IMG/VR virus record: IMGVR_UViG_2548876951_000007
Direction: 5' to 3' (one strand)
Source of the DNA: a virus
Lineage: Duplodnaviria; Heunggongvirae; Uroviricota; Caudoviricetes
Length of the DNA: 7,432 nucleotides
The position numbers were made by a program, and so were the translations under genes. Below are positions 1-7,432 of the stretch, piece after piece. How positions within the stretch are numbered: the stretch's first letter is position 1; the number at the start of each line of letters is the position of its first letter. The notes below the pieces were generated by a model. That model had not been told where the DNA came from and ran no database searches. It saw only the letters and a program-made list of their open reading frames with translations.

Positions 1-35
1 CCGGTACCAGAACAGGTCGAAGTAATACCCGCACG

Positions 36-308
36 TTACCTCCAGATGCGTTGCTGATATGTGCGGGACGGACGCGGCGGGCGTTCGGAATAAGGGAGCC
101 TGACGGAAATTATCCAGTGTCGGAAGTCAGGACTGAGGCCTTTCTGAAACTGGTATCCACGTCTGCGGTAATTCTGAATCAGCCACTCGGCCTGTTCTTC
201 AGTGCATTGGTCATGCTGGTACCAGTCATATTTGAATGCGTGAGAGCGCCGTCCGTGTCTGCTGGCAGGGTCGGCATCAGAATTGTGGTGTTTGGTATTG
301 TGCGCCAT
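36..308 (-). CDS. hypothetical protein (about 90 aa from first ATG; track ORF opens at TTG 389)
   Basis: Minus-strand ORF with protein-like composition. The track start at 387-389 is TTG and lies inside the U-tract of the terminator at 381-406, so the first in-frame ATG (306-308) is the more plausible start, though its SD is weak (GAGA). No motif recognised. Confidence 0.3.
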   Translation of the reverse strand: MAHNTKHHNSDADPASRHGRRSHAFKYDWYQHDQCTEEQAEWLIQNYRRRGYQFQKGLSPDFRHWIISVRLPYSERPPRPSRTYQQRIWR

Positions 309-380
309 CGGTTGTCTCTGCTGGCGCAGCAGGTGCCAGTTGTTCAGGCTGGCGTGTGGATTGTAAACCAGAACGCCAGG

Positions 381-406
381 AAAAAACAAAACCCGCGAAG
401 CGGGTT
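381..406 (-). terminator. Rho-independent terminator downstream of the restriction endonuclease gene
   Basis: Forward 390-406 AACCCGCGAAGCGGGTT forms a perfect 7-bp GC-rich stem with a 3-nt loop. On the minus strand it is followed directly by UUUUGUUUUUU (forward 381-389), about 75 nt after the REase stop at 479-481. Confidence 0.6.
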
Positions 407-478
407 AGTAAAAATGTACTGAAGTCAATGACGTGCCATCACAGTTAAAATATGACAGACTCTATTTACGTAGAGATG

Positions 479-1357
479 TCAGACTGCAAGATCCAAGGGA
501 AGATCAGAAATATCCTTTAATCTTTTACCATTAACCATCACGGAAAGCATGTCAGCTGCATCGCTGAGCCCCAGTATTTCAACTGCTGATATAAGTTCAT
601 AAAGCGCAAAATGATACACGCAATCTATATCACCAGTACCAAGAGCAATAGACGCCAGACGACTTGGAGTAGGCTCAGCAGTAACAACCATTACATGAGG
701 GAGATTTCCCTTACGGTTGCGAATAAGATTTAATGCCTCAGAACGAGCATTCTGGGCCCGGTCGCTTCTTATTGTCCATTTGCAGGAAATACTTGCGTGT
801 AATATTGGTTTCCCACCATTCGAACTCCTGAGAGCTGACATGCGGGTAACAGAATCATCCACCAGTAATTCAGGACTGTTGATAACTTGATCACATTCAG
901 GTTCTCTTTCAACAATAATATCTGGTGAAATCGTATAATCACTCCCCAGTGCAGCAGCTAGCTGAGGATTACTTTTTGCAGCACTATCCAATGCTATAAG
1001 ATGGGCATATTGTTCATATTTAGCTATCTCTAATCTGTTTCTACCAGAAACCTGATGTACATTCCATTTTCCAGGGCGTAAGTGGCTGAGTTTAAAAAAG
1101 GTTTTTTCTATAAACTCTGCGCAGATACTCTCAAACTGATTACCAGATGTTTGCCCTGCAACACGTTCACCAATCGTTTCAGCCTGCAAGAAGCGAGCAA
1201 TTTCTCTTGCTATAGCTTTACTGTTTTTGTTACTGCTATCTGCGTTACTAACAACTCCGGCAGTATTAATTGTGAGCGTATTCAGTAACAATTGGGCATG
1301 AAACTCCTTTCTGGCTTCAGCAAAACCAACTATGCTGTCAACCAAATCTCCATTCAT
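479..1357 (-). CDS. Type II restriction endonuclease, NgoMIV/Cfr10I/Bse634I-like family (CCGG-core recognition expected)
   Basis: 292-aa ORF from ATG 1355-1357 (M46 of the track ORF), with AGGA about 9 nt upstream and starting 13 nt after the MTase stop. Contains SPDIIV (PD) and HASISCKW (S-x-K) followed by RSDRAQNARSE, which I recall as the variant PD...SxK active site of the NgoMIV/Cfr10I fold. The track start at 1492 would overlap the MTase gene by 120 nt and is less likely. Confidence 0.7.
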   Translation of the reverse strand: MNGDLVDSIVGFAEARKEFHAQLLLNTLTINTAGVVSNADSSNKNSKAIAREIARFLQAETIGERVAGQTSGNQFESICAEFIEKTFFKLSHLRPGKWNVHQVSGRNRLEIAKYEQYAHLIALDSAAKSNPQLAAALGSDYTISPDIIVEREPECDQVINSPELLVDDSVTRMSALRSSNGGKPILHASISCKWTIRSDRAQNARSEALNLIRNRKGNLPHVMVVTAEPTPSRLASIALGTGDIDCVYHFALYELISAVEILGLSDAADMLSVMVNGKRLKDISDLPLDLAV

Positions 1358-1370
1358 TTCTGGATTTCCT

Positions 1371-2495
1371 TCAGGCTGCTTGACTATTCTTACTGATGTT
1401 ATTCTTATACCGTCCCTGCAAAACTCCATACACATATTGTGCGATTTTTGCTGCAAATAGCGGTGGAACAGCATTCCCGATCTGCTTTGCAATCTCAGTT
1501 TTTGAACCGGTAAAAATGAAATTATCAGGAAAAGACATTAATCTCGCTGCCTCACGATGAGTTATTGGCCGATCCTCTTCCGGATGTAAATATCGCCCTT
1601 TCTCCGGTTTGAAAAACTCAGTACGAATCGTTACTGAAGGTCTGTCCCACCACAGACGTCCAAACAAATCGGTCCCTCCAGATTTCTTTTTTAGCCAGCA
1701 CGCCGGGGTTATATCAGGTCTTTTTTTCTGTAAATCGAAACGGTTACCTCCTGGTGGAACCGCTTTATATCGCTCCAGAGAAACAGGTGTGGGATTACGC
1801 CCAAAATGTAAGTTCAGCGGAGGAAGTTCATTACGAATATCAGTTCCAACAGGAGCAGGTAAGTCACCAATTGCATCACGCGTACAGACCCATTCAGGCA
1901 AAGCGACATCCTTATCAGGGGAACGATGCGTTGGTGCTGGCGGGAACGCCGGAATACTATGCACATCGAAGAGTTCTCGTTTGATACCGATTGCTATCGT
2001 TCGTTTTCTTGTCTGAGGTACTCCATAGTCAGCAGTATTCAACACCATTGGATTAAGCAGAATAAAGCCCATGGATTTCGCTCTAAACGTAATGTCCGCA
2101 AACTCATCGCTTATCAGCAATCCGGGGACATTTTCCATGACGAACATACAAGCCCTTGAACGCTCAATGACATCCATATAAGGCTCCCACAATGCTCTTC
2201 GGTGATCACCATAACGATTCTTATTCAATAAACTGAATCCCTGACACGGGGGGCCACCTATGACCACATCAGCCTCAGGAACAGTATTGCTGGATGCCCA
2301 CTCCTCAATATTTGCCTGAACTCCATGCAAACCAAAATTGGCATTGTAGGTATTTATAGCTGCAGCATTATTATCAATAGCAAGGATACTTTCAAAGTAG
2401 TCAGACATCTCTCCATGAAGAAAACCATAAGATAATCCACCTGCCCCACAAAAGAGGTCTATCACTCTGAATTTATTTAATTCTTTCATCCGCAT
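1371..2495 (-). CDS. DNA (cytosine-5)-methyltransferase, Type II R-M modification subunit
   Basis: 374 aa with canonical C5-MTase motifs in order: motif I DLFCGAGGLSYGF, motif IV GGPPCQGFS, motif VI ENVPGL, motif VIII VPQTRKRTIAIG, motif X QIGNAVPP. GAGG about 8 nt upstream of ATG 2495. Confidence 0.9.
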   Translation of the reverse strand: MRMKELNKFRVIDLFCGAGGLSYGFLHGEMSDYFESILAIDNNAAAINTYNANFGLHGVQANIEEWASSNTVPEADVVIGGPPCQGFSLLNKNRYGDHRRALWEPYMDVIERSRACMFVMENVPGLLISDEFADITFRAKSMGFILLNPMVLNTADYGVPQTRKRTIAIGIKRELFDVHSIPAFPPAPTHRSPDKDVALPEWVCTRDAIGDLPAPVGTDIRNELPPLNLHFGRNPTPVSLERYKAVPPGGNRFDLQKKRPDITPACWLKKKSGGTDLFGRLWWDRPSVTIRTEFFKPEKGRYLHPEEDRPITHREAARLMSFPDNFIFTGSKTEIAKQIGNAVPPLFAAKIAQYVYGVLQGRYKNNISKNSQAA

Positions 2496-2578
2496 CCATA
2501 TGCCTCAGATTAATGTTGAGCGTCTTACAGGACGCGTAATGTTAACTGGGGCTTTCTCTATCTGCCTTTTGGTGTTCA

Positions 2579-2603
2579 TGCCTGAGGCAGACAGCCTCAG
2601 GCA
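2579..2603 (-). promoter_or_regulatory. 9-bp-stem perfect palindrome (TGCCTGAGG-N7-CCTCAGGCA) between the QueH-like and MTase genes; operator or leader hairpin
   Basis: Seen directly in the sequence. No U-tract follows on either strand, so it is not a canonical intrinsic terminator. It sits immediately downstream of the candidate promoter at 2613-2641. Confidence 0.35.
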
Positions 2604-2612
2604 CCCGCAGCA

Positions 2613-2641
2613 ATTCTACTTAACTCACGTCACCTCGCCAA
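2613..2641 (-). promoter_or_regulatory. candidate sigma70 promoter for the MTase/REase genes
   Basis: On the minus strand: TTGGCG (forward 2636-2641), a 17-nt spacer, then TAGAAT (forward 2613-2618). Consensus match only, no experimental support. Confidence 0.3.
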
Positions 2642-2673
2642 TATGAAATCAATCAGAAAGGTGATCCATAAAA

Positions 2674-3360
2674 TCACTCCTTCTCTTCTTTTCCGTAGTG
2701 GAGTTGGCCAATTTTGATAAGAGGGCGTCCCTGAGATTTGCGGTGTAGATTGGTATCGCGCAGAGAATACACACAGCCACAATATTCCTGCTGATAGAAT
2801 TTTTCGCGCTTGCTGATTTCAATCATACGGGACGAGCCGCCCTGCTTGCGCCAGTTATAATCCCAGTACACCATACCCGGATAATGCGCAACAGCTCGCC
2901 GCCCACACTCGTTAATCTGCTGCATATTTTTCCAGCGTGAAATGCCCAGTGAACTGCTGATCACACTGAAACCATTTTCAGCAGCGTACAACGCTGTCCG
3001 CTCAAAACGCATGTCAAAACACATGGTACAACGGATCCCCCTCTCAGGCTCCCATTCCATTCCTTTGGCACGTTCAAACCAGTTGTCGGTGTCGTAATCA
3101 GCATCGATAAACGGCACGCCGTGTTGTTCAGCAAAGCGAATATTTTCATCCTTACGAATTAAATACTCTTTCTGAGGATGAATGTTCGGGTTGTAGAAAA
3201 AGATGGTGTAGTCGATTCCCGAGGCCTGAAGCGCCTCCATCACTTCACCGGAACATGGAGCACAGCAAGAGTGCAGTAGTAGTTTGTTTGCCCCGTTTGG
3301 GAGCTCCAATTTAGGCCGTTTGAAATCAGCAATAGTCATAAATATTTTTATTGGGGTCAT
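2674..3360 (-). CDS. queH: QueH-like (DUF208) epoxyqueuosine reductase family protein, putative Fe-S enzyme
   Basis: 228-aa ORF with an N-terminal [11 protein letters not shown] motif, a central [10 protein letters not shown] and a C-terminal EYCGCVYS. This Cys pattern matches what I recall of the QueH/DUF208 family. The start is uncertain: neither ATG 3360 nor ATG 3339 has a clear SD. Confidence 0.55.
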
Positions 3361-3513
3361 GAAAATAGCACAGAGTGTAGCATCAGAGCAGGGCTATCGG
3401 GAATATATGTCTAAATCTGGTAATATCTGGTTTTGACGCAAAGCGGACAACCACGCTGGCTCTACCCTGCGCCATGAAAATGTCAATTCACATCTGAACT
3501 AATGCTCTTTAAT

Positions 3514-3939
3514 CTAGTAACGTCTAAAATACCTAACATTTCCTTGATAAAATGCCAGTACACGCTGCATAGCTTCGCTCTTCCGGCACTCGCGACAGAT
3601 TATGTTTAGGCGCCTGTCGTAGCGGCGTATTTCGCCGTCTGGTAATAGCCAGATAAGGTCCGGATCAACCACAGATGGTTTCTTCAGCTTTGCCCTTGAG
3701 AGTTTTTTGCGGGCGTTTTGCCAGTCCTTGCGCGCCTGCTCAGACGGGAATACTCCGTAACCGGAATTGTAAACATCACCACTGGCGGCCAGCTCCATGC
3801 ATAAACGACCGACAGACGCATGACTGACACCAATTTCATCCGATAACTGCCGAATCGTGCCTCGTCCGTTAAGGCGTACGAATTCCACGATCAGCCCTTT
3901 AATTTTTTCCCGCTCTTCTTGTGTAAAAACTTTTGCCAC
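3514..3939 (-). CDS. HTH-domain protein, function unknown (sits where a helicase loader is expected)
   Basis: 141-aa ORF starting at GTG 3937-3939, preceded by a strong SD (AGGAGGG, about 4 nt spacer), 38 nt downstream of the upstream replication-gene stop. Predicted HTH around TIRQLSDEIGVSHASVGRL; basic C-terminus. No DnaC/P-like Walker motifs. Confidence 0.5.
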   Translation of the reverse strand: MAKVFTQEEREKIKGLIVEFVRLNGRGTIRQLSDEIGVSHASVGRLCMELAASGDVYNSGYGVFPSEQARKDWQNARKKLSRAKLKKPSVVDPDLIWLLPDGEIRRYDRRLNIICRECRKSEAMQRVLAFYQGNVRYFRRY

Positions 3940-3979
3940 AAGCCCTCCTGAAAATTACCTCATGACCAGAAATTAACAC

Positions 3980-4942
3980 TTACCCCCTGAAGCCCGGCGG
4001 AATTTCAGTGTCCGGTTCAGAAATGTGATTCACGCAACGCTGCGCAGGTGAACGCCCCAGGCGGATAACCAGTTCATCCCATTTTTCCCGGAGTTTTGCC
4101 GGACTCATGATGTTTTTTACCCAGAACGAATCCCGCTGGAGACGCCCAAACATTTCACAAATTTGTCTGTGAGTTCTGCCATCCAGCATCCGCATTGTGC
4201 GAACGTCATTGGCCCATGCTGTCCAGTTGGGTTCTTTCGGTCTAGTGATCTCGCCATCATCGCTGGCCGCCTGCTCGTAAAGACTCACGATTCGTCCCCA
4301 GATCCACTGTGCGCACACCAAATCTTCCTGACTTCCCCACTGGCGTTTTTTCGCACTGAACACAACCGCGTCAGGGTGTCGGGTTAAAAAATCCTGTTCA
4401 GCCATCTGCGGGTCCGGTTGCGAAGCGTCCGGACAAGAAGATCTTTTATCTGACGGATCAGGTTTTAATACTGACGGATCGGGGTCAATCATCGCCCCCC
4501 TAATCGGCAGTTTTTTATCAACAGTTGATCCATCAAAATTTAACGGGTCAACCGTTGAGGGGTCAATATTTGACGGGTCAACTGTTAACGGGTCATTTTT
4601 TGCCGGGCTAATTTTTCTTTTCGGTTTATATGACTCACGCGCCGCCGCCGCAGCTGCTTCGAGTTTTTCCACATTAAGCCGATAGATATTGCTTACATTA
4701 CGCCCACCGACCTTACGCTCTTCCTTCGTCAGCCAGCCCTCTTTCGCCAGTTCTGCAATAGCCGATTTCACTGTGGATTCACTTCTTGCACCGATCTGAC
4801 GCCGGATAGTTTCAATGGCAGGCCATGACACGCCCTCGTCATTGCTGTAGTCTGCAAGACGGGCCATAACCGCCACCCTGGATAAGATCATGCCGGTGAA
4901 GGCGCACCCTTCCCAGACAAGACCATGAAGCTTGCTGCTCAT
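3980..4942 (-). CDS. phage replication initiation protein (O-like / YdaU-position), N-terminal winged-helix domain
   Basis: About 320 aa from ATG 4940-4942 (the track start at 4957 is GTG). The N-terminal segment WPAIETIRRQIGARSESTVKSAIAELAKEGWLTKEER resembles the HTH of phage/plasmid replication initiators. The central low-complexity VDP-repeat linker is encoded by the tandem 15-bp iterons. It lies immediately downstream of the YdaT-like gene, as in Rac. Confidence 0.6.
   Translation of the reverse strand: MSSKLHGLVWEGCAFTGMILSRVAVMARLADYSNDEGVSWPAIETIRRQIGARSESTVKSAIAELAKEGWLTKEERKVGGRNVSNIYRLNVEKLEAAAAAARESYKPKRKISPAKNDPLTVDPSNIDPSTVDPLNFDGSTVDKKLPIRGAMIDPDPSVLKPDPSDKRSSCPDASQPDPQMAEQDFLTRHPDAVVFSAKKRQWGSQEDLVCAQWIWGRIVSLYEQAASDDGEITRPKEPNWTAWANDVRTMRMLDGRTHRQICEMFGRLQRDSFWVKNIMSPAKLREKWDELVIRLGRSPAQRCVNHISEPDTEIPPGFRG
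4541..4615. repeat. five tandem 15-bp iterons (consensus about TRACGGGTCAAnnnT) inside the replication gene; putative origin
   Basis: GGGTCA/GGGCTA cores start at 4545, 4560, 4575, 4590 and 4605, an exact 15-bp period. A degenerate copy lies at 4481-4489. The adjacent 4505-4540 stretch is AT-rich and 4440-4530 holds four GATC sites. Confidence 0.6.
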
Positions 4943-4964
4943 AAAACCCCCGAACACCGTGCTT

Positions 4965-5390
4965 TTAGTGCATCACCACAGCATTCCCTGCCGGGCCGCC
5001 GCGATTCATCTGGTCATACAAAACAACCGCTGACGCAACAAAATCATCGACATCCTTCACCAGCCGATCCCTCCGTTCGACGATCTCACGGTAATATTCA
5101 GAACTGTGGCTGCGCATACGGGCCACCAGCAAAGGCGGCATCGCCTTTTCGATCGCCGGTAACAGAGCCTGCATTTTTTCAACAGCATCAGGGGTGTCTT
5201 TATCCAGCCAACGGAAAATTTTCTGGGTATTACGGGCCAGGGCTTCCGGATGGCTGTCGTCGTACAGTTCAGGGAACGTCATCCCCAGTTCGAAATAAGT
5301 CCGGGCTATTTCAGCTGCAGGAACTTTCTCACCATCAGGGTATGCCCAGGCATTCATCGCCATGCGGATGTGCTCATGTTTGATTTTCAT
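4965..5390 (-). CDS. ydaT: YdaT-like prophage protein
   Basis: 141-aa ORF with ATG at 5388-5390, overlapping the upstream Cro-like gene end by 17 nt (translational coupling). Size and position (third gene after the repressor, second in the cro-side operon) match Rac ydaT. Assigned by synteny and recalled similarity, not by search. Confidence 0.55.
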   Translation of the reverse strand: MKIKHEHIRMAMNAWAYPDGEKVPAAEIARTYFELGMTFPELYDDSHPEALARNTQKIFRWLDKDTPDAVEKMQALLPAIEKAMPPLLVARMRSHSSEYYREIVERRDRLVKDVDDFVASAVVLYDQMNRGGPAGNAVVMH

Positions 5391-5697
5391 GAATCATTTG
5401 CCTCTTGATGCTTCGGGTATGATCGTTTTCGTCATTTGGTTGCTTCATCGACATATTCTGCGAATAACATGACGAGCGTCGTAAGTATGTCCAATCAACA
5501 TCAGGACGAAGTTCTTCACACAGGACACCACCTTTTGTTGCTCGTTCAATCGCAGGACATCTCTCAGCAGGTAACTGACGTACACCTTTGATCCATTGAT
5601 TTACGCTTGGAGGAGATACACCTAAAAGCCTAGCCATTGCTGATTGCCCACCGACAACAGCACAAGCTCGTTTGAATGAATAGTTATCTTTTTTCAT
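5374..5697 (-). CDS. ydaS: Cro-like HTH DNA-binding protein (YdaS-like)
   Basis: 107 aa from ATG 5695-5697 with GGAG 10-13 nt upstream; the track start at 5718 is GTG and lies upstream of the predicted transcription start. HTH segment QSAMARLLGVSPPSVNQWIKGVRQLP. Transcribed divergently from the repressor gene. Confidence 0.65.
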   Translation of the reverse strand: MKKDNYSFKRACAVVGGQSAMARLLGVSPPSVNQWIKGVRQLPAERCPAIERATKGGVLCEELRPDVDWTYLRRSSCYSQNMSMKQPNDENDHTRSIKRQMIHENQT

Positions 5698-5724
5698 CGA
5701 ATGAACTCCAAAAAACACGCAACA

Positions 5725-5792
5725 ATATTAGGTTTAGCCTAATGAAATTGTCAATAGGCTATGCCTAATACATCGAGAGTAGGGATTGCCTA
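5725..5792 (-). promoter_or_regulatory. cro-side (PR-like) promoter with three operator-like dyads
   Basis: On the minus strand: -35 TTGACA (forward 5749-5754), an 18-nt spacer, -10 TAATAT (forward 5725-5730). Three TAGG-N5-CCTA dyads at 5729-5741, 5755-5767 and 5780-5792, with centres 26 and 25 bp apart. Confidence 0.5.
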
Positions 5793-5821
5793 ACGCGATG
5801 CGCATAGGAGACTATTAAGCA

Positions 5822-6298
5822 ATGCTTAGTGGTAAAGACTTAGGCCGAGCGATAGAGCAGGCCATTAACAAAAAAATTGCATCAGGAGCCGTCAAATCAA
5901 AGGCGGAAATCGCACGTCATTTCAAAGTCCAACCACCATCAATCCATGACTGGATTAAGAAAGGTTCGATAAGTAAAGACAAACTTCCAGAACTATGGCG
6001 TTTCTTTTCTGATGTGGTTGGTCCAGAGCATTGGGGGCTTAACGAATACCCCATACCAACCCCATCCACTTCAGATACAAAAAGTGAACTTTTAGACATA
6101 AACAGCCTTTATCAAGCCGCCTCTGATGAAAAAAGAGCAATTGTGGCTTTCATCTTATCTGGAAATGCTACGGAGCCTAGTTGGGTTGATCATGACGTTC
6201 GCGCCTACATTGCCGCAATGGAAATGAAGGTAGCTAACTATCTGAAAAATCAAGAATCAAAACGGAAAAGCCAGAACATCACCAAGACAGGAACTTAA
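5822..6298 (+). CDS. racR: prophage repressor, RacR-like HTH protein
   Basis: 158-aa ORF with an N-terminal HTH (SKAEIARHFKVQPPSIHDWIKKG), divergent from the Cro-like gene and flanked by operator clusters. Length and synteny match Rac racR. Confidence 0.65.
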   Translation: MLSGKDLGRAIEQAINKKIASGAVKSKAEIARHFKVQPPSIHDWIKKGSISKDKLPELWRFFSDVVGPEHWGLNEYPIPTPSTSDTKSELLDINSLYQAASDEKRAIVAFILSGNATEPSWVDHDVRAYIAAMEMKVANYLKNQESKRKSQNITKTGT

Positions 6299-6312
6299 AC
6301 TTATATGGTCCG

Positions 6313-6334
6313 ACGGGAAATTCCTAGTTCCCGT
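6313..6334 (+). terminator. possible terminator hairpin after the repressor gene
   Basis: ACGGGAA-N8-TTCCCGT, a perfect 7-bp inverted repeat about 15 nt after the racR-like stop. The downstream T-tract is weak (TAGTTAACT). Confidence 0.3.
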
Positions 6335-6374
6335 TAGTTAACTCCTACTACCTCTCCCACAAACCATCACCTAT

Positions 6375-6435
6375 TAGGTTGCGCCCAGATTATTAGGCAT
6401 AGCCTATTGACAAGTAATTAGGCATTTCCTATAGT
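6375..6435 (+). promoter_or_regulatory. rightward (PL-like) promoter with three operator-like dyads
   Basis: -35 TTGACA 6407-6412, a 17-nt spacer, -10 TATAGT 6430-6435. TAGG-N5-CCTA dyads at 6394-6406 and 6419-6431, plus an imperfect one (TAGG-N5-CCCA) at 6375-6387. Nearly identical to the cro-side promoter but in mirror orientation. Confidence 0.5.
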
Positions 6436-6616
6436 TTTCCCATACCAACCCATCCCGTCCCACACAATACAGGGCAATACCTCGAGTTACCAGGCAGTGG
6501 TCAGGGGTTAAGTAGCCAGCCCGAGGCGTAAGAACATGACGGCAGGGTTCAACTTTAATAACTATGCAGCAGGTTTTTGTTCCGCTACCCCGGCGTTAAG
6601 GGGAAATGAGGTCAGC

Positions 6617-6769
6617 ATGGATACTATCGAGCTTGGCAACAACGAATCTCTGGTATGCGGCGTGTTTCCCAACCAGGACGGCACGTTTACCGCGATGACA
6701 TATACCAGAAGCAAAACGTTTAAAACTGAAGCTGGCGCGCGTCGCTGGTTAACCAGAAACACTGACTGA
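6617..6769 (+). CDS. small early-operon protein (about 50 aa; possibly YdaF/YdaG-like)
   Basis: ATG 6617-6619 with GAGG about 7 nt upstream; first gene downstream of the rightward promoter. An alternative start at ATG 6536 (77 aa) also has GAGG 9 nt upstream. No motif recognised. Confidence 0.45.
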   Translation: MDTIELGNNESLVCGVFPNQDGTFTAMTYTRSKTFKTEAGARRWLTRNTD

Positions 6770-6780
6770 TGAGGTTGACG

Positions 6781-7101
6781 ATGGAATTTAAAGATTTACC
6801 AGTACCATTCCAGGAAATGGCATCGAATGTGGTTCGCTCTCAACTGGCGACTCTTGACCTGAGTACCGTAGAAAAAGAAACCATCGACAATATATCCGGT
6901 AACGTACGCCGAGCCTTTATCGGGCTGTACGAAGAGAAGCAGCTCTCTGATAACCAGGATTTACATGAAAAATACTTCCTGGATCTAATGGACATCATTG
7001 ATAAGGGGTTTGGCTTGTTAATGAAAAAGAAAGGGATTCGAATAGAACCCCTTGAAAATTACTTTGCAACAAAAAGCATTAATTCTTTTGATTCAAAATA
7101 A
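6781..7101 (+). CDS. hypothetical protein (106 aa)
   Basis: ATG 6781 with GAGG about 6 nt upstream, 12 nt after the stop of the preceding small gene (operon-like spacing). The track start at 6769 is an upstream in-frame ATG without an SD. Its 3-prime end overlaps the convergent ORF 7079..7354 by 23 nt. Confidence 0.45.
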   Translation: MEFKDLPVPFQEMASNVVRSQLATLDLSTVEKETIDNISGNVRRAFIGLYEEKQLSDNQDLHEKYFLDLMDIIDKGFGLLMKKKGIRIEPLENYFATKSINSFDSK

Positions 7102-7354
7102 GAGAATTAATTACAGACTTAACATGCTCTTTCTCATGATTGAAGCTCTCATGATTGAAAGTGCCGGGTTGAAGCGAGTCGATATAATCAACAAGACTCT
7201 GTCGTACGACTTCATTTTTATCCATAACAGATGCAAGAAATGAAATTGCTAAAAGAGTTATATCACTACGCGCCGCAGCATGTTGCAATGCTTTATCAAA
7301 ATTATTAATCTGGCGTATCAGGGAGTTAATGATTTCATCATTTTCAGTCGACAT
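7079..7354 (-). CDS. hypothetical protein (91 aa)
   Basis: ATG 7352-7354 preceded by a strong SD (AGGAGGG, about 5 nt spacer). The track ORF extends to the window edge (7432) without a start there, so the internal ATG with the SD is taken as the start. AT-rich, acidic N-terminus; function unknown. Confidence 0.45.
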   Translation of the reverse strand: MSTENDEIINSLIRQINNFDKALQHAAARSDITLLAISFLASVMDKNEVVRQSLVDYIDSLQPGTFNHESFNHEKEHVKSVINSLILNQKN

Positions 7355-7432
7355 TTCACCCTCCTGAGGGTTGGTGATTAAGGAGTTCTCCACGGGTGAG
7401 GTGGAGTGCGTGCGCCGGACACGGGTGAGCAT

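Follow-up and report, generated by a model that had tools for sequence, protein, structure and literature searches.

A putative NgoMIV-family restriction-modification operon in a converted hok locus of a mosaic lambdoid prophage with Rac-type immunity

Introduction

The restriction-modification (R-M) system NgoMIV of Neisseria gonorrhoeae is of Type IIP, recognizes GCCGGC and pairs its endonuclease with a C5 methyltransferase. In lambdoid prophages, hok/sok loci work as type I toxin-antitoxin systems, as exemplified by hokW-sokW of Sp5 (PMC8621323). Like hokD/relF of Qin-type prophages, hokW-sokW lies between the replication genes and a DUF968-RusA-Q segment. Prophages also bear hotspots for defence systems, as in P2 and P4 (PMC9122126); in these, as in the nin/ren region of lambda, conserved flanks enclose a variable slot whose differing cargo is provided with promoter- and terminator-like signals. 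QueH (DUF208), as found in Thermotoga, belongs to a family that is a B12-independent alternative to QueG, and phages and defence islands are known to use enzymes of the queuosine pathway for DNA modification (PMC6884629, PMC10516641).

The DNA analysed here (the window: 7,432 nucleotides of the IMG/VR record IMGVR_UViG_2548876951_000007) is the early-right operon, on the minus strand, of a lambdoid Escherichia coli prophage with Rac-type immunity. A first-pass annotation, made from the sequence alone, had seen in positions 410-3513 and the gene preceding them a compositionally distinct block of DUF977, queH, methyltransferase (M) and endonuclease (R) genes, which had taken the place of helicase loader and nin region and could act as one unit. 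Its gene positions, all on the minus strand, were borne out throughout by our profile searches; the unity of the block was not. Population counts below refer to a survey of 5426 complete E. coli genomes.

As in NgoMIV, the endonuclease is paired with a C5 methyltransferase, encoded here immediately upstream of R; unlike NgoMIV, the pair sits in a converted hok locus rather than on a chromosome or small plasmid, and its GC3 is about 32-37%. The locus has the same slot as hokD/relF and hokW-sokW, and shares with hok/sok the promoter, a leader segment of 104 nt from the 5' end, the ribosome-binding site of mok, the terminator and likely the stabilizing or protecting role, but its mok and hok frames and Sok-encoding region are replaced by M and R, which makes it a remnant and not a member of the family. 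Like moron and defence hotspots, it is a variable slot between conserved flanks. It differs from the known ones in its place, between DUF977/queH and the phrog_1212 gene of Rac-, Qin- and Stx-like prophages, and in that the incoming cassette appears to have put its predecessor's signals for transcription and translation to new use. Its QueH retains the full-length domain and the cysteine motifs, and is set apart from known QueH by being encoded on a prophage; PHROGs lists the family as being of unknown function.

Results

Backbone genes and immunity region

The conserved framework of the window consists of the following features.

36-314, minus strand: backbone gene for a protein of 92 residues (PHROG match, phrog_1212), annotated also in the relatives L001 and L002
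3514-3939, minus strand: DUF977 backbone gene, annotated as 'Ren-like exclusion protein' or LygF (PF06163, 99 bits; phrog_142)
3578-3603: recombination joint within DUF977, from a mismatch map
3940-3979, minus strand: loaderless junction, the intergenic stretch between the initiator gene and DUF977, read from the sequence
3980-4942, minus strand: O-like replication initiator of 320 residues (Pfam HTH_36; phrog_391, 386 bits)
4965-5390, minus strand: YdaT-like gene, placed as in the first-pass annotation

The phrog_1212 gene is followed by DUF968-RusA-Q, with the 5' end of the DUF968 gene occupying positions 1-34, and the stretch 1-407 is homologous in BLAST to prophages with and without cargo. 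With K-12 Rac, which had been proposed as the comparator for finding breakpoints, the window has in an alignment only the immunity region in common (5367-6750, 86% DNA identity). There, the RacR/YdaS module (5367-6604) is likewise 86% identical in DNA sequence, RacR matches the equivalog NF049929 with 246 bits (cutoff 200), and the YdaS protein shares 85% identity with that of K-12 Rac. YdaT, however, is merely 31% identical, and the initiator is unrelated to YdaU (DUF1376) except for its last 20 residues; a homologue of the YdaV loader is absent from the window, and the Rac-type YdaU-YdaV replication module is not matched. In K-12 Rac, ydaW is directly followed by the lysis-gene remnant rzpR and by trkG, with no counterpart of the stretch from queH to Q, and the gene order of the window is indeed, as anticipated, not universal among Rac-like prophages.

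Base composition

The GC content is 41.7% for R (GC3 32%), 44.1% for M (GC3 36.5%), 47.3% for QueH (GC3 52%), 49.3% for DUF977, 51.6% for the initiator and 52.3% for YdaT; for the R-M cassette as a whole it is 42.7%. At synonymous positions, the GC3 of R-M (31.5%) is clearly distinct from that of the initiator, YdaT and DUF977 combined (49.6%; chi-square p = 2e-10), whereas queH shows no difference from this backbone (50.0% vs 49.6%; p about 1). The hand counts of the first-pass annotation were roughly correct for R and M (35-47%) and for queH (about 50%), but overshot by about 10 points in the initiator and YdaT (62-63%), for which we compute a mean of 52.1%, with no 60-nt line above 60%. Of the GC contrast claimed for the block, what remains is that of R-M, as queH and DUF977 are of backbone composition; because the contrast is restricted to R-M, the step spans approximately 408-2501 and not 410-3513. 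The step is within the normal patchiness of lambdoid prophage mosaics. The immunity genes are equally AT-rich, with 42.3% GC for YdaS and 42.6% for RacR (R-M vs YdaS, p = 0.32), and windows of 300 nt with at most 44% GC make up 9-32% of related prophage loci.

A loaderless replication module and a crossover within DUF977

The initiator has an N-terminal wHTH domain and a C-terminal half that matches DnaD-like and replisome-organizer families, with residues 196-302 matching phrog_2514, 'DnaD-like helicase loader'. Between it and DUF977 there is a gap of 40 nt without an open reading frame for an ATP-binding loader, which confirms that the window lacks this gene, while relatives hold a 1.55-kb segment with a loader and DUF1627 at this place. 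That the block had replaced the loader, however, is contradicted by the closest relatives with these genes, L001, L002 and L011, which are 97-98% identical and carry queH, M and R together with the loader and DUF1627. The initiator itself is 98% identical in relatives with and without the loader. The direct junction from initiator to DUF977 is found in 1751 of the 5426 genomes, with quite varied genes downstream, as well as in the deposited phages HannyBb and vB_EcoS-813R8, and the junction from initiator to loader in 1151. Unrelated to the cargo, the lack of a loader is a common polymorphism of the replication module in its own right.

DUF977 occupies the position of ren in lambda and follows either the initiator directly or the loader and DUF1627 in thousands of genomes. 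To the left of the joint at 3578-3603, no difference separates the window from the queH-type lineage, with 0 mismatches to L002 over 3400-3603; to the right, it deviates from L002 by approximately 75 mismatches over 3604-3953 and matches the loaderless lineage of the 042 type. Compared with L003, the stretch 3535-4100 shows only 7 mismatches, of which just two lie beyond 3577. From this mismatch pattern, the DUF977 gene of the window appears to be a chimera, generated by a homologous crossover at about 3578-3603.

An R-M operon of the NgoMIV family

The cassette and its surroundings comprise the following features.

381-406, minus strand: intrinsic terminator, AACCCGCTTCGCGGGTT with a T-run, from a terminator scan (390-406); common to all relatives
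408-2501, minus strand: AT-rich R-M cassette of 2094 bp, delimited by BLAST against L005 and L006 and by alignments
479-1357, minus strand: R, an intact Type II restriction endonuclease of the NgoMIV family with 292 residues (PF09015; PADLOC REase_II)
1371-2495, minus strand: M, a C5 cytosine DNA methyltransferase (PF00145, 185 bits; TIGR00675; PADLOC MTase_II)
2502-2641, minus strand: remnant of a hok transcription unit (Rfam RF01794, promoter scan and alignments)

R covers the full Pfam profile NgoMIV_restric (PF09015; positions 1-275 of 275, 422 bits) and is 66% identical to NgoMIV (PDB 1FIU) over 282 positions (phmmer E = 1e-118). All 11 residues checked are identical between the two, namely C186, S192 and the set of D34, E70, D140, K187, R191, D193, R194, E201 and R227, which we take to be catalytic residues and CCGG/GC contacts of NgoMIV. 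M, which may start at ATG 2489, as annotated, or at ATG 2495, matches phrog_116 and phrog_363, while R has no match among the PHROG families. The stop codon of M is separated by 13 nt from the start of R, which has its own AGGA ribosome-binding site. By these similarities, the pair is recognizable as a Type II R-M operon of the NgoMIV family, and the level of identity together with the conserved contact residues points to GCCGGC as its specificity. This site is depleted in related prophage loci, in R-M carriers and non-carriers alike, and its avoidance is uninformative because it is independent of the presence of R-M. The origin of the pair is foreign and AT-rich. No close donor came up among the species-representative genomes searched, in which the best homologue has 77-78% protein identity, or among the plasmids, in which the top match has 66% DNA identity.

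The cassette stands in place of the core of a hokD locus

The R-M cassette takes the place of the 287-bp mok/hok/sok core of the hokD locus, with breakpoints at 407/408 and 2501/2502 as defined by BLAST and alignment against the queH-hokD prophages L005 and L006; in cargo-free prophages, BLAST homology equally stops at 407. The terminator thereby forms the left edge of the variable slot, is kept in the alignments whatever sequence adjoins it upstream, and is likely the 3' end of the M-R transcript. On the other side, the hok promoter is retained as a consensus match, TTGGCG-17 nt-TAGAAT, at 2641-2613, so that the cassette has matches to consensus signals for both a promoter, from hok, and a terminator, shared with the relatives. 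From the promoter match and the alignment to the Rfam hok leader, transcription would start at about 2606. Of the leader, 104 nt from its 5' end survive, hairpin included, with conservation up to GAGGC, and the mok Shine-Dalgarno sequence GAGG (2506-2503) is located 7 or 13 nt upstream of M, depending on its start. At this Shine-Dalgarno sequence, the homology to hokD ends in BLAST and alignment, with no mok or hok reading frame left. Likewise, the full hok leader with the Sok target and the sok gene region is not present in the RF01794 alignment; the remnant scores 61 bits (gathering score 59), with good alignment limited to model positions 1-88 of 157, compared with 120.5 bits where the hokD locus is intact.

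In alignments, three R-M contexts that differ in their upstream DNA have preserved equivalent -35 and -10 elements; promoter-like sites in the region, at 5 found vs 6.4 expected, are not above chance. What remains of the leader has a stable fold (-54.4 kcal/mol, z = -3.2), a structure which could hinder rather than help the translation of M, and its conservation among the R-M copies has little power because the insertion is recent. In 59 of the 60 R-M genomes, the copies share at least 99% identity and bear annotations as intact genes, one junction is intact in 59 and the other in all 60, and the replacement of the hok core by M-R appears to have been a single event.

A captured queH gene

2674-3339, minus strand: queH, epoxyqueuosine reductase of 221 residues (PF02677, 223 bits, profile positions 1-174 of 175)

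The gene lies in a conserved module from about 2668 to 3455/3534, with a breakpoint at about 3535. Its product aligns with the solved Thermotoga QueH (PDB 7LC5; E = 5e-22), including the CCAPC, RCxxC and CGC motifs, and is 80-87% identical to the chromosomal QueH proteins of Erwinia, Photorhabdus, Providencia and Proteus; it is a gene of the housekeeping type, captured from Enterobacterales. The E. coli chromosome uses QueG. Judging by these alignments, the prophage enzyme most likely enables a lysogen or infected cell to convert epoxyqueuosine to queuosine in tRNA without the B12-dependent QueG. In a promoter scan, none was recognized upstream of queH, which may therefore be expressed only by read-through during lytic growth.

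Distribution of the modules

The R-M pair is found in 60 of the 5426 genomes, adjoining queH in 57 of them, and queH in 995, usually followed by hokD in other prophages. At least two genomes, L009 and L010, hold R-M without queH; there, homology is confined to 1-2629 and 388-2618. Alternative occupants of the slot are hokD (L005, L006) and Kiwa-like genes (L007). The R-M carriers include a set of complete O157:H7 genomes, chiefly of cattle origin, as well as strains of O111, O103 and O39. Looking for the four-gene block in other prophage backgrounds, as had been suggested, uncovered queH, M and R in company of the loader, and the distributions of R-M and queH as independent of each other.

Discussion

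How did this part of the prophage come about? Its acquired pieces occur in some relatives but not in others and are sharply delimited, at 407/408, 2501/2502 and about 3535. We consider it probable that 410-3513 was assembled from modules of separate inheritance, stacked in that variable slot of a lambdoid prophage which corresponds to ren/nin in lambda: a chimeric DUF977, a captured queH and a swap of M-R for hok. The proposal of a moron insertion or module replacement thus holds for the acquired part, which does lie in a variable slot between the replication genes and Q, but not for the block as a whole. In such a history, the crossover at approximately 3578-3603 would have joined a loaderless replication module, as in E. 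coli 042, to a right arm bearing queH. The M-R operon would have displaced the mok/hok/sok core, landing behind the hok promoter, leader and mok ribosome-binding site and before the shared terminator. The hok promoter, presumably constitutive, would drive transcription of M and subsequently R in the lysogen, regardless of prophage repression; M would methylate GCCGGC in host and prophage DNA, and R would cut unmethylated incoming DNA. The outcome would be a defence of the lysogen and a stabilization of the prophage by post-segregational killing, the former role of hok/sok. The converted unit (about 388-2629) could further spread among prophages via homologous recombination in its flanks.

The original notion that DUF977, queH, M and R are one foreign block, which ousted the loader and the nin region and acts as a unit, draws on their contiguity and common orientation between the initiator and DUF968-RusA-Q, on the missing loader and on the 57 of 60 R-M copies next to queH. 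It is nevertheless highly improbable, given that the closest relatives carry queH-M-R alongside both the loader and DUF1627, that the loaderless junction in 1751 genomes leads to other downstream genes, that queH by far outnumbers R-M, which also occurs without it, and that DUF977, a backbone gene like queH in its composition, harbours the joint. A role of queH and R-M together in 7-deazaguanine modification of DNA or in defence, rather than in tRNA maturation, is even a shade more remote: while queH adjoins defence and addiction genes in these prophages (hok, R-M and Kiwa-like genes), homologues of DpdA/TGT, QueC, QueD and QueE are absent from the window, its closest kin are chromosomal housekeeping proteins of other Enterobacterales, and it has no PADLOC match and a distribution independent of R-M.

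Somewhat less improbable, but still very unlikely, is that R is inactive or dispensable and M an orphan methylase shielding phage DNA from hosts that cut GCCGGC. Phage-borne C5 methylases are common, and it is M, not R, that has PHROG matches, yet R is of full length with every checked residue conserved, is tightly coupled to M, and has stayed intact alongside it in nearly identical copies. The alternative that carries most weight, though we think it unlikely, is that M-R did replace hok but left its promoter and leader as an inert scar, and that M-R is expressed from a promoter within the cassette or by lytic read-through from pR only. In the latter variant, the system would mainly serve to methylate progeny DNA or to degrade host or competitor DNA, and not to defend the lysogen. 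Read-through from pR is plausible because the scan for minus-strand terminators detected none between DUF977, queH and M. Further points in favour are the strong structure of the leader and a stronger consensus match, TTGAAA-17-AATAAT, inside M at 2395-2367, from where, however, full-length M could not be produced. The inert-scar reading also leaves aside that M is placed exactly behind the mok ribosome-binding site and that the -35 and -10 elements were retained in three contexts of differing upstream DNA. Moreover, an R-M system that is silent until induction would cut unmethylated host and prophage DNA, and seems hard to maintain.

We thus return to separately inherited modules, that is, to ordinary prophage mosaicism with one tidy addiction-module swap. 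Beyond this, we tentatively entertain a joint reading, for which the chances are rather below even, in which R-M captured the whole hok/sok expression unit, with the leader perhaps still controlling M and R, and in which the prophage queH provides a B12-independent route to queuosine in tRNA. Control by the hok leader may, for example, consist in a slow or delayed translation of M and R that aids safe establishment. Our literature searches found no paper linking QueH with prophages, nor one on a prophage queH as such a route.

What do these findings imply? Current concepts are left unchanged by them. An apparent single island resolves into three layers, found in about 1750, 995 and 60 of the 5426 genomes and joined at gene-internal crossovers. 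With the capture of promoter, structured leader, mok ribosome-binding site and terminator of a hok/sok unit, the M-R insertion would amount to a swap of addiction modules at the same prophage address, in which a defence/addiction cassette inherited the regulatory shell of its predecessor. Between queH/hok and the phrog_1212 gene, Rac-, Qin- and Stx-like prophages thereby show a defence hotspot, and its R-M system could affect the phage susceptibility, DNA uptake and m5C methylomes of carrier strains. Since about 18% of the complete genomes of E. coli carry it, the prophage queH suggests that prophages influence tRNA modification in this species in a way that has been overlooked.

Gene order and kinship with Rac

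Which genes of this prophage segment are cargo and which are backbone? The first-pass annotation had read 410-3513 as a four-gene cargo block (DUF977, queH, methyltransferase M and endonuclease R) standing in place of a helicase loader and the nin region. The genes concerned, all encoded on the minus strand, belong to the early-right operon of a lambdoid prophage from E. coli; relatives have DUF968, RusA and Q as its next genes. RefSeq already names all genes here correctly.

Features of the window (coordinates, strand, identity)
5822-6298, plus, divergent: RacR (NCBIfam equivalog, 246 bits)
5374-5697, minus: YdaS/Cro-like protein
4965-5390, minus: YdaT-like protein
3980-4942, minus: O-like HTH initiator
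3514-3939, minus: DUF977 protein
2674-3339, minus: QueH
2641-2613, minus: predicted hok promoter, TTGGCG-17-TAGAAT (alignments and promoter scan)
From GGGTGC at about 2606 up to CTGAGGC, minus: hok leader (alignments)
1371-2489/2495, minus: C5 methyltransferase (M)
479-1357, minus: NgoMIV-family endonuclease (R)
36-314, minus: 92-aa protein, function not assigned
1-34, minus: DUF968 gene, 5' end only

Alignment with the Rac prophage of K-12, which had been proposed for finding the breakpoints, cannot locate them, as the two share the immunity region alone: homology is limited to 5367-6750 (racR, ydaS and a ydaF/ydaG-like region, 86% identity), and YdaT has 31% protein identity to its K-12 counterpart. 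K-12 Rac has ydaW directly before the lysis-gene remnant rzpR and trkG, without a counterpart of the cargo region, and its initiator, YdaU, is unrelated to the one found here. K-12 Rac is thus a poor template for the gene order to be expected, and the label "Rac-like" fits the immunity module only. The last 20 residues of the two initiators, proteins otherwise unrelated, are 70% identical, which suggests a common docking tail. The DUF1391/ydfA-ydfB-ydfC-like region to the left of the immunity module (6441-7432) is mosaic too, with relatives covering 6441-6748, 6781-7432 or only 7369-7432.

The compositional island is confined to the R-M pair

The GC content per gene is 52.3% in YdaT, 51.6% in the initiator, 49.3% in DUF977, 47.3% in QueH, 44.1% in M and 41.7% in R. 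The hand counts of the first-pass annotation come close to these values for R, M and queH, but overstate the initiator and YdaT, put at 62-63%, by about 10 points (mean 52%; richest 60-nt line 60%). At synonymous third positions, R-M has 31.5% GC against 49.6% in the initiator, YdaT and DUF977 together (p = 2e-10), whereas queH, at 50.0%, is indistinguishable from the backbone (p about 1). A compositional island is therefore real at about 408-2501 and does not extend over the whole of 410-3513. Its composition lies inside the usual patchiness of such prophages: the AT content of R-M does not exceed that of the immunity gene ydaS (p = 0.32), and 9-32% of 300-nt windows in related prophage loci have at most 44% GC.

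The R-M pair took the place of hok

The true insertion is the R-M pair, which took the place of hok. Compared with prophages that carry queH followed by hokD, homology covers 1-407 and 2502-3948, and the 2094 bp between replace a 287-bp hokD-containing segment. R-M DNA occurs in 60 of 5426 complete E. coli genomes, in 59 of these at an identity of at least 99%; as the left junction is intact in 59 and the right in all 60, the replacement indicates a single event.

What was kept of hok is its expression shell. The Rfam model RF01794, named sok yet collinear with the hok mRNA leader (gathering score 59), matches 2606-2426 with 61 bits, the good alignment being limited to model positions 1-88; an intact hokD locus matches end to end with 120.5 bits. 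The retained leader runs up to CTGAGGC, the mok ribosome-binding site in hok loci, and the cassette bases begin right after it, so that M starts either 7 nt (ATG 2495) or 13 nt (ATG 2489) further on; the latter is the annotated start and is conserved in strain A34. At its other end, the cassette stops just short of a terminator (390-406) common to all relatives, whatever sits upstream. A RyhB match at 383-440 on the minus strand (24 bits, E = 0.53, gathering score 55) was discarded, as it reflects the terminator hairpin only.

Both genes are intact. R is 66% identical to NgoMIV, with 11 of 11 checked catalytic and recognition residues conserved, and has its own AGGA at the start; M encodes a C5 methylase and ends 13 nt before R begins. 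The pair is predicted to be specific for GCCGGC. Avoidance of this site proved uninformative as a test of activity, since depletion is similar in loci with and without R-M: the window has no site against 1.4 expected, and each of eleven related prophage loci (10-20 kb) has 0-3 against 3.4-5.8 expected.

A search for transposon-like repeats at the cassette ends returned nothing beyond short matches of the kind expected by chance, with none at positions 408 or 2501, and provides no evidence for transposition. A 21-nt imperfect inverted repeat (81% complementary) has its arms a little inside the two cassette ends, at 465-485 near the R stop and at 2399-2419 within the 5' portion of M, probably by chance; repeats of similar size are found elsewhere in the region. 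As to a donor, the best matches were at 77-78% protein identity among species-representative genomes, mostly of high-GC Proteobacteria, and at 66% DNA identity among plasmids, while no record in the phage collection carried this R-M.

queH is an independent module

The proposal that the four genes act as one unit fails, since R-M also occurs without queH. In strain 2014C-3051, homology to the window is restricted to 1-2629, in A34 to 388-2618, and both strains have other genes where queH would be. In 57 of the 60 copies R-M does adjoin queH, as expected if the arrangement arose once, in a queH-hok prophage. From the extent of homology in these two strains, the travelling piece would be the converted hok unit, comprising promoter, leader, M, R and terminator, at about 388-2629. 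Across three upstream contexts with differing surrounding DNA, the -35-like hexamer (TTGGCG, TTTGCG or TTGGCA), the 17-nt spacer and TAGAAT are kept, lending modest support to a working hok promoter. A34 has genes of the "beta family" and "sce7726 family" upstream of its R-M unit (9516-11151 of that locus).

queH itself is a common module with a distribution of its own: 995 of 5426 complete E. coli genomes (about 18%) have it, as does the isolated phage HannyBb. In most inspected examples, HannyBb among them, hokD comes next, then the 92-aa gene and DUF968. Strain 7/2 has a hypothetical gene and a KwaB-like (Kiwa) gene at this point, placed between queH and a hok-leader remnant (2810-5666 of that locus; compare window 2502-3339). 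The protein gives a full-length match to Pfam QueH, aligns to the solved structure 7LC5 with the cysteine motifs retained, and shares 80-87% identity with the chromosomally encoded QueH of genera such as Erwinia, Photorhabdus, Providencia and Proteus. queH thus looks like a captured Enterobacterales housekeeping gene, an origin that fits its backbone-like composition, and its product likely reduces epoxyqueuosine in tRNA to queuosine without requiring B12. A promoter scan of the coding strand found no queH promoter, and inspection of the sequence gave weak candidates only. In PHROGs, the family (phrog_3217) has no assigned function.

The cargo did not displace the helicase loader

Could the cargo nevertheless have ousted the loader? 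The closest relatives of the whole window (97-98% identity), two prophages at ompW and yccA and a third locus (L011), carry the same queH-M-R genes together with an ATP-binding loader (for example, 10757-11497 of the ompW locus) and a DUF1627 gene, jointly 1.55 kb, between initiator and DUF977. Cargo and loader thus coexist, and the one did not replace the other. Nor is the direct junction of initiator and DUF977 a private deletion: it occurs in 1751 of 5426 complete E. coli genomes, such as strains 042 and Ecol_316, where entirely different small genes lie downstream of DUF977, and the loaderless order recurs in the phage genomes HannyBb (complete) and vB_EcoS-813R8. The initiator-to-loader junction is found in 1151 of the 5426. 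As the initiator is 98% identical between both arrangements, and its C-terminal half matches PHROG families of DnaD-like helicase loaders or replisome organisers, it is plausible that the loaderless module relies on host loading functions.

DUF977, counted with the cargo in the first-pass annotation, is a backbone gene. Throughout the prophage family it follows either the initiator or the loader and DUF1627, a position at which lambda has ren; it belongs to phrog_142, annotated as "Ren-like exclusion protein". Its equation with YdaW of K-12 was dropped, as BLASTP gave no match to the K-12 ydaW product, although phage records name homologs "YdaW family" or "LygF". On the mismatch map, two lineages meet inside this gene: 3400-3603 is identical to the queH-type lineage (the yccA prophage), while 3604-3953 is about 78% identical to that lineage and about 99% to the loaderless 042 type. 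The window is thus a recombinant, with the crossover at about 3578-3603.

Implications

In characterised hok loci, the promoter is weak and constitutive. Here it would drive M-R transcription in the lysogen without being subject to RacR repression, while the retained leader, which is strongly structured, might damp translation. M would then shield host and prophage DNA, and R would restrict unmethylated invaders. Cells that lost the prophage would undergo post-segregational killing, so R-M could assume the stabilising role of hok/sok and add defence. A scan detected no terminator upstream of M-R, so read-through from pR on induction may also bring about expression of queH-M-R, which would yield methylated progeny phage.

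The observation in the first-pass annotation is thus partly confirmed and its interpretation partly supported. That prophages carry R-M systems, morons and defence hotspots is well established (PMC9122126, PMC4176335), and hok/sok loci of lambdoid prophages are functional toxin-antitoxin systems (PMC8621323). Our literature searches found nothing specific on NgoMIV-type R-M in E. coli prophages or on hok replaced by R-M, and no paper linking QueH with prophages. As far as we can tell, three points are new: the exact architecture, in which an NgoMIV-type R-M occupies the shell of hokD expression signals; how frequently prophages carry queH; and the recognition that the variable region between DUF977/queH and the 92-aa gene (phrog_1212) is a site at which hokD, R-M and Kiwa-like genes are swapped. 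In these prophages, the DNA around the hok unit seems to be a hotspot for cargo of the defence or addiction type.

Follow-up and report, generated by a model that had tools for sequence, protein, structure and literature searches.

A probable Type II restriction-modification system with a predicted GCCGGC site in place of the hok core of a Rac-like lambdoid prophage

We have analysed a stretch of 7,432 nucleotides (the window) that carries genes for a C5-cytosine DNA methyltransferase (MTase) and a restriction endonuclease (REase). Very probably, this region encodes a functional Type II restriction-modification (R-M) system with a predicted GCCGGC site, which is carried as a moron, an accessory gene that is not essential, by a Rac-like lambdoid prophage and has replaced the core of a hok locus. 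The two genes showed the orthodox Type II arrangement, in that they are adjacent and co-oriented on the minus strand, with the MTase first and 13 nt between them. An earlier reading made from the letters of the window (the sequence-only reading) had described a complete Type II pair of this layout, and our coordinates (1371-2495 and 479-1357) agree with it. The same reading had taken the pair to be prophage-borne and co-oriented with the cro-side operon, and this also holds: the prophage is lambdoid (Rac-like), and every gene from the cro-like ydaS (5718) as far as position 36 has the same orientation. On the one hand, the pair appears to be an ordinary Type II system. On the other hand, it has one unusual feature, namely its position at a hok site and its apparent borrowing of the hok promoter, leader and terminator. 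The features, in window coordinates, are as follows.

390..406, minus strand: intrinsic terminator, stem AACCCGC / GCGGGTT plus T-run, about 70 nt past the REase stop (terminator scan)
415..2500, minus strand: foreign R-M cassette, about 2.09 kb, 42-44% G+C, junctions from alignment with hokD loci and phage HannyBb
479..1357, minus strand: NgoMIV-family Type II REase, 292 aa from ATG 1357, predicted site G/CCGGC
1358..1370, minus strand: intergenic spacer between MTase and REase, 13 nt, from the MTase stop (1371-1373) to ATG 1357
1371..2495, minus strand: C5-cytosine DNA methyltransferase, 374 aa from ATG 2495
MTase motifs, numbered on the 372-aa form: I FCGAGG (13), IV PPCQGFS (80), VI ENV (119), VIII QTRKR (159), IX REAARLMSFPD (312), X GNAVPP (338)
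2501..2606, minus strand: remnant of the hok mRNA 5' leader, with the first stem-loop, the Sok-target stem-loop and the mok Shine-Dalgarno sequence GAGG (2506-2503)
2613..2641, minus strand: hok-type sigma-70 promoter, TTGGCG-17 nt-TAGAAT

The mechanical open reading frame of the REase spans 479..1492, and its real start is ATG 1357, which gives a protein of 292 aa, the length of its homologues. A Shine-Dalgarno sequence, AGGA, lies in the 13-nt spacer (AGGAAATCCAGAA ahead of ATG 1357). The sequence-only reading had made its case depend on similarity to PD-(D/E)xK nucleases, and in a profile search the REase matched PF09015 (NgoMIV_restric) over the full length of the model (1-275 of 275, E 6e-127). 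Among protein structures it matched NgoMIV (1fiu/4abt) with E 1e-118 and 65-66% identity (185 of 281 residues for 1fiu_A), and it is 65% identical to the product of the REase gene of Neisseria gonorrhoeae. In contrast, Cfr10I and Bse634I gave no sequence-level match when the REase was compared by phmmer with all PDB chains at E<=1; NgoMIV alone was returned. By these comparisons, the REase belongs to the NgoMIV family proper, outside the Cfr10I/Bse634I subfamily, and of the joint NgoMIV/Cfr10I family named by the sequence-only reading only the NgoMIV half can be kept.

The residues of the REase point to its specificity. The active site PD146 ... S191-C-K193 ... E207 is present together with E76, and in this respect the PD...SxK signature of the CCGG group had been read correctly. 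D146, S191, K193, E207 and E76 align with D140, S185, K187, E201 and E70 of NgoMIV, and the RxDR element R197-x-D199-R200 aligns with R191, D193 and R194. Q69, D40 and R233 align with Q63, D34 and R227, of which D34 and R227 reportedly contact the outer G:C pair. The catalytic residues of NgoMIV, the reading of CCGG by RxDR and the contact of Q63 with the outer G:C pair have been described (PMC3413111). All of these catalytic, RxDR and outer-contact residues are conserved in the REase, so that GCCGGC is a strong prediction, and calling the specificity unknown, as the sequence-only reading did, was too pessimistic for the REase. Most likely the enzyme would recognise GCCGGC and cleave it as G/CCGGC. 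NgoMIV, a Type IIF enzyme, binds two sites as a tetramer, and the same tetrameric two-site behaviour would be expected of the REase from its 65% identity.

The CCGG-family Type IIF enzymes Cfr10I, Bse634I and SgrAI share with the REase the RxDR element and an active site of the form PDx46-53Kx13E, and they are without the outer-pair hydrogen-bond network of NgoMIV (PMC3413111); the REase keeps the counterparts of the NgoMIV residues that make these contacts. Cfr10I and Bse634I recognise R/CCGGY. One might suppose another or wider specificity, with the REase cutting RCCGGY in the manner of these two enzymes, or with the MTase acting on something shorter, for instance CCGG or a subsite that contains CpG. 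The REase has diverged by 34% from NgoMIV, the MTase is unlike M.NgoMIV past the common C5 fold and has a DNMT1-like C-terminal part (PDB search), and the same MTase family is partnered elsewhere by an unrelated HNH nuclease, all of which would fit such a specificity. Nevertheless, we consider it unlikely. The degeneracy of Bse634I comes from the absence of outer-pair contacts (PMC3413111), whereas the REase keeps both RxDR and the counterparts of those contacts and resembles neither Bse634I nor Cfr10I at the sequence level. Moreover, GCCGGC would remain protected under a broader MTase motif, and the overall picture would be unchanged. A count of candidate sites, suggested in the sequence-only reading, gave 0 GCCGGC in the window (1.1-1.3 expected), 0 in L001 (3.9-4.9 expected) and 4 in L004, another prophage with the pair (4.0-6.7 expected); avoidance of the site in prophages was rejected as evidence on specificity, these counts being too small.

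The MTase can start at ATG 2495 or at the in-frame ATG 2489, and the latter, which gives 372 aa, was the choice of the RefSeq annotators, whose "DNA cytosine methyltransferase [E. coli]" is 99% identical. It matched PF00145 over residues 9-353 (E 4e-54) and also TIGR00675 in the profile search. With this match and with motifs I, IV, VI, VIII, IX and X located, the MTase belongs to the C5 class, and the canonical C5 motifs claimed for it earlier are indeed there. The target-recognition domain of such enzymes is the variable part between motifs VIII and IX. Because the REase site needs protection, we infer that the MTase methylates a cytosine inside GCCGGC or a sub-sequence of it.

The partner enzymes have different relationships to the NgoMIV system of N. 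gonorrhoeae. The gene order, MTase then REase, is the same in both systems, and the REases are orthologous over their full length, with the same PD...SxK...E, RxDR and outer G:C contacts. In contrast, M.NgoMIV, which is encoded ahead of the REase gene in N. gonorrhoeae, shares with our MTase only the C5 core, at 22% identity (E 3e-13). By this comparison, the two MTases are non-orthologous, and the one described here belongs to a separate C5 lineage (372 aa, against 312 aa in Neisseria). The sequence-only reading had missed this non-orthology. The modification of the NgoMIV system is 5mC (PMC6789123), the type predicted here too. The systems also differ in location, since that of Neisseria is chromosomal and lies among housekeeping genes, whereas the E. 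coli pair is carried by a prophage and joined to a hok leader. When 80 genomic loci with NgoMIV-family REases were compared, 71 had an MTase of the M.NgoMIV type, and the 372-aa type was confined to an enterobacterial clade. In loci elsewhere (L089-L093), MTases of 69-77% identity are accompanied by an HNH nuclease of about 327 aa, which matched generic HNH/McrA-like models only; a GCCGGC-related specificity would be predicted for it. These combinations illustrate the modular shuffling of R-M systems, in which one nuclease family is found with two unrelated C5-methylases and one methylase family with PD-(D/E)xK as well as HNH nucleases.

Systems under C-protein control have a small helix-turn-helix (HTH) controller gene and a C-box upstream of the REase gene. 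In the list of open reading frames there was no extra frame inside or beside the cassette that could be a C-protein gene, and the MTase has no N-terminal HTH extension, its motif I beginning at residue 13. The pair is not of the C-protein-controlled type, with both the controller gene and a regulatory N-terminal domain of the MTase absent.

Several findings bear on whether both genes work. Compared with the 85-89% identical pair in contig L005, dN/dS is about 0.04 for the REase as well as the MTase, which argues that both are functional. The linkage of the two genes recurs across four genera and is kept in the relatives found in Klebsiella, in Cronobacter and in an uncultured lambdoid phage (L005). 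RefSeq genomes have both as intact coding sequences, and the PADLOC models MTase_II and REase_II each match the pair. The 60 copies known from E. coli are near-identical, and little can be concluded from their intactness alone about selection within this species. Orphan MTases borne by prophages are common, and the cassette lost its native promoter region on insertion; from these two points one could regard the locus as an orphan (epigenetic) MTase left over from a decayed R-M system, with an inactive or silent REase. With a full-length REase frame in which every catalytic residue is intact, the low dN/dS against the L005 orthologue, the linkage maintained in several genera and the intact annotation, such decay is highly improbable. 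As a functional system, the pair would restrict incoming unmodified phage or plasmid DNA, while the upstream C5-MTase would protect the DNA of host and prophage, and the pair could possibly stabilise the prophage post-segregationally.

The borders of the cassette were defined against hokD and hokW-type loci. Homology to the hok locus stops at ...AATCTGAGGC (window 2501) and is not found again until the terminator, at about 414. Upstream of this break, the leader remnant matched Rfam RF01794 with 61 bits (gathering score 59), and the true alignment covers only model positions 1 to about 88; an intact hokD locus scores 110.6 bits, and the match in the window is truncated. The Rfam match starts at 2606, 7 nt past the end of the -10 element of the hok promoter, and the -10 region is identical in the hok-bearing L003 and L002 and in the R-M-bearing prophage backbone L004. 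The promoter matched 9 of 12 positions in the promoter scan, in which promoter-like sites were no more numerous across the window than in shuffled sequence. At the other border, the terminator aligns with the 3' end of hokD/hokW in L003 and L002, and the preceding 60 nt or so do not. The sequence-only reading had noted a strong terminator after the pair, and the hairpin with its T-run is there at 406..390, but it appears from the alignment that it was inherited from the replaced hok locus and is not part of the cassette. Rfam also gave a weak RyhB match to the hairpin region (383-440; 24 bits, gathering score 55, E 0.53), which was rejected as the terminator hairpin only.

Between these borders nothing of the toxin-antitoxin core is left. 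No hok-like frame was found in the list of open reading frames of the window. In L003 the sok promoter is TTGCCT-17-TAACCT, and the DNA corresponding to that segment is deleted here. The plus strand over 2420-2520 gave only chance-level matches of 7 of 12 positions to such a promoter, and with the homologous segment missing as well, a sok promoter remnant was rejected. In a locus of the hokD/hokW type, then, as judged by alignment, the cassette has taken the place of the mok/hok coding region and, with it, of the sok promoter and the fbi element. With mok, hok, the sok promoter and fbi all lost, no Hok/Sok function is left. The hokD and hokW-sokW loci have the same prophage position, promoter, first 106 nt or so of the leader and terminator as the R-M locus, but they keep the mok and hok frames, the sok promoter and the 3' fbi element. 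The hokW-sokW locus of Sp5 is a functional toxin-antitoxin system (PMC8621323); hok/sok and R-M both belong to classes described as addiction modules. The replaced locus lies between replication/QueH genes on one side and DUF968-RusA-Q genes on the other. We found no direct or inverted repeats of the transposition type at the cassette ends. A 21-nt pair of 81% complementarity, 465-485/2399-2419, is internal to the cassette and probably due to chance.

The origin of the cassette can be considered from its relatives. Pairs of a 372-aa MTase and an NgoMIV-type REase occur in Klebsiella michiganensis lambdoid prophages, on the Cronobacter dublinensis chromosome and in L005, with 78-89% protein identity to the E. 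coli pair and spacings of 9-13 nt between the genes. Those of Klebsiella and L005 also lie in lambdoid prophages, in the interval from the replication genes to DUF968/Q. These enterobacterial pairs retain an upstream region of 170-620 bp and have no hok leader ahead of them, whereas the E. coli cassette is without that region: homology to the relatives begins about 10 nt before the native ATG, and an upstream element common to the L005, Cronobacter and Klebsiella loci (TATACAGC...TAAATT in L005 and Cronobacter) is missing from the window. By these alignments, the cassette arrived without the native promoter region that precedes the MTase in its relatives. The comparison thus shows that a 2.1-kb cassette with kin in other enterobacterial lambdoid prophages and chromosomes displaced the mok/hok/sok core. 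The unit of leader, MTase and REase is also present in L004, a prophage whose immunity and replication region is different. Among isolated phages, the only match is to window 2502-2671, which is followed there by mokW/hok, with no nucleotide match to the R-M cassette past the hok leader; a protein search for the pair in phages returned one metagenomic phage contig at 56% identity.

With its own promoter region lost, transcription of the pair would have to start in phage DNA. Since the hok promoter and leader lie directly upstream, the hok promoter is the likelier source in a repressed lysogen. Transcription in the lysogen would thus most likely begin at the retained constitutive hok promoter and run through the 106-nt hok leader, and the two possible starts of the MTase are found 7 and 13 nt past the mok Shine-Dalgarno sequence. 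Expression in the lysogen is probably driven by the retained hok promoter, leader and mok ribosome-binding site, with the hok-locus terminator at the end, and the MTase-first order and the 13-nt spacing would allow co-transcription.

The sequence-only reading had instead placed the pair at the end of the early operon, ahead of a strong terminator, and had suggested that read-through from the early promoter could raise its expression on induction. In the full form of this model, the pair would be terminal cargo with a terminator of its own, expressed mainly by such read-through. Part of this is well founded, in that one orientation is shared from ydaS to the REase, a terminator stands 3' of the REase, and the terminator scan found none between QueH and the MTase, so that read-through is possible and could add to expression after induction. 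As the main arrangement it is nevertheless rather improbable. The pair does not end the operon: past the terminator, annotated relatives have on this strand a 92-aa frame, DUF968, RusA and the antiterminator Q. The terminator is that of the replaced hok locus, and the hok promoter and leader stand immediately upstream of the MTase. From general R-M biology, expression on induction only would be lethal, since the lysogen chromosome would still be unmethylated when the REase is made.

With hok-driven expression in the lysogen as the preferred reading, two further ideas concern the leader. It still holds most of the Sok-target hairpin upstream of the MTase, and Sok RNAs from other prophages or plasmids in the same cell could modulate the synthesis of methylase and nuclease. 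A promoter-less R-M operon would then be wired into type I toxin-antitoxin control through the hok promoter and the mok ribosome-binding site, with Sok from sibling loci acting on it. We regard this as quite doubtful; if true, it would couple two otherwise independent addiction systems. In the minimum free energy fold of the chimeric leader, the AUGs of the MTase (GGAUGCGGAUG) pair with CAUUACGCGUCC of the former Sok-target hairpin (z = -3.2), a single-sequence prediction without covariation support that was excluded as evidence. Less exotic is the related possibility that recombination in the conserved leader and terminator lets lambdoid prophages exchange one addiction or defence cargo for another, with the hok slot as a general site of such exchange.

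The cassette leaves current concepts unchanged, and its value lies in annotation and in a tidy evolutionary case, that is, a natural replacement of hok/sok by an R-M module at base-pair precision with capture of promoter, leader and terminator. With the predicted specificity (GCCGGC, 5mC), about 1% of E. coli genomes would have one more element in their restriction barrier, with relevance for phage susceptibility, transformation and horizontal transfer in the carrier lineages. Methylation of this kind at GCCGGC would be expected to clash with either mcrBC or mcrA, according to which base is modified. A literature search for an NgoMIV-type system in E. coli/O157 prophages or a GCCGGC methylome gave nothing relevant, and the cassette is already named in RefSeq. 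It is present in 60 of 5426 complete E. coli genomes, with at least 99% identity in 59 of them and 97.4% in one, and the carriers include a cattle and human O157:H7 lineage as well as O111, O103 and O39 strains; O157:H7 strain 9000, NCTC9112 and E110019 are examples of carriers. In the best matches listed among at least 647 genomes with closely spaced flanks, the same flanks hold hokD.

The window spans the immunity-to-nin region of an E. coli prophage of the Rac-like lambdoid kind, with the following genes and signals:
5822-6298, plus strand, racR
5374-5718, minus strand, ydaS/cro-like gene
4965-5390, minus strand, ydaT
3980-4957, minus strand, O-like replication gene
3514-3939, minus strand, DUF977
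2674-3360, minus strand, QueH
1371-2495, minus strand, MTase ORF, 374 aa (372 aa from the RefSeq start, the in-frame ATG at 2489)
479-1357, minus strand, REase, 292 aa, starting 13 nt past the MTase stop, with AGGA before the start
406-390, minus strand, terminator-like hairpin and T-run
36-389, minus strand, ORF after the REase gene
In all annotated relatives, a 92-aa ORF, DUF968, RusA, and Q come next on this strand. Therefore, the R-M pair lies midway along the delayed-early (nin-like) region, and not at the end of the early operon, where the sequence-only reading had placed it.

That reading was right in describing a complete, co-oriented M-R pair with a 13-nt gap and a terminator after the REase gene. 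The MTase matches PF00145 (E 4e-54) and TIGR00675, its C5 motifs I, IV (PPCQ), VI (ENV), VIII (QTRKR), IX, and X (GNAVPP) were located, and its C-terminal part gave DNMT1-like matches in a PDB search. The REase matches PF09015 (NgoMIV_restric) across the entire model (E 6e-127). RefSeq annotates both genes as intact CDS ('DNA cytosine methyltransferase' and 'NgoMIV family type II restriction endonuclease'), the family assignment of the REase already being automatic there. Purifying selection acts on both genes: compared with the 85-89% identical pair in an uncultured lambdoid phage contig (L005), dN/dS is about 0.04 for each, an approximate value because dS is near saturation, with dN far below dS. 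Judging from their sequences, both proteins look functional. Type II R-M systems in prophages are well known, as are defence 'morons', and we infer that this pair would have a defence or addiction role. Our literature search found no publication on this particular R-M system.

Among 50,697 phage records, matches to the window were confined to 2502-2671 and came from Rac-type and other lambdoid phages; in phage HannyBb, the matching segment lies directly upstream of a 'MokW-like host killing protein'. Rfam RF01794, a sense-strand model of the hok mRNA leader that extends to the hok AUG, matches window 2606-2426 with 61 bits against a gathering score of 59, but only the first ~88 model positions are truly aligned; an intact, identically flanked hokD locus reaches 110.6 bits. 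At the upstream junction, hok-locus homology ends at ...CATTAATCTGAGGC (2501) and homology to native R-M loci (L005) begins at GGATGCGG (2498), and downstream the hok-locus homology is back only from the terminator hairpin, at ~414. When the window was aligned with hok loci, the mok and hok ORFs were absent between these junctions. The sok promoter (TTGCCT-17-TAACCT in L003, a hok-bearing relative) and the 3' fold-back element complementary to the 5' end are also missing from the window. The hok-locus terminator and a 106-nt hok leader are retained, together with:
2641-2613, hok promoter TTGGCG-17-TAGAAT, its -10 ending 7 nt ahead of the leader start
2506-2503, mok Shine-Dalgarno GAGG, 7 nt before ATG 2495 and 13 nt before ATG 2489
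A modestly interesting evolutionary feature is that the cassette replaced hok/sok with base-pair precision and captured the promoter, leader, and terminator of that locus. In Sp5, the equivalent place is occupied by hokW-sokW, which experiments have validated as a type I toxin-antitoxin (PMC8621323). The cassette ends carry no border repeats suggestive of transposition, and the simplest origin is illegitimate recombination.

In L005 and Cronobacter, a common element, TATACAGC.T.AAAATATG.TAAATT, precedes the MTase gene, and a related GTATACGTACAG element does so in Klebsiella prophages, the native upstream intergenic regions of these relatives being 170-620 bp. The window has none of these elements, as its cassette starts ~10 nt ahead of the native ATG. 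With the native upstream region lost, M and R must be transcribed from a start in phage DNA. We prefer the hok promoter as the source that would transcribe the pair in the repressed lysogen, and the mok ribosome-binding site would then be used. Read-through of the early operon, which the sequence-only reading had proposed on induction, would be the other possible source since no terminator-like site lies between QueH and the hok leader; however, read-through is not the whole story.

Folding the chimeric leader RNA as a single sequence (2489-2545, minus strand) places the two candidate start codons of the MTase (GGAUGCGGAUG) in a duplex with CAUUACGCGUCC, which belonged to the Sok-target hairpin (11 bp, G-U pairs counted; whole-segment z = -3.2). 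Such predicted pairing is speculative; it could throttle MTase translation or be chance, and cross-talk of the R-M pair with Sok RNAs is also speculative. A 10/12 promoter-like site (TTGAAA-17-AATAAT, 2367-2395, minus strand) lies within the 5' part of the MTase gene, and transcripts from it would include the REase without the MTase start. It is probably AT-rich noise because promoter-like sites are no more numerous in the window than in shuffled sequence.

The cassette, including 20 nt of the hok leader, was found in 60 of 5,426 complete E. coli genomes, always chromosomal and in one copy, with at least 99% identity in 59 carriers and 97.4% in one. Many carriers are O157:H7 isolates from cattle and humans; others include O111:H11, O103:H2, O39:NM, and commensal or clinical strains. 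At least 80% of the whole window was matched in only 37 genomes. A second R-M-bearing prophage (L004) has an identical leader-M-R unit, with a repressor, replication genes, and upstream neighbours that differ from those of the window; the unit is therefore exchanged among lambdoid backbones, with homologous recombination in the conserved flanks as the presumed route. At least 647 genomes have these flanks at close spacing, and in the top-ranked ones hokD is annotated between them.

The sole PDB sequence match of the REase at E<=1 was NgoMIV (1FIU/4ABT; E 1e-118; 185/281 identical residues, 66%), Cfr10I and Bse634I being undetected by sequence in this search. CCGG-family enzymes have an active site of PDx46-53Kx13E plus an upstream Glu and read CCGG by an RxDR stretch, and NgoMIV contacts the outer G:C pair through a network of hydrogen bonds, to which Gln63 belongs and which Bse634I lacks (PMC3413111). 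In the alignment with NgoMIV, the REase keeps D146, K193, E207, E76, R197-S-D199-R200, and Q69. Its D40 and R233 are also conserved, corresponding to NgoMIV D34 and R227, which we take to be outer-pair contacts and which Deibert et al. in 2000 reportedly gave as such. As the catalytic, RxDR, and outer-pair residues are all conserved, we predict with considerable confidence that the site is G/CCGGC. Counts of GCCGGC in the window and two 20-kb prophage segments are too small to bear on this prediction.

On the one hand, the REase is 65-66% identical to that of the NgoMIV system (65% for the N. gonorrhoeae DSM 9188 gene). On the other hand, the N. gonorrhoeae MTase upstream of the REase gene is a 312-aa C5-MTase with 22% identity to the 372-aa MTase of the window. 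The latter is non-orthologous to M.NgoMIV, and this partner is a second modestly interesting evolutionary feature. Among 84 related loci scanned (80 from a species-representative genome scan plus L005 and Cronobacter L006-L008), 71 have the M.NgoMIV-type MTase upstream, and the 372-aa type occurs only in the enterobacterial clade (L005-L008), as in the window. The 372-aa family is widespread in Gammaproteobacteria. Members ~78-85% identical to the window MTase lie upstream of NgoMIV-type REases, in Klebsiella lambdoid prophages, the Cronobacter chromosome, and the uncultured lambdoid phage. Those with 69-77% identity have an unrelated HNH nuclease of ~327 aa downstream instead:
L089, 4654-5640, HNH-associated locus
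L090, 5147-6130, HNH-associated locus
L091, 5088-6068, HNH-associated locus
L093, 4100-5092, HNH-associated locus
Two of these four (Yersinia, Psychromonas) adjoin P2-type (GPA) replication genes, and the others are in Edwardsiella and Salinicola. The HNH partner, which matches generic HNH/McrA models only, may represent an uncharacterised restriction enzyme of the HNH type whose site is GCCGGC-related. The HNH-paired homologues conserve the variable target-recognition region (residues 166-312) to the same degree (73-78%) as they do the catalytic core, so the family probably keeps a single specificity, which would necessarily cover GCCGGC. The MTase would protect the host and prophage DNA.

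In Klebsiella prophages L094-L096 (~4308-7497), a DinI-like gene lies upstream of the related M-R pair and a LexA_DNA_bind-domain protein downstream, with a large dCMP-deaminase-domain protein nearby in two of them; this pre-Q region seems to gather defence- or SOS-related cargo.

In the window, 5374-6298 is a racR/ydaS/ydaT immunity module, in which a 158-aa RacR-like repressor is divergent from YdaS_toxin and YdaT_toxin Pfam matches, with promoter-like sites facing each other at 5754-5725 (minus) and an 11/12 match at 6407-6435 (plus). Inside the O-like gene, five overlapping copies with 15-nt periodicity (TCAAC.GTTGA.GGG-like; 4518-4607, plus 4450-4483) coincide with a repeated DPS/T-x-V/I-DP peptide stretch and look like an iteron-type origin within the initiator gene, in the manner of lambda O. 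Compared with CEA106S (L001, the nearest annotated prophage; 9961-11497), the window is without the DUF1627 and ATP-binding (ydaV-like) genes that sit there between the O-like gene and DUF977, and because of this the best genome matches are split into two or more pieces. QueH (epoxyqueuosine reductase; PF02677, E 5e-66) is full-length and belongs to the prophage early region, where it directly precedes the hok slot. It is annotated as the same protein, WP_000150294.1, in related prophages L001 and L003, and a tRNA-queuosine maturation enzyme is unexpected as lambdoid prophage cargo.

Follow-up and report, generated by a model that had tools for sequence, protein, structure and literature searches.

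A prophage restriction–modification cassette in what is very probably the shell of a hok-family toxin locus

The window, by which we mean the whole 7,432-nt stretch of DNA analysed here, is part of a Rac/Qin-like lambdoid prophage of Escherichia coli and carries a conspicuous palindrome upstream of the genes of a restriction–modification (R–M) system. We find that this palindrome is almost certainly the DNA image of the 5′-terminal stem-loop of a hok-family (hokD-type) toxin mRNA, and that the R–M cassette has very probably replaced mok–hok–fbi, so that it now sits within a hok promoter and leader on one side and a hok terminator on the other. A preliminary description of this DNA had offered the palindrome as either a repressor-binding operator or an RNA leader hairpin that tunes methyltransferase (M) and endonuclease (R) expression; what it missed is that the element was not built for the R–M system at all, but is the 5′ end of a widespread prophage hok-family mRNA. 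Our overall reading, which we consider likely, is that of a captured hok shell in which the R–M genes are transcribed from the hok promoter and damped by the leader hairpin.

The palindrome proper spans 2579–2603, corresponding to +4 to +28 of the leader, and consists of perfect 10-nt arms around a 5-nt loop on the minus strand; the 9-bp stem with a seven-nucleotide loop reported previously is the same element. It is the sole perfect inverted repeat of at least 8 bp with a 3–10-nt loop in the window, and the RNA stem derived from it comprises 11 pairs (−22.3 kcal/mol; z = −6.0 against shuffles). Among 300 dinucleotide shuffles, a perfect 10-bp inverted repeat arises in 3% and a 9-bp repeat in 18%. 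Read along the minus strand, TTGGCG (2641..2636) is followed by a 17-nt spacer, TAGAAT (2618..2613), TGCTGC and then GGGTGCCTGAGGCTGTCTGCCTCAGGCATGAA. From the end of the palindrome, 84 nt lead to the first in-frame methyltransferase ATG (2495) and 90 nt to the ATG used by RefSeq (2489), in agreement with the distance of about 85 nt given before. The original observation was therefore correct, and the significance of both palindrome and promoter rests on the comparative evidence that we present below. Two other readings of the repeat were set aside along the way: feedback through a recognition site (CCTGAGG/CCTCAGG resembling CCTNAGG or CTNAG), as the endonuclease is a close NgoMIV homologue and the leader is free of GCCGGC or RCCGGY, and a REP element or terminator, as the palindrome has neither a T-tract nor a terminator call.

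The identity of the element emerges from an Rfam scan of the window, in which a single match passes its threshold: minus-strand positions 2606..2426 fit RF01794 with 61 bits and E = 5e-12 (gathering score, 59), only about the first 105 model positions truly matching. Applied to intact loci, this model reaches 102–120 bits, with matches that have the orientation of hokD and stop at its ATG. By megablast, window 2502–2671 corresponds to a non-coding block that recurs in 3,922 of 5,426 complete E. coli genomes, in up to seven copies per genome, and in 15 isolated lambdoid phages; hokD follows it immediately in each of the five intact loci that we inspected. The first 30 nt of the leader also align with the R1-type hok leader, represented here by a sequence found with 100% identity in 2,660 plasmid records, where it overlaps Hok genes.

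What such a leader does is well described for hok mRNA, where tac pairs with the sequence just downstream of it to form a transient metastable hairpin (PMC9841398). It is because tac is held in this hairpin that the nascent mRNA is untranslatable. The later partners of tac are the 3′ fbi, which yields the inert full-length mRNA, and ucb, with which it forms the tac-stem of the translatable mRNA; ucb otherwise sequesters the mok Shine–Dalgarno (SD) sequence, which in R1 is GAGG at 105–108 (PMC9841398). The window retains the corresponding parts, namely an above-threshold leader model, the tac hairpin and the competing tac-stem, ucb, the mok SD and the terminator (Table 1). The predicted 260-nt fold pairs the ucb box with the SD region, and the plus strand of the second leader hairpin region (2509..2545) is a remnant of the Sok body and its terminator.

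Table 1. Features of the hok-derived shell, the R–M cassette and neighbouring prophage genes, in window coordinates
Feature	Position	Strand	Basis or context
−35-like hexamer TTGGCG, hok-type promoter	2636..2641	minus	Consensus scan; identical in closest intact hokD loci
−10 hexamer TAGAAT, hok-type promoter	2613..2618	minus	Position conserved across homologues
Inferred +1 of hok-type leader (GGGUGCC...)	2606	minus	First position of Rfam RF01794 match
Leader 5′ hairpin, RNA +3..+29	2578..2604	minus	tac pairs with immediately downstream sequence
Inverted repeat, perfect 10-nt arms TGCCTGAGGC / GCCTCAGGCA	2579-2588 / 2594-2603	minus	5-nt loop
3′ strand of competing tac-stem, AGGCAGAUAG, +40..+49	2558..2567	minus	Rfam consensus structure
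ucb / anti-SD box AGCCCCAG	2546..2553	minus	Nearly invariant across homologues; conserved with intact loci
Second leader hairpin region, part of Sok target in intact loci	2509..2545	minus	Shared with intact hokD loci; Rfam structure
mok Shine–Dalgarno GAGG	2503..2506	minus	Final block conserved with intact loci
Left junction zone, hok leader / R–M cassette	2490..2501	minus	End of homology to intact hokD loci
C-5 cytosine DNA methyltransferase	1371..2495	minus	Pfam PF00145, E = 4e-54
NgoMIV-family type II restriction endonuclease	479..1357	minus	Pfam PF09015, E = 6e-127
hok-type intrinsic terminator AACCCGCTTCGCGGGTT + TTGTTTTTT	381..406	minus	Terminator scan; homologous to intact hokD-locus terminator
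QueH, epoxyqueuosine reductase	3360..2674	minus	Early-right operon, directly upstream of hok promoter
DUF977	3939..3514	minus	Early-right operon
O-like HTH protein	4957..3980	minus	Early-right operon
YdaT	5390..4965	minus	Early-right operon
YdaS-like Cro	5718..5374	minus	Early-right operon

For a comparison unbiased toward the palindrome, 54 hokD/hokC-type loci were fetched by protein, using a two-sequence HokD/HokC alignment, from Escherichia, Shigella, Kluyvera, Pseudocitrobacter, Pantoea, Erwinia and Photorhabdus. Together with eight loci fetched earlier, these gave 62, in 48 of which nhmmer found the leader, and the 36 distinct leaders were aligned. Across this alignment the local hairpin is paired in 97.2% of cells, compared with 31–44% in slid controls, and nine of its 11 pairs vary yet stay paired, one of them changing from U-A to C-G in five sequences. 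The tac-stem (+13..+22 with +40..+49, plus the outer GGG.GCYU/AGCCCC helix) is likewise 94.6% paired in the 36 leaders, the slid controls for hairpin and tac-stem together giving 31–51%, and it shows compensatory A-U to U-A and G-C changes. The two structures are mutually exclusive. Only in the window copy is the palindrome Watson–Crick throughout; 34 of the 35 other distinct leaders carry one to four G·U wobbles. Since G·U pairing is available only to the hok-sense RNA and would count as a mismatch in a symmetric DNA site, RNA structure is favoured over a DNA operator. Of the two possibilities offered in the preliminary description, then, the RNA leader hairpin starting from about +1 is borne out by the RF01794 match and by the conserved pairing, while the repressor operator finds no support.

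The promoter is a more delicate matter, as its consensus score is not above chance: the window holds 10 such sites against 11.7 expected, and the site in question matches 9 of 12 consensus positions. What makes it credible is the conserved placement of its −10 element. In 39 of 40 distinct homologous upstream regions, drawn from Escherichia, Kluyvera, Photorhabdus, Erwinia and Pantoea, exactly 6 nt separate TAnnnT from the conserved GGGYGC start downstream of it, a spacing that supports a real promoter and start site and backs the previously proposed TTGGCG-17-TAGAAT promoter (2641..2613). Unlike the −10, the spacer and the −35 region diverge in distant homologues, and in distant loci the homology detected by nhmmer starts only at the −10 region. 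In the R1-type hok mRNA, the counterpart of the inferred start at 2606 is +1/+2. No other promoter-like site emerges from the consensus scan between queH and the start of the methyltransferase.

Alignment with intact hokD loci shows how the cassette is seated. Approximately 290 nt, comprising mok–hok–fbi, have been swapped for an M+R cassette of about 2.1 kb (about 408–2490/2501), while the hok promoter, the first 105–115 nt of the leader, the mok SD and the hok terminator are kept. The endonuclease encoded by this cassette matches the NgoMIV structure (PDB 1fiu; E = 1e-118). On the left, homology to intact hokD loci stops after CTGAGGC at 2502 or, for copies resembling locus L003 of our set, after ATGCG at 2491; the candidate breakpoint cues, ATGCG (the mok start of L003-like copies) and TGGAT (the RBS region of the Klebsiella cassette described below), are too short to decide between. 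On the right, the junction falls at about 407/408; window 407..1 aligns with an intact hokD locus, beginning just past its fbi and continuing through the terminator into the prophage gene that follows. The RefSeq methyltransferase has 372 aa and its homologues have 369–380 aa, starting at the equivalent of 2489; these data make 2489 the probable native start of the methyltransferase. Two codons before it and in frame with the methylase, the ATG at 2495 has GAGG 7 nt upstream of it and may be the former mok start.

The remaining parts of a hok/sok locus are missing. A tblastn search with HokD detects no Hok ORF in the window, no match to the fbi sequence CCTCAGGCACCC occurs near the terminator with up to three mismatches allowed, and the Sok promoter region of intact loci (putative TTGCCT-17-TAACCT) is replaced. 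Given that toxin, fbi and Sok are absent, we regard the locus as a truncated member of the hok-leader family rather than a functional hok/sok system. No plus-strand promoter-like site was picked up in 2300–3000, including the 5′ coding part of the methylase, by a scan that is insensitive and misses the putative native Sok promoter too. Near the terminator, a weak Rfam 'RyhB' match (383–440, minus strand; 24 bits, E = 0.5) was discarded as an sRNA candidate, as it covers only the hok-type terminator hairpin and its U-tract.

The junction of hok leader and R–M cassette occurs in 60 E. coli genomes, and the 5′ end of the methylase was not found in other E. coli contexts. The R–M carriers are at least 99% identical, and DNA identical to the window is present in O157:H7, O111:H11, O103:H2 and O39:NM strains. 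M+R pairs of 80% identity exist in a Klebsiella prophage and on a Cronobacter chromosome, where they have upstream regions of their own and no hok leader. In the Klebsiella michiganensis-type prophage (L065–L067, 4001–6004), M and an NgoMIV-like R lie between dinI and a LexA_DNA_bind/DUF968/Q block; the pair has its own upstream region of about 460 nt, and the sequence past R resembles the start of the window's downstream gene (GCCTGAACAAC...). This resemblance hints that the cassette was exchanged between lambdoid phages via flanking homology. The literature that we searched held nothing relevant on an R–M operon within a hok shell or on the O157 NgoMIV-type prophage R–M system.

Loss of the toxin is accompanied by a change in how the leader is predicted to fold. 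In the leader of an intact locus (L002), the tac-stem is far more stable than the hairpin (−30.3 versus −19.6 kcal/mol), so that the hairpin is merely metastable. In the window leader, U7C, A15G and a 1-nt deletion bring the hairpin slightly ahead of the tac-stem (−25.1 versus −24.3 kcal/mol). Partition-function folds of 125–260 nt give the hairpin a pair probability of 0.81–0.99 and the tac-stem at most 0.16, with the SD mostly paired, values that shift with the transcript length used. C7 of the window corresponds to T6 of R1, a numbering checked by alignment, and every substitution of R1 T6 abolished Hok toxicity, which the authors attributed to a destabilised tac-stem with the SD kept sequestered (PMC9841398). 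The window leader thus has the counterpart of a mutation that eliminated Hok toxicity in experiments and whose effect was interpreted as a leader locked in its closed state.

This variant is also narrowly distributed. The combination C7+G15 occurs in only 57 genomes, once in each, which is the same number as R–M junctions at 99% identity or more, and the perfect palindrome created by U7C appears confined to R–M-linked copies. Such a link fits adaptation of the leader and drift in a single lineage after the loss of hok equally well. All carriers possibly stem from one recombination event, and the association of palindrome and R–M genes may accordingly be hitch-hiking or drift.

We envision the following mode of action. 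The mRNA of the prophage locus hokW was detected in uninduced lysogens (PMC8621323), and for R1 a weak hok promoter and a highly stable hok mRNA are described (PMC3874152); from these precedents, we infer that R–M transcription in the lysogen could be independent of the repressed early operon. The R–M genes would then be transcribed as a self-contained unit from a weak, constitutive hok promoter, from about 2606 to about 385, with the hairpin as the 5′ end of their mRNA. Loss of fbi together with U7C would make the hairpin the dominant fold, which would free ucb to sequester the SD and would keep translation of the methyltransferase from the mok SD low. The stable 5′ stem-loop would probably also guard the R–M mRNA against decay. 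We lean towards the hok promoter driving M and R in lysogens; whether the hairpin measurably affects M translation or mRNA stability is close to evenly balanced, tipping slightly towards no such effect. Low translation of the methyltransferase is not obviously favourable for an R–M system.

The main alternative concerns function and not identity. The leader could be an inert relic, the debris of a hok locus wrecked by the R–M insertion, with a hairpin that has no effect and with M and R expressed by read-through from the early operon or from an unrecognised internal promoter. We give this a minor but appreciable probability. The window leader differs by five substitutions or indels from otherwise near-invariant intact copies, as expected under relaxed constraint, and the near-identity of all R–M carriers fits a single origin; moreover, the terminator scan places no terminator between queH and the leader, so that read-through of the early-right operon could express M and R during lytic growth without the hok promoter. 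It is harder to reconcile a mere relic with a cassette framed so neatly, the hok promoter and mok SD ahead of it and the hok terminator behind it, with only about 7 nt from the SD to an in-frame ATG at the junction and no further promoter-like site from queH to the methyltransferase start. Lambdoid biology would add that the methylase must balance the restriction enzyme in a lysogen, where the early operon is repressed. These points lead us to prefer the captured, transcribed hok shell.

Two further explanations would give the palindrome a role outside the hok leader, and we hold both to be very improbable. As a DNA operator it would bind a dimeric repressor, be it a C-like protein, the DUF977 protein or the methyltransferase, that controls the adjacent promoter, and a perfect 10-bp palindrome at +4..+28 indeed occupies a typical roadblock position. 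Yet the DNA symmetry is broken and the G·U pairing kept in all but one of the other distinct homologues, and the same element stands at thousands of loci without R–M genes. Nor is a protein partner at hand: consistent with the earlier remark that a classical C protein is absent, Pfam reveals no C-protein-like gene adjoining the R–M genes, and the accompanying suggestion that the methyltransferase might regulate itself finds no support, as the enzyme has no N-terminal DNA-binding extension and the leader no GCCGGC or RCCGGY. Because a textbook RNA element accounts for the palindrome, an operator need no longer be considered. A terminator or attenuator of queH and the early-right operon would account for a stable, GC-rich hairpin 70 nt downstream of the queH stop, but no U-tract follows the stem (the sequence is CAUGAACACC), no T-run occurs after 2578, the scan makes no call, and the hairpin lies downstream of a conserved −10 as part of the hok leader.

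The prophage surroundings offer several observations in their own right. The arrangement of queH and leader occurs in about 731 E. coli genomes, placing a tRNA-modification enzyme within the lambdoid nin-like region. In strain 9000 (NZ_CP018252.2; L001, 10065–13013), the O-like gene and DUF977 are separated by DUF1627 and DnaC-like ATP-binding genes, both of which are missing from window 3514–4957; the window therefore represents a different prophage variant than L001, although the leader/R–M junction is identical in both. At another locus (L063, 358–2114; NZ_CM142765.1), an intact hokD is followed by a two-gene cassette, encoding a 615-nt hypothetical gene and a 1146-nt gene for an HTH-domain protein, whose right boundary coincides with that of the R–M cassette (window about 405). 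This coincidence suggests a recurrent cargo hotspot beside the hok terminator. Another copy of the hok locus (L004, 1907–2980) carries an IS481-family element inside mok, about 45 nt past its start. As for annotation, RF01794 is named 'sok antitoxin', yet its model represents the hok-sense strand and covers the hok mRNA between +1 and the hok start codon; the leader bears no RefSeq annotation in any of the loci that we inspected, and thousands of E. coli genomes carry it in this state.

While the palindrome itself belongs to a familiar class of RNA element, less ordinary is the presence of one post-segregational killing module, the R–M system, in the promoter–leader–terminator shell of another, hok. 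If this shell is functional, it would exemplify how prophage cargo gains lysogen-specific, translationally damped expression. A bolder proposal, which we consider unlikely, is that the hok shell has been co-opted as a working riboregulator of the R–M system, in which the U7C-locked hairpin would set a low, lysogen-specific methylase level via ucb and the SD, and Sok RNAs from sibling hok/sok loci of the same genome might still pair with what is left of their target (+49..+105). Were it true, R–M expression would be tied to the prophage toxin–antitoxin network through these sibling Sok RNAs, and the hok shell of lambdoid prophages would be a site at which addiction or defence cargo can dock repeatedly, as with R–M here, relBE in the Qin prophage of K-12 and the L063 cassette.

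Comparison with known systems places the window closest to hok/sok (parB) of plasmid R1, with which it shares a homologous first stretch of about 30 nt, the same local hairpin and a competing tac-stem with GGCAGAnAG, as well as the AGCCCC ucb box, a GAGG SD about 100 nt from the 5′ end and a −10 placed 6 nt from the start. It departs from R1 in having no mok or hok ORF, fbi or Sok promoter, in carrying an M+R operon as its payload, and in the U7C change, through which the hairpin becomes a perfect palindrome and the tac-stem loses stability. A second comparison is with hokD-type loci of prophages and chromosomes, such as hokD/relF of Qin and hokW–sokW of Sakai prophage 5, which occupy the same lambdoid 'nin-like' place, flanked by the replication genes and DUF968/RusA/Q, but retain the toxin; in the intact hokD loci compared here, the leader is 90–96% identical. 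The Qin locus of K-12 (L005, 4120–4873) is a mirror image of the window: there, relBE has taken the place of the leader to within 14 nt of the hokD ATG, and hokD was kept.

Known means of controlling R–M expression include C-protein operators, the antisense RNAs of EcoRI and Eco29kI, and methylase autoregulation (PMC3874152). The window resembles these controlled systems in possessing a cis element at the 5′ end of the operon that could limit or time expression; it differs in that no C protein, reverse promoter, recognition site or HTH extension was detected and in that the element comes from a type I toxin–antitoxin locus. Systems under C-protein control comprise a small HTH controller gene and a C-box operator upstream of C/R, and no small HTH controller ORF adjoins M or R here. 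Methyltransferases that autoregulate, of the SsoII, EcoRII and MspI type, rely on an N-terminal DNA-binding extension or on a recognition site in the promoter; in our case the methylase domain starts at residue 9 of 374 according to Pfam, GCCGGC does not occur in the window, and RCCGGY does not occur in 2490–2650. Phage morons, finally, are promoter–gene–terminator units inside lambdoid operons, and the window is moron-like in holding cargo with its own promoter and intrinsic terminator within a prophage operon, an arrangement that suits expression in the lysogen. Unlike in morons, the promoter and terminator were not brought by the cargo, whose relatives elsewhere lack them, but were inherited from hok/sok.

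Follow-up and report, generated by a model that had tools for sequence, protein, structure and literature searches.

The stretch of DNA analyzed here (7,432 nucleotides, referred to below as the window) comes from a lambdoid prophage of the Rac/Qin type. It encodes a RacR repressor at 5822-6298 (NCBIfam equivalog, E = 1.2e-73), a YdaS/Cro-like gene at 5374-5718, a YdaT gene at 4965-5390 and an O-like replication initiator at 3980-4957. The last gene of the replication module is a DUF977/Ren-like HTH gene on the minus strand (3514-3939), which matches Pfam PF06163 (E = 2.9e-28) and phrog_142, "Ren-like exclusion protein". This gene is the constant upstream neighbor of queH, which lies on the same strand and is followed, again on the minus strand, by a C5-MTase gene (1371-2495; Pfam PF00145, E = 4.2e-54; PADLOC MTase_II) and the gene for an NgoMIV-family REase (479-1357; Pfam PF09015, E = 9.8e-127; PADLOC REase_II). 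An initial annotation of this DNA had described a QueH-like gene with an HTH gene upstream and an MTase/REase pair downstream, all in one orientation, and this arrangement was borne out.

The same annotation had pointed to a 228-aa ORF with Cys motifs at 2674-3360, and we find this ORF as described, on the minus strand; it contains a segment of 15 residues together with the segment EYCGCVYS. While the open frame reaches an upstream ATG at 3360, the true start of queH is probably the second in-frame ATG, at coordinate 3339, which gives a predicted coding sequence of 221 aa (2674..3339, minus strand) that begins at the second Met (M8). RefSeq protein WP_000150294.1, named "epoxyqueuosine reductase QueH", likewise has 221 aa and starts at the second Met, and chromosomal QueH homologs start at the equivalent position. 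In addition, a promoter-like motif at 3374-3382 hugs the first ATG and would leave it almost no leader, which favors the second Met. Neither of the two candidate starts is preceded by an evident Shine-Dalgarno sequence. In a profile search, the protein matched Pfam PF02677 (QueH, DUF208) with an E-value of 4.8e-66 and a score of 222.6 bits against a cut-off of 23.5. The match spans profile positions 1-174 of 175 and is thus full length, which upholds the QueH/DUF208 identity that had been proposed for the ORF. NCBIfam has no model that matches the protein. A sequence search of the PDB returned only the QueH of Thermotoga maritima (TmQueH; 7lc5, E = 5.5e-22). The prophage protein is approximately 20 residues longer at its C-terminus than TmQueH.

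The Cys motifs of prophage QueH, CC..C, C..C and CGC, align with C9/C10/D13, RCERC and YCGC of TmQueH. In the T. maritima structure, a [4Fe-4S] cluster and an adjacent iron are held by the CCxP[C/D], CxxC and CGC motifs. The motif cysteines of the prophage protein are C32, C33, C36, C111, C114, C194 and C196 in the 228-aa numbering, or C25, C26, C29, C104, C107, C187 and C189 in the 221-aa numbering, and they are invariant in 30 homologs. At the position of T. maritima Asp13, prophage QueH has a Cys. The PDB holds C9S and D13N mutants of TmQueH at these positions (9dco is D13N). In an alignment, the QueH proteins of S. aureus, Listeria and a gut bacterium read HSCCAPCS, which shows Cys to be the usual residue here and the T. 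maritima Asp the exception.

We also compared a predicted structure of prophage QueH with known structures. The AlphaFold2 model, which was built on 30 homologs, is of moderate confidence (mean pLDDT 75.4, pTM 0.77). When it was compared with the PDB using Foldseek, ranks 1-5 were taken by the TmQueH entries 7lc5, 7lc7, 9d86, 9dco and 9deu (E = 8e-11 to 2e-9, target-normalized TM-score 0.80-0.83, rmsd 2.7-3.4 Å), so the structure comparison suggested in the initial annotation came out in favor of QueH as well. The runners-up, TtuA and LarE, which are sulfurtransferases with the same adenine-nucleotide alpha-hydrolase-like superfold, have E-values of ~1e-4, six orders of magnitude weaker than those of TmQueH. 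Prophage QueH therefore shares with TmQueH (PDB 7lc5, 7lc7, 9deu) a predicted fold as well as the Cys motifs CCxPx, CxxC and CGC. At the level of family profile, modeled fold and ligand motifs, the ORF is confirmed as a genuine, intact, full-length QueH.

Turning to distribution, a search of 5,426 complete E. coli genomes found queH DNA in 995 of them (~18%), with an identity of at least 99% in 707 genomes and of 90-95% in 107. Carriers include ML35 as well as O104:H4 and ST131 strains. Nearly all copies (1,014 of 1,017) are on the chromosome, and 985 of the 995 carrier genomes retain a full-length gene (at least 80% of the queH length). In the annotated E. coli examples that we examined, queH is always part of a lambdoid prophage and immediately follows the DUF977 gene, and prophages of Shigella and E. 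albertii carry it as well. The queH prophages are integrated in at least three contexts, namely ompW (L001), trkG/Rac (L012, L014) and cspB/Qin-like (L013). The gene also occupies the same slot in an isolated, viable phage, the 45-kb Escherichia phage HannyBb, where it is annotated as "hypothetical protein". In IMG/VR, a relative is encoded on 191 viral contigs, and the DUF977 gene is the upstream neighbor in 79 of the best 80 of these 191 loci. The DUF977-queH junction occurs in 880 E. coli genomes. Given that 3,446 genomes have the 3' end of the DUF977 gene, compared with 995 for queH, queH is optional cargo at this site. QueH records attributed to "phages" of Staphylococcus and Listeria (UNVERIFIED_ORG) and to a gut "Bacteriophage sp." (flagged UNVERIFIED) are unannotated and probably represent bacterial DNA, and they were not counted as phage carriage.

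Downstream of queH, the limits of the R-M pair were determined by blastn against a 40-kb queH prophage that carries hokD (L001). The window is collinear with L001 at 2502-3948 and again at 1-407, and the intervening 408-2501 stands in for 287 bp of L001 that contain the hokD coding sequence. We assign this segment (408..2501, minus strand) to an inserted NgoMIV-type type II R-M cassette. On its queH side, a region that retains the hok promoter, the hok mRNA leader and the sok region (2502..2641, minus strand) is what is left of the ancestral neighbor 3' of queH and ends at the breakpoint at 2502. This remnant is 95% identical to the L001 hokD locus up to the breakpoint and begins with a hok promoter-like site, TTGGCG-17-TAGAAT, at 2641-2613; an Rfam match to sok (RF01794) lies at 2426-2606, with 61 bits where the gathering score is 59. 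On the far side, the L001 alignment resumes at a retained hok terminator hairpin, AACCCGC-TTCG-CGGGTT with a T-run (381..407, minus strand), which sets the far breakpoint of the exchange. Judged from this alignment, the R-M cassette has precisely taken the place of the mok/hok coding region usually found 3' of queH. The R-M genes thus supplanted a type I toxin, QueH belongs to the older backbone, and the adjacency of the two is incidental. With permissive settings, an Rfam scan covering the entire window detected no preQ1 riboswitch and returned only sok, at the junction of queH and the MTase gene, and a sub-threshold RyhB match; the weak RyhB match, at 383-440, corresponds to the hok terminator hairpin. 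The window contains 0 GCCGGC (NgoMIV) sites where 1.4 would be expected, which is not a significant avoidance.

The position of queH directly beside the R-M pair, in the same orientation, had led the initial annotation to raise as its second possibility a repurposed Fe-S enzyme that acts with the adjacent C5-MTase and REase or in 7-deazaguanine DNA modification or defense. The queH-MTase junction does recur, in 57 E. coli genomes and in 21 of the best 80 of the 191 IMG/VR loci, and in several Erwiniaceae the chromosomal queH also adjoins a gene for a Dcm-type C5-MTase. However, many of the 57 genomes are clonal O157:H7, and a neighborhood survey of the kind that had been suggested finds recurrence beside R-M genes in E. 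coli in those 57 genomes only. The Dcm of Erwinia shares just ~25% identity with the MTase of the window, and this arrangement is a single clade-specific synteny. The R-M pair is present in 60 of the 5,426 E. coli genomes, compared with 995 for QueH, and is lacking in 938 of those 995; conversely, strain 2014C-3051 (L015) has an identical R-M pair, without queH, in this slot of its prophage. What lies downstream of queH is variable and includes hokD (54 of the same best 80 of 191 IMG/VR loci), Hok/Gef with the Doc toxin, and a DUF1971 gene. Likewise, PADLOC recognized the MTase and the REase and had no match for QueH. The distribution thus largely refutes an R-M or defense partnership of QueH.

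With regard to DNA modification, phage 7-deazaguanine DNA-modification clusters likewise place genes of the queuosine/7-deazaguanine pathway on phages. However, these DpdA/TGT-like clusters (with FolE, QueD, QueE and QueC) need a DNA transglycosylase and preQ0 genes, and the queH locus has neither. Unlike DpdA-type clusters, QueH acts downstream of tRNA insertion, on epoxyqueuosine (oQ). We found no Pfam, NCBIfam or PHROG match to TGT/DpdA, the QueC family or preQ0 synthesis, which are the marks of Dpd, phage DpdA clusters and QatABCD, among the proteins of the window, and no TGT/DpdA, QueC/D/E, FolE or other preQ0-synthesis gene among the 61 annotated features of L001, which removes the basis for a reading in terms of 7-deazaguanine DNA modification. 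The close similarity of the protein to housekeeping QueH and its ordinary rate of evolution, described below, also speak against a repurposed enzyme, and we regard this explanation as extremely improbable. A link between the NgoMIV-type R-M pair and QueH is not supported, and the pair is an independent addiction/defense cassette.

Outside Escherichia, prophage QueH is 80-91% identical to homologs from Enterobacter, Kluyvera, Scandinavium, Erwinia, Serratia, Providencia, Proteus, Photorhabdus, Pectobacterium, Rahnella and others. The chromosomal contexts of these genes include tmcA...queH...purC in Providencia, benE-queH in Photorhabdus and purL-queH-glrK-glrR-glnB in Erwinia; in Enterobacter hormaechei, queH is in a metabolic neighborhood, directly after a truncated integrase-family gene. 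Among 80 species-representative loci, lambdoid markers were found at queH in E. albertii and Shigella flexneri only. The assumption in the initial annotation that enterobacteria normally use QueG therefore holds for E. coli, where all 5,426 genomes have queG, but does not hold order-wide, since Erwinia, Providencia, Photorhabdus, Enterobacter and Serratia, among others, have a chromosomal QueH. A neighbor-joining tree places all prophage alleles in a single clade that falls within the Enterobacter/Kluyvera/Scandinavium group. The root-to-tip distances of these alleles, 0.162-0.177 compared with 0.141-0.222 overall, give no indication of rate acceleration. The tree and gene contexts indicate that lambdoid phages acquired queH from a chromosomal Enterobacteriaceae QueH.

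We estimated selection on queH from pairwise comparisons (Nei-Gojobori). Among the prophage alleles, dN/dS is 0.04-0.07, with dS of up to 0.45, and dN between prophage QueH and Erwinia QueH (0.095) is lower than that between Erwinia and Providencia (0.158). The low dN/dS and the ordinary distances show that phage-resident queH is constrained like the housekeeping enzyme, which speaks against decay and against neofunctionalization. This bears on the possibility that queH is a neutral or decaying hitch-hiker, functionless in its mosaic prophage surroundings. Such a passenger could be optional, as queH is, and could be catalytically redundant, as is predicted for queH given the universal QueG; moreover, many of the carrier prophages are degraded Rac/Qin-type elements. 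However, a functionless gene is difficult to reconcile with the constraint seen across this range of dS, with the full length of queH in nearly all carrier genomes, with QueH ligand residues that are all intact and a promoter-like motif that is conserved, and with the presence of queH in a viable phage and in several integration contexts. We thus consider it very unlikely that queH is a mere passenger.

A putative extended -10 element for queH, TGcTACACT, was located at 3374..3382 (minus strand) by alignment of upstream regions, and a transcription start is predicted near 3367. The sequence ATGCTAC is invariant in 12 aligned upstream regions, seven from prophage alleles and five from chromosomal genes of Enterobacter, Kluyvera and Scandinavium, although beyond the motif the flanking sequences do not align. 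Erwinia and Pectobacterium queH, too, have TACACT- or TACAAT-like elements at their 5' side, in a qualitative comparison that drew on a subset of the 80 species loci. A consensus sigma-70 scan of the coding strand upstream of queH returned no site, having missed the -10-like motif because there is no good -35. The gap upstream of queH measures 150-175 bp, which is long for a tightly packed operon, and a terminator scan detected none downstream of the gene. Since the -10-like motif is common to prophage and chromosomal queH, it appears that queH brought its own promoter along when it was captured, and it could be transcribed in lysogens independently of the phage early operon. On the other hand, queH sits in the early-right operon, so its expression could be mainly after induction and not in lysogens.

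The substrate of QueH is epoxyqueuosine-34 in the tRNAs for Asp, Asn, His and Tyr, and its product is queuosine (Q). According to annotation and the literature, QueG (E. coli b4166) carries out the same reaction as is predicted for prophage QueH, oQ34 to Q34 in tRNA; however, QueG is cobalamin- and [4Fe-4S]-dependent and is not homologous to QueH. QueG is a core chromosomal gene product in E. coli, whereas QueH is accessory. Housekeeping QueH is encoded at a chromosomal locus, while the prophage enzyme is instead encoded on lambdoid prophages and phages, alongside QueG in every E. coli host. Because queG is universal in E. coli, QueH is predicted to act there as a second, B12-independent epoxyqueuosine reductase. 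E. coli cannot make B12 de novo. In 2017, Zallot et al. reportedly restored Q to an E. coli queG mutant by complementation with heterologous queH genes, and they are said to have considered that few organisms have both QueG and QueH. In Acinetobacter baylyi, growth without B12 reportedly leads to oQ accumulation only when both genes are deleted. QueH has been described as a cobamide-independent alternative to QueG (PMC6461909), and tRNA of E. coli and Salmonella grown without B12 contains oQ instead of Q (Frey 1988, as relayed in PMC6850298). From its family, predicted fold and ligand motifs, we infer that prophage QueH is enzymatically active in E. coli. The first possibility raised in the initial annotation, a phage-supplied tRNA-modification function, is the one that the evidence supports.

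We propose that a lambdoid (Rac/Qin-type) Escherichia/Shigella phage lineage captured a chromosomal Enterobacteriaceae queH together with its own promoter, and that these phages carry it as optional cargo immediately behind the DUF977/Ren-like gene with which the replication module ends. Phage QueH would free the last step of Q synthesis from the supply of B12, be it in the lysogen, in lytic growth or in both, and would thus be an auxiliary metabolic or lysogenic-conversion gene. The R-M pair, which in the window has replaced the mok/hok toxin that is usual 3' of queH, has no part in QueH function. Since every E. coli has a B12-dependent QueG and no de novo B12 synthesis, B12 independence is most likely what phage QueH provides, and a benefit of this kind to its carriers is conjectural. 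Taken as a whole, this account of a functional QueH that was captured with its promoter, serves as B12-independent cargo and is unrelated to the R-M pair is, in our view, probably correct.

Alternatively, the chemistry of QueH may have been kept for a purpose of the phage itself, such as a lytic boost of Q for better decoding of NAU/NAC codons in phage genes or an altered wobble base that changes how readily anticodon nucleases (those of the colicin E5 type or defense tRNases) attack tRNA-Tyr/His/Asn/Asp. The Q-family tRNAs are the targets of colicin E5, which uses the B12 receptor BtuB for entry. The location of queH at the end of the early-right operon would lead to its expression on induction. 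In addition, phage infection of Shewanella induces queG and a shift from oQ to Q (2026 preprint, 10.64898/2026.03.05.709803), which makes it plausible that a phage-encoded oQ reductase is more than a passenger. However, the promoter motif inherited from the chromosome suggests constitutive, phage-independent expression, and the literature that we searched documents no difference between oQ and Q in decoding or in nuclease sensitivity. We consider a dedicated phage purpose of this kind unlikely.

Returning to B12-independent cargo as the preferred reading, a lysogenic-conversion QueH might uncouple Q maturation from B12, and hence from BtuB, which is exploited by colicins and phages. About one-fifth of E. 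coli would then differ from K-12 in their oQ/Q status under B12 limitation, which might affect the translation of phage and virulence genes with an NAU/NAC bias or the sensitivity to anticodon nucleases. We offer this extension tentatively, as a rather doubtful one.

Among known phage cargo, lambdoid morons (hok/sok, Doc, R-M cassettes) occupy the same variable slot as queH, between the replication and Q-antiterminator modules. Like these morons, queH is an optional gene of otherwise similar prophages, with its own putative promoter. Morons have toxin, exclusion and restriction functions, whereas queH encodes a housekeeping-type tRNA-modification enzyme. Our literature searches on QueH, DUF208 or epoxyqueuosine reductase together with phage or prophage found no paper describing a phage-borne QueH, and Hutinet et al. 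(2019) found no homologs of QueA, QueG or QueH in the viruses that they analyzed (PMC6884629). In PHROGs, the QueH family (phrog_3217) is listed as of unknown function, with a profile that begins at residue 41 and lacks the CCAPC motif. The expectation in the initial annotation that such a gene would be poorly described is thus apt for the literature but unfair to the databases, because RefSeq/PGAP already names the prophage gene QueH. Phage-borne QueH is a recognizable enzyme in an under-appreciated mobile context, and it is neither a new mechanism nor a new defense system.

These findings bear on both phage annotation and the biology of queuosine in E. coli. Phages do carry a queuosine-pathway tRNA enzyme, against the earlier survey that found none, and the PHROGs and HannyBb entries, which give the family as unknown and have N-terminally truncated gene calls, can be corrected. 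Queuosine status influences how Asn, Asp, His and Tyr codons are decoded, and it has been linked to virulence, biofilm formation and stress phenotypes. The final step of Q synthesis in E. coli has been assumed to depend on QueG and hence on scavenged B12. A conserved, selected and predicted B12-independent alternative is carried on prophages of ~18% of complete E. coli genomes, as well as of Shigella and E. albertii. The picture derived from K-12, in which oQ builds up when B12 is lacking, may therefore fail for many clinical and commensal strains.

We compared the queH open reading frame with existing phage resources, where a PHROGs family that it matches, phrog_3217, is annotated as "unknown function". 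This family matches the reading frame strongly (E=4.4e-138) and covers only residues 41-228 (window 2674-3240). The phage gene calls underlying phrog_3217 evidently begin at an internal methionine and lack the CCAPC metal-binding motif. A family of unknown function that is missing this motif represents an annotation gap in phage resources. We also observed queH in records named "Staphylococcus phage SA 1306 Kay" (282 kb) and "Listeria phage LM 4-14-1". These Staphylococcus and Listeria "phage" records (OR844989.1 and OR848462.1) are flagged UNVERIFIED_ORG and carry no annotation. Since they look like bacterial chromosomal DNA within a phage collection, we set them aside as examples of phage-borne QueH.

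Among chromosomal homologs, the queH of Enterobacter hormaechei (locus L018, 9181-9885) is the nearest to the prophage clade. Its surroundings are otherwise metabolic (aldehyde dehydrogenase, GntR and budAB), and a truncated phage-integrase-family gene lies directly before it. Enterobacter species also differ in their flanks upstream of queH and, together with the truncated gene, this suggests that queH in Enterobacter may likewise reside on a small mobile islet. In several Erwiniaceae, the divergent neighbor of chromosomal queH encodes a C5 cytosine methyltransferase of the Dcm type, full-length and with both PF00145 and PF18284, as in Erwinia amylovora (locus L034, 8328-9719) and at loci L032, L038, L048, L050 and L080. 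This methyltransferase shares only ~25% identity with that of the window, and its adjacency to queH is conserved inside one clade. For these reasons, we judge this second pairing of QueH with a C5 methyltransferase to be coincidental, though curious.

Downstream of queH, the NgoMIV-type restriction-modification cassette (window 408-2501, minus strand) exactly substitutes for the mok/hok coding region. Retained hok elements flank it on the same strand: ahead of it, a promoter-like site at 2641-2613 and the leader/sok region at 2502-2606; behind it, the terminator hairpin at 381-407. In effect, a new addiction module has taken the place of the old one. Given that the methyltransferase start codon (ATG at 2495 or 2489) lies 7-13 nt past the breakpoint and is preceded by GAGG, the hok promoter may drive transcription of the methyltransferase, which could even come under antisense regulation by Sok. 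An Rfam match to RyhB at 383-440 (minus strand) coincides with the retained terminator hairpin; at 24 bits it falls below the gathering score of 55, and it was rejected as a false positive. The ORF at 36-389 (minus strand) has a counterpart in related prophages, where a short hypothetical gene sits ahead of DUF968-RusA-Q. It matches phrog_1212 (unknown function) over residues 52-117 only, and the true gene is probably ~66-90 amino acids long.

In related prophages, the O-like initiator is separated from the DUF977 gene by genes for a DnaC-like ATPase and a DUF1627 protein; both of these are absent from the window. Comparison of window 3948-3976 with positions 21276-22822 of the complete queH prophage at ompW (L001) reveals that the missing stretch is a ~1.5-kb deletion in the replication module, and the window prophage may therefore be replication-defective. 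Beyond the initiator, the module at 4965-6298 comprises RacR (equivalog, E=1.2e-73) and the divergently transcribed YdaS (PF15943) and YdaT (PF06254), which identifies the immunity region as Rac-type. Other QueH prophages, in contrast, carry LexA-like cI repressors, indicating that QueH has been transferred among lambdoid lineages with differing immunity regions.

Follow-up and report, generated by a model that had tools for sequence, protein, structure and literature searches.

A Ren-family (DUF977) gene closing a modular prophage replication block that commonly lacks a helicase-loader gene

The gene at positions 3514-3939 of the window (the whole 7,432-nucleotide stretch of viral DNA analysed here) encodes a catalogued member of the Ren/DUF977 family, already known from an identical database entry. 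It closes a replication block that is modular, being composed of an initiator gene, an optional cassette in which a helicase-loader gene (DnaC or lambda-P type) is paired with a DUF1627 gene, and then the Ren-like gene. The target gene therefore occupies its usual place, and nothing but the cassette before it is missing. This loader-less block is a common natural variant, and its viability is demonstrated by phage mEp460, which carries a diverged version of the same junction. The product is a Ren-family protein, encoded at the end of a rightward early replication block of the Rac/lambda type, and we consider it probable that it serves as a non-essential accessory or anti-exclusion factor, with helicase loading by host DnaB-DnaC in the short form of the block.

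The window corresponds to the early-right region of an E. coli prophage of the Rac/lambda type; in minus-strand order its features are as follows.

5822..6298, plus strand: RacR-type repressor gene (NCBIfam NF049929 RacR, E 1.2e-73, 246 bits against a cut-off of 200)
5725-5754: pR-like promoter (promoter-like site with 10/12 consensus matches)
5374..5718, minus strand: YdaS/Cro-like gene (Pfam YdaS_toxin and P22_Cro)
4965..5390, minus strand: YdaT/CII-like gene (Pfam YdaT_toxin; PHROG 163 'CII-like transcriptional activator', E 2e-47)
3980..4942, minus strand: O-like replication initiator gene (PHROG 391 'replication initiation O-like', E 2.5e-115; Pfam HTH_36)
4518..4607: iteron-like repeats lying within the initiator gene (four copies in a 15/30-nt register, with a 33-nt imperfect inverted repeat, or palindrome)
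3983..4042, minus strand: last 20 codons of the initiator, encoding the tail QRCVNHISEPDTEIPPGFRG (BLASTP, NCBIfam DnaT)
3940..3979, minus strand: 40-nt spacer with the Shine-Dalgarno sequence AGGAGGG at 3943-3949
3514..3939, minus strand: DUF977/Ren-like target gene (141 aa, GTG start, TAG stop)
2674..3360, minus strand: full-length homologue of QueH, an epoxyqueuosine reductase
2613-2641, minus strand: promoter-like site upstream of the methylase gene
2579-2603: palindrome GCCTGAGGC-AGACA-GCCTCAGGC, between QueH and the methylase gene
1371-2495: C5 cytosine methylase gene, between QueH and the endonuclease gene in minus-strand order
479-1492: NgoMIV-type endonuclease gene (extent from the ORF listing; RefSeq relatives have a shorter 292-aa form)

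The RacR-type repressor gene is divergent from the replication operon. The YdaS/Cro-like gene is the first of this rightward operon, and the YdaT/CII-like gene lies upstream in the same operon as the initiator and DUF977 genes. The initiator has 320 aa from the ATG at 4942, the length annotated for its RefSeq relatives, and its ORF reaches back to a GTG at 4957. The iteron-like repeats encode a repetitive D-P-x-x-V-D peptide and, by analogy with lambda, whose ori iterons lie inside gene O, mark the probable origin. The QueH homologue was placed in the nin-like region of the prophage (PHROG 3217, function unknown), and in many related phages QueH directly follows DUF977 without R-M genes. No Rex-like genes were found in the window.

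The target ORF starts with GTG at 3937-3939, and AGGAGGG stands 3 nt upstream. It is a real gene, because an identical 141-aa product is already deposited at NCBI (P0001, 'DUF977 family protein') and because its dN/dS against the alleles of other phages is 0.06-0.36, values pointing to purifying selection. The first-pass annotation had described a 141-aa HTH protein with a strong Shine-Dalgarno sequence behind the initiator gene, which the ORF and the sequence bear out, and had put the gap at 38 nt; from the initiator stop codon to the target ORF we measured 40 nt. Three parts of the coding sequence recur below.

3688..3921, minus strand, codons 7-84: winged-helix (wHTH) domain and the long helix after it
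3790..3897, minus strand, codons 15-50: diverged allelic cassette comprising the HTH core and recognition helix
3544..3621, minus strand, codons 107-132: family signature Y-D-R-x2-N-x-I-C-x-E-C-R-x-S-x2-M-Q-R-V-L-A-F-Y

The protein is thus composed of an N-terminal winged helix predicted with high confidence, a basic linker of low confidence and a conserved C-terminal helix, and the invariant or nearly invariant columns of a 15-member family alignment fall in codons 107-132. It contains no ATPase motif (neither G-x4-G-K-[ST] nor other Walker motifs), and the AAA+ (PF01695) and lambda-P (PF06992) models gave no match in Pfam and NCBIfam, in agreement with the earlier reading of an HTH protein that lacks ATPase motifs. 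The proposed profile and structure check for loader or primosome homology was likewise negative: Pfam, NCBIfam, PDB sequence and fold searches revealed no likeness to DnaC, lambda P, DnaT, DnaD or DciA, and no sequence or fold similarity to the primosome components DnaT, PriB, PriC and DnaD/DnaB-type proteins. The HTH_3 (Xre-type) model of Pfam did not match the protein, nor did any defence-system model in a PADLOC scan.

Family membership was established at the profile level. Pfam PF06163 (DUF977) matched with an E value of 2.9e-28 (99 bits against a cut-off of 22.1), residues 1-135 corresponding to positions 1-133 of the 134-position model, and PHROG 142, 'Ren-like exclusion protein', matched with an E value of 5.7e-43. 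When a profile of 15 diverse DUF977 members was compared with lambda Ren by hhalign, residues 6-93 of Ren aligned over 88 columns (95% probability, E 3.5e-8). The C-terminal motif NIICRECRKSEAMQRVLAFY is identical to NLVFKECRQSAAMKRVLAVY of lambda Ren at 12/20 positions (BLASTP, E 4e-7). Lambda Ren gave no match to the Pfam DUF977 model at E 0.01, and the likeness between the two proteins is remote. The DUF977 family is narrow, with 97 sequences at E <= 0.001 among 1.84 billion cluster representatives in an exhaustive search; 3914 of 5426 complete E. coli genomes match part of a query consisting of DUF977 plus the junction.

The one paper found to mention DUF977 does so in passing, and we found no experimental test of any member. 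'LygF', a RAST-style annotation of DUF977 in phages mEp460 and Rac-SA53 and in vB_Eco phages, led to unrelated lysozyme papers and Salmonella genome announcements; two of the papers returned attach the name to Salmonella Enteritidis-associated genes and give no hint of a function. K-12 YdaW was considered as a DUF977 homologue and rejected: BLASTP shows no similarity, and YdaW is a truncated DUF1627 protein. The report of YdaW as a blocker of the retron-Sen2 toxin RcaT (bioRxiv 10.1101/2020.06.22.160242) is therefore inapplicable to the target gene.

We classified 80 IMG/VR loci encoding DUF977, 67 of which have enough upstream sequence for the replication block to be read. DUF977 follows the replication genes directly in 67/67 of these informative loci, across about five initiator types and whichever loader type is present. 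A loader is encoded in 41/67, being DnaC-like and accompanied by DUF1627 in 30 and lambda-P-like (PF06992) and accompanied by DUF1627 in 11. In 25/67 loci the initiator abuts DUF977 without any loader, as in the window; the remaining locus, L056, contains a partial DUF1627 with no loader and no tail. The loader-less loci use three initiators, namely the 320-aa type seen in the window, one of 358 aa that is unrelated to it, and a third with 58% identity to it. The spacer is exactly 40 nt in 24/25 of them, and the segment from tail through spacer to start codon keeps about 94% identity whichever of three unrelated or diverged initiators precedes it, that of phage mEp460 included. DUF1627 (the K-12 YdaW family, with two winged helices) occurs in 42/67 loci, with a loader just upstream in 41/42, and is absent from 25/25 loader-less loci; because of this co-occurrence, loader and DUF1627 behave as one optional two-gene cassette (coordinates 6961-8497 in L001; also mapped in IMG/VR loci L006-L085).

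Strain 042 and O104:H4 are among the 60/5426 complete E. coli genomes in which the contiguous initiator-DUF977 junction was also found, and the window junction is therefore not a one-off deletion. These 60 genomes represent diverse lineages with different immunity regions and cargo, and different genes follow the junction among them, those in E. coli 042 and Ecol_316 being unrelated genes. Among complete genomes, the closest relative is strain CEA106S, in which initiator and DUF977 are separated by an additional 1.55 kb, with 97-98% identity to the window on either side. This insert encodes a DnaC-like ATPase of 246 aa (IstB_IS21, E 3.9e-19) and a DUF1627 protein of 256 aa; the lambda-P-like loader of related loci has 221 aa (PF06992, E 5.2e-16). 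Initiators of the window type are 99% identical between loader-less and loader-encoding relatives. The exact window DUF977 protein was found after a 320-aa or an unrelated 356-aa initiator, with no loader, in 8/8 assemblies inspected, whose prophages look complete in the region examined (integrase, excisionase, Q, RusA) and carry three immunity regions. An identical or 99% identical DUF977 protein is also present in modules that encode a DnaC-like or P-like loader. The earlier suggestion that the gene occupies the place of a helicase loader is thus right in that a loader is missing relative to close relatives, but the gene is no stand-in for it, as it also lies downstream of loader-containing modules.

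The spacer itself resembles a composite of intergenic pieces of the long form (7725-7760 and 8495-8505 in L001), with TCATGA as at the start of the loader gene and GAGGTAA(A)TTTTC as before DUF1627. This composition is consistent with precise recombination at ORF boundaries.

In the complete 45.9-kb genome of mEp460 (mEp460_ev081), a gene annotated 'Primosomal protein I' is followed directly by 'LygF' (DUF977), and the two products are 58% and 77% identical to the window's initiator and DUF977 protein, respectively. A tblastn search of this genome with host DnaC, two prophage DnaC-like proteins and lambda P returned nothing, and no Walker A motifs were found beyond those in the terminase and in one 177-aa ORF near 43.1 kb. 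Phage mEp460 completes both lytic and lysogenic cycles (PMC9836094). The question of how the initiator recruits a helicase, raised by the first-pass annotation for this element, is a fair one but is not special to it, since 25/67 viral loci and mEp460 do without a loader.

A candidate answer lies at the end of the initiator. The tail QRCVNHISEPDTEIPPGFRG is identical to residues 160-179 of E. coli K-12 DnaT at 14/20 positions and similar at 18/20 (BLASTP, E 1e-7), and the NCBIfam DnaT match falls at 159-179 of 179. A DnaT-like tail also ends K-12 YdaU (L005, 3421-3477), the 358-aa initiator and the mEp460 initiator, and was located at 32883-32942 in L088 and at about 5898-5957 in L042. Over the 67 loci it is present in 30/30 initiators with a DnaC-like loader, in 25/26 with none and in 0/11 with a P-like loader; behind these counts stand about four independent initiator lineages with the tail and one to two that lack it, and with so few the association is suggestive rather than statistical. 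The tail is absent from lambda O and from initiators paired with P loaders, the latter carrying the DnaT DNA-binding domain PF17948 instead. Host DnaC and the phage DnaC-like protein share 49% identity, and dnaT adjoins dnaC in the host.

This distribution suggests that the tail serves DnaC-type loaders of phage or host as a handle. In the simplest reading, it couples initiators to a DnaC-type loader, and the host loader suffices where a phage copy is lacking. Helicase loading in the short form would then be carried out by host DnaB-DnaC, recruited by the initiator itself via its DnaT-like tail; we infer this DnaT-tail route to host DnaC as the most likely one. DnaT has been proposed to recruit DnaB-DnaC by a mechanism called unknown (PMC13377028), and no role for its C-terminal tail is stated in the DnaT literature searched. 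A DnaT-like tail acting as a DnaC handle would, if true, explain loader-less lambdoid phages and bear on the recruitment of DnaB-DnaC by DnaT.

Two common alleles of DUF977 differ mainly in the cassette of codons 15-50. Between the window gene and the second common allele, dN is 0.54 and dS exceeds 2 (saturated) over this cassette, with dN/dS of about 0.2; over codons 51-141, dN is 0.026 and dS 0.3, and the protein outside the cassette is nearly invariant between the two alleles. The two cassettes are ancient, and no positive selection was found on codons 15-50. A diverged recognition-helix cassette of this kind suggests a specific nucleic-acid or protein target. The cassette type co-varies with none of initiator type (and its iterons), loader presence, downstream gene and nearby DNA, and hence no candidate DNA target site was found. 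The window allele looks recombinant: its residues 1-134 match the allele group found without QueH downstream, and the other group is matched by its last 7 residues (3514-3536) and by the QueH region that follows.

Homology with lambda Ren and position in the operon point to an accessory or anti-exclusion role for the protein. Lambda ren is dispensable for plaque formation (PMC10695390). According to a preprint (bioRxiv 10.1101/2021.04.19.439022), ren is reported to accompany all initiator/loader modules, ren mutants grow poorly on Rex+ lysogens and are suppressed by mutations in O and P, and two-hybrid assays detect interaction of RexA and RexB with Ren and O. By homology, the window protein would serve the replication initiation complex as a non-essential accessory. 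It would contact the initiator complex and the Rex-type exclusion proteins of resident prophages, and it would shield phage replication from abortive-infection sensing or Rex-type exclusion. It probably neither loads the helicase nor controls cargo transcription. The label of replication accessory factor, offered by the first-pass annotation as one option, suits the family, because lambda ren ends the O-P-ren series and both genetic and physical links tie Ren to O, P and Rex.

The same annotation also raised control of the downstream cargo, that is, a sequence-specific regulator of QueH and the NgoMIV-type R-M genes resembling a C protein. A winged helix predicted with high confidence, encoded upstream of the cargo and on the same strand, would suit such a regulator, and both a promoter-like site and the palindrome stand upstream of the methylase gene. 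The company kept by DUF977 argues against it. At least 10 different genes follow DUF977 in the sampled loci, and unrelated ones follow the junction in the 042 and Ecol_316 genomes; among the sampled loci QueH follows in roughly a third of the loci, QueH with both R-M genes in 6/80, and 74/80 lack a complete R-M pair. The palindrome was present only in the 15 fetched loci that carry M and R genes, and this restriction makes it part of the R-M cassette, possibly as operator or terminator. It stands beside both main DUF977 alleles, whose recognition helices differ completely, and one palindrome beside two such helices makes a shared DUF977 target unlikely. A simple promoter and terminator scan of the minus strand between DUF977 and QueH gave nothing. 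As the protein is not of the Xre type (HTH_3) and C-protein size, and as QueH separates its gene from the R-M genes, we regard cargo control as very unlikely, and this part of the earlier proposal does not stand.

Three other explanations concern replication itself. In loader-less modules the DUF977 protein could be a non-ATPase matchmaker that recruits the helicase by bridging the initiator and host DnaB or DnaB-DnaC. Its gene and the initiator gene are all that the replication block contains in the window, in 25/67 loci and in mEp460, the tail-spacer-DUF977 junction is conserved behind different initiators, and lambda P, a non-ATPase helicase matchmaker, provides a precedent. Against this stand the identical or 99% identical protein in modules already encoding a DnaC-like or P-like loader, the non-essentiality of its homologue lambda Ren for plaque formation, the negative searches for likeness to DnaC, lambda P, DnaT, DnaD and DciA (Pfam, NCBIfam, PDB sequence, fold), and allele types that co-vary with neither initiator type nor loader presence. 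Such a role is improbable, and a Ren-family protein that bridges specifically the DnaT-tailed initiator to host DnaB or DnaB-DnaC in the loader-less form is quite improbable; if true, phages would have in Ren/DUF977 a third kind of helicase-recruitment factor, and this would account for its presence in every module type. A decayed remnant, in which loader and DUF1627 were deleted, the prophage cannot replicate and DUF977 has no role, could be read from the clean 1.55-kb gap relative to the nearest complete-genome relative, with exactly two ORFs removed, and from the frameshifted integrase of the E. coli 042 prophage that has the junction. We think this scarcely probable in view of the junction in 60 complete genomes of diverse lineages, immunity regions and cargo, the conserved 40-nt spacer behind three different initiators, the viable phage mEp460, the purifying selection on the gene, and carrier prophages that look complete in the region examined. 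Finally, the protein may be a DNA-binding modulator of replication or of an early/late switch (initiation timing, theta-to-sigma) unrelated to exclusion. A winged helix with a basic linker, strict co-inheritance with replication modules and two ancient recognition-helix alleles suggestive of two target specificities are compatible with this, and Thomason et al. speculate that Ren may act in a replication-mode switch (bioRxiv 10.1101/2021.04.19.439022). The cassette type is, however, independent of initiator, iterons and nearby DNA and thus pointed to no candidate site; a winged helix can also serve protein contacts, and the sole family phenotype known concerns Rex exclusion. We consider a modulator of this kind unlikely, and favour the non-essential accessory or anti-exclusion factor.

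This analysis changes little for the gene itself; its useful outcome is a clean description of the module. Two leads emerge from it, namely the association of the DnaT-like tail with DnaC-type loaders and the function of Ren-family proteins, which are present in most complete E. coli genomes.

Compared with known systems, the window protein shares with the DnaC/IstB-type and lambda-P-type loaders the genomic slot next to the initiator gene and nothing else; it has no AAA+ fold, Walker motifs, PF01695 or PF06992, and in related phages the true loaders are separate genes between initiator and DUF977. With the controller (C) proteins of R-M systems it shares being a small HTH protein encoded on the same strand as an R-M system. 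Unlike theirs, its HTH is a winged helix and not of the Xre type, its gene adjoins neither R nor M, with QueH intervening, and DUF977 does not travel with R-M genes, being conserved in phages without any R-M system. The K-12 Rac module (ydaS-ydaT-ydaU-ydaV-ydaW) has in common with the window a RacR repressor, YdaS/YdaT regulators and an initiator with a DnaT-like tail. It differs in having a DnaC-like loader, YdaV, and a truncated DUF1627 protein, YdaW, and in having lost the DUF977 gene, whereas in the window DUF977 is present and homologues of YdaV and YdaW are absent.

The closest functional comparison is with lambda Ren (gene ren, NP_040633, 96 aa). Like ren, the window gene is the last of a cro-cII-O-P-ren type replication operon, directly after the replication genes of the rightward block. 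The two proteins share an N-terminal winged-helix-like region, the C-terminal motif N-x-[IV]-x-x-E-C-R-x-S-x-x-M-[QK]-R-V-L-A and the same PHROG. The window protein is 45 residues longer, owing to the basic linker and the segment P-D-G-E-I-R-R-Y-D-R, and the phenotype involving Rex is documented for lambda alone. In lambda, 4 nt are shared by P and ren, whereas the window gene has no translational overlap with the upstream replication gene and is preceded by the 40-nt spacer with its own strong Shine-Dalgarno sequence. With respect to Pfam DUF977, the window protein is a full-length member that does not differ from the family.

Follow-up and report, generated by a model that had tools for sequence, protein, structure and literature searches.

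A probable replication origin within the initiator gene of a Rac-like lambdoid prophage of E. coli, with 15-bp palindromic-core iterons and a conserved GATC block

In phage lambda, the replication origin lies inside the initiator gene O, where the linker between the two protein domains is encoded, and the in-gene origins of phages P22 and L have the same placement. Four iterons are annotated between the N- and C-domains of O; the repeats are dyad-symmetric, and an easily melted tract comes after them on the C-terminal side. Each type of N-domain has iterons of its own, and the two are swapped together as a module. An origin inference of the same kind as the one presented here has been made for gene 18 of phage L (PMC8022706). 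Lambda-O-like proteins also occur in domesticated form: DopC combines an HTH_36 N-domain with a DnaT C-terminal motif, and the authors who described it saw no iteron-like sequences in dopC (PMC5509034). The locus analysed here follows the lambda plan, with several dyad-symmetric repeats in the linker-coding stretch of an O-like gene, at the position of the lambda array, then a tract of predicted low stability, and with a repeat type that goes with the N-domain.

The window, by which we mean the whole stretch of 7,432 nucleotides that was analysed, comes from a Rac-like lambdoid prophage of E. coli, of which it is the immunity and early-right/replication region. The order of racR (5822-6298, plus strand), the cro-like ydaS (5374-5718, minus strand), the cII-like ydaT (4965-5390, minus strand) and rep (3980-4942, minus strand) is that of a lambdoid early-right operon. 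According to the list of open reading frames, RefSeq, Pfam and PHROG, rep encodes an O-like replication initiator of 320 amino acids; its RefSeq CDS is WP_032352003.1 (an identical copy), whose product is named merely “helix-turn-helix domain-containing protein”. The next gene after rep is DUF977/LygF (3514-3939, minus strand), beyond which lie QueH and then a cytosine methyltransferase with an NgoMIV-like restriction enzyme. Strain EC21Z-078 carries an identical rep segment in a prophage adjoining ompW, and the segment 4400-4960 was found in 1542 of 5426 complete E. coli genomes (~28%), O157 and O26 strains among them. The Rac prophage of K-12, unlike the window, has another replication module, ydaU and ydaV. 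The prophage that houses the window copy may be defective. A close relative of the window among the IMG/VR contigs shows 9 differences in 1491 bp.

The Rep protein consists of three parts: an HTH_36 N-domain, a linker of pentapeptide repeats and a lambda-O-type C-domain. The first is encoded at 4643-4942 on the minus strand (approximately amino acids 1-100), with a Pfam HTH_36 match at amino acids 30-76 (E=2e-6), and is presumed to be the iteron-binding domain. The protein as a whole matches PHROG 391, “replication initiation O-like”, at 2e-115, and its C-domain can be aligned with that of lambda O. A single-sequence AlphaFold model of Rep had a mean pLDDT of 37 and was unusable.

Between the coding regions of the HTH_36 domain and the lambda-O-type C-domain lies the iteron array (4507-4611, minus strand), which was delimited by a repeat search, Tandem Repeats Finder and comparison with relatives. 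The preliminary description had counted five 15-bp iterons here. The strict period of 15 bp is borne out, while the number of units has to be raised to six or seven, each with a palindromic core. The unit core, as written on the gene strand, is a near-palindrome, TTGACCCGTCAA (TTGAC-CC-GTCAA), with the palindrome TGA-N4-TCA, and the successive units read TTAGCCCGGCAA, ATGACCCGTTAA, TTGACCCGTCAA, TTGACCCCTCAA, TTGACCCGTTAA, TTGATGGATCAA and a degenerate TTGATAAAAAAC. Four of them are good (4540-4551, 4555-4566, 4570-4581 and 4585-4596), two are weaker (4525-4536 and 4600-4611), and the seventh, at approximately 4510-4521, is degenerate. The repeat search placed in-register copies between 4518 and 4607, spaced by 15, 15, 15 and 15; Tandem Repeats Finder reported 4539-4616 with a period of 15, 5.2 copies and 69% matches, together with an additional 30-bp super-period (79-82% matches). 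When up to three mismatches to the core are allowed, the window has 15 matches, a number reached by none of 200 shuffles, and the same core scan found no second cluster of the motif in the window. At a period of 15 bp, neighbouring sites face almost opposite sides of the helix, which is not the case in the well-studied iteron arrays.

On its C-terminal side, the array is followed by a spacer with a G-run (4481-4506, minus strand), which ends in an isolated half-iteron, TTGACCCC (4481-4488). In close relatives, this spacer holds the full palindrome GGGGTCAA-TGG-TTGACCCC, whose left arm is degenerate in the window. A promoter-like match inside the array (4566-4537), which arises because of the TTGAC core, was considered as an internal promoter and rejected, being within chance expectation. 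Variation in the population was read from 80 near-identical viral-contig copies with an N-domain identical to that of the window. The unit at 4540-4551 has TTA in the window and TCA in 79 of the 80 copies, so that the window departs from the consensus by a private change; approximately 12 of the 80 have a mutated core (TTGCC) in one unit. We found no earlier description of this iteron type in the searchable literature, literal sequences included, and no replication, binding or methylation experiments on this module.

As the preliminary description had also proposed, the array encodes a repetitive linker: it is translated as the pentapeptide repeats NDPLT-VDPSN-IDPST-VDPLN-FDGST-VD. A tandem pentapeptide of this kind raises the question of whether the repeats are mere low-complexity coding sequence, a flexible linker rich in Asp, Pro and Ser that has grown by replication slippage and has no role in cis. 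The variation in the number of units, from four to seven among relatives and with one 15-bp unit missing in 1 of the 80 population copies, would fit such growth. The comparison of diverged relatives points the other way. It covered genomes of Mixta, Edwardsiella and Erwinia, the annotated phages SfIV, phiNP, 689R6, 716R3, P7641, LLS, YeP1, Kp4866-6, EKP1 and phiP27, and further N-domain relatives from viral contigs, 13-20 diverged lineages overall; a scan of genome contigs with the N-domain alone gave three loci.

From 13 of these lineages, 57 distinct 15-mers were collected, and the bases invariant among them are T-GA-N4-TCA-A. At the two third-codon positions bordering the core, 3 and 12 of the unit, 53 of the 57 have T (1.63 bits) and 50 have A (1.39 bits), respectively, while the remaining third-codon positions of the unit carry 0.24-0.30 bits and the encoded residues vary among DPS, DAS, DTS, DGS, EGS, EAS, EQS and EPS. 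Serine is written TCA in nearly all units, as against approximately 10-20% elsewhere in the same genes. Arrays of Edwardsiella and Erwinia contain TTGACCCCTCAA (Ile-Asp-Pro-Ser) alongside its exact reverse complement TTGAGGGGTCAA (Val-Glu-Gly-Ser), an inversion that preserves the 12-mer of DNA and not the peptide. When lineage groups are compared, the codon of a conserved N-domain residue is the same in only 25-56% of cases, which indicates that synonymous sites elsewhere are saturated. These comparisons show that selection acts on the DNA of the iterons and not on the peptide, and we regard the purely coding explanation as highly improbable. The proposal of a lambda-like origin within the replication gene, made in the preliminary description, gains strong comparative support from a motif that is conserved at synonymous positions across lineages whose other synonymous sites are saturated.

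The repeat type also correlates with the type of N-domain. All relatives whose N-domain is at least approximately 50% identical to that of the window have the same repeats, in four to seven units with a strict period of five codons directly after the domain, and the HTH domain is 52-77% identical among relatives that share the repeat type. N-domains of at most 40% identity (Min27, SI8, ZF40 and VIM1phi2.1) are followed, at the same place, by other repeats. The counterpart of this relation is seen beyond the module junction, which DNA identity to other Rep genes places at 4400-4447 on the minus strand (…SCPDASQPDPQ…): downstream of approximately 4447, rep is 85% identical to Rep genes with another N-domain and other repeats. 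One of these genes, that of mEp460, shares its C-domain with the window (85% DNA identity up to approximately 4447) and combines it with a different N-domain and with different repeats, after which comes a plain AT-rich tract. Taken together, these distributions indicate that the N-domain and its repeats move as one module, and their moving together is the classical pattern of lambdoid origins.

A module of this kind could also be a true binding site for Rep that serves autoregulation, copy control or the exclusion of related phages, with replication starting elsewhere in the prophage. Iteron arrays of P1 that lie outside origins, the annotated incA sites, act in this manner. We nevertheless judge this alternative quite unlikely, given that the array, the spacer and the low-stability block beside them accompany the N-domain as one module in domain swaps, that they are ordered as in the lambda origin, where the iterons have an easily melted tract on their C-terminal side, and that the window offers no other cluster of the motif.

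The low-stability block in question (4440-4480, minus strand), to which we refer as the GATC block, consists of tandem GATCCGTCAG with an AT-rich spacer, followed by AGATCT, with a period of 21 bp. Its GATC sites are at 4477, 4456 and 4440; a fourth, at 4527, falls within the flipped iteron unit 4525-4536, and the whole window contains 26. All four sites had been listed in the preliminary description and are exactly where it placed them, as is the repeated decamer CTGACGGATC, whose copies lie 21 bp apart (4450-4462 and 4471-4483). The chance expectation given there for the span of the cluster is close to our local value of approximately 0.32 per 91 bp; the cluster itself, however, is not significant when the entire window is scanned, since at least four GATC in some 91-bp span occur in 10% of 2000 dinucleotide-preserving shuffles and at least three in 41 bp in 19% of 2000 such shuffles.

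The comparison among lineages separates the sites. Those at 4456 and 4477 are kept in every lineage examined through the synonymous Asp codon GAT, whereas 4527 is lineage-specific; the site at 4440 (AGATCT) is kept in Mixta (as GGATCT), Edwardsiella and Erwinia despite changed residues (R, G, I). Of the 80 population copies, 79 have their GATC sites intact. The two classes of repeat differ consistently in how they write Asp-Pro: across 13 lineages, all 29 iteron-type sites use GAC-CC, with no GATC in any of the 29, and all 28 sites of the GATC block use GAT-CC, which creates GATC. This split between GAC and GAT also holds in an extended set of 20 lineage clusters. In several lineages, the core of the GATC block is one base off the iteron core, and that base is the one that makes GATC.

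The preliminary description had assigned the role of AT-rich origin element to 4505-4540. With only 67% AT, this stretch ranks among the top 12% of 36-mers of the window and the top 3.7% of those of the gene; the assignment could not be upheld, as the stretch overlaps two repeat units and is not conserved among the relatives. The same is true of the 30-mer with the lowest stability in the window rep gene (4514-4543), which overlaps the last units of the array. In nearest-neighbour stability profiles, the least stable 30-mer of the gene falls within the GATC block in 9 of 13 lineages, while in the window the block ranks third (4441-4470), and its AT content is a modest 53-69%. According to these profiles, the conserved element of predicted low stability is the GATC block at 4440-4480 and not 4505-4540. 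The block takes the place of the AT-rich tract in lambda and mEp460-type origins, and we propose it as a candidate DNA-unwinding, Dam-sensitive element. By eye, GATCTTTTATCTG at 4440-4452 may resemble the 13-mer of oriC, and a possible resemblance to an IHF site was seen in the same way.

The conservation of GATC would also be explained if the origin were correctly identified and the sites had nothing to do with control by Dam or SeqA, being part of a GATCC-core recognition sequence for Rep or a host protein, or of a homology patch for recombination. The conserved unit does exceed GATC, consisting of GATCC(R)(Y)(M)A(R) and an AT-rich spacer every 12-24 bp. The period of 21 bp in the window is replaced by 12, 18 or 24 bp in relatives, a range of spacings at odds with strict helical phasing for SeqA. 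The segment 4400-4480 is 88% identical to genes of the SfIV group, more than the flanking N-domain, which would fit a recombination linker. Against this explanation, GATC is the sole invariant tetramer even where the rest of the core differs (GATCCGTCAG, GATCCACAAG, GATCCGCAAG). In several relatives, a gene for an N6-adenine methyltransferase lies directly after rep, and these genes belong to two unrelated families, PF02086 and PF05869. The P1 origin oriR has GATC repeats in its melted region, as does oriC. On this evidence, we hold an explanation of the GATC sites apart from Dam and SeqA to be a serious possibility and still a doubtful one, and control of the origin by Dam or SeqA to be plausible.

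Our search for DnaA boxes gave 17 against 16 expected, which is the chance level, and none is conserved among the relatives. A perfect box, TTTTCCACA at 4665-4673, was on these grounds rejected as an origin element. Within the GATC block of EKP1, TGATCCACA is DnaA-box-like, but GATCCGTCA of the window is not.

The C-terminal end of Rep is a tail (…VNHISEPDTEIPPGFRG, encoded at 3983-4045 on the minus strand) that is DnaT-like according to PDB and NCBIfam matches. It matches the extreme C-terminus of the host primosomal protein DnaT in the PDB chains 2ru8_A, 6aep_A and 9zbt_D, and positions 159-179 of the 179 of NCBIfam NF002770. In the window, the genes downstream of rep are DUF977/LygF, QueH and the restriction-modification pair, with no P-type helicase loader gene among them. 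Among relatives, the tail is kept in those that lack a P gene and is missing where a homologue of lambda P comes next; the relatives from Mixta and Edwardsiella have the P homologue. Rep and DopC have the HTH_36 domain and the DnaT motif in common, and Rep differs in that the phage gene has a full iteron array and a lambda-O-type C-domain.

The reading that best accounts for these observations, to which we assign a probability of about 0.72, is that a Rac-like lambdoid prophage has its vegetative replication origin at 4440-4611, inside the part of the gene that encodes the linker of its initiator. An origin is the kind of element to be expected in such a gene, and this identification is well supported. 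Points that weigh against it are the modest AT content and varying GATC spacing of the GATC block, a GATC cluster that is not significant within the window, the 15-bp period, the mutated cores in part of the population, the block core GATCCACAAG of the deepest lineages, which has lost its likeness to the iteron and so may not be a site for Rep, and the possibly defective state of the prophage. From the anatomy, the homologies and the selection on DNA described above, we infer how binding, opening, helicase recruitment and an effect of methylation might follow one another. The HTH N-domain would bind the six or seven 15-bp iterons and form a multi-protein complex comparable to the O-some of lambda. 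Strain from this complex would open the neighbouring low-stability block at 4440-4480, with its GATCC cores and AT-rich spacers. The lambda-O-type C-domain would then bring in the host helicase DnaB, and the DnaT-like tail, because there is no P gene, may share in this recruitment. As in lambda, transcription from the promoter on the cro/cII side would cross the origin. With two or three conserved Dam sites located in the block that opens, initiation could be sensitive to the methylation state, either by sequestration of hemimethylated DNA by SeqA after firing or by methyl-dependent binding or melting. A stronger version of this scheme, in which the origin is gated by adenine methylation of the conserved GATCC repeats (by host Dam or by the adenine methyltransferase that many relatives have directly after rep) and the DnaT-like tail recruits host DnaB-DnaC with no phage loader, seems to us unlikely as a whole.

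A defined origin and iteron consensus would improve the annotation of prophages, as the module is present in approximately 28% of complete E. coli genomes, and would make it possible to construct mini-replicons and to predict incompatibility or exclusion between co-resident prophages. The locus is, in addition, a clean natural example of an overlapping code, in which one stretch of bases serves as both a protein linker and a cis-acting DNA element, with the constraint on the DNA showing at synonymous positions. If the conserved Dam sites are functional, the replication of the prophage after induction would be tied to the methylation state, a feature absent from the lambda model. If methylation gating and recruitment by the DnaT-like tail were both true, host interfaces of epigenetics and replication restart would replace the O-P scheme of lambda.

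Among the systems that combine initiator-binding repeats with Dam sites, the origin of V. cholerae chromosome II, at which binding of RctB reportedly needs methylated iterons, is one to which the locus can be likened. It differs from that origin in that the main iterons avoid GATC and only two or three downstream repeats carry it, and RctB is unrelated to Rep. For this organism, one report describes adenine methylation as required for the once-per-cell-cycle replication of both chromosomes (PMC2865523). The nearest known arrangement to the GATC block is that of P1 oriR, which is composed of iterons, a G+C-rich spacer and an AT-rich region with five Dam sites in AGATCC-core repeats, so that the GATCC core is common to both. 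P1 oriR differs in lying outside repA, in having 19-bp iterons at a 21-bp period and in the DnaA boxes beside its GATC repeats, whereas the window has no conserved DnaA box, and the P1 initiator is unrelated to Rep. With respect to lambda, the iterons of which are 18 bp long and spaced 20-24 bp, the array has a strict period of 15 bp with a core of 10-12 bp, and the N-domain is HTH_36 and not that of lambda O. Where lambda has a plain AT-rich tract in an origin segment without GATC, the window has a tandem GATC-bearing block, and where lambda has P, rep is followed by no P gene and its product ends in a DnaT-like tail. These results indicate that what is new relative to lambda is the 15-bp palindromic-core iteron, the conserved Dam-site repeat, and an initiator that has a DnaT-like tail and no P gene beside it.

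The first GATC of block 2, the GATC-bearing tandem repeat in rep considered a candidate opening region, is adjoined in the close relatives L007 and L008 by a perfect inverted pair, GGGGTCAA-TGG-TTGACCCC, while at 4481-4499 of the window the left arm of the pair is degenerate (GGGGGCGA). The inverted pair might serve as a site of high affinity for the initiator beside the putative opening region. Judged by eye, the plus strand at 4440-4452 (GATCTTTTATCTG) bears what we take to be a likeness to the oriC 13-mer consensus, GATCTnTTnTTTT. The viral contig L248 (IMGVR_UViG_2648501235_000010) has the window's length, 7432 bp, but shows 9 differences from it across 1491 positions, and is therefore a separate record; the end of L248 corresponds to window position 4652, some 40 bp upstream of the iterons.

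Several phage relatives encode an N6-adenine DNA methyltransferase immediately 3' of rep or one gene further on (2451-3260 in L092, 2352-3239 in L093, 1235-2116 in L006, and 908-1561 in L005), with two unrelated families, PF02086 and PF05869, represented among the enzymes. The genes may be linked to the conserved GATC sites of the origin. Unlike these relatives, the window carries a C5-cytosine methyltransferase gene (1371-2495), farther downstream of rep, in a part of the prophage that also encodes a homologue of the epoxyqueuosine reductase QueH (2674-3360) and a restriction enzyme resembling NgoMIV (479-1492). In the prophage copy of strain EC21Z-078, which is otherwise identical, other genes replace this restriction enzyme/methyltransferase/QueH region.

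The final 21 residues of Rep, AQRCVNHISEPDTEIPPGFRG (3983-4045, minus strand), match the extreme C-terminus of the host primosomal protein DnaT (PDB 2ru8_A, 6aep_A, and 9zbt_D), a C-terminal motif described earlier in DopC (PMC5509034). The …IPxGFRG ending is common to the relatives without a P gene, across C-domain types; in L007 and L008, rep is followed by a homologue of lambda P, and the ending is absent. The Rep tail may recruit the host helicase-loading machinery and so substitute for P. The window has no gene for a helicase loader; the position of lambda P and ren is held by the next gene after rep, a DUF977/LygF gene (3514-3939, minus strand) whose product matches PHROG 142, annotated as "Ren-like exclusion protein".

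Follow-up and report, generated by a model that had tools for sequence, protein, structure and literature searches.

Does a repressor gene facing two genes of so-called toxin families guard an addiction locus, or does it belong to a prophage immunity switch? The question is raised by positions 4965-6298 of a 7,432-nt stretch of Caudoviricetes DNA (hereafter, the window). This segment extends from the stop codon of a ydaT-like open reading frame to the stop codon of racR and contains exactly three intact genes: racR, a ydaS-like gene and a ydaT-like gene. An initial annotation described it as a module of RacR/YdaS/YdaT type, in which a repressor holds a potentially toxic early operon silent, and suggested that loss of the repressor would also drive the nearby restriction-modification (R-M) genes, making the region a compound addiction locus. 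In our reading, to which we assign a probability of about 0.87, the segment is the immunity switch of a lambdoid Escherichia coli prophage resembling Rac. Its layout corresponds to lambda OL-cI-OR-cro-cII-O, because a second operator/promoter set adjoins the 3′ end of racR. The racR/ydaS/ydaT switch is already well studied in E. coli K-12 and in CP-933P, and experiments on close homologues have been published (PMC9638921, PMC11014345, PMC11879457, PMC8630535, PMC9986795).

Genes of the switch and their distribution

The genes discussed here are the following.

5822-6298, plus strand: racR, prophage repressor and CI analogue, 158 aa
5374-5697, minus strand: ydaS-like gene, Cro analogue, opening the rightward-type early operon; 107 aa when started at the ATG at 5697
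4965-5390, minus strand: ydaT-like gene of CP-933P type, CII analogue, 141 aa, overlapping the end of ydaS by 17 nt
3980-4942, minus strand: O-like replication initiator, encoded next in the ydaS-ydaT operon

The similarities of RacR, YdaS and YdaT to known proteins are all far above chance level, and curated models together with solved structures suffice to fix the identities. RacR matches the NCBIfam equivalog NF049929 (TransRepsrRacR) over residues 1-145 with 246.3 bits (cutoff 200), and 144 of its 158 residues (91%) are identical to K-12 RacR, without gaps; dS between the two genes is 0.42 and dN/dS is 0.11. Among NCBIfam, Pfam and PHROGs, only NCBIfam names the protein: no Pfam family, the repressor families and the S24 peptidase included, was found at E ≤ 0.01, and no PHROGs family. 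Since there is no S24 peptidase domain, lambda-style, RecA-stimulated self-cleavage of RacR is unlikely, judging by the protein sequence. This feature separates RacR from lambda CI, not from lambdoid switches in general.

The YdaS-like product is 85% identical to K-12 YdaS (dN/dS 0.21). It matches the Pfam families YdaS_toxin (PF15943; E 3.8e-30, 103.9 bits, cutoff 30) and P22_Cro (E 1e-08), as well as PHROG 35, ‘transcriptional repressor’. Its helix-turn-helix resembles that of RacR, with 12 of 29 residues identical and the common motif PPS(I/V)xxWIK, which is why YdaS probably works at the same operators as RacR. The YdaT-like product matches YdaT_toxin (PF06254; E 2.8e-10, 40.9 bits, cutoff 21) and PHROG 163, ‘CII-like transcriptional activator’ (E 2e-47). 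Its identity to K-12 YdaT is no more than 31% (E 9e-15), whereas 134 of 140 aligned residues (about 96%) agree with the crystallised CP-933P YdaT (PDB 8bt1; E 3.3e-89), and the match to PDB 3c4r (E 2.4e-79) is likewise full length. The window thus carries the CP-933P allele, not the K-12 Rac allele that is toxic through rcsA. The O-like protein belongs to PHROG 391, ‘replication initiation O-like’ (E 2.4e-115), and to Pfam HTH_36. YdaS and YdaT are now viewed as Cro and CII analogues instead of toxins (PMC5917428, PMC8630535, PMC9986795, PMC11879457). The module type given by the initial annotation is borne out by these values, and the alignment to K-12 Rac that it had suggested as a check found similarity, the absence of which it had named as grounds for rejection.

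In the host-genome annotation, RefSeq matches that are 99.8-99.9% identical over the whole stretch name the genes ‘racR’, ‘toxin YdaT family protein’ and ‘helix-turn-helix domain-containing protein’. Among 5426 complete E. coli genomes, racR occurs with both operator sets in 1086 and the racR-ydaS-ydaT combination of the window in 530; about half of the racR-carrying genomes pair RacR/YdaS with a YdaT of CP-933P type. In relatives, the neighbourhood is that of a prophage: one flank carries int, xis, exo and dicB, the other O, Q and genes for lysis, terminase and capsid. No record found in a search of a phage collection spans the window (best coverage, 31%), and the element is known as a prophage rather than as a sequenced free phage.

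Operators and promoters flanking racR

The regulatory sites mapped around racR are listed below.

5729-5828, no strand: OR-type operator cluster, four inverted repeats TAGGC-n3-GCCTA
5725-5754, minus strand: PR-type promoter PydaST, TTGACA-18 nt-TAATAT
6375-6431, no strand: OL-type operator cluster, repeats at 6394-6406 and 6419-6431 (25 bp apart) and a weaker one at 6375-6387
6407-6435, plus strand: PL-type promoter, TTGACA-17 nt-TATAGT, leading away from racR into a DUF1391 (ydaF-like) operon
5380-5397, minus strand: YdaT-box, coding-strand sequence ATGATTCATGAAAATCAA, whose spacer contains the ydaT start codon
5575-5607, plus strand: reverse promoter PracR4, a PRE analogue, CTGACG ... TACGCT inside ydaS and directed towards racR, placed by alignment with K-12

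racR is transcribed divergently from ydaS-ydaT, and the 124-bp gap between racR and ydaS holds four inverted repeats of the cognate form (T/A)TAGGC-n3-GCCTA(T/A) (5729-5741, 5755-5767, 5780-5792 and 5816-5828), which span both the promoter of ydaS and the start codon of racR, the last of them overlapping the racR ATG; besides these, a single TTAGGC lies at 5840. A pattern search counted eight RacR-type sites in the window against 2.1 expected, a number reached in 0 of 200 shuffles, and seven of the eight lie in non-coding DNA on either side of racR. The repeats can be aligned with the region footprinted by RacR in K-12 (PMC9638921), with half-sites kept and spacers varying: about 3 of 70 half-site positions differ between the window and K-12, against 5 of 21 spacer positions. 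The operators are also more strongly conserved than the synonymous sites. PydaST (10 of 12 matches in the promoter scan) is flanked and overlapped by two predicted RacR operators, and its hexamers and spacing are those of K-12 PydaST (PMC11879457). Because the footprinted K-12 operators and PydaST are kept nearly base for base, silencing of the divergent ydaS-ydaT-replication operon by RacR is almost certain, in agreement with the initial proposal. K-12 RacR works by binding operator DNA (PMC9638921), and repression of ydaS-ydaT in vivo, with racR refractory to deletion as long as the operon is intact, is reported only for K-12 (PMC5700373, PMC5700377). Presumably, racR is also autoregulated.

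Exactly two consensus-like promoters were detected by the scan in 4900-6600, both operator-overlapped and both facing outward. The second of these, the PL-type promoter (11 of 12 matches), and the OL-type cluster are both conserved in K-12. Positions 6391-6413 form a perfect 23-bp inverted copy of 5748-5770, which ties the two sides of racR together, and the shared repeat suggests that RacR binds the downstream operators as well. As a milder novel point, an OL/OR pair about 640 bp apart would allow RacR to loop out its own gene alone; K-12 RacR is reported to be octameric. In K-12, ydaG, ydaF and kilR are derepressed upon RacR depletion (PMC11014345; bioRxiv 10.64898/2026.09.06.749655), which a second RacR operator/promoter set 3′ of racR would explain.

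Conservation extends beyond E. coli. Sites with at most one mismatch were counted in 12 loci with RacR homologues, including Mixta, Proteus and a Pseudomonadota MAG, whose proteins are 57-63% identical. All such sites belonged either to the upstream cluster or to a downstream pair 25 bp apart, the latter present in 9 of the 12 loci. This pair lies about 570-610 bp past the racR start and is kept in homologues down to 57% identity. A chance origin of the palindromes is rejected in view of the shuffles and of this conservation of position in distant homologues. When two near-duplicates are left out, nine of the remaining 10 loci have a ydaS-like gene opposite racR in divergent orientation, and a clear ydaT-like gene is found among the 10 in Escherichia only, in keeping with a cI/cro cassette whose cII slot can be exchanged.

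The second set (6375-6435) lies beyond the coordinates covered by the initial annotation and was overlooked there. It is conserved across genera and makes a small addition that may be useful to Rac researchers.

The YdaT-box is the sole match to (A/T)TGATT-n6-AATCAA in the window. Given that a match appeared somewhere in 34 of 200 shuffles, its weight comes from its position and from its identity to the footprinted K-12 YdaT-box, from which the CP-933P YdaT is known to cross-activate (PMC11879457). The reverse promoter lies about 180 bp from the box; its K-12 counterpart has the boxes TTGACG and TACGCT (PMC11879457), and the −35 box of the window is one base off (CTGACG vs. TTGACG).

Proposed working of the switch and competing readings

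In a lysogen, RacR would occupy the TAGGC-n3-GCCTA repeats, four of which cover PydaST and the racR start, while two or three repeats 3′ of racR cover the outward-facing promoter; with both sides bound, both early operons would be silent. Upon a drop in RacR, the PR-type promoter would express ydaS and ydaT and, further along, the gene of the O-like replication protein and those that follow it, and the PL-type promoter would express the DUF1391/ydaF-like operon. YdaS is proposed to act as the Cro analogue at RacR's operators, and YdaT as the CII analogue, a tetrameric POU-like DNA binder. By binding the YdaT-box at its own start codon, YdaT would switch on the reverse promoter inside ydaS, which would read back into racR and help to restore repression. 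Binding, repression, activation and growth inhibition upon derepression are expected here by analogy with the experiments on K-12 and CP-933P. The comparison with lambda is imperfect, since, in contrast to Cro, K-12 YdaS reportedly does not repress racR (PMC9638921), and K-12 YdaT has no effect on excision (PMC11014345).

A compound addiction locus, in which YdaS and/or YdaT would be dedicated toxins and loss of RacR would also drive the R-M genes and so enforce retention, is improbable. This reading is encouraged by the Pfam names YdaS_toxin and YdaT_toxin, which are still in use, by the shared strand of ydaS, the restriction gene and the genes between them, a stretch in which no convincing intrinsic terminator is predicted, and by the potential of type II R-M systems to be addictive on their own. 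Additionally, racR is essential in K-12 through its repression of ydaS and ydaT, whose products are reported to be toxic (PMC5700373, PMC5700377). Later work in K-12 found Rac YdaT alone to be toxic and YdaS not (PMC11014345), and this YdaT toxicity is reported to act through the host rcsA promoter and to be strain-dependent (PMC11014345, PMC11879457). The window carries the CP-933P type of YdaT, for which no toxicity was detected (PMC8630535; restated in PMC11014345). The description ‘toxic early operon’ is an extrapolation from K-12 and is only partly supported, because YdaT of the type found here is reported to be non-toxic and the toxicity of YdaS is disputed.

The addiction part of the claim is not supported. 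Loss of the element takes the repressed genes along with the DNA-acting repressor, so no post-segregational killing would be expected; moreover, RacR shortage in K-12 leads to excision of Rac, which relieves the toxicity and rescues the cell (PMC11014345), the opposite of addiction. Type II toxin–antitoxin (TA) pairs are co-transcribed, with the antitoxin acting on the toxin protein, whereas racR is divergent from ydaS-ydaT. Direct tests gave no TA behaviour (PMC8630535; cited in PMC5917428), and both the CP-933P authors and Jobling explicitly deny a TA pair (PMC8630535, PMC5917428). With PADLOC, only the type II methylase and nuclease were recognised; RacR, YdaS, YdaT, DUF977 and QueH matched none of its models. 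Any harm that follows RacR loss is that of prophage derepression, not the action of a dedicated toxin. While the Pfam ‘toxin’ names invite a TA or addiction reading, neither the literature nor the anatomy of this locus supports it. Because about one in two E. coli genomes with racR has a CP-933P-type YdaT, toxicity data from K-12 should not be transferred without testing to genomes with this pairing.

The proposed drive on the R-M genes is made less likely by the context of the methylase–nuclease (M-R) cassette, which lies 3.2 kb off and has a promoter-like site and a hok leader of its own.

2502-2641, minus strand: promoter-like site (TTGGCG-17-TAGAAT) and remnant of a hok mRNA 5′ leader, outside the switch

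The leader remnant directly precedes the methyltransferase start codon (2495), and homology with an O103 hokD locus stops at about 2502. Rfam RF01794 (‘sok’) matches 2426-2606 with 61 bits against a gathering score of 59, the E-value for the whole window being 4.8e-12. The other Rfam match in the window, RyhB over the terminator at 390-406, is at chance level (E 0.53), and none falls inside 4965-6298 (whole-window scan, E ≤ 1). The cassette need not depend on read-through from a RacR-controlled promoter. Such read-through is possible, since no convincing intrinsic terminator is predicted between the ydaS-ydaT operon and the cassette; a repressor-gated R-M module, reached from the PR-type promoter via O, DUF977 and queH, is highly improbable. 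If it were real, RacR loss would alter how much methylase and nuclease is made, and DNA cleavage would come on top of the damage from derepression.

That the segment is a decaying piece of a dead prophage, with genes and sites no longer functional, is scarcely credible. In its favour, Rac in K-12 is a defective prophage, and the DnaC-like loader gene, found between the O-like gene and DUF977 in the closest relatives, is missing from the window. All three open reading frames are intact and full length, the dN/dS values given above are low (0.11 and 0.21), operator conservation exceeds that of synonymous sites, and the loader-less arrangement is a recurrent natural variant. Even in K-12, the switch of the defective Rac is fully active (PMC5917428). 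An assembly artefact or a recent deletion was considered for the missing DnaC-like/DUF1627 genes; the artefact is rejected, because the same O-like/DUF977 junction recurs at 99.7% identity in 60 genomes.

Comparison with K-12 Rac, CP-933P and lambda

Against the background of the known switches, the present analysis establishes what the genes are, shows that all mapped sites are conserved, and adds a second operator set that is kept across genera. One of the closest known systems is the cryptic prophage Rac of K-12 (racR-ydaS-ydaT, b1356-b1358), with continuous DNA homology over 5367-6604 of the window. RacR (91%), YdaS (85%) and the divergent layout are common to both, as are the four RacR inverted repeats, the hexamers and spacing of PydaST, the downstream operator/promoter set, a YdaT-box that is identical, and the reverse promoter within ydaS. 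They differ in YdaT (31% identical), with a mosaic joint 23 nt into ydaT, just beyond the YdaT-box; in ydaS, which is longer by 9 codons in the window and overlaps ydaT; and in the −35 box of the reverse promoter (CTGACG vs. TTGACG). An O-like HTH_36 protein stands in place of YdaU, with only a C-terminal IPPGFRG motif in common.

The cryptic prophage CP-933P of E. coli O157:H7 (paaR2/ydaS/ydaT) shares YdaT (about 96%, PDB 8bt1), followed by an O-like gene, and a lambda-like organisation with PR, PRM, PL and PRE analogues (PMC8630535). In contrast, the window has RacR instead of PaaR2 and no paaA2-parE2 toxin–antitoxin pair behind the repressor. Its Cro analogue is of Rac type, the CP-933P YdaS being only 26% identical to Rac YdaS (PMC8630535), and its box has the Rac form ATGATT-n6-AATCAA, whereas that of CP-933P is TTGATT-n6-AATCAA.

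Lambda (OL/PL - cI - OR/PRM/PR - cro - cII - O) differs in its repressor, as RacR has no detected similarity to the Pfam repressor or S24 peptidase families. The window has four OR-side operators, one of them over the repressor start codon, and an OL-OR distance of about 640 bp with the repressor gene alone between; K-12 data also suggest that YdaS, unlike Cro, leaves racR unrepressed (PMC9638921). In both systems, two operator clusters flank the repressor gene, each over an outward promoter, and a small helix-turn-helix protein comes first in the rightward direction, followed by an activator of the reverse promoter and then by the replication initiator.

Genes of the module and their neighbours

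With a probability of about 0.87, the region represents a lambdoid immunity switch, in which RacR, YdaS and YdaT are the analogues of CI, Cro and CII, and which carries counterparts of OR/PR, OL/PL and PRE. The stretch 4965-6298, whose two ends coincide with the stop codons of ydaT and racR, had been read in the initial annotation as a RacR/YdaS/YdaT-type module with a repressor silencing an early operon. Profile matches and alignments with Escherichia coli K-12 bear out the module, and the silencing is very likely. RacR passes the NCBIfam RacR equivalog model (246 bits, cutoff 200) and shares 144 of 158 residues with RacR of the K-12 cryptic prophage Rac. The ydaS product passes Pfam PF15943 and is 85% identical to K-12 YdaS, while the ydaT product passes PF06254 with only 31% identity to K-12 YdaT. 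The latter matches the crystallised YdaT of CP-933P, a cryptic prophage of E. coli O157:H7 (PDB 8bt1; PMC9986795), in 134 of 140 aligned residues (our own count from the alignment); judged by sequence, it is of the CP-933P type, not the K-12 Rac type. The helix-turn-helix is alike in RacR and YdaS (12 of 29 residues identical, PPS(I/V)xxWIK), which fits competition of both proteins for the same operators. The module is not new: in RefSeq genomes that match the stretch at 99.8-99.9% identity, its genes are already labelled as racR, a YdaT-family protein and an HTH protein.

Genes of the window
about 479-1363, minus strand, NgoMIV-family restriction gene
1371-2495, minus strand, C5 cytosine methyltransferase gene
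2674-3360, minus strand, queH
3514-3939, minus strand, DUF977/Ren-like gene
3980-4942, minus strand, O-like replication initiator gene
4965-5390, minus strand, ydaT-like gene
5374-5697, minus strand, ydaS-like gene
5822-6298, plus strand, racR
ending at 6769, plus strand, DUF1391/ydaF-like gene
6769-7101, plus strand, unnamed ORF
7079-7432, minus strand, ORF convergent with the PL-side operon, starting at the very window edge

The last ORF, which gave no match in PHROGs or PADLOC, occupies roughly the place of sieB in K-12 Rac. The prophage-borne queH, an epoxyqueuosine reductase gene (Pfam 4.8e-66), has the restriction-modification (R-M) cassette on one side and the replication genes on the other; in its context, a feature named 'LygF' is listed under the matches of phage records matching the window. 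The DUF977/Ren-like gene directly follows the O-like gene (junction 3940-3981); in the closest relatives the two are separated by about 1.5 kb encoding a DnaC-like ATP-binding protein and a DUF1627 protein. Sixty complete E. coli genomes share the shorter gene order at 99.7% identity, so that it counts as a natural variant. The final residues of the O-like protein (C-terminus at 3980-4045) are EIPPGFRG, a motif common to the otherwise unrelated K-12 YdaU (13 of 19 residues identical) and weakly matching the C-terminus of the primosomal protein DnaT. This motif may be a common docking site for a host replication partner.

Predicted operators and promoters flanking racR

The RacR recognition repeat of K-12, (T/A)TAGGC-n3-GCCTA(T/A) (PMC9638921), occurs with at most two mismatches at eight sites in the window (2.1 expected; none of 200 shuffles reached eight), and seven of these sit in two clusters.

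Regulatory sites
5729, 5755, 5780, 5816, RacR sites of cluster 1, racR-ydaS gap
5754..5725, minus strand, PydaST-like promoter TTGACA-18-TAATAT (promoter scan)
6375, 6394, 6419, RacR sites of cluster 2, downstream of racR
6407-6435, plus strand, PL-type promoter TTGACA-17-TATAGT (promoter scan)
5380-5397, YdaT-box ATGATTCATGAAAATCAA, on the ydaT start codon
5575-5607, reverse promoter within ydaS (PracR4 counterpart), kept relative to K-12 with one -35 box change

The first two sites of cluster 1 bracket and overlap a promoter whose hexamers and spacing are identical to those of K-12 PydaST (PMC11879457), and the site at 5816 covers the racR ATG, as K-12 operator O3 does. Cluster 2, located beyond the initially annotated 4965-6298, overlaps the promoter directed into the DUF1391 operon. 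Segment 5748-5770 has a perfect 23-bp inverted copy at 6391-6413; thus, the two promoter/operator units are mirror images flanking racR. No explicit description of a downstream operator set in Rac was found in the searchable literature; a lambdoid phage would be expected to have one as its OL, and the set fits published RNA-seq. The leader past the PL-type promoter (6440-6604) is strongly kept with K-12 Rac up to a hairpin-like short inverted repeat, CCCCGGCGTTAAGGGG (6588-6603), where Rac homology ends. This repeat may act as an attenuator or nut-like element, or may simply mark the mosaic joint.

The YdaT-box matches the footprinted K-12 box at every base; through that box PracR4, the reverse promoter within K-12 ydaS, is activated by K-12 YdaT and cross-activated by CP-933P YdaT (PMC11879457). 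The window itself shows which genes and sites are present and how far they are conserved; beyond that, experiments in K-12 and CP-933P suggest that RacR would bind and repress here, that YdaT would activate the reverse promoter, and that derepression would inhibit growth.

Conservation and mosaic structure of the probable switch

Homology to K-12 Rac DNA is limited to 5367-6604; it takes in racR, ydaS and the two operator sets, and enters ydaT by 23 nt, far enough to include the YdaT-box. In strain Ecol_316 these CP-933P-type ydaT and O-like genes adjoin another repressor/cro pair, and in CP-933P they adjoin PaaR2 (PMC8630535). Of 5426 complete E. coli genomes, 1086 have racR with both operator sets, in nearly all cases as a single copy; 530 of them carry the window's combination and 555 that of K-12. 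Close relatives are full lambdoid prophages, with int, xis, exo and dicB on the PL side and O, Q, lysis, terminase and capsid genes on the PR side.

Aligned with K-12, both non-coding flanks retain the half-sites (by our own count, about 3 of 70 positions are changed), whereas their spacers (5 of 21 positions changed) and surroundings vary. For comparison, racR has a dS of 0.42 and a dN/dS of 0.11 against K-12, and ydaS a dN/dS of 0.21. Scanning one genome per species for RacR homologues gave 12 loci, each searched over 5 kb for operators. Sites with at most one mismatch are confined to the upstream cluster and, in 9 of the 12 loci, to a downstream pair 25 bp apart; among these nine are Mixta, Proteus and a Pseudomonadota MAG, with 57-63% protein identity. 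With two near-duplicates set aside, 10 loci remain; in 9 of them a ydaS-like gene lies divergent to racR, and a ydaT-like gene is clear in Escherichia only.

Two Achromobacter loci, found as homologues of the RacR N-terminal part, carry the pair at +2536/+2561 (L013) and +1853/+1878 (L015) from the racR start. The pair thus lies 1.9-2.5 kb off, instead of about 0.6 kb, and retains the 25-bp gap. This layout suggests that cargo genes were inserted between repressor and OL, like rexAB in λ and paaA2-parE2 in CP-933P. Another locus, L007, is a 5.2-kb contig labelled 'Candidatus Nanosynbacter' MAG (JARKOR010000130.1), whose RacR is 91% identical to that of the window, as close as in the two E. coli loci, and whose operators are arranged as in those loci; an Escherichia origin, with mis-binning into a Saccharibacteria MAG, is probable.

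Toxicity, addiction and comparison with λ

The early operon had been called potentially toxic and the region a possible compound addiction locus. YdaS and YdaT are named toxins in the 2017 papers (PMC5700377, PMC5700373), while Jobling argued that they are Cro and CII (PMC5917428). The Mruk group later confined toxicity to Rac YdaT (PMC11014345); according to their reports, it acts via the host rcsA promoter in a strain-dependent manner (PMC11014345, PMC11879457) and YdaS triggers excision (PMC11014345). CP-933P YdaT, the type found in the window, showed no toxicity (PMC8630535, PMC11014345). The toxic label needs qualifying for this module.

Addiction is not supported. No post-segregational killing would be expected because a DNA-binding repressor is lost along with its targets, and in K-12 cells short of RacR the prophage excises, whereby the cell is rescued (PMC11014345). 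The R-M genes, moreover, have upstream signals of their own: a hok mRNA leader remnant (Rfam hok/sok leader, 'sok' RF01794, 61 bits, gathering score 59; 2426-2606, minus strand) and, upstream of it, a promoter-like site, TTGGCG-17-TAGAAT (promoter scan; 2426-2641 in all, minus strand), directly precede the methyltransferase gene. Homology to an E. coli O103 hokD locus extends to about 2502, 7 nt short of the methylase ATG, so the methyltransferase and restriction genes appear to have taken the place of mok/hok/sok downstream of the hok promoter and leader. Promoter, leader and Shine-Dalgarno sequence of hok seem to serve the Type II cassette. PR read-through into the cassette may occur, since the intervening DNA gave no convincing terminator prediction, but would not be needed.

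Compared with λ, the switch differs in several respects. RacR has no recognisable S24 domain in a Pfam search, the OR side carries four operators, the OL-OR distance is about 640 bp, and K-12 YdaS has been reported as not repressing racR (PMC9638921).

Follow-up and report, generated by a model that had tools for sequence, protein, structure and literature searches.

From which promoter are the genes beyond the repressor gene of a Rac-type prophage transcribed, and is that promoter held by the same repressor that controls the divergent ydaS-ydaT operon? The question is raised by a stretch of 7,432 nucleotides of viral DNA (IMG/VR record IMGVR_UViG_2548876951_000007; here called the window), in which racR lies between two clusters of operator-like dyads, each of them built around an outward-facing promoter. 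We refer to the side of racR that faces the cro-like gene ydaS as the cro side, and to the opposite one as the far side. The explanation that best accounts for all observations, to which we assign a probability of about 0.8, is an immunity switch of two cassettes controlled by RacR, in which the far-side cassette would be the equivalent of PL of phage lambda. The cro-side half of this switch is already known; the far-side half can provisionally be taken as a PL/OL, so far apparently undescribed, that belongs to a known repressor and is both conserved and expected.

The repressor locus and what is known of it

The window carries an immunity switch that belongs to a lambdoid prophage of Escherichia coli of the Rac type. 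Positions 5300-6900 match hundreds of complete E. coli genomes with up to 99.9% identity (the genes being annotated there as racR, HTH protein, YdaT family and DUF1391); of 5426 complete genomes, 4368 show at least a partial match to these positions, and in 557 the match covers the greater part of them. RacR scores 246.3 bits (E = 1.2e-73) with the NCBIfam equivalog model NF049929, above its curated cut-off of 200, and is 91% identical to RacR of strain K-12 over 158 amino acids. The ydaS-ydaT operon adjoins the repressor gene divergently on the opposite strand, as is characteristic of RacR, and its first product is 85% identical to K-12 YdaS. YdaT has been described as the CII equivalent (PMC11879457, PMC9986795), and a close copy of the YdaT-box motif reported in the same two papers is found at the ydaS/ydaT junction (Table 1). 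In a prophage that is 99.9% identical, the operon following the far-side cassette comprises DUF1391, dicB, an exonuclease gene, xis and int.

RacR is modeled as a helical N-terminal domain of the Xre/cI-like type, a disordered linker (residues 79-90) and a helical C-terminal domain. No Pfam domain and no S24 (LexA-like) autocleavage domain were found in the protein; homologues with the RacR N-terminal domain do carry Peptidase_S24. A profile search of the PDB with RacR returned no solved relative, and Foldseek gave only weak matches of the N-terminal domain to HTH structures of the Xre/Cro/cI type (E > 0.1) and none for the C-terminal domain. RacR works like lambda CI, yet it stands outside the CI/LexA family.

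Various aspects of cro-side regulation have been established in K-12. Three GCCTAA/TTAGGC repeats and three RacR complexes in EMSA were reported for the racR-ydaS region (Krishnamurthi 2017, PMC5700373). Transcription starts were subsequently mapped, one for ydaS (-35 TTGACA, -10 TAATAT) and three for racR (PracR1-3), the strongest of the latter promoters being leaderless; DNase I footprints of RacR extended across the intergenic region, and operators of the form (T/A)TAGGC-n3-GCCTA(T/A) were defined, with one lying on PydaST and another at the racR ATG (Wisniewska 2022, PMC9638921). Later papers of the same group describe four inverted repeats and a RacR octamer (2023, PMC11014345; 2025, PMC11879457), which was observed by size-exclusion chromatography and interpreted as four dimers on the four cro-side sites. 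Thus the statement of the preliminary description that operators of RacR-type switches are not well characterized does not hold for the cro side, where they were published in 2017-2025. Within the literature that could be searched in full text, including the papers closest to RacR, no description of the far-side cluster was found. As far as their accessible text goes, the K-12 RacR papers place operators in the racR-ydaS intergenic region only and, with regard to RacR binding, mention neither sites on the side of ydaG, ydaF and kilR nor looping; nor did the accessible literature yield a RacR-binding assay, a footprint or a mapped transcription start on the far side.

Operators and promoters on the two sides of racR

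The sequence TAGGNNNNNCCTA occurs exactly five times in the window, against an expectation of 0.02, and none of 200 shuffles reached this number; all five copies fall into the two clusters (Table 1). The five perfect TAGG-N5-CCTA dyads listed in the preliminary description were thus confirmed in their positions. Its claim of three dyads per promoter stood for the cro side, which actually has four sites, one of them degenerate, and failed for the far side, where two operators and a half-site make no clear triplet.

Table 1. Predicted genes, promoters and operator sites of the repressor locus (positions in the window)
Feature	Positions	Strand	Sequence, assignment or remarks
ydaT, CII-like	4965..5390	-	Pfam YdaT_toxin, 2.8e-10
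ydaS, Cro-like HTH, first gene of the rightward-equivalent operon	5374..5697	-	Pfam YdaS_toxin, 3.8e-30; P22_Cro, 1e-8
YdaT-box-like inverted repeat, ydaS/ydaT junction	5380..5397		TTGATTTTCATGAATCAT; one mismatch to TTGATT-N6-AATCAA
PR-like promoter (PydaST)	5725..5754	-	-35 TTGACA 5754-5749, 18-nt spacer, -10 TAATAT 5730-5725; 10/12 matches
Operator dyad in PR spacer	5729..5741		TAGGTTTAGCCTA; overlaps -10 by 2 bp; corresponds to published O1 over the ydaST promoter
Operator dyad at PR -35	5755..5767		TAGGCTATGCCTA; abuts -35
Operator dyad, racR promoter region	5780..5792		TAGGGATTGCCTA; conserved in related loci, near -42 relative to the start of the repressor gene
Degenerate fourth cro-side dyad	5815..5827		TAAGCAATGCTTA; spans racR ATG (5822-5824); read from sequence
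racR, 158-aa CI-like repressor	5822..6298	+	NCBIfam RacR equivalog NF049929 and K-12 identity
Weak third far-side site	6375..6387		TAGGTTGCGCCCA; one-mismatch scan; left half ATTAGGT alone conserved
Far-side operator dyad at PL -35	6394..6406		TAGGCATAGCCTA; abuts -35
PL-like promoter	6407..6435	+	-35 TTGACA 6407-6412, 17-nt spacer, -10 TATAGT 6430-6435; 11/12 matches
Far-side operator dyad in PL spacer	6419..6431		TAGGCATTTCCTA; overlaps -10 by 2 bp
Predicted PL leader, C-rich	6442..6616	+	Fold z-score +1.19, no better than shuffles
DUF1391 (ydaF/ydfA-like), first ORF of the PL operon	6617..6769	+	Pfam DUF1391, 9.3e-28

On the cro side, the intergenic region contains the TTAGGC/GCCTAA repeats to which the K-12 orthologue is known to bind, and the four dyads at 5729-5827 overlap the -10 and -35 boxes of PydaST and the start of racR, as in the OR region of lambda. 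The dyad nearest to ydaS reads TAGGCTTAGCCTA in the 99.9%-identical genomes. The fourth, degenerate dyad has the form TAGGCAATGCTTA at the same position (about -6) in nearly all related loci, and for K-12 this site has already been published as an operator that covers the start codon of racR as well as its leaderless promoter PracR3 (PMC9638921). The hexamers and spacer of PydaST are those that were mapped in K-12 by primer extension and mutagenesis of the -10 box (PMC9638921).

On the far side, the dyads at 6394 and 6419 embrace an outward TTGACA-17-TATAGT beyond the repressor gene, which at the level of sequence is an arrangement of the lambda OL type. The imperfect dyad at 6375-6387, noted earlier, is present when one mismatch is allowed; of 30 distinct Rac-type variants, 29 keep its left half ATTAGGT, the right half being variable, and the site lies 19 bp, not 25 bp, from the neighboring dyad. 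One more match of this quality, at 6335-6347, is probably due to chance, since 1.7 such matches are expected per window and this one is absent from K-12.

A consensus sigma-70 promoter scan that covered 5300-6900 returned two sites only, both of them coinciding with the dyad clusters. These are exactly the two mirror-image promoters with near-identical cores proposed before: 22 nt, ATTAGGCATAGCCTATTGACAA, are identical between them, and both face outward from racR. In each, one dyad abuts the upstream side of the -35 box and the other lies in the spacer, reaching into the -10 box. Transcription from the PL-like promoter is predicted to start near 6442.

Between racR and PL of the window, the scan detected no intrinsic terminator; a 7-bp hairpin lacking a T-run is located there, at 6313-6334. 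Other lambdoid phages conserve the predicted PL leader, whatever their repressor, and a short conserved motif was observed in it at 6510-6528. The fold z-score of the leader and the lack of any Rfam match at E <= 1 gave no sign of a structured RNA or a nut site. Neither an N gene nor nutL is evident downstream of PL, and no boxA was found in the window.

Conservation of the far-side cassette

The dyad search in homologous prophages, proposed as a check in the preliminary description, gave the same picture. In K-12 Rac, the same two perfect dyads with TTGACA-17-TATAGT lie between racR and ydaG, and the whole 23-kb prophage contains just five perfect dyads, which form the corresponding pair of clusters around the same promoters as in the window. 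For a wider comparison, 25 loci were taken from a collection with one genome per species (by RacR alignment) and 120 from viral contigs (by cassette pattern); the N-terminal domain of RacR is encoded in 104 of the collected loci, representing 48 distinct repressors.

A far-side cassette of the form dyad-TTGAC(A)-N6-dyad, with the second dyad overlapping the -10 box (TAATAT, TATAGT or TACTAT), is located downstream of the repressor in the same orientation for 36 of these 48 repressors. The mirror cassette precedes the cro-like gene for 34 of the 48, and 30 have both. The far-side cassette lies 62-2459 nt past the stop codon of the repressor gene and always points away from it, the distance between the two cassettes being 591-2809 bp. 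Its hosts belong to Gamma- and Betaproteobacteria (Escherichia, Mixta, Morganella, Proteus, Erwinia, Achromobacter, Burkholderia, Pigmentiphaga and Herbaspirillum), and it is also found in viral contigs. Conservation is confined to the columns of the cassette and does not extend into the flanks; in many loci an intrinsic terminator (GC-hairpin and T-run) ends directly before it. For the other 12 of the 48 repressor variants, with 0.07-3 kb of sequence each, no far-side cassette could be recognized; these are mostly the variants with the most divergent N-terminal domains or truncated loci.

The gap between repressor and cassette, where there is one, holds cargo in the position of lambda rexAB. 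In one locus (L087) it encodes a 389-aa protein with an HSDR_N domain, and the cassette then precedes RdgC; PADLOC gave no matches for this cargo gene or for the genes flanking PL. The half-sites vary too little for co-variation of the clusters to be informative: distances were 4.2 within loci vs 4.5 between loci, and 2.2 vs 2.6. Matched GCCTT variants in both clusters were seen solely in L026, the locus that diverges most.

Such far-side conservation is what one expects of a working early-left promoter that the repressor controls, and not of a scar. A duplication of the cro-side cassette by recombination or gene conversion, with no function on the far side, would agree with the 22 nt shared by the two cores and with the high mosaicism of lambdoid prophages, whose flanking segments recur with other immunity regions. 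However, the cassette has been retained in three quarters of the repressor loci (36/48) and in two proteobacterial classes, its orientation is constant and it often stands just past a terminator while the flanks and the distance vary freely, and decay would not leave both dyads and both hexamers intact. We consider a duplication scar very hard to credit.

Two further alternatives accept the far-side dyads as functional, and both are improbable, although slightly less so than the scar. RacR might act there as a roadblock or insulator against read-through from racR into toxic genes of the left operon, or the sites might serve only as an anchor for the octamer, the left operon starting elsewhere. 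Indeed, the sites begin just 77 nt (6375) or 96 nt (6394) past the racR stop codon, the stretch up to them in the window is the one in which the scan found no intrinsic terminator, and Rho-dependent termination in or after racR is needed for silence of kilR in K-12 (PMC4150792). On the other hand, a near-consensus promoter is embedded in the dyads with exactly the geometry of the proven PydaST, a roadblock would be redundant in loci where a strong intrinsic terminator already precedes the cassette, and the left-operon genes rise as racR transcription falls. Alternatively, the dyads could chiefly be targets not of RacR but of the Cro-like YdaS, which would shut off early-left transcription late in induction. 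Proteins of the Cro type share the operators of the repressor, including those at PL, both in lambda and in CP-933P (PaaR2/YdaS; PMC8630535), and competition of YdaS with RacR for the operators of the cro side has been reported. Against YdaS as the main ligand, the far-side half-sites have the ATTAGGC sequence on which RacR gives footprints at the cro side. Moreover, lysogens make RacR but no YdaS and keep the left operon silent, and a drop in RacR derepresses it; at that, a role of YdaS would complement the best explanation rather than displace it.

Expression data for K-12 support repression of the far-side promoter indirectly. When C.Csp231I lowers racR mRNA, expression of ydaG, ydaF, ydaE and racC increases about 40-fold and that of kilR, ydaC and ralA more than 70-fold (PMC6765115); the same rise of the left operon was seen with CRISPRi of racR (preprint). 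Because racR transcription itself falls, read-through is excluded as the source, and the rise calls for a promoter past racR that RacR represses, for which the cassette at 6394-6435 is the evident candidate. Part of the derepression could be secondary to the action of YdaS/YdaT or to excision of the prophage.

The proposed switch and its relatives

In the two-cassette switch that we favor, dimers of RacR would bind palindromes of 13-17 bp (ATTAGGC-N3-GCCTAAT) arranged as two operator-promoter cassettes that flank racR and fire outward. As the palindromes are located at the -35 and -10 boxes, bound RacR would exclude RNA polymerase from both promoters by occlusion. The PydaST cassette (5725-5754, minus strand) is expected to control ydaS, ydaT and the replication genes, and the sites at 5780-5792 and 5815-5827, on the racR promoters and ATG, would provide autoregulation. 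The far-side cassette (6394-6435, plus strand) would control an early-left operon that starts with DUF1391 and proceeds in relatives with dicB or kilR, followed by exonuclease or recET genes, xis and int. Binding of RacR to the far-side cassette and its repression there are predicted from the sequence of the sites, and YdaS may bind at the same sites. This supports the initial reading of the locus as a lambda-like OL/OR pair, with a PR-like promoter for ydaS/ydaT, a PL-like one for the early-left genes and the same dyads at both, and extends it beyond E. coli.

Dimers of RacR may bind cooperatively. The earlier argument that the spacing of the dyads implies cooperative binding has to be withdrawn: the center-to-center distance of 25 bp is fixed by promoter geometry, one dyad abutting the -35 and the other overlapping the -10, and hence is no proof of cooperativity. 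Looping over long range, suggested at the same time, is plausible given the reported octamer of RacR and two-plus-two strong sites, and such an OL-OR loop, presumably held by the octamer, would span about 640 bp. It is not required, because the published model places the four dimers of the octamer on the four cro-side sites; the variable distance between the clusters neither supports nor refutes it. A bolder proposal is that the far-side cassette is a genuine undescribed RacR OL/PL bridged by the octamer to the cro side in a loop of about 0.64 kb, and that the N-terminal domain together with the paired cassettes constitutes a portable immunity specificity. We hold this fuller version as tentative, with the odds somewhat against it. 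If true, the octamer bridge would revise the published model, and the specificity would have stayed nearly identical in sequence throughout Gamma- and Betaproteobacteria, with exchange of the C-terminal domain for oligomerization or induction (RacR-type, S24 peptidase, others).

The closest known system is Rac of K-12, which shares with the window the hexamers of PydaST and their 18-nt spacer, the TTAGGC/GCCTAA dyads at the same offsets from racR (-93, -67, -42 and -7), and the far-side dyad pair with its promoter. The two differ in that ydaF of the window follows directly after the leader with no ydaG, in the replication and cargo genes (NgoMIV-type R-M, QueH and hok/sok in the window), and in a single-base change in the operator of the window next to the PR -10 box.

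As in the lambda immunity region (cI, cro, OR1-3/PR/PRM, OL1-3/PL), transcription of the repressor gene runs from the cro side in the direction of PL, both lytic promoters are overlapped by several operators that share a single consensus, and the switch has a leaderless repressor mRNA (from K-12 data), a CII-like activator and a repressor that is an octamer in solution. Adjacent operators are spaced by 24-26 bp here and by 23-24 bp in lambda. In contrast to lambda, RacR has no S24/LexA-type autocleavage domain and ends in a helical domain with no solved analogue, there are four sites on the cro side and two with a half-site on the far side, the clusters are separated by about 640 bp as against about 2.3 kb, N and nutL are not evident downstream of PL, and YdaS is reported not to repress racR.

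Prophage CP-933P of E. coli O157:H7 (PaaR2/YdaS/YdaT; Jurenas 2021, PMC8630535) is the published precedent for the arrangement in the window. It likewise has an octameric non-S24 repressor and a divergent ydaS-ydaT operon, and its PL-like promoter, with -35 and -10 boxes identical to those of PR and three OL operators, was shown by experiment to be repressed by both the repressor and YdaS (PMC8630535). At the same time, the repressor family and the operators differ, those of CP-933P being 18-bp palindromes with consensus GTTTAGTAA, and the toxin-antitoxin pair paaA2-parE2 sits between the CP-933P repressor and PL.

We regard the far-side cassette as an ordinary lambda-like OL/PL and a modest extension of a known system. 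The general view of such switches is unchanged, since this is the expected lambdoid layout; its value lies in completing the model of the Rac switch, in a compact and well-defined repressor/operator/promoter cassette, and in prompting a test of OL-OR looping with the RacR octamer. Rac prophages occur in a large fraction of E. coli genomes, and loss of RacR is lethal in K-12, unleashing YdaT, KilR and division inhibitors of the DicB type as well as excision of the prophage. If RacR controls a second promoter, its octamer could alternatively be understood after the model of lambda, and such a promoter would explain why the left arm (kilR, racC, recET, xis and int) and ydaST are derepressed jointly.

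Operator at the cro-side promoter and the ydaS/ydaT junction

The operator adjoining the -10 element of PR, the promoter ahead of ydaS and ydaT (PydaST), reads TAGGCTTAGCCTA in genomes that are elsewhere 99.9% identical to the window, and the same version occurs in 14 viral contigs with a repressor of the L137 type, one of the related loci collected for comparison. The two versions differ by one base, at a half-site position that is nearly invariant elsewhere on the cro side, and this change could weaken RacR binding at PydaST. At the ydaS/ydaT junction, the YdaT-box-like repeat has one mismatch to the published motif TTGATT-N6-AATCAA (PMC9986795, PMC11879457); this fits CII-like control of the PRE type, as reported in K-12.

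Coordinates of features in the window and in the related locus L087
Feature	Position	Strand	Remarks
Operator dyad adjoining PR -10	5729-5741		TAGGTTTAGCCTA in the window
YdaT-box-like repeat TTGATTTTCATGAATCAT	5380-5397		ydaS/ydaT junction
Hairpin ACGGGAA-N8-TTCCCGT	6313-6334		just 3' of the racR stop codon; lacks a T-run
Half-site pair ACCTA-T-TAGGT	6370-6380		CCTA directly 5' of the weak third far-side site
Predicted PL leader	6442-6616		C-rich (CCCATACCAACCCATCCCGTCCCACAC), unstructured
Leader motif AAGTAGCC(A)GCCCGAGGCG	6510-6528
Type II R-M pair	482-2495	minus	NgoMIV-family restriction endonuclease, C5 cytosine methyltransferase
sok antitoxin RNA match	2426-2606	minus	Rfam, 61 bits (gathering score 59)
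QueH, epoxyqueuosine reductase gene	2677-3360	minus	Pfam 4.8e-66
HSDR_N-domain protein region (L087)	1820-2989
Terminator/PL cassette region (L087)	3018-3103

Far side of racR, the PL leader and the cargo slot

The racR 3' hairpin has a counterpart at the same place in K-12 (ACGGAA...TTCCGT); its possible roles are weak transcription termination or processing of the racR mRNA. Further downstream, ACCTA-T-TAGGT consists of two half-sites placed tail to tail and is kept in nearly all Rac-type variants. Judged by its composition and lack of structure, the predicted PL leader is rut-like; together with the DUF1391 gene, it was found again in lambdoid phages with other repressors at 92-95% identity. 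The short leader motif recurs approximately 70-90 nt past PL in Mixta and at other loci (L006, L070), with a boxA-like CGCTCTTTA after it at L069. In L087, a relative of the Klebsiella/Raoultella type, a 389-aa HSDR_N-domain protein is encoded between the repressor and PL, where lambda has rexAB; an intrinsic terminator comes after its gene, and beyond that lies the PL cassette driving RdgC. A PADLOC search with this cargo protein gave no match.

Other genes on the minus strand

The restriction endonuclease match has an E-value of 1e-126. Lethal cross-talk with RacR is a known property of R-M system C proteins, which makes a prophage-borne R-M pair noteworthy. The sok match indicates a hok/sok-type module, and the QueH gene lies in the prophage early region.

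RacR DNA-binding domain with exchanged C-terminal domains

In Burkholderiales and others, the N-terminal DNA-binding domain of RacR, at 73-86% identity, is fused to Peptidase_S24 C-domains of 227-366 aa (loci L012, L013, L015, L025, L078, L085, L117, L121, and L123; proteins P0101, P0102, and P0114). Since these loci keep the same operators and both cassettes, with operator dyads at the -35 and -10 elements on each side of the repressor gene, a single operator specificity appears to be common to different bacterial classes, the C-domains being interchangeable.
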